Shown here piece by piece: positions 1 to 64,000 of a DNA stretch of 64,000 nt. Each line of letters starts with the position of its first letter. The stretch's first letter is position 1. The translations under genes and the position numbers were made by a program. The notes below the pieces were generated by a model, which was not told the DNA's origin, made no database searches, and worked only from the letters and a program-made list of their open reading frames with translations. This DNA comes from Planctomycetota bacterium. GTDB lineage: Bacteria; Planctomycetota; B15-G4; JADJEK01. The stretch lies in contig JBGAIQ010000004.1 in assembly GCA_044225365.1 (NCBI GenBank), forward strand, positions 96,001-160,000. The letters run 5' to 3'.

Positions 1-578
1 TCGAAACCGGTGCGCTGCGCGCTCTGGGCCGCTCGGCTCGACGAGTCGTCGACCTCCAGCGGCCGCGACACCTCGAAACTCGAAGACGTCGGCGGCGCCT
101 CGCTGCGGCTCGCCGAGGATGCCGAAACGATCGGTTCGATCGTCTCCGAGGTCGCTTCGCGATTCTCCAGCAATGCGACGATGCGCTCGAACGTGGCGCG
201 GAACGACGCGTTCTCGTCCTCGGTGGCGGGTCGCGAGTCGTCGCGGATGCGATCGATCAGGTTCTTCACGACGTCGCCGGCGCTGAGGAGCACGGCGATG
301 ACGGGTTTCGTGACCTCGCGCGTTCCCTTGCGCATCTGGTCGAGCAGATCCTCGAGGCGATGAGTGAATTTCGCGATGTCGTCGAAGCCGAGCATCGAGC
401 TGTTGCCCTTCACCGTATGCACCGCTCGGAAGATGCGGTTCATCGTTTCGGCATCGGTCTGCTCGTGCTCGAGAGTCAGCAGGCACGACTCGTAGTCGGC
501 GAGGAGTTCGGTCGCTTCCTCGAGGAAACTCTGGATGATCGGGTCGACGTCCAAGAGCGGCGCTCCGGTAGTACGCAT
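1..578 (-). CDS. cheA: Chemotaxis histidine kinase CheA, N-terminal Hpt (P1) domain; runs off the left edge
   Basis: Not in the ORF track. Manual translation from ATG at 578 gives MRTTGAPLLDVDPIIQSFLEEATELLADYESCLLTLE...IFRAVHTVKGNSSMLGF...FTHRLEDLLDQMRKG, the CheA P1 signature (FLEEA, FRxxHTxKG). Divergent from an MCP gene. Confidence 0.9.
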   Translation of the reverse strand, partial: MRTTGAPLLDVDPIIQSFLEEATELLADYESCLLTLEHEQTDAETMNRIFRAVHTVKGNSSMLGFDDIAKFTHRLEDLLDQMRKGTREVTKPVIAVLLSAGDVVKNLIDRIRDDSRPATEDENASFRATFERIVALLENREATSETIEPIVSASSASRSEAPPTSSSFEVSRPLEVDDSSSRAAQSAQRTGF

Positions 579-627
579 CGCTGAAAGGGATTCGGATCGC
601 CACACGTCGCGTCCGGTCCGCGCCCAT

Positions 628-656
628 TCATCGACCGAACCGCGCGCTCCACTTGA
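628..656 (-). promoter_or_regulatory. Possible sigma28-like promoter for cheA
   Basis: Minus strand reads TCAAG-N16-GTCGATGA, resembling TAAA-N15-GCCGATAA, about 50 nt upstream of the cheA start. Confidence 0.35.
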
Positions 657-722
657 CGATTCCGTTGCCTCGCGCGTGAACCACGCGAGGCATGTTTCAA
701 CGCAACCCTCGCGAAGTTCCGT

Positions 723-750
723 TCAGCTGCAGGGCATCTCTGGCCGAAGA
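723..750 (+). promoter_or_regulatory. Possible sigma28-like promoter for the MCP gene
   Basis: TCAG-N16-GCCGAAGA, about 50 nt upstream of the MCP ATG. Confidence 0.3.
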
Positions 751-798
751 TCCGTCCTCATCTCCCCGATCCCTTCAAGCCGTTCCCGAGAGCTGCCC

Positions 799-3210
799 AT
801 GGGCATTCGTACCAAGTTCACATTGATGTTTCTCCTCGCGGGCCTCGTCCCGGTCCTCGTCGCGTCCTGGGTCGCGAGGACCTCCGCCGGAGACAGCCTG
901 CGTGCCGCGGCAGAGCGCACCGACACGACATTGCGCAAGCAGGTCGCGGATCGGATCTCGGCCGTGAGAGACGACCACAAGACAGCGCTCGAGCAGTTCC
1001 TCGGCAACGTGCTGAAACAGACCGAAGCGTTCGCCGAGGACCGAATGGTCATCGATGCCGCGATCGGATTCCGGAAGTCGTTCGCGAGTTATCGCGACGA
1101 ACTGAAGATCGACGATCCGAAGCTCGCGGAGATGAGGAAGGAACTCGGCGACTACTACAAGAGTCAATTCGCCGCCAATTATCGCGAGAAGAACCACGGC
1201 AAGGCGGTCGACGTCGGCCCCATCGTCGATCGGCTCGACGACGACGGCGTCGCCATCCAGCACGCCTACATCTTCGACAACAAGAACCCGCTCGGATCGA
1301 AGCACCTGCTCGACGCCTCGGACGACGGCTCGTCGTACTCGGCGCTCCACAAGGCCGTCCATCCGAGCATTCGAAGCTTCCTCGAGAAGTTCGGCTTCTA
1401 CGACATCTTCATCGCCGATCCGGAAACGAATCACGTCGTCTACACGTGTTTCAAGGAGACCGATTTCGCGACGGATCTGAAGAACGGCTCGTGGACGAAC
1501 ACGACCCTCGGCGCGGTCTATCGCTCGGCGCTCGAGGCGAAGAACGGCGATGGTGCGAATCTCGCGGACTTCGCCCAGTATCTGCCGTCCTACGACGATC
1601 CCGCGAGCTTCGTGTCGGTCCCGATCAAGGACCAAGGCAAGCTCGTCGGCATCGCGATGTTCCAACTCTCTCCCGAGTGGATCCAGACCGTGATGAACTC
1701 GCACTCGGGATTGGGCAAGACCGGCGACGCCTACCTCGTGGGCCCCGATCACCTGCTGCGCTCCACGAGCTTGCAGAACGCCGACCGCATGAATCTCGGC
1801 GACTCGTTCCGCAATCCCACCGTGATCAACGTCGACAATTCGGCGGTCACCGACGCCCTGCTCGGGAAGTCCGGCCTGACGACGATCGACCACGACGGTA
1901 AACCGCACCTCACGGCCTACGCACCCGCCACTTTCGGTGGCCTGCAGTGGGCCCTGCTCGTCGACATCGACGACGACGAGGCGTTCGCCGACGCGCGTGC
2001 CGCCGGCGTGGCGGCCGAAGCCGATCAATCCGAACTTGGCAAGCGCCTCATGATCTCCGCGATCATCACGACGCTGATCGTCAACCTCTTCGCGTTCTTC
2101 GCGGCGACTCGCTTTTCGAGTCCACTCCGCCATCTCGCGAGCGCACTCGAACGCGTGGCGAAGCACGATCTCACCGCACAAGTGAATCACCACTCGACCG
2201 ACGAAGTCGGCGTCCTCGCCGATGCCGCCCGCACGATGATCCAGGGGCTGTCGATGACGGTGACGGCCGTCCGTTCCAATTCGACCGAGGCTTCCGAGGC
2301 CTCGGCGCAGGTGCGCACCGCGGCCGCGACGCTCGCTCAACAGTCTCAGAGTCAGGCCGCGGCGCTCGAGGAAACGTCGGCGTCCGTCGAGGAGATCTCC
2401 GGCGCCGCGCGGCAGAACGCGGACAATGCGGAGAAGGCCGACCGGCTCGCGGCGACGGCGCGCGAAGTCGCGGTTCGCGGAGGCCAGGTGATCTCCGAGT
2501 CGGTGAGTTCGATGCACGCCATCAAGGACGCATCGCGCCGCATCGCCGAGATCATCGGCACGATCGACGAGATCGCCTTCCAGACGAACCTCCTCGCCCT
2601 CAACGCCGCGGTCGAGGCCGCGCGCGCGGGCGAGCAGGGCCGCGGCTTCGCGGTCGTCGCCTCCGAGGTCCGCAGCCTCGCGGGCCGCAGCGCCACCGCC
2701 GCGAAGGAGATCAAGACGCTCATCAACGACGCGCTCGAGAAGGTCGATTCCGGCGCCAACAAGATGGACCGCTCCGGTCACACTTTGGAAGAGATCGTGC
2801 TCTCGGTGAAGAGCGTGGCCGAGATCGTCGCCGAGATCGCCGCCGCGACCCGCGAGCAATCGATCGGGCTCTCCGAGATCACGACCGTCGTTTCGAAGAT
2901 GGACCAGGTCACGCAGACCAATTCGCAGCAGGCCGACAAGCTGCTCGGCCTCTCCCAGACGCTGGAAGCGCGCTCGACCGAACTGCGCGCCACGGTGCGC
3001 GGGTTCAAACTTCCCGAGAAGTCGGCGGCCACCGCCGTCGCCGCCGTCGCCGCCGTCGCCGCCACGGAAGCCGTGAACGAGGCCGCCGATTTCGTGACGA
3101 GCGACTCGCTCGATTCGAACGACGCGCAGCCCATGATGGTGGCGGACTTCTCCGACTTCCCGACCACCTCGATGGACGGCACGCAGAACGACGAAACCAC
3201 CGAGTTCTGA
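799..3210 (+). CDS. Methyl-accepting chemotaxis protein (2 TM, Cache-like periplasmic domain, HAMP, signalling domain)
   Basis: IAFQTNLLALNAAVEAARAGEQGRGFAVVASEVR signature; two hydrophobic segments; start moved to MGIRTKFTLMFLL. Confidence 0.95.
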   Translation: MGIRTKFTLMFLLAGLVPVLVASWVARTSAGDSLRAAAERTDTTLRKQVADRISAVRDDHKTALEQFLGNVLKQTEAFAEDRMVIDAAIGFRKSFASYRDELKIDDPKLAEMRKELGDYYKSQFAANYREKNHGKAVDVGPIVDRLDDDGVAIQHAYIFDNKNPLGSKHLLDASDDGSSYSALHKAVHPSIRSFLEKFGFYDIFIADPETNHVVYTCFKETDFATDLKNGSWTNTTLGAVYRSALEAKNGDGANLADFAQYLPSYDDPASFVSVPIKDQGKLVGIAMFQLSPEWIQTVMNSHSGLGKTGDAYLVGPDHLLRSTSLQNADRMNLGDSFRNPTVINVDNSAVTDALLGKSGLTTIDHDGKPHLTAYAPATFGGLQWALLVDIDDDEAFADARAAGVAAEADQSELGKRLMISAIITTLIVNLFAFFAATRFSSPLRHLASALERVAKHDLTAQVNHHSTDEVGVLADAARTMIQGLSMTVTAVRSNSTEASEASAQVRTAAATLAQQSQSQAAALEETSASVEEISGAARQNADNAEKADRLAATAREVAVRGGQVISESVSSMHAIKDASRRIAEIIGTIDEIAFQTNLLALNAAVEAARAGEQGRGFAVVASEVRSLAGRSATAAKEIKTLINDALEKVDSGANKMDRSGHTLEEIVLSVKSVAEIVAEIAAATREQSIGLSEITTVVSKMDQVTQTNSQQADKLLGLSQTLEARSTELRATVRGFKLPEKSAATAVAAVAAVAATEAVNEAADFVTSDSLDSNDAQPMMVADFSDFPTTSMDGTQNDETTEF

Positions 3211-3339
3211 CGCTTCGCGCACTCGGGCAAGGTCGAATCGAGCCGAATCCCCGCGATTCCTGAATGACCTTTCACGATTCGGCTCGGCGTGCGACCGATC
3301 CGAATCAAACTTCTCTCGTCCCGCGGTGTATTGACCGTG

Positions 3340-6300
3340 ATGGACGATTCGACGCCCACCTCCCCGGAAGCAATTCTCCTCGCCGCGTTGCGCGATGAGG
3401 GATGGCTCTTGCGACTCGCGCGGCACCTCGTGCCGACGAATCCCGCCGACGCCGACGACCTCACCCAGGATCTCGCCGTGATCCTGTTCTCGAGATCGCG
3501 CGGTAAGCAGGTCGATCCGGTGCGGGTTCGAGCGAGTCTCGTGGTGGCGCTGCGCAATCGCGCGAAGAACCTCTTCCGGTCGATGGCTCGACGCGCACGC
3601 CGTGAGCAATCGGCGGCGAGCACGGAGCGCGTCGAATCGACGGCATCGCTCGTGGCCCGAAGGGATCTTCACTCCATCGTCGCGCGTGAACTGCTTGCGC
3701 TCGAAGAGCCCTATCGAACGACCCTGCTTCGACGCTTCTTCGAGGATCGCTCGCCCGACGAGATCGCGGAACTCGACGCGGTGCCGTCCACGACGGTGCG
3801 GTGGCGCCAGCATCGCGGAATCGCGTTGTTGCGCGAACGGCTCGACGCTCGCCACCACGGCGACCGCGACGAGTGGCTGCGCGCCCTCGCACCTCTGCTC
3901 ACGAACATCCCCACGCCTCACGCCGTGCCGCTCGCTGGAACGATCGTCATGAAATCGAATCTCGCCGTGATCGGCGCATCCGTTGCCCTCCTCCTCATCG
4001 GCGCCTGGTTGTGGTCGAGCGGCTCGGTCACGACAGGAGTAACCGAAACGCTCTCGCAGACGAGTTCCTCGTCATCGATCTCGGGCCCGCCCCTTGCCCG
4101 GGAAGATTCCAAGGAGTCGGTCGCGAGGAGCCCCGCTGTCGCGGAACCCGTAGCGAGCGAGCCACGCACGGTTCCGTCCCCCACGGCGCGTTTGACGATG
4201 CGAGTCGTGGACGACGCTGGCGGCCCAATCCGCGGCGCTCACCTCATCGCAACCTCGATCTCGACGAGCGGCGAGACCTATGCGACCGACCCGCGGGCGA
4301 CCAGCGACGAACGAGGATTCATCACTCTCGATGTGAGTCCGAGCGACTCCACATCGCAGCCGGTTGCCAACAGCGTCTCCATCGCGCTCGTTCTGCGCGC
4401 GGATGGCTTCGTGGGCAGGATCGTTCCGACGCTCGCGCGAGTCGGGGGTGGGGTCGACCTCGGCACATTCGCAATGGGTCGAGCCAGTTCCTTGACAGGT
4501 CGTGTCGTCTTCGCGGGCGGCGGCGGCGTTTCGGGAGCACTCGTGTCCAGCGGACCGGAGATGCCGGAGATATGCCCCCTCGGCGACACGGGCGAACTCG
4601 AGTTCCCCGCCACGCGCTCGAATCCCGACGGTACGTTCCGTCTCGACGGCATTCCTCCTGGCAATGCTTGGATCCTCGCCGCGAACGAACGACTCGAATC
4701 GACGAAACGGATCGATGTTGCGCTGCGGGCGGGTGAATCGAGGGAGTTGGGAGAACTCACCCTCGAATCGACGAAGGACGCCGACGCGCTCATCGCGCAC
4801 GGAATCGTGATCGACGCCGAAGGTGTCCCCGTGGACGCGGCGAGGATCGAGATTCGCAAGAGTCGCCTGCCGGAAGGTGGACGCGGCCGTGCGTCGACCA
4901 CGACCTACACCGACCTCACCGGGCGATTCGCGACACACGTCGAGGGGGATCGCGAGGATCCGTTCGAGATCTTCGCCTTCGATACTCGTGGACGGTTCGC
5001 ACTCACCTCGTTACCCGCGCGACTCCTCGACGGTCGAGCGGTTCGAATCTCGATGTCACGGCTCCCGCTCTCCGAACTCTGCGTCGTCGACGATTCGGGC
5101 CGCGCGGTACAGGATTTCGCGGCCTATCTCGAGATCCTCGATCCCGCCGATGCCACGGAGCGGCTCGCGATGACCTCGTGCTTTGGAGTACGACGTCACT
5201 TTGACGGTCGAATGGCGATCGGCAAGCCGCGGCAACCGTTCTTCGTCGTGATCGATGCACCGGGTCATCGTTCGGGCCGATTCGGTCCCTTCGATCCGAT
5301 CTCGTCCGAGTCGATCCGGTGCACCATCGGTCGGAATCACAGCATTCGAGGCGTCGTCACGTCCCGCGGGTCCCCCGTTCGTGACGCGATCGTCTGCCTC
5401 GTGCGACCCGCGAAGCGGACCGACGAGTTCCCGGCGCTGCCGGTCGTTGCGGGAGCGTTCCTCTCCGAAGGGCAATCCGCGGGCGCCAGCGTGCCCGTGC
5501 GAACGGATTCGGAGGGCCGTTTCGAGATCGCCGGAAACCAATCGGGTCCGCATCGGCTCCACGTCCGGAAGGCGGGCATGGGATCCGCCGAATCCGAAGT
5601 CTTCGAATACGATCCCAATCGCGCGAGTCCCACGCTAGAGATCGATCTCCCCCCGGCGGCAACGATCGAAGGCGCGATCGAGGTCGATCCTGGCGATCGA
5701 GTCGCACGCCGCATCGTCGGCGCATCGATCGGGGACGGGTTCGTGCACACGACTCGCACCGATGCGACGGGGCGATTTCGATTCGAGGATCTCGAACCGG
5801 GCCGTTGGATCGTCGCTCCTTGCGCGATGGAGGTCGATCTCGACGCAGGATTCCCGGCGTGTGAGATGCGCGAGCACAGCGAGGATCCGAGCCCGAGCAC
5901 GACCGTCGTCCTCACGACGGGGTCGAATGCGACGGTGAAACTCGACCTGCGACGCAAGGACGTCGCCATCCTGTACGGCCGGATTTCCTTTCCGGGGCGC
6001 GCGTGGGGTCCCCACGCTGTTTCGCTCGATCGAATCCTCGATGATTCGAAAGTCGACCGCACCGCACGCCGAACGACGAGTGTCGACCCGGACGGCACCT
6101 ACCGTCTCGATCTCCCGACGGCCGGCAAGTGGCGACTCAACGTGGTGTGTTCTCTCTCGTCCCTGACGATCCAGAAGGACCTAGAGATCCGCTTTGGTGA
6201 GAACGAGTGGTCGATCGAGGTCGCCACCGGGGCGATCGAGTTCTCGCCGGTCGCCGACTACGTTCCACTGCGACTGGAGCGAATCGATCCCTTTTCCGGA

Positions 6301-6489
6301 GTCCTATTCCGAGTCGATTGCGCTGCAGTCCCCGGGAACGACCGCCGCATCGAGCCCGTGTTCGCAGGAAGCGGCCGGCTGTTGCACCTCGACCCGGGTC
6401 CACACGAATCTCCCGTGGTCGATCCCACGAAACCCGCGGTCGACATCGTGGTGCCTGCCAGTGGCACACTGGCGGTCGACTTGAATTGA
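3340..6489 (+). CDS. ECF-type sigma factor fused to a TM helix and a large extracytoplasmic region with carboxypeptidase-regulatory-like beta repeats
   Basis: Sigma2-like (LLRLARHL..ADADDLTQD) and sigma4 (LEEPYRTTLLRRFFE..SPDEIAELDAVPSTTVRWRQHRG) regions, a TM helix (VIGASVALLLIGAWLW), then repeated T/SDxxGxF motifs. Confidence 0.85.
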   Translation: MDDSTPTSPEAILLAALRDEGWLLRLARHLVPTNPADADDLTQDLAVILFSRSRGKQVDPVRVRASLVVALRNRAKNLFRSMARRARREQSAASTERVESTASLVARRDLHSIVARELLALEEPYRTTLLRRFFEDRSPDEIAELDAVPSTTVRWRQHRGIALLRERLDARHHGDRDEWLRALAPLLTNIPTPHAVPLAGTIVMKSNLAVIGASVALLLIGAWLWSSGSVTTGVTETLSQTSSSSSISGPPLAREDSKESVARSPAVAEPVASEPRTVPSPTARLTMRVVDDAGGPIRGAHLIATSISTSGETYATDPRATSDERGFITLDVSPSDSTSQPVANSVSIALVLRADGFVGRIVPTLARVGGGVDLGTFAMGRASSLTGRVVFAGGGGVSGALVSSGPEMPEICPLGDTGELEFPATRSNPDGTFRLDGIPPGNAWILAANERLESTKRIDVALRAGESRELGELTLESTKDADALIAHGIVIDAEGVPVDAARIEIRKSRLPEGGRGRASTTTYTDLTGRFATHVEGDREDPFEIFAFDTRGRFALTSLPARLLDGRAVRISMSRLPLSELCVVDDSGRAVQDFAAYLEILDPADATERLAMTSCFGVRRHFDGRMAIGKPRQPFFVVIDAPGHRSGRFGPFDPISSESIRCTIGRNHSIRGVVTSRGSPVRDAIVCLVRPAKRTDEFPALPVVAGAFLSEGQSAGASVPVRTDSEGRFEIAGNQSGPHRLHVRKAGMGSAESEVFEYDPNRASPTLEIDLPPAATIEGAIEVDPGDRVARRIVGASIGDGFVHTTRTDATGRFRFEDLEPGRWIVAPCAMEVDLDAGFPACEMREHSEDPSPSTTVVLTTGSNATVKLDLRRKDVAILYGRISFPGRAWGPHAVSLDRILDDSKVDRTARRTTSVDPDGTYRLDLPTAGKWRLNVVCSLSSLTIQKDLEIRFGENEWSIEVATGAIEFSPVADYVPLRLERIDPFSGVLFRVDCAAVPGNDRRIEPVFAGSGRLLHLDPGPHESPVVDPTKPAVDIVVPASGTLAVDLN

Positions 6490-6541
6490 CGCGAGAGGGC
6501 CACGGTAGCCCCCTCGCTCTCTCAGACTGCGGCGTTCGTGG

Positions 6542-8881
6542 TCATCCCCGCACTCTACCGAGACGCTTGTCCACGTCGGCGGCGAAGCGCTGGATGCCCT
6601 TCAAGACCCACGGCCACGTGAGGTGCGACTCGTCGAGGATCTCGTCGACGCTGCCGCCCGTGCGCCACCGATCGTCGTAGTCGGGCGAGAGCGTGTACTC
6701 CTCGCAGACCTTGTTCGCGTACCAGTCGTGCATCGAACGGCGCGCGTTGTTCGTCACGCACATCGAATTCTGCCACTCGGTCCAGGGCAGCACGCGATCG
6801 CGATACTCCTGCGACTGCTGGTCGAAGAGATGCCGGCTCGGCGCCGCGACGAACTTCACGTTCGGGAGTTCGTCCCTGTGGTCCTTCAGGAGTTCGAAAG
6901 CCGCCTTCACGGGGCTCGTGCCGCGGAAGATCACGGTGCCGGCGCGCGGGCCCTTCTTGTCGTCGAAGTCCTTCAGCACGTACGCGCCCTTCGCCGCAGC
7001 GAGGTAGCTGTCGGAGCCGAGCGCCTCCCGATCCGGTGTCGTGACGTTGGGTCGCGTGAGGTGGAGGGCGATGATCGCGACCTTCGAGTTCGCCTCGCTC
7101 ATCGCCGCCGCGAGCAGCGTGACCGTCTCGTTGTAGTCGAAGGGATGCAGATCGATCGCATGACCCTTGGGGAAGAGATCGAGCACGCCCGGGGAGTAGA
7201 TGCCGAAATGGGTGCGGCTGTCCTCGGCCGTTTCGGGGCCGGAGTGGCCCGCGACCCAGATCGTGCGACCGACCTTCAACTGGCTGTCCTGCGCGAGCTG
7301 GGAGAAGAGGCGCATCGGGCCGTACTTCAGGTACGAGAACGAGCCATAGGTCGCGCACGCGGTGTAGTAGCCGACGAAGTCCTTCTCGGGAGTCGAAGAG
7401 AAGTTCACGGACGACGCACCCACCATCATCGCGGAGTTCGCGAACTCGGTGATCTGCTGCGGAATGAGGCAGCCCTCGCGATGCGTGTTCCGCTCGTACC
7501 AGTCGAAGCCCTTGAAGTCGCCGTAGGCCTTCGCAAAGCCCGCGATGTTCGTCGACTCGGCGAGGTCGGCGGCGCAGACGAGGAACAACGGACGGCCCGC
7601 GACATCGGCGGCGATCGCGTTGACGTAGGCGCCCCAATTGCCGAATCCCTGCCGGTTCGGAGCCTGCGTGCCGGGCGCGAGGAACAAGTCCTTCGGGTAC
7701 TTCGTGATGTCGGTGATGCGCGGGTCCTTCGCGGGGTCCTTCGCGCGGCTGAAGCGAATCGTCGAGTCCTGCGTCGGAACGGCTTCCGCCGTCTTCACGA
7801 GCTGACCCGCGATGAACTTCACGAGGTCCTTGTCACGCGAAAGGACGTCGAGGACGATCTCGATGTTCGCTTTCGTCTGCGCCCGGAATTCCTTCGCGTC
7901 CTTGGGAGCCGCTTCGCCGAAGCCGACGAACTTCACGCCGTACTTGTCCTGGAAGGGCGCTTTCGTGCGCCAGAACACATCGCTGTTCGGCTTGTGCGCG
8001 GTGCCGTGAGACTTGTAGCCCTCGACCTCCTTGCCGTAGCCGCGACCCTTCGTGTTCTTCGCCCATACCATTCCCGGGCGACCGTTCTTGTTCGCGTCGT
8101 TGAGGATCGTGCGATAGGCCGCGATCACCTGCGTGAAGTCTTCCCCCTGCTCCGCGCCGGCGACGCGCCATCCGTAGGGCTCGAACCACGATTTCGGGTC
8201 GCCGTGCACCAGGGCAGAATGCGAGGGATGGTCGATTCCGTGGTTGTTCCAGTCGAGGACGACGACGAAGTTTTCGAGGCCGAGACCCCACGACGCGTTC
8301 TTCATCTCGTGGACGCCGCCCGCCGAGAGGCCGCCTTCACCATCCATCGCGAAGACGTTCACGTCGCGAGCGCCAGAATGCAACAGCGCGAGCGCCTCGC
8401 CGGCCGCGGAGGGCAACCCGTGACCCGACGGCCCCGTGTTCCACTTCACGAAGAGCGTCTTGCCCTCCATCTCGGCGTGGCCCGGAAGTCCCTTGTTGCG
8501 CCGGAAGTCGAGAAGGTCCATCGCGGTGAGCACGCGATGGGCGTCGGCGGAGAGTTGGAACCGAGCGTCGCCGCTCTGGGAGTGCGCGGCCCGCATCGCC
8601 TCGTTCAGGAGGGCGAGGACCGAGTACAGCATCGGCGTGCAGTGACCCGCACCGAGCACGAATCGATCCCCGAACGAGAGTCCGGGTTGCCGGATATCGA
8701 AGCGCATCGCGCCTGACAACAGCAGACTCGTCATCAAGTGGACTTTCGACCGCGACCCGCCCGGATGCCCGCTCTGGCGGTGATTCAAGGTCAGGTCGAT
8801 GAGTTGATCGACGAGGTCCTTGGTCTTCTCGAAGTGCGGGAGGGCTGCCTTCAGCTCGGCGTCGGAGAGGATATTTCGCAT
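6542..8881 (-). CDS. Transketolase-family ThDP enzyme (single chain)
   Basis: SGHPGGS, DRFVLGAGH, LPGHAE, TGPSGHG, ADLAEST, ITEF and THFG motifs of transketolases. Confidence 0.85.
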   Translation of the reverse strand: MRNILSDAELKAALPHFEKTKDLVDQLIDLTLNHRQSGHPGGSRSKVHLMTSLLLSGAMRFDIRQPGLSFGDRFVLGAGHCTPMLYSVLALLNEAMRAAHSQSGDARFQLSADAHRVLTAMDLLDFRRNKGLPGHAEMEGKTLFVKWNTGPSGHGLPSAAGEALALLHSGARDVNVFAMDGEGGLSAGGVHEMKNASWGLGLENFVVVLDWNNHGIDHPSHSALVHGDPKSWFEPYGWRVAGAEQGEDFTQVIAAYRTILNDANKNGRPGMVWAKNTKGRGYGKEVEGYKSHGTAHKPNSDVFWRTKAPFQDKYGVKFVGFGEAAPKDAKEFRAQTKANIEIVLDVLSRDKDLVKFIAGQLVKTAEAVPTQDSTIRFSRAKDPAKDPRITDITKYPKDLFLAPGTQAPNRQGFGNWGAYVNAIAADVAGRPLFLVCAADLAESTNIAGFAKAYGDFKGFDWYERNTHREGCLIPQQITEFANSAMMVGASSVNFSSTPEKDFVGYYTACATYGSFSYLKYGPMRLFSQLAQDSQLKVGRTIWVAGHSGPETAEDSRTHFGIYSPGVLDLFPKGHAIDLHPFDYNETVTLLAAAMSEANSKVAIIALHLTRPNVTTPDREALGSDSYLAAAKGAYVLKDFDDKKGPRAGTVIFRGTSPVKAAFELLKDHRDELPNVKFVAAPSRHLFDQQSQEYRDRVLPWTEWQNSMCVTNNARRSMHDWYANKVCEEYTLSPDYDDRWRTGGSVDEILDESHLTWPWVLKGIQRFAADVDKRLGRVRG

Positions 8882-8948
8882 CCCGTCTATTTGAGCGACC
8901 CGACGCGATCAGGTCGAGCGTCCGGTCGCGGGGGGCGCCCCGGCAGAT

Positions 8949-9055
8949 CGGCGGTCACGGACCGCGTCCGCCGCCGCCGTTTTGCAAGTCGGCGGACACG
9001 GATCGCAGCCGCCGCCGCCGGAACCGGCGGACACGGATCGCAGCCGCCGCCGCCG
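8949..9055. repeat. Cluster of three REP-like palindromic repeats (CGGCGGWCACGGAYCGC..CCGCCGCCGCCG)
   Basis: Copies at 8949-8979, 8990-9020 and 9025-9055 (the last two are identical 31-mers); the same family recurs at 20718-20786. Confidence 0.75.
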
Positions 9056-9057
9056 AC

Positions 9058-9993
9058 TTAGCAGCGCGCGTGCTGGGGGACGATGAGTTCGCCCTCGTCG
9101 AGCGATCCGCCCGCCCCGTCGAGGAGCGTCCCGCAGATCATCAGGTACTCGGGAGAGACGAGGGTCGTTGGGCGGAAGCGCGAGCCGCGGAACTTGTCCG
9201 GGCAGAAGTGGAGCACGACGTGCTCGAAGGCTTCGCTCGTTCCCTCGCTGATGGAAGCGATGATCGAATTCAGTTCGGGCAGAGTCGGCGCGATGACATC
9301 GAACAGCGCGAGTGCGCCGTCCTGGATCTCGAAAGCGACGATCGTGTCGAGCGCGGGCAGATGTGCAAGACGCAGGAAGCCGCCGGTCTCCATGATCTCA
9401 TTCAGCATGAACAGATCGACGCCTTCGCGCGCCATCGCGAGGCGATTCGAGAGCGCTTCGCGCAAGGCGAACTTGCGTCGAAACAACTCGACGTCCGCGG
9501 GTCGACGATGATCGAGCGCGCGCATCGGACTCACGGAAAGCGGTGGGCCTCGAGGATCGAGAAGTTCGTACGTGACCTGCTCGACGACTCGGAATCCGAA
9601 CTTCCGATAGAGGTCGGGTTCGAGCGTGAAGAGCGCTACCGCGTCGAACTCGCGATCGCACTGCGCGAGCGCCGACTCCATCACCTGCCGCATGAATCCG
9701 CGGCCCTGGAAGAGGGGATGCGTGCAGACCGCATGAATGCCGGCCACTCGCAGCCGACGCCCGGCATACATCCACGGCATCACCATCACGCCGGCGTGCG
9801 CAACGGGCATCTCCGCGGTCGGTGCGAAGTGAGCCGTCGACAGCTCGTGCCAACGCAGTCCGATACGCTCCGCCTCGAGGACGGAGTCCGAAACACCGGG
9901 CCACGCGGTCTCGAGCAGACCTCGCAACCGCGGCGCGTGAGGGGCGAATACGGAGGCCCCTCCACTCGATTTCGGTGGGTGCGTCAGTGTCAT
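9058..9993 (-). CDS. GNAT-family N-acetyltransferase
   Basis: VCTHPLFQGRGFMRQVM acetyl-CoA motif A and LYRKFGF; start uncertain (9993 or 10029). Confidence 0.85.
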   Translation of the reverse strand: MTLTHPPKSSGGASVFAPHAPRLRGLLETAWPGVSDSVLEAERIGLRWHELSTAHFAPTAEMPVAHAGVMVMPWMYAGRRLRVAGIHAVCTHPLFQGRGFMRQVMESALAQCDREFDAVALFTLEPDLYRKFGFRVVEQVTYELLDPRGPPLSVSPMRALDHRRPADVELFRRKFALREALSNRLAMAREGVDLFMLNEIMETGGFLRLAHLPALDTIVAFEIQDGALALFDVIAPTLPELNSIIASISEGTSEAFEHVVLHFCPDKFRGSRFRPTTLVSPEYLMICGTLLDGAGGSLDEGELIVPQHARC

Positions 9994-10130
9994 CGGTCTT
10001 CGACTACGGTTTCCGCACGCAACGAACACTACCGTCGGTTCGTCGCGGGCCGGATCCGATTCAGGCTGGATCTTCTATCGAGCGGAAGCGGAACGGGTCT
10101 TTAGGTTGGAAAAGCACCGAACCCGTGCCC

Positions 10131-11228
10131 TCACCAATGCGTGTGGAGCGCGGTGACGAACGAGTTCGAATATGCGAGCGGTAGGCGAGCTCGCGACGAG
10201 CGGAGGCTCAACTGCGGACGCGCGGCGAGAAGGAATTCGCGCGCGCTCGCGCTTGGGTAGGTCGTCTTCGCGTAATTGGTGAGAGACGCCGCGAGCACGT
10301 CGGCGCAGAGCGGGGTGAGGCCGGGAAGATCGTGAGGATCGAGTTCGGCCTCGACGGCGCGCCGCAGCGCTTCGGGATCGCCCTCGAGATCGGCGATCTT
10401 CAAGATGCGATCGGGCGCGACGATCGACCGCCCCGAACGGCCCGCTTCGACGCAGAGCGCATGGAGCCCTTCGTACCCGCGGCGCTCGATGATGCGCGTG
10501 ACGATGAAGTAGCCGACGCCGTAGAGCGGAGCGCCTTCATCATGGGTCGAACGTTCGAACACCTGATCGTCATCGAGGGCGAGTACTTCCGCGATCGATG
10601 GGATCGCCGCGGCCTTCACGCCGAGGCGCATTTCGTGAGTCTCGCTGCGAGTTCGATGCATCGCGTCCCGCGGCAATCGGAATTCGATCGTCGCGTCGAT
10701 TCCTCCGAACGCACCGCCGGCCTCGAGAAGTCGCCACGCTCGCAGCGTCGATTGCGAGTCGTCGACGACGTCGTAGGCAGCGTAGTCGCAGAGACCCTCC
10801 TCCAGCACTGCGGGCAACGAGTCCCAATCGCTGCCGAGCATGAGGTGCACCAGTTCGTGCGCGAGGTGCAGCTTCAGTTCGGCGTCCTCGTCGCGGAGAT
10901 AGATTCGCGACTGGGCGTACTCCGCCATTCCTGCGACGTGTTCTGGAAAGGGCTCGCCGCGAAACAGCTCGAGCTGCTTTTGCATCCAGACCTCGACCGG
11001 CCGATCGCGCATGCCCGGCATCAACTCGCGCAAGCGCGGCACGAGTTCCGCGAGCAAGTCCTCGGTGCTCCGGGCGCTCGCTTCGGATGCAGCGCGAACG
11101 ACCCCGAACTCGCTCTCCACCGCCTTGGGCGGTGGCTCCGCTCGACACGCGCCGACGGCACCCAAGGCGCAGGTGACGCCGAGCGCGAGAGCGAGGCGCC
11201 CCAGTCGGAGAAATCGAAGCTGCTTCAC
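10131..11228 (-). CDS. Putative lipoprotein, zincin/gluzincin-like metallopeptidase
   Basis: Signal peptide with lipobox-like VGAC; HELVH followed by LEEGLCDY. Confidence 0.6.
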   Translation of the reverse strand: MKQLRFLRLGRLALALGVTCALGAVGACRAEPPPKAVESEFGVVRAASEASARSTEDLLAELVPRLRELMPGMRDRPVEVWMQKQLELFRGEPFPEHVAGMAEYAQSRIYLRDEDAELKLHLAHELVHLMLGSDWDSLPAVLEEGLCDYAAYDVVDDSQSTLRAWRLLEAGGAFGGIDATIEFRLPRDAMHRTRSETHEMRLGVKAAAIPSIAEVLALDDDQVFERSTHDEGAPLYGVGYFIVTRIIERRGYEGLHALCVEAGRSGRSIVAPDRILKIADLEGDPEALRRAVEAELDPHDLPGLTPLCADVLAASLTNYAKTTYPSASAREFLLAARPQLSLRSSRARLPLAYSNSFVTALHTHW

Positions 11229-11360
11229 GCGGTACGTCCTGATGAGGATCGATCACGGCAGGTTGGCCGGGATGAACGATACGTCAACGGGAGGCTGCGC
11301 GCTGGATCTTATCTCGGACTCGAGTCCATTGTCGAGCGCCGACGAATTCGTTCCATCCTG

Positions 11361-11744
11361 CTACTCGTCTTCGTCGTCGTCGTCCTCACCATCGCTCAGC
11401 GAATCCTCCGAGGTGACTTCCTCCTCGTCGAGCGCGTCCTCGTCGTCGGAGAACTCGGTGTCCTTTCGCGCCCTGGGTCCGCGTTTCGATGGTTTCGATG
11501 CGGGTCGCTGCTCGACCTCCGAAGTCGGGAACGGCAGCGACGTGGATCTCTTCGGCGCGAGCGTTTTCGAGGCCGCGCTCTTCGCGGTGCGCGAGGACGC
11601 TTTGCGAGCGACTCCCGGCGACGACTTCTTGGCTCGCGCCGGGGATGCCGCCGTCGAGATCGTCGACTTCGGCTTCGTGGACTTCGTCGGGCCTCGGCTG
11701 CCTTTGTCGGTCTTGCGACTCGTGGCTGCAGTCGTCTTGCGCAT
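11361..11744 (-). CDS. Small hypothetical protein with Lys/Arg/Ser-rich N-terminus and Asp/Glu-rich tail
   Basis: 127-aa ORF with GGAG RBS upstream and biased composition; fills the gap between flanking genes. Confidence 0.55.
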   Translation of the reverse strand: MRKTTAATSRKTDKGSRGPTKSTKPKSTISTAASPARAKKSSPGVARKASSRTAKSAASKTLAPKRSTSLPFPTSEVEQRPASKPSKRGPRARKDTEFSDDEDALDEEEVTSEDSLSDGEDDDDEDE

Positions 11745-11964
11745 GGCTGCGTCTCCTGCGATCTGGGACTCCGGAAACCGTTCGAATGGCTCGAGGCGGC
11801 CGCAACATCGATGCCACTCGACGACAGGAGATCGGGACGCGCCGTCTTACCGGAACGGTCCTTCCCGGCGGCCGTGCAGTTGCGTCTCTTCCGACTCCAC
11901 ATCGCGAAGCGCCGATCCCGGCGCTCGGTTTGTGGTATCGGCCTCCGGCAAATGAAGAATTGCG

Positions 11965-13266
11965 ATGGACTCGAGCACAATCCTGCATTCGTCGAGCGCG
12001 CAGGAAGTCGCACATCGATACCGCGTCGTTCGTGCGACCACGACCGACCTCGCCGCGCCACTGACCGCGGAGGATCAATGCGTGCAGTCGATGCCGGACT
12101 GCTCTCCGACCCGCTGGCACCTCGGGCATACGACCTGGTTCTTCGAGTACTTCGTACTGCGAAGCCACCTGCGTTCGTACCGCGCATACGACGACCGTTA
12201 CGACGCGATCTTCAACTCCTACTACCGCTCGATCGGAACGCCGCTTCCCCGCACGTCCAGGGGCCTCCTCTCCCGCCCGTCCCTTCGTGACGTCCATTCC
12301 TATCGCGAACGAGTCGACGGCGCCATGGACCGCCTCCTCGCCGGTGCTTCGCTCCCGCCCGACATCCTCGCTCGCATCGAGATCGGCCTGCATCACGAAC
12401 GCCAGCACCAGGAGCTGATCCTCACGGACATCCTGCACGCCTTTGGTTCGAGCCCGCTGCGGCCGGCGTATCGGGATCGCCCGTCGACCGGGCTGCCGCC
12501 GCCGCGAACTCGGGAACCCTGCGAAGGGACGTGGATCGAACATCCAGGCGGAGAAGTGGAAGTAGGCGCCGATTCGGCGGCTGGCTTCGCGTTCGACAAC
12601 GAGTCGCCGCGTCACGCCGTCCGCCTCGACCCCTTCGCCATCGGATCGCGTCTCGTGACGAATGGCGAATTCCGCGAGTTCATGCAGGATGGCGGTTATC
12701 GCCGTCCTGATCTCTGGCTGTCGGATGGATGGGACTTCCTCTCGAAATCGGAACCTCGGATCGAGATGCCCCTCTACTGGCGGAGCGAGGATCCGCGCAC
12801 GCTCGGCTTCACGCTCGATGGCGAAATCCTCCTCGAGCCCGAAAGTCCGGTCGCGCACGTCAGTTTCTACGAAGCCGACGCCTACGCCCGCTGGCGCGGT
12901 TGCCGGCTGCCGACCGAATTCGAATGGGAAGCGATCGCTTCAGCTCTTCCGATTCGCGGCAACTTCCTCGAGTCCGGTCTAATGCGCGCGGCGGCCGCCG
13001 AACCGTCTCACGCGAATGGACCGGCACAACTCTACGGCGATTTGTGGGAATGGACGCAGAGCGCGTACCTGCCTTACCCGCGTTTCAAGCCGCGCGCAGA
13101 CGCGCTCGGGGAGTACAACGGCAAATTCATGTGCAACCAGATGGTGCTGCGTGGAGGATCCTTCGCCACTCCCCTCGCCTCGATGCGCTCGACCTACCGT
13201 AATTTCTTCCCGCCGGCGACGCGATGGCAGTTCTCCGGCATCCGGCTTGCGAGCGACCGCGCATGA
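11965..13266 (+). CDS. egtB: Ergothioneine biosynthesis sulfoxide synthase EgtB
   Basis: QSMPDCSPTRWHLGHTTWFFE, HHERQHQEL, FGE-sulfatase domain, EYNGKFMCNQMVLRGGS. Confidence 0.95.
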   Translation: MDSSTILHSSSAQEVAHRYRVVRATTTDLAAPLTAEDQCVQSMPDCSPTRWHLGHTTWFFEYFVLRSHLRSYRAYDDRYDAIFNSYYRSIGTPLPRTSRGLLSRPSLRDVHSYRERVDGAMDRLLAGASLPPDILARIEIGLHHERQHQELILTDILHAFGSSPLRPAYRDRPSTGLPPPRTREPCEGTWIEHPGGEVEVGADSAAGFAFDNESPRHAVRLDPFAIGSRLVTNGEFREFMQDGGYRRPDLWLSDGWDFLSKSEPRIEMPLYWRSEDPRTLGFTLDGEILLEPESPVAHVSFYEADAYARWRGCRLPTEFEWEAIASALPIRGNFLESGLMRAAAAEPSHANGPAQLYGDLWEWTQSAYLPYPRFKPRADALGEYNGKFMCNQMVLRGGSFATPLASMRSTYRNFFPPATRWQFSGIRLASDRA

Positions 13267-14237
13267 CCACTTCGACGATACGACCTTCGTTCATCGATCT
13301 GCGGGCCGCACCCGTCGATTTGAACGAGGAGATCCTGGCTGGACTCCTCGCGCCTCATAAGTCACTCCCTAGCAAGTTGCTCTACGATGCCGTCGGCTCT
13401 GCCTTGTTCGAGCAGATCGTAGAATGCCCGGAATATTATCTCGCCCGCGCCGAGCTCTCCATCCTGGCGAACAGTGGCACCTCCATCGCGGAAAGGATCG
13501 GACCGCGCGCGACCATCATCGAATATGGAATCGGGAGCGGCACGAAGACCCGATCCTTGCTGTCGGCCTTGCGCGACCCTCATTCTTATATTGCAATCGA
13601 TTTCGACCCGCTGACCCTCGTGAAGTCGACGAAGGAGCTCGCAACGGCGTTTCCAGGCCTCGAGATCCTCGCGGTTTGCGCAGATTGGAATCAACCCCTC
13701 GATCTTCGCTCCATTGCGAGCGGGGCGGACGAACGCCGTCGGGTGGGGTTCTTTCCGGGATCGACGATCGGAAACCTGACGATGCCGGAGGCGCGTCGCT
13801 TCCTGGAAAGCGTCGCCGCCGTCGTGGGCGAGGGCGGCGGACTCCTCGTCGGAATCGACTTGAAGAAATCCAGCGCCATTCTCGAACTCGCTTACAACGA
13901 TTCGCAAGGCATCACCGCGGCGTTCAACAAGAACATCTTGAGTCATGTGAACACGTTGGTCGGAGCCGACTTCGATATCGACAGGTTCGAACACATCGCC
14001 ATCTTCGACGATCTGCGCTCGTGCGTGGAAATGCACTTGATCAGTCTCGCGGCGCAGACGGTGCATGTCGATCGACATGCCATCGAATTCCGAGTTGGAG
14101 AGTCCATCCATACGGAAACGTGCATGAAGTGGGATGCGGGTCGATTCGAAGCGTTTGCCGCGGAATCGGGTTTTGCGGTCGAGGGTCGCTGGACCGACGA
14201 GCAAGAGTTGTTCGCGGTGATGCTCCTCGTTCATTGA
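13263..14237 (+). CDS. egtD: L-histidine N-alpha-methyltransferase EgtD
   Basis: KSLPSKLLYDAVGSALFEQI..EYY, GSGTKT, FPGSTIGN, AYNDSQGITAAFNKN, ESIHTE; ATGA overlap with egtB. Confidence 0.93.
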   Translation: MTTSTIRPSFIDLRAAPVDLNEEILAGLLAPHKSLPSKLLYDAVGSALFEQIVECPEYYLARAELSILANSGTSIAERIGPRATIIEYGIGSGTKTRSLLSALRDPHSYIAIDFDPLTLVKSTKELATAFPGLEILAVCADWNQPLDLRSIASGADERRRVGFFPGSTIGNLTMPEARRFLESVAAVVGEGGGLLVGIDLKKSSAILELAYNDSQGITAAFNKNILSHVNTLVGADFDIDRFEHIAIFDDLRSCVEMHLISLAAQTVHVDRHAIEFRVGESIHTETCMKWDAGRFEAFAAESGFAVEGRWTDEQELFAVMLLVH

Positions 14238-14338
14238 GAGCCACGTGCGGGACGCACTCCGGCGGCGGCACATGCTGTGCGTCGTGATCCACGAGCCCGC
14301 CTGACCATCCGATTCCTCCAGACTCCGAGATTCTACAA

Positions 14339-15127
14339 ATGAACCGTTCGCTATTCGCCTCGTCGCTCCTCATCGCCTCCATTACGAGTGGCGTCGCGCT
14401 CGCTCAGGACACTCCGAAGAACCCGCCGTCGAATCCTTCCAAGTCCGATCCGTCGAGGATCGACACGCAGAACCGCAAGTACAGCGGCGCGATGCGCAAC
14501 GATGCGATCCTCGCGTCCCTGCTCCTCGTCGACAACGAAGCGGAAATCGCCCTCGCGCAGCTCGCGAAGGAACGCGCCACCGACAAGGACGTGAAGGAAT
14601 TCGCCGCGAAGATGATCGAGGATCACACGCAGTTCGGCACGAAACTCCAGGCATGCTGCGCCGCCGACGCATTGAACGATACGGGCCGCGCGAATCGTGA
14701 TGTGCCCGCGAGCACGGACGCTCCGAACCATCCATCGACTCCATCGACGACGGGCAACCCCGCCGACGACGCCAAGAGGGTGGGCGCTCAGGATCGGACG
14801 AGCGAGAAGATGCTCGATTCGCCCGCCGACCACATCGCCATGTTCAAGGAGCTCGGCGCCAAGTGCCTCGAATCCTCGAAGCGCATGTTGATGGAGAAGA
14901 ACGGCGCGGACTTCGATCGCTGCTACATGGGCATGCAGGTCGGCATGCATCAACACGTCCTCGATTCGCTCGACGTGTTCCAGAAGTACGCCTCCCCGAC
15001 GCTGCAGGAGGTCCTCACCACCGGTTCGCAGACGGTGAAGATGCACCTGACGCATGCGAAGGAGATCGCGAGCCGATTCGAGACCTCGAAGGCGGCGGCG
15101 AAACCGGGCGAGCCCAAGAGCAACTGA
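14339..15127 (+). CDS. Secreted DUF4142-like (ferritin-like fold) protein
   Basis: Signal peptide; EIALAQLA..VKEFAAKMIEDH and GADFDRCYMGMQVGMH patterns. Confidence 0.7.
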   Translation: MNRSLFASSLLIASITSGVALAQDTPKNPPSNPSKSDPSRIDTQNRKYSGAMRNDAILASLLLVDNEAEIALAQLAKERATDKDVKEFAAKMIEDHTQFGTKLQACCAADALNDTGRANRDVPASTDAPNHPSTPSTTGNPADDAKRVGAQDRTSEKMLDSPADHIAMFKELGAKCLESSKRMLMEKNGADFDRCYMGMQVGMHQHVLDSLDVFQKYASPTLQEVLTTGSQTVKMHLTHAKEIASRFETSKAAAKPGEPKSN

Positions 15128-15287
15128 TTCAGAGCATTCGTATCCATTCCGATCGAGCTCGCGAGCGTCTCTCCGCACGAAAGTGGGGTGAGACGCTCGC
15201 CCGCTCGCATGCCGTAATCGTCGCTCCTGGGATCGTTTCTCGCTCGATGCACTTCACAAATGCCCGACGCCATGGAAGGATCGGGGC

Positions 15288-16544
15288 ATGTGGAAGTTTC
15301 GATCGTCGACCTCACTCGTTTCCGGCTTCTTCCTTCTCGCATCGACGGCCCTGGGTGCGGAGCGACCCAAGCGGCAGCCGTCCGAGGGCGGGGAGTGGAA
15401 AGTCGAGGTCTCCGTCGTCGCGAGCCAGCTCGCGATCCCGACCGGGACCGCGCGCGGGTTCGTCTGGATGCAGAACGAGGGCAGTCGCAAGTACGTCGGC
15501 GGCTCGACTCTCGCGCTCCACACGCAAAAAGGCGATCTCGCGTTCGCGGAGCCGTCGTTCCAGCTCGATGCCGATGAAGAGCCGAAGGGCGCGAAGGAGT
15601 CACTCCCGAGCGGCGGCCCGAGTCAGGAGCAGTTGCTGCGCACCCTCACGACCTCCGACCTCTCGCTGCTGCCCGTCCGGGCCCTGCAGTTCCATCACAT
15701 GACCTTCGAGAGCGCGAAGCACACGGCGACCAAGTCCGTGAAGGCCGAGGGACAGAAAGTCGATTGGACGGACGATCGACTCGGCGCCACGCGCATCGCT
15801 GGCACGTCCTACGACGAGTACTTCTCCCGCTGCGTTCGACGCTTCGAAGGCACCGAGTACGAGATCCGCGATTACGTCTTCACTGCGGAGTACGACAGCC
15901 CGAAGAACAGCGAGCACTACGTCGCATTCAGCCGCGGGTATCGCGCGATCCTCCATCCGTCGCTTCCTGCCGCCGACGGCACACGTCCCGATGGCGGGCT
16001 CCTGCTCCTCGTCCGCTTCTCCGCGACCCGCCTCGAGTGGGACAAGAACATGGGCAAGGGCGAGCCCGTGATCGACGCAGGAGACGAAGCGAGTCTGGCG
16101 AAGACCGGCGAGGAGTGGGTGCAGGACGGACTCCTGCGGACGCTCGATTCCGACGGGATCGGAGACCCGTTCGACAGTCCCACGATCGCGATCCTGCGAG
16201 CGATGGGATCGTTCGACGCGGCCGCCGCGAAACGCGTCACCTCGATGACGAGTCCCAAGCCGCTCGCGATCATCGTCCCGCTCCTCGTCGAGAAGAAGCT
16301 CGAGGTCGACGGCACGAAGTTCAAGCGGCTCTACTCCGACTGCGACGATCCCGTGTATCGCACGCTCTATGCTGCGGGCGCGCAACTCGGAGGTAAGGGC
16401 GATCCTTCGTTCAAGGAAGAGGCCGCGTTCGCAGCGTCGTCCAAGGATCCCCGTGTCCTGCGCGCCGCGCGCGCGCTCGCGAGCGCCCTCTCCGATACGG
16501 CGCTGGTCGCGAAGATCGACGCCGCACTCGGCACGAAGAAGTGA
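15288..16544 (+). CDS. Hypothetical secreted protein
   Basis: 418-aa ORF with signal peptide and typical codon usage; no recognisable motif. Confidence 0.7.
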   Translation: MWKFRSSTSLVSGFFLLASTALGAERPKRQPSEGGEWKVEVSVVASQLAIPTGTARGFVWMQNEGSRKYVGGSTLALHTQKGDLAFAEPSFQLDADEEPKGAKESLPSGGPSQEQLLRTLTTSDLSLLPVRALQFHHMTFESAKHTATKSVKAEGQKVDWTDDRLGATRIAGTSYDEYFSRCVRRFEGTEYEIRDYVFTAEYDSPKNSEHYVAFSRGYRAILHPSLPAADGTRPDGGLLLLVRFSATRLEWDKNMGKGEPVIDAGDEASLAKTGEEWVQDGLLRTLDSDGIGDPFDSPTIAILRAMGSFDAAAAKRVTSMTSPKPLAIIVPLLVEKKLEVDGTKFKRLYSDCDDPVYRTLYAAGAQLGGKGDPSFKEEAAFAASSKDPRVLRAARALASALSDTALVAKIDAALGTKK

Positions 16545-16553
16545 ACTCCTCGA

Positions 16554-16602
16554 GCGAAGCAGCGCTTCAGGGACGCTCGTCTCGTCCGTGAAGCGCCGTT
16601 CG
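16554..16602. terminator. Imperfect hairpin between convergent genes
   Basis: GCGAA..GCGCTTCA.GGACG pairs with CGTCC.TGAAGCGC..TTCGC. Confidence 0.4.
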
Positions 16603-16625
16603 CATCGTCTCGCTCTCGGGTCGGA

Positions 16626-17357
16626 TCAGTTGGCCGTCGCGGAGTCCGCGGACGGTGCTTCCGCAGGCGGCTCACCGCCGCACGGTCCACCCGCGAAGGC
16701 CGCCGCCGCGGCGGCCTGGATCTCGTCCGGCGTCAGGACCTTCATGTTCGTCGCGATCGACCACATGTGGCCGAACGGATCCTTCACGCAACTGAAGCGA
16801 TCGCCCCAGAACATGTCGGCCGGCGGCATCACCACCTGACAGCCCGCGCCGACGGCGCGATTGAAGATGTCGTCGACCGACGCCACGTAGAGATGGATCG
16901 TCACCGGCGTGTTGCCGATCTTCAGGGGCGAGCGACTCTGTCCGCCCGCCATCTCGGGGAAATCGTCGGAGATCATCAGCATCGAGTCGCCGATCTGCAG
17001 CTCGGAGTGCATCACCTTGTTGCCGGGGCCGCCCATGCGCATGTTCTCCTTCGCGCCGAACGCCGTCGCGTAGAAGTCGATCGCTGCTGCAGCGCCTTCG
17101 ATCACGAGGTAGGGCGTGATCGTGCGGTATCCGGGGGGAACACCCTTCGGACGAGCGGGCGCGCTCGACTTCGCGGCGGACTTCGCCTTCGCCTTCGGAG
17201 CCGACTTCGCCTTCGCGACGACCTTCGCCTTGGGCTTCGTCTTGGCCGCAGCTTTCGACTTCGCCTTGGTCGCGGGGGCCTTCGATTTTTTCGCTTTCGA
17301 CTTCGCGTCCTTCGCTTGGTTCTTCTTGTTCGACTTCATCGGTTTCTTGCCAGCCAT
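16626..17357 (-). CDS. VOC/PhnB-like glyoxalase with histone-H1-like Lys/Ala-rich N-terminal extension
   Basis: ITPYLVIEGAAAAIDFYATAFGA, HSELQIGDS, DMFWGDR..KDPFGHMW; first ~65 aa are KAK repeats. Confidence 0.88.
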   Translation of the reverse strand: MAGKKPMKSNKKNQAKDAKSKAKKSKAPATKAKSKAAAKTKPKAKVVAKAKSAPKAKAKSAAKSSAPARPKGVPPGYRTITPYLVIEGAAAAIDFYATAFGAKENMRMGGPGNKVMHSELQIGDSMLMISDDFPEMAGGQSRSPLKIGNTPVTIHLYVASVDDIFNRAVGAGCQVVMPPADMFWGDRFSCVKDPFGHMWSIATNMKVLTPDEIQAAAAAAFAGGPCGGEPPAEAPSADSATAN

Positions 17358-17659
17358 CGCACACTCCTTCGCGACCGAAGATGCTCCAACACCAGCCCAG
17401 TGTCAGCGGGAGCGATAGCGTAGCGGGGCTGAAAGACTTTTGTAGACCCGCTGCGAACCCACGACGGCACTCTTTCGGGTATGCTTCGCTGCCGTCTCGC
17501 CGCTTCGCTACCCGAATGCGGCGGCGATTTTCGACGCAACCCAGCCCCACACTCTCGGTTGCAAGTTACTTTCAGTTCGAGCCTGCCCCTCCCCCTAGCT
17601 CTCTCCACCCGTTGGGCCGTTGCGCCGTCGCCACGGCCGAAGATGCAGGAGTCTCCTGA

Positions 17660-20600
17660 ATGTTGCGATCCACTTTCGTTGCACTCACGGGCGTCGCCCT
17701 TGCCGTGAGTTCGCTGACCGCGTTTGCCCAGCAGGATGCCGCGCGCCCGTCGACGCACGCTCGCGACTTCCTCGCTCGCCACCCTGGTGATTGGCGCGTC
17801 GTCAACGACCCCGCGAGCGGCAATCCGTCGTTCGTCTACGGCTCGCGATTCGCGATCGGCGGACCTCAGGGGAATGCGCAATCCTGGGAGGCCGCGGCGC
17901 GCGCGGTGATCGCGGACCAGTCGACGCTCTTCGGCGTGACGAATGGTGAACTCGAGCTGAAGCAGGTGAAGCAACTGGACCTCTCCCGGATCGGCTCGTC
18001 CGACAAGGTCGCCGTCGAATTCGATCAAGTCGTCGACGGCATCACGGCCTTCGGTGGCGCGATCACCATCCTGTTCGACGCGAAGTCCGGCGACGTGATC
18101 GCTCTCGACACCACGGCGATCGCGTACGCGAATCGGGTCGACCTCACGCCGAAGTCGACGCTCTCGCAGGCGATCGCGAATGCGCGCGTCGGCTATCGCG
18201 CGGAATTCGGCGCCGACTTCACCGACGTGATCTCGGTCGATCCCGTGATCGTCGGTCCCTCTCCGTTCTTCGGCAGGAAGAGCATCCTCAGCAGTCGCGG
18301 TCCGGTCCTCGCCTGGGTGATCGAGGCCAAGACGCGCGGATTGCGCACGAAGGACAACGTGCCGATGCAGGCGCGCGTGTTCGTCGCCGCCGACGACGGC
18401 GCCGTCATCAAGGTCGAGCCCTCCGCGCATTCGATCGACGGTCAGGTCTCCGGCAATTGCAACATCGGCCCGGAGATCAACTCCGCAACCAACCAGGAGA
18501 CTCCGGGTCTGCCCAACGTCTACGTGCGCCAGACGAGTTCCGCCGGTGCGATCCTCGCGACGACGGACGCGAACGGCAACTACGCGATGGCGCAGGCCGG
18601 TCCGCTCACGCTCTACGTCGACCTCTCGGGTCCGTTCTGCAAGGTGAGCAACCAGGCCGCGACCAACTCGAGCTTCACGGTGGCCAACGTGGTCACCGGC
18701 ATCGCGCAGAACTTCCTGTTCAATCCGACGAAGGCCGAGTTCACCACGGCCGAGGTCGCGGGCTTCTATCACGTCGCGAAGTTCCGCGATTGGGTGAAGA
18801 GCGTCGACCCCGCGGACACGACGATGGACTTCCAGGTCCTGACGCGCGTGAACATGAACGACCTGCTGTGCAACGCGTACTACGATGGATCTGCCCTCAA
18901 TCTCGAGCGAGCGGGCAGCGGATGCGCCAACACCGCGATGCAGGACGTGATCCAGCACGAGGAAGGTCACTGGGCGAACGAGCGCTACAACGGCACGGCG
19001 CTCACCGGCGCCTTCCATGAAGGCAACGCCGACGACTTCGCGTACTACATCAACGACGATCCGTGCTTGTCCGACTTCACGGTCGGTTCGACGGGTTGTC
19101 TGCGTTCCGCGCTGCAGACCTCGGTCTTCAAGTGCGCCGACGACGGCGAGTCCTGCAACGGCGGCGAAGTGCACACCGAAGGTGAAGCCCTTGCGAGCGC
19201 CGTGTGGGCCGTGCGTGCACGGCTCAAGACCGCGCTCGGGAACGGGCCCGGACAGGTCGTCGCGAACAGCCTCTTCCTCCGCTGGATGCAAGTCTTCAAC
19301 GACGGTGCGATCCTCAACGTGATCAAGGATCACTGGCTCGCGCTCGACGACGACAACGGCAACCTCGCCGACCTGACGCCGCACTTCTCGCAGGTGAACG
19401 GTGGCTTCGTCGATTACGGCTGGCCGGGAATTCCGGACCCCGTCATCTCGATCACGCAGTCGCCCGCCGACAACGCCGAGATCGGCGATCAGCAAGGCGT
19501 GACGATCAAGGCGAACGTCACCTCCGTGCTCAGCACGGTGGGCGTGGTGCAGTTGCTCTATTCGACGAACGGCACCTCGTTCAGCACGCTTGCGATGGCG
19601 CCGACGGGTGTGCCGTCCGAGTACTCGGCCACGATTCCCGGTCTCGCGTCGCCGAACAGCGTGTTCTGGTACGTCCACGCGACGAACGGCCTCGGCGATC
19701 AGGCGAACGCGCCGAAGACCGCGCCGACGAATCGCCGGGTGTATCACGTCGGCAAGCTCGTCATCCTGCAGAAGTTCGACTTCGAAGCCGCGACCGACGA
19801 GGGTTGGACCCATGCCAATCTTTCGGGCAGCAACGGCGACCAGTGGCAACGGAACAATCCGGCAAACTCGAATGCGGGATCCGATCCCAACACCGCGTTC
19901 TCCGGTACCAAGGTCTGGGGCACCGACCTCTCCGTGAGCGGCACGGACGGCATGTACGAGCCGAGTGCGTCGGGTGAGCTGCGCTCGCCGATCTTCAATC
20001 TCTCGACGAGTTCGAAGGTGCGTCTCCAGTATCGCCGCTGGCTCACGGTCGAAGAGGGACAGTTCGATCAGGCGACGATTCGTGTGAACGGCACGACCGT
20101 CTTCTCGAACCCGAATACCGGCAACCTCATCGACACCGAGTGGACGCTCCACGACATCGACATCACCGCGCAGGCCGGAAACAACGCGTCGGTGCAGATC
20201 AACTACCGGCTCGCGGCCGACGGCGGCTTGGAGTTCGGCGGTTGGAACGTCGACGACTTCACCCTGTATCGCGTCGACGCAAACCCGGTCGGCTTCTTCA
20301 CCACCTACGGCTCGGGCTGTCAGGGATCGGGCGGTCTCGTGCCCGCGCTCGCGGGATCCGGCACTCCGACGCCAGGACAGAACGTGACGCTCACGATCAG
20401 CAACGGCAAGCCGAACGGCGCGGGCGTGCTGATCCTCGGCACCGCGCAGGCATCGGTCGCGGCCTCGGGCTGCACGCTACTGGTCGGCGGCGGCCTCATA
20501 CCGCTGTCGCTGACCCTTGGGCCGACGGGTAGCTTCCCGCTCACCGGCGGCATCCCGCTCGGCACCCCGGCGAACGACACCTACTGGCAATGGTTCGGCG

Positions 20601-20665
20601 GCGACTCGGGCGCCCCAAATCACGTCTACTCGGCCAGCAACGGCCTGAAGATGCACATCCAGTGA
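17660..20665 (+). CDS. Secreted zinc metalloprotease (M4/M36-like) with propeptide and C-terminal Cys-containing domain
   Basis: Signal peptide; NAYYDG, HEEGH, GAFHEGNAD, GEVHTEG thermolysin/fungalysin-like motifs. Confidence 0.8.
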   Translation: MLRSTFVALTGVALAVSSLTAFAQQDAARPSTHARDFLARHPGDWRVVNDPASGNPSFVYGSRFAIGGPQGNAQSWEAAARAVIADQSTLFGVTNGELELKQVKQLDLSRIGSSDKVAVEFDQVVDGITAFGGAITILFDAKSGDVIALDTTAIAYANRVDLTPKSTLSQAIANARVGYRAEFGADFTDVISVDPVIVGPSPFFGRKSILSSRGPVLAWVIEAKTRGLRTKDNVPMQARVFVAADDGAVIKVEPSAHSIDGQVSGNCNIGPEINSATNQETPGLPNVYVRQTSSAGAILATTDANGNYAMAQAGPLTLYVDLSGPFCKVSNQAATNSSFTVANVVTGIAQNFLFNPTKAEFTTAEVAGFYHVAKFRDWVKSVDPADTTMDFQVLTRVNMNDLLCNAYYDGSALNLERAGSGCANTAMQDVIQHEEGHWANERYNGTALTGAFHEGNADDFAYYINDDPCLSDFTVGSTGCLRSALQTSVFKCADDGESCNGGEVHTEGEALASAVWAVRARLKTALGNGPGQVVANSLFLRWMQVFNDGAILNVIKDHWLALDDDNGNLADLTPHFSQVNGGFVDYGWPGIPDPVISITQSPADNAEIGDQQGVTIKANVTSVLSTVGVVQLLYSTNGTSFSTLAMAPTGVPSEYSATIPGLASPNSVFWYVHATNGLGDQANAPKTAPTNRRVYHVGKLVILQKFDFEAATDEGWTHANLSGSNGDQWQRNNPANSNAGSDPNTAFSGTKVWGTDLSVSGTDGMYEPSASGELRSPIFNLSTSSKVRLQYRRWLTVEEGQFDQATIRVNGTTVFSNPNTGNLIDTEWTLHDIDITAQAGNNASVQINYRLAADGGLEFGGWNVDDFTLYRVDANPVGFFTTYGSGCQGSGGLVPALAGSGTPTPGQNVTLTISNGKPNGAGVLILGTAQASVAASGCTLLVGGGLIPLSLTLGPTGSFPLTGGIPLGTPANDTYWQWFGGDSGAPNHVYSASNGLKMHIQ

Positions 20666-20717
20666 TCGGATTGGCCGCGGTCCGTCACCGCGCTCGGTCG
20701 CCCGGATGACCTCTTAT

Positions 20718-20786
20718 GGCGGCGGCGGACCGCGTCCGCCGCCGCCGTTTTCGGCGGTCACGGACCGTGTCCGCCGCCGCAGTTTT
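20718..20786. repeat. Two REP-like palindromes of the 8949 family
   Basis: GGCGGCGGCGGACCGCGTCCGCCGCCGCCGTTTT followed by CGGCGGTCACGGACCGTGTCCGCCGCCGCAGTTTT. Confidence 0.7.
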
Positions 20787-20888
20787 GCTGCTGGCGCGAA
20801 GGATGGCTACGGCCGCCGTGCAGTATCGCATTCGACCCCCGACGTGGTCTAATCGCGGACGGTCGTATTGCGCGACGGCGAGGTAGCG

Positions 20889-21545
20889 ATGTTCTCGAGT
20901 TGGTGGATCACGGACTATCTGCAGGAGCGTGGCCCCGTCTTCGTGCTGTCCGTGATCGTCTGGGTCATCGGCTCGATCGTCCTCCACGAACTCGCGCATG
21001 GATGGATGGCGATCAAGTGTGGGGACGACACCCCGATCGAGACCGGTCACATGACGGTCAACCCCGTGGTTCACATGGGAGTCGTCGGGCTCGTCCTGTT
21101 CGCCCTCGTCGGCTTCGCGTTCGGCCAGATGCCGGTCAACCCAAGGCGATTCCGCGGACGCTACGACGACGCCAAGGTCGCCTTCGCCGGCCCGGAGATG
21201 AACTTCACGCTCGCCGTCGGCGCTACGGTCGCCCTCGTCCTCTTCGATCACTTCGGCCGCAACGCGTCCTTCTACGGCAACCTCCACACCAGTCTGGAAT
21301 ACGGCGCCCGCCTCAATTTCGCGCTCGGGTTCTTGAACCTGATCCCGGTGATGCCGCTCGACGGATCGACGGTACTCGCCCGATTCAGCACCTACTACCG
21401 TGACACGTTCACGGGACCGCAGGCACGATCGATGTCGCAGATGCTGCTGATCGTGATCTTCATCTTCGGGTCCTCGAGGGTCTTCGCTTTCTCTGCCCGA
21501 GTCGTGATGGCGCTTCGCAACGGCGTCGCCGACCTCCTGTTCTGA
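20889..21545 (+). CDS. Site-2 protease family (M50) membrane peptidase
   Basis: HELAH, AGP and NLIPVMPLDG motifs. Confidence 0.9.
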   Translation: MFSSWWITDYLQERGPVFVLSVIVWVIGSIVLHELAHGWMAIKCGDDTPIETGHMTVNPVVHMGVVGLVLFALVGFAFGQMPVNPRRFRGRYDDAKVAFAGPEMNFTLAVGATVALVLFDHFGRNASFYGNLHTSLEYGARLNFALGFLNLIPVMPLDGSTVLARFSTYYRDTFTGPQARSMSQMLLIVIFIFGSSRVFAFSARVVMALRNGVADLLF

Positions 21546-21558
21546 ATCGAAGTCGTCC

Positions 21559-22014
21559 ATGAGCCATTCGACGCGGATCCTCCTCGCCGACCTCGTGCTC
21601 TACGCGCACTTCGCATTCGTGCTGTTCATCCTCGGCGGGCTCGTCGCCATCTACGTCTTCGGCTTCCTGCGCCGGCCATTCGTCCGCAATCGCGCATTCC
21701 GCATCGCGCACGTCAGTGCGATCGCCTTCGTCACCTTCGAAGCGCTGTTCTCGATCACCTGCCCCCTGACGAGGATCGAGGGCGAACTGCGCGAAGAATG
21801 GCTCGTCGATGGCGAGAATCGGACCTTCATGTCGCGTTGGATCGAGAAACTGCTCTACATCCACGATCCCCCGCCCTGGCTCCTTCCTTCGGCCTATTGC
21901 GCCGTGCTCCTGTTTTCTCTCGCCGCCTGGCGACGCTACCCGCCCGTCTCGCGAAGCTCTCGCAAGACGCCGAACGCGGATTCGAATCGTCGCGACAACG
22001 TCGCGACCCGTTGA
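21559..22014 (+). CDS. DUF2784-like membrane protein
   Basis: LADLVLYAHFAFVLF, H, CPLT..E..LR pattern. Confidence 0.75.
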   Translation: MSHSTRILLADLVLYAHFAFVLFILGGLVAIYVFGFLRRPFVRNRAFRIAHVSAIAFVTFEALFSITCPLTRIEGELREEWLVDGENRTFMSRWIEKLLYIHDPPPWLLPSAYCAVLLFSLAAWRRYPPVSRSSRKTPNADSNRRDNVATR

Positions 22015-22177
22015 CGACCCTGCGACGAAATCGCCGCTCTCGGAGTTGACCCCGAGGGTGGCGAACGGCTCGTGATTTTCATACCTTCGGCGTGTTCGAA
22101 CGGGCACGCCGCGAGCGATGTGTGTCGCTTCCGGCGTTTCGAATACCCACGAAGTCCAGGTCAGGGAGGCCACTACT

Positions 22178-23749
22178 TTGCGTTTCTCTCCATTCTCCGC
22201 GCTGCTTCTTGGCAGCACTCTCATCGGCGCGATCGCGCCTCTCGGCTGCGCAGCCGACAAGTCCGACAAGACCGAGAAGGTCCCGGACGGTTGGTTCCTC
22301 CATGCGCAATCGAATCCGAACGCGTCGGCCGCCTACAAATGGCTCGACATCCTGCTCGAGACGAGCGCTCGCTCGGTGGATCGCGTCGGCGCACGCCCCA
22401 CCATCATCTCGCGCGAGATGGCGATCGTCGTCACCTCGATGTTCGATGCCTGGGCCGCGTACGACGACAAGGCGATCGGCACCCAGCTCGGCGCCAAGCT
22501 GCGTCGACCGGAAGCCGAGCGAACGCCGGCCAACAAGGAAACGGCGATCGCCTACGCCGTACATCGCGCGCTCTGCTTCGTCTACCCCGAGGACAAGGCG
22601 TGGATCGACGAGCAGATGACGAAGATGGGCTACGACCCGAAGAACGAGTCGGTGGACGCGACGACCGCGATCGGCGTCGGAAACCTCGCCGCGCAAGCCG
22701 TGCTCGACTACCGCCGCAACGACGGCGCGAATCAGTTCGGCGACGAGAACGGCAGCAAGGGCAAGCCGTACTCGGACTACACCTACTACGAATCGAAGAA
22801 TCCGAAGCCCGACGTCATCAACGATCCGGATCGCTGGCAACCGATCCCGTTCGCGGATGGCAAGGGCGGCAAGTTGCTCCTCAACTTCCTCACGCCGCAA
22901 TGGTATCGCGTGAAGCCGATGATGCTGTCGCGCGCCGATCAGTTCCGTCCGACGAACGGTCCGCCGAAGGTCGGCTCCGAAGAGCTGAAGAAGGAAGTCG
23001 ACGAGTGCATCCAGTTCAACGGGCATCTGACGCTGGAGCAGAAGGCCGTCGTCGAGTTCATGCGCGACGGGCCGCGTTCGACCGGTCAGTCGGGTCACTG
23101 GCTGCGCTTCGCGGAAGATCTCTCGCGACGTGACAAGTACGACCTCGATCAGGACGTGAAGCTCTTCTTCTGCGTCGGCAACACCGCCTTCGATGCCTTC
23201 ATCGCGTGCTGGGATGCGAAGCGCTTCTACGACAGCTCCCGCCCCTGGACCCTGGTGCGTTACTACTACAAGGGTCAGAAGGTGATGGGCTACCTCGGGC
23301 CGTGCAAGGGCTTCGGGGAGATCGCTGCCGAGGAATGGCATCCGTACTCGCCCGAGACGTTCGTCACGCCGCCGTTCCCGGGATATCCCTCGGGCCACAG
23401 CACGGTGAGCGCGGCCTGCGCGAAGATGCTCGAGAAGTTCAGCGGCTCCGACCGCTTCGAGTGCATCGAGCGCCGGCGCGCCGGCATCATGACCGAGGAG
23501 AATTGCGACAGCGGTCGCATGCAGGCCGTGAACGGCGTCCTGCCGCAACTCGCGCCCGGTCAGGAAATGATCGAGCTCAAACTTCCGACCTTCACGGCGA
23601 CCGCCGATTTGGCCGGAATCTCGCGCGTCATGGGCGGCTACCACATCCAGGCCGACAACATCGACGCGCTGAAGCTCGGTCGTCAGGTAACCGAATTCTG
23701 CTGGCCGCGATATCAGGCGTACATCACCGGCAAGCTGCCCGCGCAGTAA
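22178..23749 (+). CDS. Vanadium-dependent haloperoxidase / PAP2-superfamily lipoprotein
   Basis: WDAKRFYDSSRP, TPPFPGYPSGHS, SRVMGGYH motifs; lipobox PLGC; TTG start with GGAGG RBS. Confidence 0.85.
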   Translation: MRFSPFSALLLGSTLIGAIAPLGCAADKSDKTEKVPDGWFLHAQSNPNASAAYKWLDILLETSARSVDRVGARPTIISREMAIVVTSMFDAWAAYDDKAIGTQLGAKLRRPEAERTPANKETAIAYAVHRALCFVYPEDKAWIDEQMTKMGYDPKNESVDATTAIGVGNLAAQAVLDYRRNDGANQFGDENGSKGKPYSDYTYYESKNPKPDVINDPDRWQPIPFADGKGGKLLLNFLTPQWYRVKPMMLSRADQFRPTNGPPKVGSEELKKEVDECIQFNGHLTLEQKAVVEFMRDGPRSTGQSGHWLRFAEDLSRRDKYDLDQDVKLFFCVGNTAFDAFIACWDAKRFYDSSRPWTLVRYYYKGQKVMGYLGPCKGFGEIAAEEWHPYSPETFVTPPFPGYPSGHSTVSAACAKMLEKFSGSDRFECIERRRAGIMTEENCDSGRMQAVNGVLPQLAPGQEMIELKLPTFTATADLAGISRVMGGYHIQADNIDALKLGRQVTEFCWPRYQAYITGKLPAQ

Positions 23750-23780
23750 CGCACGCTCCGCGGCTCAGTTGATCCACCCA

Positions 23781-23806
23781 CGCGGGCGGCCCCTCGGCCG
23801 CCCGCG
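23781..23806. terminator. Perfect GC hairpin downstream of the haloperoxidase (terminator or REP-like)
   Basis: CGCGGGCGGCC-CCTC-GGCCGCCCGCG, 11-bp stem. Confidence 0.5.
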
Positions 23807-23828
23807 GTCTTGCACGGCCGACCCTTCG

Positions 23829-23996
23829 CTAAACGACCGTTCACGATTCCGCGTGGCCTGCGGCCGGCTGCGGAGCGCGGGGGCTTCATCGAACCTCCTC
23901 TCCGACTCACCTACCGAGTCGCCTCGTCGGTTCTCTTCGCCCGCACGCTCCTCGCTCGGCCTCGGCAACCACGCCGAATCGTGAACGGTCATTTAG
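23829..23996. mobile_element. MITE-like element, 168 bp, with 28-bp terminal inverted repeats
   Basis: 23829-23856 CTAAACGACCGTTCACGATTCCGCGTGG matches the reverse complement of 23969-23996 (CTAAATGACCGTTCACGATTCGGCGTGG) at 26/28; non-coding interior. Confidence 0.65.
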
Positions 23997-24006
23997 ACTG
24001 CCGTCG

Positions 24007-25473
24007 ATGACGCGATACGAGATCCGACCCGAGAACTGGCCGACGCAGGAAGAGGCGGAGCGATCGCTCCTGTTCTCGCACTTCCCTATCGGCACGCGCA
24101 CCGCGCTTCAACGCACCTGGGTGCCGGCGATGGTGCCGTGGCGCGCGAGCGAGGACGGGTTCGTCACGCAAGACGTGATCGACTGGTATGCGCGATTCGC
24201 CGCGGGAAGACCGGGCGTACTCGTGGTCGAGGCGACCGGCATTCGAGACGTTCCAAGCGGTCCGCTCCTGCGAATCGGCCACGATCGTTTCGTCGAGGGA
24301 CTCGCGCGACTCGTCCGCGCGGTGAGGGAATCGAGTGGCGGAGAAACGCTGCTCTTCATCCAGCTGATCGACTTCCTCTCGATCCGGCGGCGCCCCGAGC
24401 CGAGCAAGTTCTTCGAGCGATTCCTGGTCGTCGATCCTTCGGTTCGCGAACGCTTCGCGAACGCGACGAACGAACCGCGCTGGATCGACGCGCCCGAAGC
24501 CGAACTTCGCACCGCGCTCGCGAGCGTGAATCGAAGTGTGATCGAACTCGTCCTGGTTCCGCGCGATCTCGAGTCCCTCGACTTCGGCGCTCGCGAGCGC
24601 GTCACCGATGTCCATCTCCCCCACATCGCGGAACTCCCGCGCGTATTGCCCGATCTCTTCGCCGCCGCCGCGAGGCGAGCGCAACGCGCAGGATTCGACG
24701 GCGTCGAGCTGCACTTCGCTCACGCCTACACGATGGCTTCGTTCCTCTCGCGCAAGAACGATCGGACGGACGGTTACGGCGGAACCCTCGAGCATCGCGT
24801 TCGCCTGCCGCTCGAAGTGAATCGTCGCGTGCGGGAAGGCGTTGGCCAGGACTACGTCGTCGGCTGTCGGTTCCTTGGAGACGAGGTGATCGACGGCGGC
24901 TCCCGGATCGAGGACGCGACTTACTTCGGCGTCGAGTTCGCGCGCGCGGGGATGAACTTCCTCTCGCTCTCGAAGGGTGGCAAGTTCGAGGACGCGAAGC
25001 AGCCGCGTGTCGGTGCCGCCGCTTACCCCTACACCGGAATCAGCGGACACGAGTGCATGCCGACCGTGCGCATCGATGCGCCCGGACCCTTCGGTCGCAA
25101 TGTCCCGCTCGCCCGCGCCGTTCGCCAGGCCGTCCGCGGCGCCGGATTCGCAACCCCCGTCGTCGCCGCGGGCGGCATCAACTCGTTCCGCCTCGCCGAA
25201 GAGATCCTCCGCGATGGCGACGCCGACTTCGTCGCCGCCGCGCGCCAATCGCTCGCCGATCCCGACTGGTTCCTGAAGATACGAGAAGGACGCGGACACG
25301 AGATCCGTCGCTGCGTGTTCACGAATTACTGCGAAGGCCTCGATCAACAGCACAAACAAGTGACCTGCCAGCTCTGGGATCGCGAGTTCGATACCGCTGA
25401 GAACTCCTCACCCCCGATTCCTCGCAGCCACGACGGCAAGCGCCGTTTGCTACCTCCGCGCTGGATGCCGTAG
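24007..25473 (+). CDS. NADH:flavin oxidoreductase (old yellow enzyme family)
   Basis: RAGFDGVELHFAHAY..FLSRKNDRTDGYGG, AAGGI, ARQSLADPDW, C-terminal CxxxNxC. Confidence 0.88.
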   Translation: MTRYEIRPENWPTQEEAERSLLFSHFPIGTRTALQRTWVPAMVPWRASEDGFVTQDVIDWYARFAAGRPGVLVVEATGIRDVPSGPLLRIGHDRFVEGLARLVRAVRESSGGETLLFIQLIDFLSIRRRPEPSKFFERFLVVDPSVRERFANATNEPRWIDAPEAELRTALASVNRSVIELVLVPRDLESLDFGARERVTDVHLPHIAELPRVLPDLFAAAARRAQRAGFDGVELHFAHAYTMASFLSRKNDRTDGYGGTLEHRVRLPLEVNRRVREGVGQDYVVGCRFLGDEVIDGGSRIEDATYFGVEFARAGMNFLSLSKGGKFEDAKQPRVGAAAYPYTGISGHECMPTVRIDAPGPFGRNVPLARAVRQAVRGAGFATPVVAAGGINSFRLAEEILRDGDADFVAAARQSLADPDWFLKIREGRGHEIRRCVFTNYCEGLDQQHKQVTCQLWDREFDTAENSSPPIPRSHDGKRRLLPPRWMP

Positions 25474-25528
25474 AATCGCACGCGCGAAGAATTCGAATCC
25501 CTCCCATTGCAACGGCACGAAGGCTCCG

Positions 25529-26077
25529 ATGCGCTCCATCACACTTCCCTGCGTCCTCTTGATCGCCTCGTCCTGCGCGAGTTCCGCCCCGGTGGCAAGC
25601 GCGCCGCAGCCGCCTTCGCCGTCGGTCGCCCCCGTGAACTCGGGGACGAAGGCGGACGGACGATTCCTGTTCGGCGGCGCGCCGACCGCGCAGAGCATCG
25701 AACAGGCGAAGAACGACGGAGTGAAGGTCATCATCTCGAACCTCAGCCCCGACGAGACGCAGCAACTCGGATTCGACGAGGCGAAAGCCTGCGCCGCTGC
25801 CGGCATCGAATGGGTGAACATCCCGACGAAGCCCGATCACATCGACGTCGCCGCAGTCGACGCTTTCGCCAAGGTCGTCGAATCGACGCCGGGCGATGGC
25901 GGAGCGAAGGTGCTCACGCACTGCAAGAGTGGCAACCGCGCCGCCGGGCTCTACGCCGCATATCTGGCCCGCCATCAGAAGGTGCCCCTCGAAGAGGCGA
26001 TCGCGCGCGCGAAGGCGCTCGGCCTGTCGAAGGAGCCGACGATCGAGTCCGTCAAGAAGGTCGCCGCCGAACCCTGA
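25529..26077 (+). CDS. Secreted/lipoprotein PTP-like sulfurtransferase (DUF442/Blh-like)
   Basis: HCKSGNRA CX5R loop; signal peptide with Cys. Confidence 0.75.
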   Translation: MRSITLPCVLLIASSCASSAPVASAPQPPSPSVAPVNSGTKADGRFLFGGAPTAQSIEQAKNDGVKVIISNLSPDETQQLGFDEAKACAAAGIEWVNIPTKPDHIDVAAVDAFAKVVESTPGDGGAKVLTHCKSGNRAAGLYAAYLARHQKVPLEEAIARAKALGLSKEPTIESVKKVAAEP

Positions 26078-26117
26078 ACGGCACGCCTCCCTCATCGAAG
26101 CCTGACACTCGGAGCCC

Positions 26118-27554
26118 ATGACCATGCGCCGGATCTTCGCCCTCTCTTCCGCGGCCTTGCTCTCGTCGTGTCTCGCGTTCGAGTGCGCGGCACAGGTGCG
26201 ACTCACCTTCGTGAAGACGATCGACCTCGCTCCGGTGACGACGAATCCTGCGTCGCCGTCGTACATCGGCACGAATCCCTCCGCGGTCGCGTTCGCTGCC
26301 GGTGAGATCTACGTCGCGGGTTTCAACAGCGGCAACGCGGCGGGCAACGTCGGCATCGTCCATCATCTCAAGGTGCAGTCGGGCGGCTCCGACTTCGGCC
26401 CGGCGCTGGGCGTGAAGCTCGCGCCGATCGCGCGTGGCTACTCCGGCCTCGACATCGATTCGAAGGCCGGGACTTTGTTCGCAGCGTACGATCCGGGTAC
26501 GACCGATCCCGATGGGATCACCGCGTGGAACGGTCTTACCGGCGTGAAGCTGTGGGCCAAGGCCGCACGCGGCAGCAGCGGCAATGCCGTCGACCCCGGC
26601 TTCACGGGCGGCAATCCGGCGCTCGGCAAGGGCCTGGGATGGCTCACGCTGAGCGCGGCCGGACGAGCGCTGCAGAACAAGACGAGCGGCGTCGACATCT
26701 GGTCGACAGCGAACGGGATGTCGCTGGCGACGCCGCAGGGCCTGTTCTTCCGCGATCTCGCATTCGACGACATCACCGGCGACGTCTGGGCGCGCGCGGG
26801 CAACAACGTGCTGCACGGCGCCCGCAGCGGTGACAATCAACTGACGACGGTGTCGACGGCCTACGACTCCGTTCCGAACGCCGATTTCGTCAACGGCCAG
26901 AACCTTGCGTTCTGCCGCACGAAGTTCGGCGCGTTCGTGATCTTCAACGACCGCTCACAGACGACCCCGAATCAACCGCTGAAGAGCGTGTTGAAGGCGA
27001 TCCGCGAAGATGGCTCGAGCGTGCCGATCGATTTCGGCGCCTTCAACGCGCAGGACGGCAACGGGTACTACGACTTCGGCTACGACTCGAAGAGCGGCCT
27101 TCTCGTCGTCCTCGACTTCTACAACCGCAAGCTCTACCAGTTCCAGGCGACGCTGGTGCCCTTCGTCACGTACGGCCACGGCTGCGCGGGCTTCGGCGGT
27201 TTCGTACCCGAGTTGTCGTTCTTCGGCGATCCGGTCGAAGGCAACAACGTGCAGCTCACGATCGCGAAGGGCCTGCCGGGCGCTTCCGCCATCGTGTTGC
27301 TCGGACTCGGCCCTGCTGCCTCGCCCCTCGTGAATGGCTGCACGCTGAACCTCTCGTTCGTGTTGCCCTCGGCCCTCGGACCGCTCCCTCTCTTCGGATC
27401 GACTCCCGGCACGGGGACGATCACCGTCGGCGGACCGATCCCTGCCGGGGCCGCCGGCGCGACGATCTACTTCCAGGCCTTCATCCCCGACACCCACGTC
27501 TTCCAGGGATATTCGAACACGGCGGGAGTGAAGGTGCCGATCTTCGCGCCGTGA
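26118..27554 (+). CDS. Secreted beta-rich protein with C-terminal Cys-containing domain
   Basis: Signal peptide; C-terminal ~125 aa homologous to the tail of the 17660 protease. Confidence 0.75.
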   Translation: MTMRRIFALSSAALLSSCLAFECAAQVRLTFVKTIDLAPVTTNPASPSYIGTNPSAVAFAAGEIYVAGFNSGNAAGNVGIVHHLKVQSGGSDFGPALGVKLAPIARGYSGLDIDSKAGTLFAAYDPGTTDPDGITAWNGLTGVKLWAKAARGSSGNAVDPGFTGGNPALGKGLGWLTLSAAGRALQNKTSGVDIWSTANGMSLATPQGLFFRDLAFDDITGDVWARAGNNVLHGARSGDNQLTTVSTAYDSVPNADFVNGQNLAFCRTKFGAFVIFNDRSQTTPNQPLKSVLKAIREDGSSVPIDFGAFNAQDGNGYYDFGYDSKSGLLVVLDFYNRKLYQFQATLVPFVTYGHGCAGFGGFVPELSFFGDPVEGNNVQLTIAKGLPGASAIVLLGLGPAASPLVNGCTLNLSFVLPSALGPLPLFGSTPGTGTITVGGPIPAGAAGATIYFQAFIPDTHVFQGYSNTAGVKVPIFAP

Positions 27555-27700
27555 AGCGAGGGGCGTCGGGTTCGGACGCCGGCCGTAACGGCCAGCGGTG
27601 GCTGCGATCGACGGCCAGCGACCTGTCCGCGCGAAAGTAGGGGTCGACGGCTGTCGAGCTGTGCAGAACGGAGTGGTCGTGTCACGGGGAAGAACAGAGC

Positions 27701-27790
27701 CAGAGCCGCGCTGGAGCGCGGCGGTCCACCCAGAGCCGCGCTGGAGCGCGGCGGTCCACCCAGAGCCGCGCTGGAGCGCGGCGGTCCAGG
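27701..27790. repeat. Three tandem 30-bp palindromic REP-like units (CAGAGCCGCGCTGGAGCGCGGCGGTCCACC)
   Basis: Units start at 27701, 27731, 27761; internal GCCGCGCT-GG-AGCGCGGC inverted repeat; no spacers. Confidence 0.9.
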
Positions 27791-27791
27791 C

Positions 27792-29897
27792 CTACCAAAG
27801 GCGACGGTCGCGCTCGGTGAACGTCTCGGGTTGCAGCCGCGGATACAGCGAGACGCCGCTCACGCCGAGTCCGGCGTAGATCTCCACGGGGACACCGTGA
27901 TGTTCGCCGCGATAGGTTTCGGCGCGACCCGCGACGTATCGCCACTGCCATTCGTCCGCGAGCGCCGACGCTCGACGCGACTGTTCGGGAGAGAGCGCGA
28001 TCGTTCGCACTTCCGTCTTTCCGGCGTCTCGCACCTGGCAGAACGCCCGATCTCCGACGATCTCGATTCGCGAGGGCTCGACCTCGCCGTCGCGCGAGTC
28101 GCCGTTGCAAAGCCGCGCCTCGATCGCCAGATTCGGAATGAACTCCATCGCGACGGACAGCGGGATCGGCCGCGCGTCGTCGGGAATGGTCATCTTGGCG
28201 AGTTCCGCATGGGCGCGCGCGGACCAATCGGTGTTCGGCAGCGCGTTCTTCAGCCACTCGAGCCGACTGCGGCGCACTGCGCGCGGAACCTCCTCGTCGA
28301 GCATCGCGTCAACGAGCCTCTTCTCGACGCGACTCGTCTCCGACGCACTCGCTCCGGCCTCGCGCAGAGCGAGAAGCGCCTTCCAGTGGTCCGCGCGATT
28401 CTCGTAACGACCCGCGAGATCCACGAGCACGGTCTTCCGCGCCGGGTGATCCGGCTCTCGCCGCGCGAACCTCGCCTCGGCGTCGATCACCGGATGATCG
28501 TCGATCGGATTGCCGAAGGCGGAGTAGCCGGCCCGCACGAGCGTCGCCGGGATCCAGAGGATCGGCACCAGGTAGTCGAGCCAGATTCGCGTCTCGGCGC
28601 GCCGCGCTTCGGTGTACTGCCCGAGAGGATCGGGATCCTCCCGCCTACCGGTGAAGACGAAGCGCCAAGCTGCGCGCGAACGTGCGGCCTTCACGTCGGT
28701 GATCTCGCGGAATGGCGCGAGGTCGGGTTGTTCGAGGCGCGCCTTCGATCGGCTTGCGGTGGTCGTTCGATCGTACTTCGTGACGTGTGACTCCAGCGAC
28801 GACGCGCCGCTGCGACCGATGCGACCGACTCGGCGCAGCGCGTCGGCGTAGTCGATCACGCGCTCGAACTCCTGAAGGTCGCCGATGCCATAGAAGCGAA
28901 GCGCGCCGCGCGGAGTCGCCATCGCGCTCTCGTTGCGGGAGAGATAGGCCTCGACGTATGCCGGGTAGACCTTCTTCAGCATCGAGTCGGTGACGAGTCG
29001 GCTCTCGATCGGCGCCACCGCGAGCGCATCTTCGAGGCGCTTCGCCATCTCCTTCGCCCGCGCTTCGATCGCGGACCTTGCTTCGTGGATCTCGTCGCGG
29101 CGAACCTCGAGCATCTCCGCGACGCGAAGATGTGCGAGCGCGGTCGACAGATCGTCGCGATCGAGGGCGCGCCGCGATAGCCATAGTTCCTCGCGCGCGG
29201 TCTGATCGTGCACCTTGGCGATGCGCCGAGTCAGGCTTGCGTCGAGTTCGGGCTCGAGCCCTTCGAGCCGCAGTCGCCGCTCGAGCGCGAGCCTTGCGCG
29301 ATCCCGCGGATCGATCGGCAAGCCGTTCAGGACGCCCTCGATCCCGACGACGAGCGGCTGCAACGTTCCGACAGGATTGCCCGTGAGCGCCGCCGCAGCG
29401 GTCTGCACGATTCCGTCGAAGAAACCCGCGAAGGTCGAATAGACGCTGTCGGAATCGAGCGTTCGTGCGTACCAGACTGGATCGCGCTCGAGTGCCGCAT
29501 CGACGAGCCGGTTCGCGAGATCGTCGCCGGGAATCGAATGCTGCGCCTCGAGCGCGGCGATGCGGGACTCTCGATCGTGGTCGTCGGCGGCGCGCAGGAG
29601 GAGGAGCGCGCGCTCGAGACCACAGGAGGAATCGTTCGCGACGTCGCGCTCACGGACGAGACCCACGGCCTCGTCGATCGCCGTGCGGCGCGCATCGCCG
29701 TCATTGAGGAGCACGTTCTCGATCGCGGCGACGATCGTCTCGCGAGTCGGCCCGGGCGGCGGCTTCGGCGGACTCTTGGGTGCCGTAGCGGGTGTGGCGC
29801 GCTGAGCGTTCGCCGTCGCGGAAATGGCGAAGGCGAGCATGGCGAAAATCGCCAGGACCCGGCGACCGCTTTCAAATCGATCACGAGTCATCGGCAT
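27792..29897 (-). CDS. Hypothetical exported protein, largely helical
   Basis: 701-aa ORF with signal peptide (LAIFAMLAFAISATANA); no recognisable catalytic motif. Confidence 0.7.
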   Translation of the reverse strand: MPMTRDRFESGRRVLAIFAMLAFAISATANAQRATPATAPKSPPKPPPGPTRETIVAAIENVLLNDGDARRTAIDEAVGLVRERDVANDSSCGLERALLLLRAADDHDRESRIAALEAQHSIPGDDLANRLVDAALERDPVWYARTLDSDSVYSTFAGFFDGIVQTAAAALTGNPVGTLQPLVVGIEGVLNGLPIDPRDRARLALERRLRLEGLEPELDASLTRRIAKVHDQTAREELWLSRRALDRDDLSTALAHLRVAEMLEVRRDEIHEARSAIEARAKEMAKRLEDALAVAPIESRLVTDSMLKKVYPAYVEAYLSRNESAMATPRGALRFYGIGDLQEFERVIDYADALRRVGRIGRSGASSLESHVTKYDRTTTASRSKARLEQPDLAPFREITDVKAARSRAAWRFVFTGRREDPDPLGQYTEARRAETRIWLDYLVPILWIPATLVRAGYSAFGNPIDDHPVIDAEARFARREPDHPARKTVLVDLAGRYENRADHWKALLALREAGASASETSRVEKRLVDAMLDEEVPRAVRRSRLEWLKNALPNTDWSARAHAELAKMTIPDDARPIPLSVAMEFIPNLAIEARLCNGDSRDGEVEPSRIEIVGDRAFCQVRDAGKTEVRTIALSPEQSRRASALADEWQWRYVAGRAETYRGEHHGVPVEIYAGLGVSGVSLYPRLQPETFTERDRRLW

Positions 29898-29917
29898 CCA
29901 TCCGATCGAACGGCGAT

Positions 29918-30280
29918 CTACTTGCCGACACTCTGCTTCATGTTCTCGAGGTACTTCCGGTAGGTCGGCCGTGAGAGCAACTTGTTCTGCACGACGTGGA
30001 TCGCACTCGCGACTTCACCCTTGTCCATCGGATGCATCTCGGGGAGCGCGAAGAACGCTCCCGCGGCTTCGGCCAAGTGGCGCCAGCAATCCGCTTCGCC
30101 CTCGGTCATTCCGGCTCCGATCACGAATTCACGGTCCTTGTCGAGATCGACGCCATCCTCGAGCTTCTTGCCGTCGTCGGCCTTCGCCACCGCGATTTCC
30201 GGCAGGGTCGCGGCGCCCGCGATCACGCCCGCGAGCGCGAGCATGTTGCGGCGTGTGAGATCTTCGTTCGAATCGGTCAT
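29918..30280 (-). CDS. Small Tat-exported hypothetical protein
   Basis: Twin-arginine signal TRRNMLALAG..AVA; GAGGG RBS. Confidence 0.7.
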   Translation of the reverse strand: MTDSNEDLTRRNMLALAGVIAGAATLPEIAVAKADDGKKLEDGVDLDKDREFVIGAGMTEGEADCWRHLAEAAGAFFALPEMHPMDKGEVASAIHVVQNKLLSRPTYRKYLENMKQSVGK

Positions 30281-30308
30281 CTTTCGTCCCTCGCAGCGGC
30301 GGGCACGT

Positions 30309-32429
30309 TCAATTCGCCATCACGACGCCGAGGCCCTTCTTCTCGAGGTCGGCCGGGAAGTCGCGGGCCGAGAGGACGACCACCTCGGGAAGGCTGCGCT
30401 CGAACTCCTCGCGGAGCGGCCAGCGCAGTTCGGCGAAGCGCACGAGTAGCACCGGCGGCCGCAGCATGTGGCGCGCGGGGCTGATCGTCTTCTTCGCGGC
30501 ATCGGAGATGTTCATGCGCAGTTCTTCGAAGGCCGGCGTGCCGGGACGCGCCGAGAGCAGGGCTTGCTCGAGATCGGGCTGCAGGTAGTAGAACTCGACG
30601 GTCCGACCATCGGTTCCCGCGAAGCGCGAGTAGAGCGCCCGCTTCAGATTCTGTCGCACCGACTCGCCGACTTCCTCCGCTGCCTTCCGCTCGTGCGGCC
30701 ATCGCGCCATCGCTTCGAGGATCGCGCGGAGATCTCCGATCGGTACCTGTTCGCGCAGAAGGTGCTTCAAGACGTCGGAAACCTGCTGCAATGTGAACTT
30801 CTTCGGATACACCGCCTGCACCAGTTCCGGCCACTTCTGTTCGAGAGCCTTCAGCAGGATGTGCGTTTCCTGCAGTCCGAGGAAGACGTGCAGATTGCGG
30901 CGAATGGCGACGTCGATGCTCATGAGGAACATGCTGAACGCCGACCACTTGATGTCGACGTTCTCGTCGAGAGCGTCCTTCACCTTCTCGTTCGGCACGA
31001 GGCGCACGGTCAGTCGCTTTCCGGGGAGCGGAACGTCCTCGCAGTCGATATCGGCTTGTTCCTTCAACTCCGCCGCCGTCTTCATCGACGCGGTGAACCC
31101 GAGCTGATAACGACCGTGATAGATCGGACCGTCGAAGGCGTAGAGCACGTAGCCGTTCTGCGGGAGGCCCTGCCCGCGCGGAACGACCTCGATCGGCGGG
31201 ACCTGGAATCCGAATTCGTAGGTGAGCCTCTCCCGCATCTTGCGAAGCTCGATCTCGAGCGCGCGGCGCGGCTCGTCGAAGCGGTCCTTGCCGAAGATCG
31301 GAACCAGCGTCGCGTTGAACTCGACGACGAGCGGCGGCGGGATGAAGATGCCCCCGCTCCCACTCGCGCCCTCGCCATCCTTGCCATCCGGCTTCTGTTG
31401 CGGCTTCGGCGCGTTGTAGATGTCCTTCAGCAAGGGCTCGACGATCTTGCCGATGAACGACAACAGGAAGAGCGCGCTGCCGATGATGAGGAACGGCGGG
31501 CCGGGGAATCCGATGTCCTGGCTGAACGCAACGCACGCCGCGAGCAGGAAGAGGATTCCCGCGATGCGAAGCGCGCCCGGATTCTCGATGAACTGACGGA
31601 ACAGCTCCTGACCGAGGTTGCTCGGCTTCTCGTCGGTCGATTGCGCCACGCGCGTGACGGCGATGCCGGCCGCGACGCTCGTGAACAGCGCGGGGAGCTG
31701 CGACACGAGGCCGTCACCGATCGTGAGGATCGAATACGTTTGCGCCGCTTCGCCGGCACTCATCCCCATCTGCATCACGCCGATGATGAGGCCGCCGATG
31801 ATGTTGACGAGCGAGATGATGATGCCCGCGATGGCGTCGCCCTTCACGAACTTCATCGCGCCATCCATCGCGCCGTAGAGCTTGCTCTCCTTCTCGAGTT
31901 CACGGCGACGATTGCGCGCCTGCTCGGGAGTAATGAGGCCTTGCTGCAGGTCGAAGTCGATCGAGCTCTGCTTGCCCGGCATCGCATCGAGCGTAAACCG
32001 CGCACCGACCTCGGCGACGCGCTCGGCGCCCTTCGCGATGACGATGAACTGGATCAGGACGAGCACGACGAACACGACGCCGCCGACGACGAAATTGCCG
32101 CCGACGACCACGTTGCCGAATCCGAAGATGATGTCGCCGGCATTCGCTTCGAGCAGGATGAGGCGAGTCGAGCTGACGTTGAGCGCAAGGCGATAGAGCG
32201 TCGTGAGGAGGAGGATGGTCGGGAAGGCCGGGAACTTCAGGAGGTCGCGGATGTACAGCGCGACCATCAGCACGACGACCGACACGCCGAGGTTGACGGC
32301 GATGAAGTAGTCCATCGTGTGCGGATGGATCCGCACGACCATGAGCCCGACCGACGCGAGCACCGCGATCGCGAGTGCTACATCGCTGAAGCGATCGAGC
32401 TTCTCGAAGAGCTTCCCGAAGAAATTCAT
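30309..32429 (-). CDS. sctV: Type III secretion export gate SctV (LcrD/FlhA family)
   Basis: FPTILLLTTLYRLALNVSSTRLILL, KGAERVAEVGARFTLDAMPGKQ, LYGAMDGAMKFVKGDAIAG, LTIGDGLVSQLP, HLLREQVPIGDLRAILE. Confidence 0.93.
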   Translation of the reverse strand: MNFFGKLFEKLDRFSDVALAIAVLASVGLMVVRIHPHTMDYFIAVNLGVSVVVLMVALYIRDLLKFPAFPTILLLTTLYRLALNVSSTRLILLEANAGDIIFGFGNVVVGGNFVVGGVVFVVLVLIQFIVIAKGAERVAEVGARFTLDAMPGKQSSIDFDLQQGLITPEQARNRRRELEKESKLYGAMDGAMKFVKGDAIAGIIISLVNIIGGLIIGVMQMGMSAGEAAQTYSILTIGDGLVSQLPALFTSVAAGIAVTRVAQSTDEKPSNLGQELFRQFIENPGALRIAGILFLLAACVAFSQDIGFPGPPFLIIGSALFLLSFIGKIVEPLLKDIYNAPKPQQKPDGKDGEGASGSGGIFIPPPLVVEFNATLVPIFGKDRFDEPRRALEIELRKMRERLTYEFGFQVPPIEVVPRGQGLPQNGYVLYAFDGPIYHGRYQLGFTASMKTAAELKEQADIDCEDVPLPGKRLTVRLVPNEKVKDALDENVDIKWSAFSMFLMSIDVAIRRNLHVFLGLQETHILLKALEQKWPELVQAVYPKKFTLQQVSDVLKHLLREQVPIGDLRAILEAMARWPHERKAAEEVGESVRQNLKRALYSRFAGTDGRTVEFYYLQPDLEQALLSARPGTPAFEELRMNISDAAKKTISPARHMLRPPVLLVRFAELRWPLREEFERSLPEVVVLSARDFPADLEKKGLGVVMAN

Positions 32430-32495
32430 CGCTGGGTTCCGTTCGCTGGTGGCTCAGAGGATACGGACAAGAGGGGTGCGACCGCAACGAGCGGA

Positions 32496-32536
32496 GACGC
32501 CCGCGAGGAGCTTTTGATGGCTGCCTCGCGGGCGTC
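32496..32536 (-). terminator. Strong hairpin between the MIIA-domain gene and sctV
   Basis: GACGCCCGCGAGG / CCTCGCGGGCGTC 13-bp stem; no clear U-tract. Confidence 0.5.
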
Positions 32537-32565
32537 CGTTCGATCGCAGGGGGACTGGGATCGGA

Positions 32566-33816
32566 TCAAAGGGAGAGGTTGCGGATGACGGCCATGCGCT
32601 CGTCGTGTTCCGTCTTCAGGATGCTCGTATACATGTTGATCAGCTCGTTCTTCTGCTGCAGGAGTTCCTGGAGCTGGAGTTGGAGCTGCTGCGCCTGTTC
32701 CGGCGGGACCTGGCCGCTCGCGAGCGCGTTCTTGATCGCGGTGATCTGCGAGTCGAGGCCACCGAGCTGGCCGAACACCGCGTTCTTGAACGAGTCGCCC
32801 GAGTTGCCGACCGTCGGCAGGCCGCCGACCGAACCCGTCGATCCGCCACCGGTCGGGAGACCCGGGAACTTCGGCAGGGAGGGGAAGCCGAAGTCGCCGG
32901 GGTTGAAGCCCGGGAGCTTGCCCGGCAGCGGCGACGTGTTGCCCGCGCCATTGTGCTGGATCGCAGCCATGATCGCGGCGATGAGCTGGCGGATGTTGTC
33001 GAAGCCCTGGCCCGGCGTCGGCGCCGTCGGATTCTTCGGGCTCTGGAACGCGCCGCCGTTCTTCAGCAGGTCCTGGATGCGCTCGAGCATCGCCTTGAGA
33101 CCCTGCTGACCGAACTTCGGGAGCGCCTGGTGCGCACCACCCTGGATCAGCTTGAGGAGATCGCCGATGTTCAGGTTCGCGAGTTCGCTCAGCGGCTTCT
33201 TCAGGAGATCGTTCGTGAAGTCGATGGCGCTGTGTCCACCGGCGCCGTCGAGGTTGACTTCACCGAAGCGGGCGGTCGGATCGCCACCGACGATCTGCTG
33301 ACCGTTCGAGGCATAGAACAGGTCGTCGACCTGATTGCCGGCGCGGAGCACCGTGCCGTCGTTCCACAGTTGGTCGAGCTCGAGCGAGCTGTCGAAGTGC
33401 TTGCCGGCCGTCGGCGCGTTCGTGATGTTCTCGACGAGCTCACCACCGCTCGGGGTCATGATCGCGAGGGAGTCGATCGTCGAGATCCCGTCCGCGTTCG
33501 GGGCCGTCGGCTTGATCGTGAGCTTGGTGCCGTCGGCGAGGTCGAGGGTGAGGTTGTCCTTCTGGAACTGCATCTTGTCGCCGTCGCCCGTCGTCAGGTG
33601 CGGGTCGCCCCACGCCTTCACCGACGTCTTGGTCTGCTTGTCGAAGACTTCGACTTCACCGTTCTTGACCGAGATGAGGTAGCGCTGCGTCTCGAATTGA
33701 CCGTTCCCTAGGTTCTTGAGGCCCCCCGGAGGGACCTGGGTTGGAAAACAGCACGCCTGGAGCGTGGACTTGACGTTGTCGAGGCTTGCGAGAGCGGCGG
33801 CGTTGATCTGGGACAT
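32566..33816 (-). CDS. T3SS-associated DUF1521/MIIA (GDPH autocleavage) domain protein with filament-like C-terminal helix
   Basis: Start MSQINAAAL with AAGGAG RBS; WGDPH...LTLDLADGTKLTI is DUF1521-like; Gly/Pro linker; C-terminus ...MYTSILKTEHDERMAVIRNLSL. Confidence 0.8.
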   Translation of the reverse strand: MSQINAAALASLDNVKSTLQACCFPTQVPPGGLKNLGNGQFETQRYLISVKNGEVEVFDKQTKTSVKAWGDPHLTTGDGDKMQFQKDNLTLDLADGTKLTIKPTAPNADGISTIDSLAIMTPSGGELVENITNAPTAGKHFDSSLELDQLWNDGTVLRAGNQVDDLFYASNGQQIVGGDPTARFGEVNLDGAGGHSAIDFTNDLLKKPLSELANLNIGDLLKLIQGGAHQALPKFGQQGLKAMLERIQDLLKNGGAFQSPKNPTAPTPGQGFDNIRQLIAAIMAAIQHNGAGNTSPLPGKLPGFNPGDFGFPSLPKFPGLPTGGGSTGSVGGLPTVGNSGDSFKNAVFGQLGGLDSQITAIKNALASGQVPPEQAQQLQLQLQELLQQKNELINMYTSILKTEHDERMAVIRNLSL

Positions 33817-33880
33817 GACGAACTCCTTGGACTTCTTTGCACCCGGTAGTCCGGGGCGAAGGGGTTTTGTTGATGCCGTA

Positions 33881-33909
33881 GTTGTCGGTCGAGGCGGGAG
33901 TTCGTTGCA
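33881..33909 (-). promoter_or_regulatory. T3SS upstream motif copy (TGCAAC-N14-ACCGACAAC)
   Basis: About 65 nt upstream of the MIIA gene; one of four similar sites. Confidence 0.55.
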
Positions 33910-33932
33910 CCGCCGACCGCGAATCCCCGGAA

Positions 33933-35075
33933 TTACTCGTTCGCCGCCGGTTCCTCGCCCTTTTCCGCGAGATACGCCTGGACGCGCGTCTCCCAGGGAG
34001 CGAGTTCGCCACGGTCGTGGGCCTTCTCCGCGACCCACTTCAGGAGCTCGGCCACCGCTTCGTTCATTTCCTCGGGGATCTGACGATTCAGCTCTACTTT
34101 GAAGAGCGCCCGGGCGAGCGGTGGATCCTCGCGGATCGGGATCCCCTTCTGATCCGCGATCTCGCGGATGCGCAATGCGACGACGCCCTTGCCCTTCGCG
34201 ATGAGACGAGGCGCGCCCTCCTTCTTCGGATCGAATCGCAAGGCGCAGGCGTAGTGCGTCGGGTTCACGGTGACGACGTCGGCCCCGCCCGATGCGAGGT
34301 TGCGATACATGCCGCCCTGCATGCGTTCGATGCGGGCGCGCTTGATCTTCGCCTTCGTCTCCGGGTCGCCCTCCATCTGCTTGTATTCCTTCTTCAACTC
34401 CTCCTTCGACATCCGGTTCTCCTTGCCGAACTGGAAGCGTTGATAGAAGAAGTCGAAGGCTCCGACGCCGAAGAAGCACGCGAGCGCCCAGCTCACCATG
34501 TCCTTGAGCGCCATCGCTCCGCGATGACTCGCGTCGAGGAGCGGCAACCGCGACAAACGCACGAAGTCCGGCAGGTAGCCCTTCAGGATCTGCCAACTGA
34601 CGAGACCCACGATCATGAGCTTCGTGATGTTCTTCCCGAGCTCGATCCAGGTCCGCATCGAGAAGAACTGCTTCTTCAGACCGCCGATCGGATCGAGGTT
34701 CTCGAGCTTCGGTGTGAGCTTCTCGAACGAGAGGACCGGGCCGACCTGCAGCCACTGGATCAGTCCGCCGACCGCCGCCGTGATCACCATGAACGGAAGG
34801 AACGCGACGAAGAGATCCTTCACCGCGTCGGTGAACGCCTTCACGATGACTTCGTTGTCGAGCCGCCCGCGCACCGCGAGTCCGAAGACGTCCGTCGTCG
34901 TCGTCACCAGCCGCGTACCGAGATCGACCGCGATGAACGACAACGAGGTGTACCCCGCGAGCAGCACGAATGCCGTCGTGAAGTCCCGCGACTGCGGAAC
35001 GTTGCCCTTCTTCCGCAATTCCTCGAGTTTGTGCGGTGATGCTTCTTCGGTCTTGTCGCCGGCGTCGTCGGCCAT
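33933..35075 (-). CDS. sctU: Type III secretion switch protein SctU (YscU/FlhB family)
   Basis: KTEEASPHKLEELRKKGNV, MSKEELKKEYKQMEGDP, NPTH autocleavage motif, LARAL. Confidence 0.95.
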   Translation of the reverse strand: MADDAGDKTEEASPHKLEELRKKGNVPQSRDFTTAFVLLAGYTSLSFIAVDLGTRLVTTTTDVFGLAVRGRLDNEVIVKAFTDAVKDLFVAFLPFMVITAAVGGLIQWLQVGPVLSFEKLTPKLENLDPIGGLKKQFFSMRTWIELGKNITKLMIVGLVSWQILKGYLPDFVRLSRLPLLDASHRGAMALKDMVSWALACFFGVGAFDFFYQRFQFGKENRMSKEELKKEYKQMEGDPETKAKIKRARIERMQGGMYRNLASGGADVVTVNPTHYACALRFDPKKEGAPRLIAKGKGVVALRIREIADQKGIPIREDPPLARALFKVELNRQIPEEMNEAVAELLKWVAEKAHDRGELAPWETRVQAYLAEKGEEPAANE

Positions 35076-35110
35076 CGCTCTGCCTCTTTGTCCGTCAATC
35101 GTATCAGCGA

Positions 35111-35138
35111 GTTACCGGCGATGGCGATCGAGCGTTGC
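35111..35138 (-). promoter_or_regulatory. T3SS upstream motif copy (GCAAC-N14-GCCGGTAAC)
   Basis: About 35 nt upstream of sctU. Confidence 0.55.
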
Positions 35139-35186
35139 GGAGGGAATGGACCGAATCCGCGTTCGCCGACGATTCGGAAGGAGCGC

Positions 35187-36083
35187 TCAACCCTTCTTCT
35201 TCGGAGTCTCGCCCGCCTTTTCTTGGCTCGTCGCCTGCCGCACGAAAGTGGTCCAAGGATCGATCGTGTAAGCGAAGGTGCCCGCCAGCACGGCCGGATC
35301 GGCCGCGAGGAGTCGCTCCGCGCGCGACCGATCGGAGACTCGCAGGATGGCGAGCCCGTGATCGTCGCCGAGTCGCCCACCCATCACGAGCGCTCCAGAC
35401 CCGTAGAGACGCTCCATGTACATCAGATGGTTCAGGATCTTCGGCTGCTCGCCCGGCGATTTGCCGGCGATCCAGTTCGAGCCCGGCGCGAGATGGACCA
35501 CGTACAACGTTTCGGTCTTCGGCAAGGAAGCGAGTCGTGTTCCGAGATCGCTCGGGGATGCGAAACGCTCGGTGAGTCCGTCCAACACGCTCTTCCATGC
35601 CCCTTCGAAGTACGAGTACCCCGCGTCCCACTCCGGTCCATTGCCGAATCCATCGTGCTTCAGCGTGACGTGAGTTCGGCCCGCCGCAGTCTCCTGGAAG
35701 TCGAGCGTCACTTTCGTCGGGAACGGACGCGCGTTCATCGCCGGCATGTCCGGCTTTCCACGCCATTCGAAGACGACCCGCGAATCGGGGACCAGTTCTT
35801 TCATCACACAGCCATTCGTCCCGAGCGAGTCACCGCTTGGATCGACCTCGGGAGCGAAGATCACGCAATAGGCGCCGCCGACGCGAGCGTCGATGCGAGC
35901 GTCGGCCCCCGGGAACACGACCTTGACGCCCGCCGTCGTCGTCCAGAGACGGAAGAGCTCGGCCCGCGACGTGGCGATGTCCACTTGGAGCGTGATGGCT
36001 CGAGGCGTCGGGTCGCTCGGAGCGACGCGCGGTACCGGCGCGGCGAGGAACGCAAGGCAACACAAAAGGATTCGCAAGATCAT
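35187..36083 (-). CDS. Exported SRPBCC/AHSA1 domain protein fused to a YciI-like domain
   Basis: RIDARVGGAY..RVVFEW..THVTLKHDGF..GAWKSVLDGL, then HLMYMERLY..GGRL..AADP. Confidence 0.75.
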   Translation of the reverse strand: MILRILLCCLAFLAAPVPRVAPSDPTPRAITLQVDIATSRAELFRLWTTTAGVKVVFPGADARIDARVGGAYCVIFAPEVDPSGDSLGTNGCVMKELVPDSRVVFEWRGKPDMPAMNARPFPTKVTLDFQETAAGRTHVTLKHDGFGNGPEWDAGYSYFEGAWKSVLDGLTERFASPSDLGTRLASLPKTETLYVVHLAPGSNWIAGKSPGEQPKILNHLMYMERLYGSGALVMGGRLGDDHGLAILRVSDRSRAERLLAADPAVLAGTFAYTIDPWTTFVRQATSQEKAGETPKKKG

Positions 36084-36700
36084 GTGGCCTCCGAGGGCGC
36101 GAAACGATGGAAGAAGCTGCGCAGCACCATGACCGCGCGATCGAAAGGGACGAGGCTCTTAGCGACGCGCGCTTGGAGCACGGCGCCTTCCATCACGGCC
36201 AGCACGAAGACCGCGATGTCCTGAGGATGTGTGCCGGGAGGCAATCGCGTGGCGATCGGCTGCAGGCATCGCGCAACTCCGCCGCGCCAGGCTTCGAACA
36301 GTTCCTCGAGTCGCTTGCGCAACCGAGGATGCGTGTCGGCGATCTCGCCGCCCAGATTGCCGACCGGGCAACCGAGTCGACAGCCCGTCGCCGCGAGGAA
36401 GTCGCGATAGAACTTCAGGATCGCGAACACGCGCTCCACCGGATCGCTCGACGATGCGATCGCAGGGCCCAAGATCTCCTCCTCGAGCCGGATGCTCAGA
36501 TCGTCGAGGATCGCCGCGAGCAGTCGTTCCTTGGAATCGAAGTGATGGTAGAGGCTGCTCGATCCCGCTCGACTCTTCGAGAGGATTTCCGCCATGCCCG
36601 TCGCGGCGAATCCTCGTTCGTGGATCAGTCGCTGGGCCGTCTTCAGGATCGCGGTCGAAGTGGGATGTCGGTCTGCCACGCCGCAGATTGTATCGATCAT
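36080..36700 (-). CDS. TetR-family transcriptional regulator
   Basis: ILKTAQRLIHERGFAATGMAEI..SSLYHHFDSKERL HTH and GCPVGN; it is the C-terminal part of the long 36080-37789 ORF; start 36700 or 36679. Confidence 0.9.
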   Translation of the reverse strand: MIDTICGVADRHPTSTAILKTAQRLIHERGFAATGMAEILSKSRAGSSSLYHHFDSKERLLAAILDDLSIRLEEEILGPAIASSSDPVERVFAILKFYRDFLAATGCRLGCPVGNLGGEIADTHPRLRKRLEELFEAWRGGVARCLQPIATRLPPGTHPQDIAVFVLAVMEGAVLQARVAKSLVPFDRAVMVLRSFFHRFAPSEAT

Positions 36701-36799
36701 TCCACTCAGTTCAAGACGAGGCGAACGGAGCCGCGGTGAATCGCGCGGACGGGCCCGCCGAGGTAGAATCGTCGCGCAACTCACTCCGAGGCTCACATC

Positions 36800-37864
36800 A
36801 TGTCGCGCACTTCTTCGATGATCGCCCTTCCGCTCGCTGTCTTCATCACCGCTGTCTGTGCGAGCGCTTCGGCGCAGCAGATCGTGTTCGACGACTTCAA
36901 CCGGCCCGATTCGACGAGCCTCGGCCCGAACTGGGTCGAAGCGAACGGCGACTTCGTCATCCAGTCGAACGTGTGCCGCGGCAACGTGCTGTTTGCGAAC
37001 GATACGTGGATGTACAACACCCCGTTCCAGCAGACCTACACGAACACGAAGGTTCGCGTCGACTTCTCGAAGACCGCGGGAGACAACCTGTTCGCCGCGG
37101 GCGTCGGCTTCGGGCTCGACCCGAATACCTGGGGCGGCGTCACGATCCTGATCCAGGACAACAACCTCGACGGCCATTTCGACCGCATCTTCTTCGAGGC
37201 AGCGATCAACGCCGGCGCGTGGTTCTCCCAACCGACTCCGATCTTCTTCGACTTCCCGTTCCAGGTCGACGCCGGGCAGCTCACGGTGTGGGCCGAGGAC
37301 AACGGCAATCGCGCCGTCGCGCGCGTCGAGGACGCGAGCGGCAACCTCATCGGGACCTACAGCGCGGCCGGAATCGTCGGCTCGCCCTTCCCACCGACGG
37401 GAACCCGCGCGGGCGTGTGGGTCCGCAGCAAGGCGCGCGTCGACAATTTCTTTGCGATCCAGCATCGGAAGCTCGACGCCTATCCCGCGGCGCTCTCCGT
37501 CGCGACGGGCGGAACACAGACCCTCGACGTCTCCCTCGGCTCCGCATTCGCAGGTCAGACCTACATGCTGCTCGGTGCGCTCAGCACTTCGAGCCCGGGA
37601 ACACCGATCGGCGGAGGCGTGCTCTTGCCGCTGGCCGTCGATCCCGTGCTCCTGTGGACCGTCTCGAACCCGAACGTGCCGCCCTACGACTCCTCGTTCG
37701 GAGCGCTCGACTCCGTGGGTCACGCCCGTGCGCGCTTCGTTCTCCCGCCCGCCGCGCTCCCGTCGCTCGTTGGAGTCACTCTCCAGCACTGTGCCATCGC
37801 GATCAAGCCGAACAACGTGCCTTCGACCGCGACGAACACCGCCTCGCTGACGTTCAACCCCTGA
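36800..37864 (+). CDS. Hypothetical secreted protein (beta-sandwich-like, DDFNRPDS start)
   Basis: Signal peptide ASA-Q; typical codon usage. Confidence 0.75.
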   Translation: MSRTSSMIALPLAVFITAVCASASAQQIVFDDFNRPDSTSLGPNWVEANGDFVIQSNVCRGNVLFANDTWMYNTPFQQTYTNTKVRVDFSKTAGDNLFAAGVGFGLDPNTWGGVTILIQDNNLDGHFDRIFFEAAINAGAWFSQPTPIFFDFPFQVDAGQLTVWAEDNGNRAVARVEDASGNLIGTYSAAGIVGSPFPPTGTRAGVWVRSKARVDNFFAIQHRKLDAYPAALSVATGGTQTLDVSLGSAFAGQTYMLLGALSTSSPGTPIGGGVLLPLAVDPVLLWTVSNPNVPPYDSSFGALDSVGHARARFVLPPAALPSLVGVTLQHCAIAIKPNNVPSTATNTASLTFNP

Positions 37865-37885
37865 TCGCGAACTCTCGCGCCGCCT

Positions 37886-39811
37886 TCAATTCTCGAGCAG
37901 CTGAATCACTCGCAGCGCCGAGTTCGGTCGCTCCGAGGTGAGCCTCACGGCCACGACGTGATCGGCATCGGGCAATTCGTCGTCGAGGATGAGCGCCCAC
38001 GGCAGGTGAAGGGACGCACTCCAAGGAGTCCTGGTGTCGACGCGGCGCCACGCTCCGGTGTCGACGCGAAATTCGATGATGCCCGTATCCGGTCCCGCAG
38101 CGAGGAGCAATCCCGCTGCGGTGCCGCGAAAGTCGAACTCGAACGCCGCTCCCGGTACCTCGGCGACGAGTGCCGGCACGCGAACGAATCCCTCACGGGT
38201 TTCCTTACCGTCCTTCGGCTCGAAGCGCGGATCGAGCACGAATCCGTTCAGCTTGGCTGCGGCGAGATCGCCGAATCGTCCTCGTCCATAGGAGAGCGGA
38301 TCGACCGGCGCCGGGAGGGGATGATCCTTCCTCGTCGGAGATCCTCCCGTCCACGCGGCGTCGAGGAGCCTCGCGATCCCGTTCGCATAGAGTTGCTGGC
38401 CGAACGGTGAAGGATGCAGATCCCGAAAGTCCGCGGCCCACGTGAATTGCCCGGCGCGAATGCGCTCGTACACCTCGCGCGAGAGCTGGACCGATGGACA
38501 GCCATATTGCGCGGCGACCCGTTCATGCGCCTCGATCGTGTAGGGCTGTTCTCCCTGGCCGTAGATCGGGAGATGTTGGTCGTGGACGAAATGCAGCATC
38601 ACGATGTCGGTGGCAGGACTCGAAGTTCGTAGATGACGAACGACGCCCTCCATGCCGCGTAGCGCCAGTTCCTTGCGGTTCGGTAGTTCGTCGTAGTTGT
38701 GATCGTTCACCGCTGCTTCGACGAATACGAGGTCGGGGATCCCGTGCGAGAGCACATCCTTCTCGAGACGAAACGCGTGCGGAACGGATCCGAGCGACGG
38801 GATTCCGGCAGCCACGAACTCGAACTTCGTGTCGGGAAAATGCTGCTGTATGCAATGCATGACGGCGTCGCGCCATCCGGGATTGAACGTGATCGATCCC
38901 CCGACGAAGGCGACGCGACCCACCTTGTCCGTCATGAACCGCGACCGGCAATTCTGCAATCCGTCGCGCAGGGAGTCGTATTCCACGGGCTTCGCCGCAC
39001 GGGGGAGAACAGTCGTCCAGCGCATGACGAAGCGCGCCGAATCGAACACGGCGGGCAGCTCGAAGTGATGACCGTTGCTCTCCTTCGTTCCATGCTCCAC
39101 GCTCACGATCTCCATCACGTGGCCGAGCTTCTCGAGGCGTCGTCTCGCTTCCAAAGTGTTTGCTTCGGGCGGTACGACCTCGTCATCGAGGCTTATCACG
39201 TGACGCAGCGGGATCCCGGCTCTCGCGATGGGCTCGAGCACATTGGAATCGACCGGATTGCCGCGATAGGCCCGCAGAGCGGCGACGTCATCGAATCCGA
39301 AGGCACGCAGCGCATCCGCGACCTCTTTCGACGCGCCTGGCCACGAAAGCGGCCAGCTCGCGAGTTGCATGACCGGAGTGTCGGCATAGATACAAGCGAT
39401 GCGCTCGGGACGACGCGCTGCATACCGATACGCGGACAGCCCGCCGCGACTCACCGCCTCGAGAGCCGGCTTCTCGGCCAGGCCGTATTCGCTGCGCAGC
39501 GATTCATAGAATCCATCGAAGATGTCGAGCGCGGCGTCGCAACCGAGCATGTCGACACAGTCGACGTAGGCGACGTACCAGCCATGATTCAGCAATTCGA
39601 TGTCGACTTCGGGGTGGAAGTCCGGGAACGAGGTGCGCCAGATCCATGGTTTTCCCGCGGCCGCGACGCGCGGAATCGTGACGAATGCCAAATGGCGGTC
39701 GAAGATGAATTCCTTTCGCTCGAATCCATTCCACGCATTCCCCGCCCGGCTTTGCGGCAGGACGAGAGTGAGAACGAAGAGAGTCCACCACGCGTGCATT
39801 CTCATCGTCAT
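37886..39811 (-). CDS. Alpha/beta hydrolase fused to SGNH/GDSL hydrolase
   Basis: AVSRGG nucleophile elbow; GGSIT, EAAVND and DLHP SGNH blocks; ATGA overlap with the upstream gene. Confidence 0.85.
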   Translation of the reverse strand: MTMRMHAWWTLFVLTLVLPQSRAGNAWNGFERKEFIFDRHLAFVTIPRVAAAGKPWIWRTSFPDFHPEVDIELLNHGWYVAYVDCVDMLGCDAALDIFDGFYESLRSEYGLAEKPALEAVSRGGLSAYRYAARRPERIACIYADTPVMQLASWPLSWPGASKEVADALRAFGFDDVAALRAYRGNPVDSNVLEPIARAGIPLRHVISLDDEVVPPEANTLEARRRLEKLGHVMEIVSVEHGTKESNGHHFELPAVFDSARFVMRWTTVLPRAAKPVEYDSLRDGLQNCRSRFMTDKVGRVAFVGGSITFNPGWRDAVMHCIQQHFPDTKFEFVAAGIPSLGSVPHAFRLEKDVLSHGIPDLVFVEAAVNDHNYDELPNRKELALRGMEGVVRHLRTSSPATDIVMLHFVHDQHLPIYGQGEQPYTIEAHERVAAQYGCPSVQLSREVYERIRAGQFTWAADFRDLHPSPFGQQLYANGIARLLDAAWTGGSPTRKDHPLPAPVDPLSYGRGRFGDLAAAKLNGFVLDPRFEPKDGKETREGFVRVPALVAEVPGAAFEFDFRGTAAGLLLAAGPDTGIIEFRVDTGAWRRVDTRTPWSASLHLPWALILDDELPDADHVVAVRLTSERPNSALRVIQLLEN

Positions 39812-40620
39812 CGCGGCTCCGTCCTCGAACCCGAATCGTCGGGATCGCGACTCGTGAAGATCAGGCTCGAACAAGTGAGTCCGCCTTCGGCCTTCTCGAG
39901 TTCGCTGTTGTCGATCGTTCGCGTCGCGAACCCGAGCGACTCGAGCTTCGCTCGGGTTCGCGGCGATCGCGCGGAGACATGAACGATTCCATTCACTACG
40001 AGGGCATTCGCGGCGAAGGGCTCTTCGGAGTCGACCTCGACGAAACGGAATCGACGCAACGCGCTCGCATCGATCCAGGCTGGATGGATCAGCAGATTGT
40101 CATCGAGAAGCGCCGTCACCGCGGACTTGAGGTGCAGACAACCGGTGACATCGATCGCCGTCGCCCGGCAACCGAACTCTTGGACGATCGCCGCGAACTG
40201 CGCGAAACCCTCGGCGTTCGTGCGCGACGACCGCCCCACGAAGAAGTCGCGACCCACACGAAGGACATCGCCGCCGTCGATCGTCCCCGGTTCGACGATC
40301 TTCGCGAATCGGCGATGGCGCGCGATCGCTGCGGCGACGGTCGACACCTCCGCGCGGCGACTCGCAGCGCCCGGGCGAGTGAGAATGGCGATCTCGTCGA
40401 GCACGACCGCCGTGTCCTCGACGAAGACCGCGTCGGGAAGGTCGTCCTCCGGAGGAAGCACTTCGACCTCGACGCCCGCCGCCTCGAGCGCACCGCGATA
40501 GGCGGCATGCTGCTCGCGAGCGCGCGCAAGATCGATCGATTCCCGCTCGAGGAACGTGAGCTCGCAGTTCGCGAGTGCCGCCCCGATCTCGCGAGTGATC
40601 GCAACGATTCGCTCGGCCAT
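39808..40620 (-). CDS. N(G),N(G)-dimethylarginine dimethylaminohydrolase (amidinotransferase family)
   Basis: PDAVFVEDTA, DGGDVL, RTN, LHLKS, GGLTCSS. Confidence 0.9.
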   Translation of the reverse strand: MAERIVAITREIGAALANCELTFLERESIDLARAREQHAAYRGALEAAGVEVEVLPPEDDLPDAVFVEDTAVVLDEIAILTRPGAASRRAEVSTVAAAIARHRRFAKIVEPGTIDGGDVLRVGRDFFVGRSSRTNAEGFAQFAAIVQEFGCRATAIDVTGCLHLKSAVTALLDDNLLIHPAWIDASALRRFRFVEVDSEEPFAANALVVNGIVHVSARSPRTRAKLESLGFATRTIDNSELEKAEGGLTCSSLIFTSRDPDDSGSRTEPR

Positions 40621-40646
40621 CGTCGACGTCTCCCTTCACACGGACA

Positions 40647-42344
40647 TCAGGACAGCTCGCCTTCGGTCGTAGCTTCGAGCTTGGATGAACTCTCCCGGGT
40701 CCGGACTTGTTCGAGCGCGGCGAGGATCTTCAAGAGATCCTCCGGATCGACCGGTTTGACGCGATGATGATCGAATCCGGACTTTCGCGCCTCGCGAACA
40801 TCGGCGTCCTGTCCCCATCCCGTCACGGCGATCAGGATGATCCGCTTCCCCCATGGTTCGCGACGAATCGCTTTCGCGACGTCGTAGCCATTCAGCTTCG
40901 GCAGACCGATGTCGCACAGGATCACGTCCGGCCGATATTCCTCCGCGGTTCGAACCGCCTGCTCGCCGTCGACCGCAACGCGGACATCGTTGCCCATCAT
41001 CGTCAGAAGCATGGCGAGGCTGTCGACCGAATCCCGATTGTCGTCGACGACCATGACCCGAAGGTGGGAGGTCGCGTTCACGGCGCCTGGGCTCTCCCGC
41101 TTGCCCGTCGCCGACTTCTCGTCGACGATCGGTAGACTCACGATGAATTCGCTGCCCTTGCCGAGCCCTTCGCTCCGCGCCTGGATGCGCCCCCCGTGCA
41201 ATTCGACGAGGCGCCTCACCAGTGAGAGTCCGATGCCGAGACCGCCCGCGGAGCGGTACAGCGCGCCTTCGACTTGCGAGAACATCTCGAAGATCGTGGG
41301 CAGTTTGTCGGGCGGGATTCCGATCCCCGTGTCCTTGATCGAAACGACGAGTTCGCTGCCCTCCCTCTGAGCGGTGAGCTCGATGCGACCGCCGCGATCG
41401 GTGTATTTCACGGCGTTGTCCAGGAGGTTCAGGAACACTTGCGCGAGGCGCGTCAGATCCGCGTCGAGGATCACTGGGGTCGCGGGCAGGGTCACGATGA
41501 GCTCATGTCCGCCCTCGTCGATGTGCGGCCGGCTCGTCTCGATTGCTCCGGAGATCACTCGCGAGGCGTCCACCAGCTCGCGCTTGAGCTCGATCTTCCC
41601 GCGGCTGATCCGGCTCACATCCATCAGGTCGTCGATGAGGCGCGTGAGGTGATGCGTCTGACGATCGATGACGTCCTTGGCCCACTGGATCTCGGGAGTC
41701 GCCGATTCATGCGCTCGAAGGAGACGCACGGCGTTCCTCACGGGAGCGAGCGGATTGCGCAGCTCATGCGCCAGCGTCGCGAGGAATTCGTCCTTCCGGC
41801 GATCGACTTCGCGCAACGCGCGTGTGCGATCCTCGACTCGTTCCTCCAGCGACTCATTGAGTTCGCGGAGCCGCTCCTCGACGACTCGACGCTCGGCGAT
41901 CTCGATGCTCAGTTTGCGATTCGCCGCCTCGATCAGGCGGTTCTGTCGGAACAGCTCCGCGAAGACGACGACCTTCGAACGGAGGATGGGCGGACTCACT
42001 GGCTTATGCAGGTAATCGACGGCGCCGACGTCGTAGCCCTCGAGCACGTGTTGATCTTCGTTGTAGAAGGCGGTCAGGAAGATGATCGGGATTCGCGACG
42101 TCTTCGCGCGCTTCTTCACGATCTGCGCGAGCTCGAATCCCGTCATCGTCGGCATGTGGACGTCGAGGATCAGCAGCGCGAACTCCTCCACCATGAGAGC
42201 GAGGAGCGCCTTGTCGCCAGTGTCGGCGCGGACGATCCGATATCCGGGGTCATCGAGAATCGTCTCCAGCACCGTCAGATTCCTGGGCTCGTCGTCGACG
42301 ATCAGGATGTTGATCGGGTCTTCCGTGCTCGGATCCATGCTCAT
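40647..42344 (-). CDS. Hybrid sensor kinase (REC-HisKA-HATPase-REC)
   Basis: ILIVDD, LAHELRNPL, NLLDNAVKYT, GLGIGL, second receiver domain. Confidence 0.93.
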   Translation of the reverse strand: MSMDPSTEDPINILIVDDEPRNLTVLETILDDPGYRIVRADTGDKALLALMVEEFALLILDVHMPTMTGFELAQIVKKRAKTSRIPIIFLTAFYNEDQHVLEGYDVGAVDYLHKPVSPPILRSKVVVFAELFRQNRLIEAANRKLSIEIAERRVVEERLRELNESLEERVEDRTRALREVDRRKDEFLATLAHELRNPLAPVRNAVRLLRAHESATPEIQWAKDVIDRQTHHLTRLIDDLMDVSRISRGKIELKRELVDASRVISGAIETSRPHIDEGGHELIVTLPATPVILDADLTRLAQVFLNLLDNAVKYTDRGGRIELTAQREGSELVVSIKDTGIGIPPDKLPTIFEMFSQVEGALYRSAGGLGIGLSLVRRLVELHGGRIQARSEGLGKGSEFIVSLPIVDEKSATGKRESPGAVNATSHLRVMVVDDNRDSVDSLAMLLTMMGNDVRVAVDGEQAVRTAEEYRPDVILCDIGLPKLNGYDVAKAIRREPWGKRIILIAVTGWGQDADVREARKSGFDHHRVKPVDPEDLLKILAALEQVRTRESSSKLEATTEGELS

Positions 42345-42382
42345 GTAGTCCTACTTCCCTGGGCCTTGTTCTTCGCGGACGA

Positions 42383-49591
<7,209 letters not shown>

Positions 49592-49801
49592 GAGGACCAC
49601 ACGAGGATTGGACGAGAACGCAACCGACCGAGGAGGTTCGAGGGTGGGCCGCGATCCACGGTTCATGGAATGGGAGGGATCGCCACGGATTCCTCTACCG
49701 CCTCTTGCTGAACAAGATAGCGCGGTTCCGCGATCGTGAACGTCCCGCTCGTGGGAAACGAGCTTTCGGCCCATCGACTCCGGCGATGGGTTCCTCGCGC
49801 T

Positions 49802-50587
49802 TCAACCGCCGAAGAAGGCCGCGATTCGTTGGAACGACCCCTGCACCAGGACATCGAGCGTGTAGCCGAGGGTCAGCATCATCAGCGCGAGACCGATGAG
49901 TCCCTTGAACGTCATGCCGAGGAAGAAGACCTGGATCTGTGACGCGACACGATTCGTCACGCCGAGCATCATGTCGACGAGGAAGAGCGTCACGATCACC
50001 GGCATCGCGAGTTGGAGCGAGGCGATGAAGAGATCGGCGACGAGGCCGACGAGCGCGTGCATGCCTTCCGCGCCGAGGAATCGGGCGGGAAGCGCGGGAC
50101 CGACCGGTGCGCTCTCGAGGCTCGAGGCGAGCGCGGAGATCACCATGCGATGACCGCCGAGGGAGCAGAAGAGCGCGAGCGTGAGCGAGAGTTGGAAGAG
50201 CGCGAGCGGGGACTGTTGCGTGCGGGCGAACGGGTCGTAGACGAGGGCCTGCGACGAGCCGCGCACCATGTCGACGAGACTGCCGACACTCGAGACGAAG
50301 TCGAACAGGATCCGCACAAAGACCGCGAGGACGAGTCCGATGAGCGCTTCCTTCACGGCGTAGAGGCCGAACTCGGCGAGTGTGGGCGCCGTCGAATCCG
50401 GACGATACGCGAGGCCTGCGAGCACGAGAGCGAGGAGGAGCGCGAGAGCCGTCTTGAACCGCTTCGGCGCGCTCTCGCCGCCGAAGAGCGGCGTGAGCGA
50501 AACGAGGAACACGACGCGGATGAACACGAGGCCGAAGTAGGCCGCGTAGGACTTCAATCCGTCCGGAATCAGCGTCGCGAGCTCCAT
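49802..50587 (-). CDS. sctT: T3SS export apparatus SctT (FliR family)
   Basis: KEALIGL, GSLVDMVRG, LGGH, LAMPVIVTLFLVD..G..NR..QIQVFFL; follows sctR-sctS. Confidence 0.92.
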   Translation of the reverse strand: MELATLIPDGLKSYAAYFGLVFIRVVFLVSLTPLFGGESAPKRFKTALALLLALVLAGLAYRPDSTAPTLAEFGLYAVKEALIGLVLAVFVRILFDFVSSVGSLVDMVRGSSQALVYDPFARTQQSPLALFQLSLTLALFCSLGGHRMVISALASSLESAPVGPALPARFLGAEGMHALVGLVADLFIASLQLAMPVIVTLFLVDMMLGVTNRVASQIQVFFLGMTFKGLIGLALMMLTLGYTLDVLVQGSFQRIAAFFGG

Positions 50588-50609
50588 CGATCGGCCACGA
50601 GCCTTCTAC

Positions 50610-50879
50610 TCAGGCGTGAACGGAACCGATCATCGTGAGCATCTTGGCCGCGAATTGGATGAGGCCTTGGAGCATCCACATCCCCGCCGCGATGAGGACG
50701 CCGTAGGTGACGACGATCTTCGGGACCTGTGTGAGCGTCTGTTCCTGGATCTGCGTCGCGGCCTGGAACAGGCTGATCACGAGCCCGACCACCATCGAGG
50801 CCAGGACCGGCAACGCGGAAAGGACGATCGCGAGCTGAAGTGCATCGCGGCCGATTCGAATCGCGACTTCAGGATCCAT
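50610..50879 (-). CDS. sctS: T3SS export apparatus SctS (FliQ family)
   Basis: VGLVISLFQAATQIQEQTL..VPKIV. Confidence 0.95.
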   Translation of the reverse strand: MDPEVAIRIGRDALQLAIVLSALPVLASMVVGLVISLFQAATQIQEQTLTQVPKIVVTYGVLIAAGMWMLQGLIQFAAKMLTMIGSVHA

Positions 50880-50891
50880 GTCCGCTCTCCA

Positions 50892-51662
50892 TCACGACAC
50901 GTAGCCCTGGACGAGGCCCTCGAGGATGAGCCGCCAGCCGTCCACCAGGACGAAGAGCAGGAGCTTCAGCGGCAGCGTGATGACTTGCGGGTTCATCATC
51001 ATCATGCCGAGTGCGATCAGGATGTTGCTGACGACGAGTTCGATGACCAGGAACGGAACGAGCAGGAGGAATCCGATCTGGAACGCCTCCGTCAACTCGG
51101 AGAGCAGGAACGCCGGCGCGTGGATCGTGAGGAGATCGAGCCACTGCGTGATCGTCGTGCGCGCGGCGGGATCGGCCGTCGCCTGAATGACCGCATCGGT
51201 GCCGCCCAGGCGGGCGCGCAGATCGCGGAACAACTGACGATTCGCCTCGGTGGAGTGCTTGTCGAGGAATTCCTCGACGACCTCGCGTCCCGCCGTGAGA
51301 CCGACCTCGATGTTCTTGTCCTTGTTCTCGGGGACTTGGATCCGCTCGTTGTAGCGCTGGTACCCGATCGCGGCGACCGGCGCCATGATGTGGATCGTGA
51401 GGATGAGCGCGATGCCGGTGAGCACCGACGTCGGCGGCGTCTGCTGCGTGCCGAGCGCCTGGCGCAGGAGTCCTCCCACGATCACGAGTTTCGCGAACGA
51501 GGTGATCATCGAGAGCAGGAACGGGGCGAGCGCGAGCGAAACGAGGATGACGAGCATCAGCGTCATCTGATTGGGATCGAGCATCCCCTTCGCTGCATTG
51601 GGCGCGGCGTCGGTCGCGTTCTGCAACGCGGGCAGCGCGATCGCGAGAAGACAAGGGCTCAT
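50892..51662 (-). CDS. sctR: T3SS export apparatus SctR (FliP family)
   Basis: TSFAKLVIV..RQALGTQQTPP, PAFLLSELTEAFQIGF, LPLKLLLFVLVDGW. Confidence 0.95.
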   Translation of the reverse strand: MSPCLLAIALPALQNATDAAPNAAKGMLDPNQMTLMLVILVSLALAPFLLSMITSFAKLVIVGGLLRQALGTQQTPPTSVLTGIALILTIHIMAPVAAIGYQRYNERIQVPENKDKNIEVGLTAGREVVEEFLDKHSTEANRQLFRDLRARLGGTDAVIQATADPAARTTITQWLDLLTIHAPAFLLSELTEAFQIGFLLLVPFLVIELVVSNILIALGMMMMNPQVITLPLKLLLFVLVDGWRLILEGLVQGYVS

Positions 51663-52147
51663 GATTCACCTCCGATCGGAGGCTCGTGACGCGAACCCTC
51701 CGCCTTCGACTGGAGCAGACGTTCGACGAACGCAACCGACTGCGGTGACTTCTTCGACTGCACGGACGAGCCGTCGCTCGCGACGCGTGCGAGGTGTTCG
51801 AGCGTCGAAGGATCGAAGTCGCCTCCCGCCAGGACGTCGATGCGCTGGTCCGTGACCCCGAGGAGATAGAACTGGTCGACGACTTGAACGAGACAGAGTG
51901 AGCGCCGCGGCTCGAGCGGGCGCCGTTCGATGACCTTGATCAACCCGCGCGACGCGAGGGGAAACCGCTGCCCGAGGAACCGCGGCAGGAACCGCCCCGC
52001 GGCGAAGAGCAGAACCACCATGATCGCGAGCACCCACAGCATGCGCGTGAGGCTGTCCGCGTACGACGTGGCCTCGATCGCCTTCGTCGTCTTCTCCGGG
52101 ACGCCGTCCTGGATCGCGATGGATGCGAGGAGCAAGATCCCGTTCAT
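51659..52147 (-). CDS. FliO/MopB-like membrane protein
   Basis: One TM helix then IKVIERRPLEPRRSLCLVQVVDQFYLLGVTDQRI, the FliO cytoplasmic pattern; lies between the Q- and R-like genes. Confidence 0.8.
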   Translation of the reverse strand: MNGILLLASIAIQDGVPEKTTKAIEATSYADSLTRMLWVLAIMVVLLFAAGRFLPRFLGQRFPLASRGLIKVIERRPLEPRRSLCLVQVVDQFYLLGVTDQRIDVLAGGDFDPSTLEHLARVASDGSSVQSKKSPQSVAFVERLLQSKAEGSRHEPPIGGES

Positions 52148-53307
52148 GGCGCCTCCTCTCCGATCTGCTTCGAATAGATCGCCGTGAGTCGAACGCCGAC
52201 TTCGCCGCTCACGCTCACCAGTTCGCCGCGAGCGATCTCCGCGCCTTCGCAGCAAATCGAAACGCCCGCCGAGGTCGACTTGGCCAGATCGAGACGCGCC
52301 CCCGCGGTCCAGTTCTCGAGTTGATCGTGAGTAAGACGAGAAACGCCAAGGAGCGGCTGTAGCAGCGCCGATCCCGCAACCGCGCGAGGACTCGCCATCG
52401 GCGAGAAGACGATGGGTTCGAGCCGTCCGACGCGAACACCGACCGAGGTCGGAGTGTCGATCTCGATCGTCGCGTGCGAGAGTCGCCAATGGGTCGCGGT
52501 GACCAGCGAACAATTCGCACCGAACGAATCGAGCGTGGTCGCCCCGGTGAGGAGGACGTCCCCCAGGTCGGCGGCGGCCCATTCGAGCGGAGTGATGTCG
52601 AAAGCCGGAAGCGCGAGGAAGACCTCGACGCTCGTGCGGCCGCGTCCCGCGACCTCCGATCGCGGCGCGGGCGGCAGCACGCGCCGAACCGGTCGCAGGT
52701 AACCGTTCGGCAGCCAGAGATTCGCGCGTCCTTCGAGGTGGTCGACGATCACTCGCATCTCGAGCGGATGACCTCGAAGCGTGTCCCCCGAGGCGAGTTC
52801 CGCGCGCTTCAAGAACGACTGCAGGCCCGCCGCTCCGACGACACCGATCGATTCCCGGTGCAGTTCGGCGAGCGTTTGCAGCGTCGCGAATTCCAGCAGC
52901 GCGGTCTCGACGCGAGTCGGATCGCCGTAACCGCGAATGGGTGCGTAGAGGGGTACGAACACGCTCGCGATTCCCTCGGCCGCGCGCTGATCGAGAACGA
53001 CCGTCGCAACTGCGTCGCCGCCGAGCGCGATCCGGAATCCGAACTTGGCATCCGCGCTCGCGAGCCGTTCGCTCTTGCCAGTGAACAGGATCTGGACGCT
53101 GCGGCGATAACGGACTCCGAGGACGCTCTCGACCGGCAATCCCTCGGCGAGCGAGCGCTCGATGTCATTGACGATTCGGCGCAAGGCGAGCCAATCGCGC
53201 GCCGCCGCTTCTCCCCCTGCTACGGGCACGAGCGCATCGGCAGCGATCGCGGCGATGACGCCGGGATCGACTCGCTCCTTCTGCTCCTCGTGTTCGTTAC
53301 CGTGCAT
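52144..53307 (-). CDS. sctQ: T3SS C-ring / sorting platform SctQ (SPOA domains)
   Basis: C-terminal GARLDL..GAEIARGELVSVSGEVGVRL SPOA motif; expected position. Confidence 0.75.
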   Translation of the reverse strand: MHGNEHEEQKERVDPGVIAAIAADALVPVAGGEAAARDWLALRRIVNDIERSLAEGLPVESVLGVRYRRSVQILFTGKSERLASADAKFGFRIALGGDAVATVVLDQRAAEGIASVFVPLYAPIRGYGDPTRVETALLEFATLQTLAELHRESIGVVGAAGLQSFLKRAELASGDTLRGHPLEMRVIVDHLEGRANLWLPNGYLRPVRRVLPPAPRSEVAGRGRTSVEVFLALPAFDITPLEWAAADLGDVLLTGATTLDSFGANCSLVTATHWRLSHATIEIDTPTSVGVRVGRLEPIVFSPMASPRAVAGSALLQPLLGVSRLTHDQLENWTAGARLDLAKSTSAGVSICCEGAEIARGELVSVSGEVGVRLTAIYSKQIGEEAP

Positions 53308-53406
53308 CGGTCCGTTGCCTCGTTCTCGATGTCGTCGCAGCCGGCGAGCCCGGCGCGCAGCGCATCACGCTACCAGTCCAAACGGCGTTTTCTCGCACCT
53401 GCTCGC

Positions 53407-54309
53407 TCATGGCGTCACTTCCACCGTCGTGACATCGATTCCACGCTCGCGCATGCGCTCGACGAGTTCGTTCAGATCGGAAGGCGAAAGGGCCTTGCCG
53501 CCGCGGCCGTTGACGAGCTTGATCGCGATCTTCTTGTGCCCCAAGGACTGGATCGTGAGCAGCGCTCCACCGAGGACGTTTCCGGCGAGGCCGAGCGAGA
53601 ATTCGAGGAGTCCGCCGCGCTCGGAGAACTGGGCGAACTCGACGGCCTGTCGCACGACCGAGTTCGGGACGAGCGGAGCGCCGTCTTGCTTCTCTCGCTC
53701 CCCCTTCAACCCTGGCGATCCGGGTAGCCCCGTGGACGGATTCCCCGCGAAAGCATCTGCCTCGGCAACGCGCGACGGCGCGAGTTTCGCAGGATCCGAG
53801 GGCGGGTCGGCGTCGCTCTCGGAGATTCGTTCCCCGTCCTTCACGCGCGGAGTCCTGGATTCGCTCTTCTCGACGCTCTGTGCTTCGTTCGATGGACGCA
53901 CCGCCGCATTGTCCCCATGGAACGGCGTGCTGCGCCCCACCTGCGGCTTGGATTGCGACGTCGAGTTCCGGGGCAGTGCGCGGCTCGAGCTGCGAGGCGA
54001 ATCGTCGTCCGCCCTCGAACCGACATCGACGAGCGGCTCGCCATCGCGCCGCGACGCATCCCGGTCGCGATCGCCCTTCGTCATCGCACTCTCCACGGCT
54101 TCGGTGGTCTCGCGCGAGACTTCCATCGCCGCGTTCTGCTGAGCGCGCTGTTTCTCGTGCTCCTTCGTGACGCTGTCGCGCATGACACGGAGGAACGCAT
54201 CCGACTTCTTTGCGCGATCGTCGCGATCGCGGTCCTTGTCATCGTCGTTGTCCGCGGGCGGGATGGGCGCTGGCGGCACGCTCGGTCCGTTGACGTCGAT
54301 CGGCGCCAT
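53407..54309 (-). CDS. Probable length-control ruler SctP (FliK-like)
   Basis: Long low-complexity region plus compact C-terminal domain (..LVERMRERGIDVTTVEV); between sctO and sctQ. Confidence 0.6.
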   Translation of the reverse strand: MAPIDVNGPSVPPAPIPPADNDDDKDRDRDDRAKKSDAFLRVMRDSVTKEHEKQRAQQNAAMEVSRETTEAVESAMTKGDRDRDASRRDGEPLVDVGSRADDDSPRSSSRALPRNSTSQSKPQVGRSTPFHGDNAAVRPSNEAQSVEKSESRTPRVKDGERISESDADPPSDPAKLAPSRVAEADAFAGNPSTGLPGSPGLKGEREKQDGAPLVPNSVVRQAVEFAQFSERGGLLEFSLGLAGNVLGGALLTIQSLGHKKIAIKLVNGRGGKALSPSDLNELVERMRERGIDVTTVEVTP

Positions 54310-54311
54310 GA

Positions 54312-54794
54312 TCACGGATCCCGCTTCTGGTTGAATCGGATGATCTGGTCGTCGTCCCGTTCGTTGTCTTCCTTCTTCGCCTGCTTGGCGAGGAATTGCT
54401 TGAAGCGGATCTCGCGTTGGCGGCGATAGGAGTCGAGCTCGGCCTCGATCCGCACGAGTTCGGATTCGGCGATCTCGAGCTGGGCTTTGATCGTTCGGGC
54501 GACTCGCGCTTTCTGTTCGAGTCGAACGGCGTGACGCCGGACGTGTTCGCGCCGGACTTCGAGCCGCCGTCCCTCCCGTTCCATGTCGGCGGCCGGCAAC
54601 AGCACGAGTCGCGCGTAGCCGATCTTCAATCTCCGATCGATCCAAGCCGAGAAGCGTTTTCGCCGAGTCACGTTCCGTTCCGCGCGCTTCAACTTGCCGC
54701 GCAGCCTCTTGACGCGACGCTCCGCCTCCACCTTCTCCCGGTCTTTCAGGAGGAGGACGGCGTCGAGTTCGGAACGGAAGACGGGCTTGCTCAT
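54312..54794 (-). CDS. Probable stalk protein SctO (FliJ-like coiled coil)
   Basis: 160-aa charged coiled coil overlapping the ATPase stop; ends KKEDNERDD. Confidence 0.7.
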   Translation of the reverse strand: MSKPVFRSELDAVLLLKDREKVEAERRVKRLRGKLKRAERNVTRRKRFSAWIDRRLKIGYARLVLLPAADMEREGRRLEVRREHVRRHAVRLEQKARVARTIKAQLEIAESELVRIEAELDSYRRQREIRFKQFLAKQAKKEDNERDDDQIIRFNQKRDP

Positions 54795-56146
54795 GCGTCG
54801 TCGTACCAGTCACCGAATTCGGATCCGAGGGCTTCGACCGTTTGCGCGAGCGGAACGCGGATCGCCGTGTCCTGATGCAGGAAGCGCTCGACCTGCTTGT
54901 CCCGCGACGAGATCTCGGCCGAATCCATGCCATGGTCCTCGTAGAGGCCCATCTTGATCTTGTCGTAGTTCTTCACGAACTCGGACTTGAGCTGCAGCAC
55001 CTTCGACGCGAGCGCCCGATGCTCCTTCGTGGTGACGAGACTCATGAGGCGGCTCTTGCTGCGCAGCACGTCGATTGCGGGATAGCGACCGCTCGCAGCG
55101 ATCTCGCGCGAGAGTAGGAAGTGGCCATCGAGGAGTGAGATCGTCTCCTCGACGACGGGATCGGAGACGTCGTCGGAATCGGCGAGGACGGTGTAGAACG
55201 CGGTGATCGATCCCACTTCCGCATTGCCCGCGCGCTCGAAGAGCTGAGGAAGCCGCGCATACATCGAAGCCGGATATCCGCCCTTGCCCATCGGTTCGCC
55301 GACCGCCTGGCCGAGGTCACGCAAGGCACGCGCGAAACGGGTCACGGAGTCCATCATCAGGAGCACGCGTTCACCGCGGGCGCGCGCTTCCTCGGCGATC
55401 GCCGTCGCGGTGTACGCCGCGCGCACGCGCATCAACGCGGATTCATCGCTGGTCGACACGACGACGGTCGCGCGTGCTACGCCCTCGACGCCGAGATCGT
55501 GCTCGATGAACTGACGCACCTCGCGGCCACGTTCGCCGATGAGCGCGAGCACGATCGTGTCGGCCTTCACGTTGCGAACGAGGCAGGAGAGCAGGGTCGA
55601 CTTGCCGACGCCCGCCGCCGCGCAGAGGCCGACGCGTTGGCCGACCGCCACGGTGAGCAGGCCGTCGATCGCGCGAATGCCGGTCTCGAGCGGCTCGACG
55701 TTCGATTTCCGCTTCATCGGATCGGGGGGCTTGCTGAACATCACCGCCCGCTGATTTCCGACGAGCGGGCCCTTCGAATCGATCGGCTCGCCCATCGCGT
55801 TGATCACACGACCTCGCACCGAATCGCCACAGGGGACCGTGGGAAGCGCCTCGACGGGCTCGACGACCGCGCCCATCGCGACGGCGTCGACGCGGTCGTA
55901 GGGCATCAGGATCGCACCGCGATCGTCGAATCCGATCACCTCGGCGAGGAGGTCGGCGACGCCCGCGCGCCGAATGCGGCACACTTCGCCGAGACAGACG
56001 TCGGGCACCGACGCGATGACGATGAGTCCCTTCACGCTCGTGACGCGCCCCGACCGCGCCACGACCGTCTGCGCGCCGGAGCCGAGGAGCGCGTCGAGGT
56101 TCGGCGCCTTGAAGTCGATCTCGAAGTCGAATTCAGGTTCGGTCAC
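54791..56146 (-). CDS. sctN: T3SS ATPase SctN
   Basis: TGIRAIDGLL..GQRVG, AAAGVGKST, ALIGERGREV, MMDSVTRFARA, GSITAFYTVL, LLDGH, YPAIDV. Confidence 0.95.
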   Translation of the reverse strand: MTEPEFDFEIDFKAPNLDALLGSGAQTVVARSGRVTSVKGLIVIASVPDVCLGEVCRIRRAGVADLLAEVIGFDDRGAILMPYDRVDAVAMGAVVEPVEALPTVPCGDSVRGRVINAMGEPIDSKGPLVGNQRAVMFSKPPDPMKRKSNVEPLETGIRAIDGLLTVAVGQRVGLCAAAGVGKSTLLSCLVRNVKADTIVLALIGERGREVRQFIEHDLGVEGVARATVVVSTSDESALMRVRAAYTATAIAEEARARGERVLLMMDSVTRFARALRDLGQAVGEPMGKGGYPASMYARLPQLFERAGNAEVGSITAFYTVLADSDDVSDPVVEETISLLDGHFLLSREIAASGRYPAIDVLRSKSRLMSLVTTKEHRALASKVLQLKSEFVKNYDKIKMGLYEDHGMDSAEISSRDKQVERFLHQDTAIRVPLAQTVEALGSEFGDWYDDA

Positions 56147-56156
56147 GAGTCACCTC

Positions 56157-56374
56157 GTAGGGGCAGACGGCTGTCTGCCCGGCTTGGGGACGGACGCACA
56201 GCCGTGCGCCCCTACGGACGGGCGCATCGCCGACACCATCACCCCACGTGTTCCGATCGCCGGCCGCCCGGGGTTCGCGCGAAGGTCGATGCCCCCCGTA
56301 GGGGCAGACGCCTGTCTGCCCGTTCCTGGGATCGCGGAAGACGCGACGCCGGGCGCACAGCCGTGCGCCCCTAC
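56157..56374. repeat. Two inverted pairs of GTAG-family REP sequences (REPIN/BIME-like)
   Basis: 56157-56180 GTAGGGGCAGACGGCTGTCTGCCC; 56192-56215 GGACGCACAGCCGTGCGCCCCTAC; 56298-56321; 56351-56374 GGGCGCACAGCCGTGCGCCCCTAC. Confidence 0.9.
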
Positions 56375-56877
56375 CGGTCGGGGTCGGTCGACCAATTCAC
56401 TGGATTCGCGCGAATGTAGTCGCGCGCGGCATCGAGTTCGCGTTCGTCGCGCACGATCCGATCGAAGAATCCGCGCTGCCAGATCACCCCGCCCGGACTG
56501 TTCAGCATGGTGCGGGCTCGCGTCGTCACCGCCGCTTCGAACTGAGCGATCAAGGAGGACAGCGAACGTGACGGACGAGCGAGACGAGTGCGCTGTTCTT
56601 GTTCCGGACCGGACCCGTCGATCTGCACGATCGCATGAAAGTGGTTCGGCATGATCACGAACTCGTCGAGTCGGATCTCCGTGCGAATCGCCGCGCTTCG
56701 AACCCATTCCTCGCTGACGATCCTGCCGACCGGGATGAGGAGAACCTGATCGTCGGAGATGTTTCCGAAGATGCAGCGCTTGTCCTTCGTGCAGATCGTC
56801 ACGAAATACCAACCGTCCGACCCGTAGTCGTAGCCGGGAAGGCGAGAGGACTGCCGATCGGGACGCGGAGGTTCCAT
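56371..56877 (-). mobile_element. REP-associated tyrosine transposase (RAYT, Y1 HUH)
   Basis: RLPGYDY..YFVTICT, VIMPNHFH, WQRGF, DYIRANP; flanked by REPs. Confidence 0.92.
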
Positions 56878-56961
56878 GCTGAGAAGAATGCTCGCCAATG
56901 CGAAAGACATCCTGGATTGACGAGGAATGTCTACGAACGCAATCGTTCGAAACGCGACGAC

Positions 56962-56985
56962 GGGCGCACAACCGTGCGCCCCTAC
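56962..56985. repeat. Single GTAG-family REP upstream of the RAYT
   Basis: GGGCGCACAACCGTGCGCCCCTAC. Confidence 0.88.
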
Positions 56986-57024
56986 GTGCGATCTTTCGCC
57001 GGCGAATGGATGAAAGGACCCGCG

Positions 57025-64000: not shown

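Follow-up and report, generated by a model that had tools for sequence, protein, structure and literature searches.

[quoted passage not shown] Because a MIIA domain joined to a polymerisation module and encoded within the core operon points to a structural, apparatus-bound role, we propose, with a probability of about 0.5, that P0001 is an exported structural accessory (a tip, a cap or a sheath) of a non-flagellar T3SS that displays a calcium-folding, self-cleaving passenger. The fusion of a MIIA self-cleaving domain to a needle polymerisation hairpin appears to be undescribed so far; in the titles and abstracts of the openly accessible literature, no needle-like helix on a DUF1521 protein was described. 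The features on which the proposal draws are collected in Table 1.

Table 1. Features of the P0001 gene, of the P0002 gene and of the surrounding T3SS locus, in positions of the window.
Feature	Position	Strand	Basis
P0001 gene, MIIA and needle-hairpin protein, 416 aa	32566..33816	-	Translation
P0001 residues 1-30, low-confidence N-terminal segment	33727..33816	-	AF2 pLDDT ~60
P0001 residues 31-200, DUF1521/MIIA beta domain	33217..33726	-	PF07481 match; AF2
P0001 WGDPH, residues 69-73	33598..33612	-	Read from translation
P0001 expected scissile bond D71/P72	Codons 33604-33606 and 33601-33603	-	By analogy with VIC_001052
P0001 residues 201-340, low-confidence helices 237-252 and 268-290, then Pro/Gly-rich linker	32797..33216	-	AF2 pLDDT 35-60
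P0001 residues 341-416, SctF-type helix-turn-helix hairpin	32569..32796	-	AF2 and profile matches
sctU, 380 aa, NPTH motif	33933..35075	-	Bac_export_2 E 1.4e-104
sctV, 706 aa	30309..32429	-	FHIPEP E 3.9e-179
Rest of core apparatus	49802..59768	-	Pfam matches
sctJ	58719-59768	-	
297-aa ORF between sctJ and sctL		-	
sctL	57025-57735	-	
IS200-like ORF	56371-56910	-	
sctN	54791-56146	-	
160-aa ORF, then ORF of about 297 aa, between sctN and sctQ		-	
sctQ	52144-53307	-	
FliO-like ORF between sctQ and sctR		-	
sctR	50892-51662	-	
sctS	50610-50879	-	
sctT	49802-50587	-	
P0002 gene, Gly-rich, 113 aa, candidate needle/pilus subunit	61343..61684	-	Gene position
P0002 common helix, residues 72-113	61346-61471	-	Helix HMM E 1.9e-9
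TPR chaperone gene, 146 aa, adjoining P0002 gene	60855..61295	-	Pfam TPR matches
186-aa ORF, possible inner rod (SctI), directly upstream of sctJ	59860..60420	-	Gene position

P0001 has a predicted mass of 43.8 kDa and a predicted pI of 5.2. The start codons of both P0001 and P0002 are backed by homologues with the same start, those of P0001 being 56–65% identical to it. The low-confidence segment at its N terminus is a putative type III export signal, and the length of sequence ahead of the MIIA domain is variable, with GDPH lying anywhere from position 30 to 176 among the listed single-GDPH relatives that end in the helix. The domain itself is acidic (24 Asp/Glu versus 13 Lys/Arg over residues 31–200) and, when modelled alone by AF2, gave a pLDDT of 96.2 and a pTM of 0.91. 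The linker at the end of the low-confidence region contains 14 Gly and 9 Pro among its 50 residues (291–340). AF2 builds the hairpin that follows as a helix (341–367), a GQVP turn (368–371) and a second helix (372–415), with block-mean pLDDT values of 83–95 over residues 341–416.

As the original prediction had it, P0001 is a DUF1521/MIIA protein: PF07481 scored 31.9 bits over residues 48–133, above its cut-off of 23.6 (E 1.6e-7; profile positions 22–107 of 169), and in a six-frame search of the genome the match reached 33.1 bits over profile positions 22–135. The translation also agrees with the place that had been given for the WGDPH motif. A representative search returned 248 relatives of P0001 at E ≤ 1e-3, and the GDPH motif is intact in 67 of the 76 domain-bearing rows of alignment A3, the rows of which were picked mostly for having the helix. 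The nine other rows have a degenerate motif yet keep the helix, indicating that cleavage is not essential to the family. According to the accessible part of the report on VIC_001052 (PMC6506597), that protein is cleaved C-terminal of the GDPH aspartate, D116; calcium induces both folding and cleavage of its MIIA domain, which reacts to micromolar calcium, and the idea is put forward that the domain is unfolded for export. In characterised relatives, the domain is disordered until calcium binds. By analogy, P0001 would cleave itself at D71/P72 on meeting calcium. None of the relatives has the full VIC_001052 pattern (length, D116, W172 and W223), P0031 having the length and D116 only, and a tblastn search of plasmids with P0031 found no match.

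The relation between P0001 and P0002 was originally proposed from two 20-mers near their C termini. The 10 ungapped identities among 20 positions, counted by hand, stand, but the 20-mers are not at the extreme C terminus of either protein, as two residues follow (SL and RP). The common helix proved to be real in each of three comparisons. BLASTP of P0001 against P0002 gave E 6e-7. A helix HMM was built from the C-terminal 85 aa of 55 family members, P0002 being excluded. Run without filters on all 65,876 six-frame ORFs of the genome that are at least 50 aa long, it matched P0001 (E 4.3e-24) and P0002 (E 1.9e-9) only, the next match having E 0.52. Finally, hhalign aligned the helix profile of the P0001 family to the 113-aa family over 44 columns with a probability of 97.8%. 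Because the genome-wide profile search finds just these two ORFs, the likeness is not a chance one.

The place of the P0001 gene between sctU and sctV, also part of the original prediction, was confirmed by the Bac_export_2 and FHIPEP matches that flank it. For the rest of the core apparatus, reading frames were picked by third-position GC content. Kinase genes interrupt the T3SS locus and an IS200-like ORF lies inside it, so that the activity of the locus is uncertain. A second sctV-like copy elsewhere in the genome (36% identity) is read as flagellar FlhA, and inspection of the ORFs in the 19 kb past the high end of the window revealed no obvious sct gene. No secretin domain was found in the 64-kb window, in seven Planctomycetota loci (over at most 10 kb to either side of the P0001 homologue) or in the metagenome loci; among the loci checked, L005 and L011, both from Pseudomonadota, were the only ones with such domains, and the 13 secretin genes of the genome all lie on other contigs. 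Since no secretin is linked, an external needle may not exist, and an extracellular needle for this T3SS is an assumption on our part.

In all seven of the other Planctomycetota MAG loci, the P0001 homologue is encoded within a T3SS locus, and in five its gene follows sctU directly; the hairpin HMM matches five of the seven homologues at E < 1e-5 and the other two with E 0.0057 and 0.14. Similarly, all three of the seven metagenome loci that are on contigs of at least 8 kb have sct genes beside the homologue. Locus L006 holds a fusion protein together with a Gly-rich P0002 orthologue that adjoins a TPR gene, and the P0002 helix is largely kept in this distant orthologue. The hairpin also occurs in other settings: P0013, P0094 and P0152 have the same linker and hairpin behind another N-terminal domain, and P0117, P0122, P0131 and P0153 are short proteins consisting of the hairpin alone, stand-alone hairpin relatives being 91–162 aa long. 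This distribution, as read from the sequences, is in keeping with a carrier module on which passengers are displayed. In the metagenome scan, the variant N-terminal domain (alignment A6) had no match. P0001 was found in none of the 40 genomes searched from its family or order (completeness 70–95%); FHIPEP was present as a single gene in 21 of these, mostly with 34–37% identity (41–53% in three truncated matches), and had no match at E ≤ 1e-20 in the other 19, and the lone FHIPEP gene of these relatives is likewise read as flagellar FlhA.

The spread of the family bears directly on whether P0001 could instead be a secreted effector of the NopE/VIC_001052 type, the helix of which mimics the needle for chaperone holding or early export and never enters the filament. 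Characterised DUF1521 proteins are regarded as T3SS-secreted effectors in the accessible part of PMC6506597, and the TPR chaperone encoded beside P0002, with its faint CdsG, SctY and LcrH matches, could bind the common helix. Moreover, 86 of the 150 relatives listed have GDPH without a helix-like end (as judged by a loose pattern), and the helix is absent from three Pseudomonadota loci, so the helix is not needed for the MIIA domain to work. We nevertheless consider an effector unlikely, because a fixed place in the core operon, directly after sctU in most of the Planctomycetota loci, is unusual for an effector, because the whole hairpin is conserved, beyond what would be a chaperone-binding helix, and because the same hairpin is found alone and behind another N-terminal domain.

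That the common helix is of the needle type, as the original prediction also held, is supported by several comparisons. Aligned by hhalign with four natural SctF proteins, all of which pass the PF09392 cut-off, the hairpin profile gave a probability of 94.4% over 38 columns, compared with 0.1–0.2% for reversed controls. When the family profile was searched against all sequences of solved structures, the best matches were MxiH (E 0.009–0.016; 0.009, end to end, with the A2 profile) and PrgI (E 0.022–0.33; 0.09 with the A2 profile), and both alignments reach the last residue of the needle protein. In the Atlas, the nearest named cluster to the hairpin is the T3SS needle, with a score of 0.93 and 199 of 256 features; of 30 hairpin matches, 19 belong to the EscF/YscF/HrpA set. 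PF09392 was touched below its cut-off by 3 of 56 family members (best E 0.0036) and had no match in P0001 or P0002 at E ≤ 1 and none across the whole genome at E ≤ 10. Because the PF09392 gathering score was not reached, we call P0001 SctF-like and not a member of SctF; it takes family profiles to reveal the link to SctF, most of which lies in the last helix (38 columns). With no canonical SctF in the genome, the filament proteins must be divergent ones such as P0001 and P0002. In a VIA-align comparison of the whole P0001 model, residues 336–416 matched generic hairpins only, and, as helical hairpins are a common fold, a structural match of residues 341–416 is not specific. A predicted complex of P0001 residues 336–416 with P0002 residues 60–113, run without controls, scored 0.04 and 0.02, the mark being 0.32, and we take it to speak neither way on binding.

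The original prediction further described P0002 as a needle-like subunit, and this holds in part. The P0002 gene occupies the sctF position of ysc-type operons, adjoining the TPR chaperone gene and upstream of the SctI-like gene and sctJ, and its helix is linked to the P0001 family, but a direct SctF signal is lacking: the PDB profile search with the 113-aa family returned no needle protein, hhalign of this family against SctF gave 2.2%, Atlas scores were 0.85 or less, and neither Pfam nor NCBIfam had a match. The candidate needle identity of P0002 therefore rests on gene position and on the link to the 416-aa family. Within the seven sequences of the P0002 family, 34 of 38 C-terminal columns are identical. 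The TPR chaperone has NCBIfam matches to LcrH/SycD (E 6e-8), SctY (E 0.001) and CdsG (E 0.002), all of them below the cut-off. The 186-aa ORF has a faint C-terminal match to HrpB2 (E 0.69), and its homologues adjoin sctJ in loci L004, L006 and L008.

These results also speak to an arrangement in which P0001 is itself the main filament subunit, as a flagellin-like decorated needle, and P0002 is a rod, an adaptor or a minor subunit. The full two-helix hairpin and the direct SctF profile link are indeed confined to the 416-aa family, P0002 with its single helix behind a Gly-rich region resembles inner-rod proteins and gives no direct SctF signal, canonical SctF is absent from the genome, and the 50-residue Pro/Gly-rich linker of P0001 could hold a passenger clear of the lattice. 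However, it is the P0002 gene that stands at the sctF position beside the TPR chaperone, and its helix is near-invariant among the seven homologues and kept in L006, as for a major subunit. In addition, the rod position is already taken by the 186-aa SctI-like ORF, and the export of hundreds of 44-kDa subunits would be costly. We thus regard this arrangement as quite improbable.

Injectisomes are known to use calcium as a cue for secretion, and P0001 might accordingly be imagined as a calcium-sensing plug or gate, the hairpin of which caps or blocks the needle channel while calcium-induced folding and cleavage switch secretion. The response of the MIIA domain to micromolar calcium (PMC6506597, accessible part) would suit such a device, as would the place of the gene between sctU, for the switch protein, and sctV, for the gate protein. 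We hold it to be very unlikely, given that 9 of the 76 domain-bearing rows of alignment A3 keep the helix without an intact GDPH and that Pfam and NCBIfam revealed no SctW gatekeeper likeness in P0001; it also overlaps the tip reading, from which it is hard to tell apart by sequence. Lastly, a chance or compositional likeness of two coiled-coil-prone tails without common origin is already close to refuted. In its favour are the shortness of the match, the richness of both tails in Q, L and E and the generic nature of helical hairpins; against it, the helix HMM finds P0001 and P0002 only (4e-24 and 2e-9, then 0.52), the hhalign probability is 97.8%, reversed controls stay below 0.3%, and the P0001/P0002 pair recurs in a distant Phycisphaeraceae MAG.

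As an exported structural accessory, the reading that we prefer, P0001 would cross the apparatus unfolded, and its hairpin would dock into or onto the helical lattice of the 113-aa subunit, making up a tip, a cap or, as a second subunit, a sheath, with the N-terminal passenger placed outside. There, the passenger would meet calcium, fold and cut itself between D71 and P72. A piece of 36 kDa would stay on the filament, while the N-terminal piece of 7.6 kDa would be either set free or kept in place by non-covalent contacts. The purpose of the calcium-triggered self-cleavage of MIIA/DUF1521 domains, so far studied in soluble effectors, thereby gains a testable context. P0001 and P0002 are also candidate filament proteins for a T3SS lineage without a detectable canonical SctF or a linked secretin, and they bear on the question of what early or secretin-less T3SS build, which is raised in the accessible part of the work of Abby and Rocha (PMC3459982). 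A broader and decidedly speculative reading, which we think is rather unlikely to hold, would make P0001 the representative of a new axial class in which the needle hairpin carries exchangeable passengers, usually a relative of the von Willebrand D (VWD) domain that cleaves to a reactive Asp anhydride, in secretin-less Planctomycetota T3SS. Such a passenger would be unfolded during export, then folded by calcium and cut at GD/PH to yield the reactive Asp anhydride, and, if this were true, the apparatus could covalently mark or grip a target surface.

Compared with the needle proteins MxiH, PrgI and YscF (SctF; PF09392), P0001 has a helix-turn-helix hairpin of the same size, about 75 residues, and its last helix aligns to the very C terminus with matching K, D, I, N and R positions. 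SctF proteins, however, stand alone at 70–90 aa, whereas the hairpin is here the tail of a 416-aa protein to which PF09392 is blind, and the alignment is confident for the second helix only. P0002 is reminiscent of HrpA-type pilins in its similar length, variable N-terminal part and helical C terminus, the Atlas score with HrpA pilin clusters being 0.83, where scores below 0.9 are leads only. EspA/SseB, LcrV and IpaD/SipD are exported proteins of about 20–40 kDa that are seated on the needle through long C-terminal helices. P0001 shares with them a faint match of residues 356–404 to the NCBIfam SseB model (E 0.017), which at 15.1 bits is far below the cut-off of 155, and it differs from them in that none has a β-rich self-cleaving N-terminal domain.

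The MIIA domain, for its part, is common to P0001, VIC_001052 of Vibrio coralliilyticus and NopE1/NopE2 of Bradyrhizobium, all of which have a DUF1521 domain with GDPH, and VIC_001052 is, like P0001, encoded in a T3SS gene cluster (PMC6506597, accessible part). Those proteins differ in being described as effectors, and the accessible part of their description, on which the comparison is based, mentions no needle-like C-terminal helix. The helix is also absent from relatives of P0001 with two GDPH motifs (e.g. P0085 and P0097), among which NopE may or may not be represented. Beyond bacterial T3SS, the domain weakly resembles the GDPH-cleaving VWD domains of MUC2, MUC5AC, FCGBP and RGM, with which it has in common the GD/PH self-cleavage motif followed by T-x-DG, and with which the Asp-Pro 'clip-and-link' module of FrpC is grouped here; cleavage of a VWD protein leaves a reactive Asp anhydride, as stated in the accessible part of PMC8267560. 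In the solved-structure profile search, the MIIA family profile matched FCGBP repeats at the GDPH motif, Pfam VWD (PF00094) was touched by 6 of 56 family members, and VWD-containing chains made up 11 of 50 among the fold matches listed. In Foldseek searches of the PDB with the whole P0001 model and with the N-domain model, no match had E ≤ 0.001; in the search with the whole model, the highest probabilities (0.77–0.80) were those of MUC2. The likeness to the VWD domains of mucins and RGM is thus weak but repeated, and, if confirmed, it would connect a self-cleaving domain of bacteria with one of animals.

[quoted passage not shown] The DUF1521 assignment made in the original prediction thus held on checking with Pfam, the translation placed the WGDPH motif where it had been read, and the gene lies, as had been proposed, between sctV (FHIPEP, E 3.9e-179) and sctU (Bac_export_2, E 1.4e-104). 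The tails ...MYTSILKTEHDERMAVIRNLSL of P0001 and ...MISNISKTEHESRMNLVRNMRP of P0002, a 113-aa Gly-rich protein, share 10/20 ungapped identities, and BLASTP aligned the two proteins at E 6e-7. Further, an HMM of the C-terminal 85 residues from 55 P0001 relatives, built with P0002 excluded and run unfiltered against 65,876 six-frame ORFs of at least 50 aa from the whole genome, matched P0001 and P0002 only (E 4.3e-24 and 1.9e-9; third best, E 0.52), and profile-profile comparison of the two families gave 97.8% probability over 44 columns. The claim of a shared helix therefore stood, but its placement at the extreme C terminus needs a small correction, as two more residues follow each 20-mer.

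A profile of the 56-member P0001 family, compared with all solved-structure sequences, aligned over its last 65 positions with the needle proteins MxiH of Shigella (E 0.009–0.016) and PrgI of Salmonella (E 0.022–0.33), each match reaching the final residue. With an independent set of four natural SctF (T3SS needle subunit) genes above the PF09392 cut-off, drawn from 401 Pseudomonadota genomes, the C-terminal profile of the family scored 94.4% in hhalign over 38 columns ending at both C termini, compared with 0.1–0.2% in reversed-alignment controls. These alignments bear out the predicted likeness of the C-terminal helix to SctF. Among named clusters of the ESM Atlas, that closest to residues 335–416 was "Type III secretion needle MxiH, YscF..." (0.93, 199/256 features), and 19/30 matches fell to the EscF/YscF/HrpA set. 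PF09392 was matched neither by P0001 itself at E ≤ 1 nor anywhere in the genome at E ≤ 10, and was touched by 3 of the 56 relatives, every one below cut-off. Because these matches are absent or sub-cut-off and the confident SctF alignment covers only the second helix of the hairpin, we describe the hairpin as an SctF-type module but not as a PF09392 member.

The Gly-rich character of the N-terminal two-thirds of P0002 is common to its six relatives (57–99% identity), and the last 38 columns are near-invariant, with 34 identical in 7/7 sequences. P0002 had no match in Pfam or NCBIfam, a PDB profile search with its family returned no needle protein, and hhalign of that family against SctF gave 2.2% only; the Atlas gave 0.85 for a cluster with PF09392 in 11% of its members and 0.83 for HrpA pilins. 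By these direct tests of sequence P0002 is not recognisable as an SctF, and its earlier description as a needle-like subunit is retained only as that of a candidate needle or pilus subunit, which rests on the link to the P0001 family and on gene order.

The AlphaFold2 model of P0001 (83-row alignment; mean pLDDT 78.7) predicts a beta-rich domain at ~34–168 (pLDDT >95; pLDDT 96.2 and pTM 0.91 for the N-domain modelled by itself), a mid-section of low-confidence helices followed by a 50-residue Pro/Gly-rich linker, and a hairpin of helices 341–367 and 372–415 about a turn at 368–371 (block-mean pLDDT 83–95). In needle filaments, the channel is lined by the C-terminal helix and the N terminus lies at the surface; given this topology and the linker, an N-terminal passenger would therefore sit outside. 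We posit, with a probability of about one-half, that P0001 is exported as a tip, cap or sheath subunit whose hairpin would dock onto a putative filament of P0002, and that on contact with calcium its passenger would fold and cut itself between D71 and P72, so that 36.2 kDa would stay attached while the 7.6-kDa remainder would be either released or retained non-covalently (calculated masses). PMC6506597 reports that, in the absence of metal, most of the MIIA domain of VIC_001052 is disordered, that its affinity for calcium is sub-micromolar to micromolar and that, when calcium-bound, it folds and then cleaves after the GDPH aspartate; that disorder aids export is the authors' proposal. It is rather unlikely that P0001 is an effector merely mimicking a needle subunit, improbable that it is the main, decorated subunit itself, and more doubtful again that it serves as a calcium-sensing plug. 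Chance as the origin of the helix likeness is very improbable and, with the tail HMM confined to two ORFs genome-wide, the 97.8% profile match and the BLASTP E of 6e-7, is close to being excluded on sequence comparison.

Features of the locus, by window position
Feature	Position	Strand	Basis
First gene of operon, 493 aa	62144-63625	-	lipoprotein-like signal (LLLAVGC); no family match
P0002 gene, 113 aa	61343-61684	-	translation
179-aa IS200-like ORF between sctL and sctN, inside apparatus operon	56371-56910	-	partial Y1 transposase match, 27.5 bits vs cut-off 23
FliO-like ORF preceding sctR	51659-52582	-	PF04347, E 3e-11
Hybrid histidine kinase, 2463 aa, between sctT and sctU	42383-49774	-	domain matches
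565-aa hybrid kinase/receiver after the 2463-aa kinase, between sctT and sctU	40647-42344	-	
P0001 gene, 416 aa	32566-33816	-	translation
MIIA domain, P0001 residues 31-200	33217-33726	-	
WGDPH motif, P0001 residues 69-73	33598-33612	-	translation
120-aa ORF downstream of sctV	29918-30280	-	faint twin-arginine signal match
701-aa ORF downstream of sctV	27792-29897	-	

On the minus strand, the gene order is 493-aa ORF, 98-aa ORF, P0002 gene, TPR chaperone, 124-aa ORF, 186-aa ORF and sctJ, then 297-aa ORF, sctL, sctN, 160-aa ORF, ~297-aa ORF, sctQ, FliO-like ORF, sctR, sctS and sctT; this is the order of ysc operons. The 493-aa ORF occupies a position in which one might expect sctD or a component of the outer membrane. 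The TPR chaperone gave sub-cut-off matches to LcrH/SycD (E 6e-8), SctY (E 0.001) and CdsG (E 0.002), and the 186-aa ORF a faint HrpB2 (SctI) match in its tail. FliO usually belongs to flagellar systems, and the FliO-like ORF here stands in a non-flagellar locus; its true start probably lies close to 52250, judging from third-position GC content. Within the window the locus is interrupted by the two hybrid kinases, the larger having ~14–15 HAMP repeats, a GAF domain, a kinase core and three receiver domains, and by the IS200-like ORF; sctT and sctU adjoin each other in related loci. The 120-aa and 701-aa ORFs had no family match and no counterpart in related loci. No secretin domain was found in the window or in seven Planctomycetota loci (L002–L004, L006, L008–L010); the 13 secretin genes of the genome all lie on contigs other than this one, and a secretin lies nearby in the Pseudomonadota loci L005 and L011. 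The genome holds a second FHIPEP gene, 36% identical to sctV. All 40 relative genomes searched lacked the fusion gene and had FHIPEP of this second type only, or none, and the injectisome-like locus is therefore patchy in the lineage.

A representative search returned 248 relatives of P0001 at E ≤ 1e-3. Among the 150 listed, GDPH occurred with a helix-like end in 46 and without it in 86, a helix-like end only in 16, and neither in 2, as sorted by a loose pattern that misses true cases, e.g. the relative P0011. Ten genome loci with a homologue were recovered, seven from Planctomycetota (including Phycisphaerae) and three from Pseudomonadota. In 7/7 Planctomycetota loci the homologue lies within a T3SS locus (directly after sctU in 5/7), and the hairpin HMM gave E < 1e-5 in five and weak matches in two (0.0057 and 0.14); the C-terminal helix is absent from 3/3 Pseudomonadota loci. 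In seven metagenome loci, sct genes stand beside the homologue in 3/3 contigs of at least 8 kb, the other four being too short to judge. In L006, the fusion protein is accompanied by a Gly-rich P0002 orthologue ending ...SNISKTEHDTRVNSIRNMRG, beside a TPR gene. The same linker and hairpin follow a different, helical-looking N-terminal domain without DUF1521 in the relatives P0013, P0094 and P0152, a group for which a metagenome scan yielded no locus, and the hairpin occurs by itself in P0117, P0122, P0131 and P0153 (91–162 aa). In the family alignment, whose rows were picked mostly for having the helix, GDPH is kept in 67/76 rows with the domain; the nine degenerate relatives (residues 70–73, e.g. 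GDSH, GDMN, GGQY, GDML) retain the needle-like C-terminal helix, which indicates that cleavage was lost repeatedly while the architecture was kept. In L011, a Methylobacterium T3SS locus, positions 10743–11096, after a helix-less DUF1521 gene, show 35% identity over 127 aa to the receiver of the 2463-aa kinase, probably merely a common shared domain.

In titles and abstracts of the searchable literature on DUF1521, NopE1 and planctomycete T3SS, no needle-type helix on a DUF1521 protein was described. The MIIA domain showed weak, repeated sequence and fold matches to the GDPH-cleaving VWD domains of mucins, FCGBP, VWF and RGM. The family profile matched FCGBP, a mucus protein, in its GDPH segments at a whole-sequence E of 1.4e-5 summed over five short repeats (best single stretch, E 0.86), and 6/56 relatives touched Pfam VWD (best E 0.0045). 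All these scores fall short of the level the tool treats as safe, and Foldseek with the P0001 models returned nothing at E ≤ 0.001. We therefore treat the MIIA-VWD link as a lead, not yet a finding. In VWD proteins, a reactive anhydride forms at cleavage (PMC8267560); if one forms likewise in P0001, it would be carried by the small N-terminal piece rather than by the one that bears the hairpin. The same source places NopE1 among the GDPH proteins without VWD domains.
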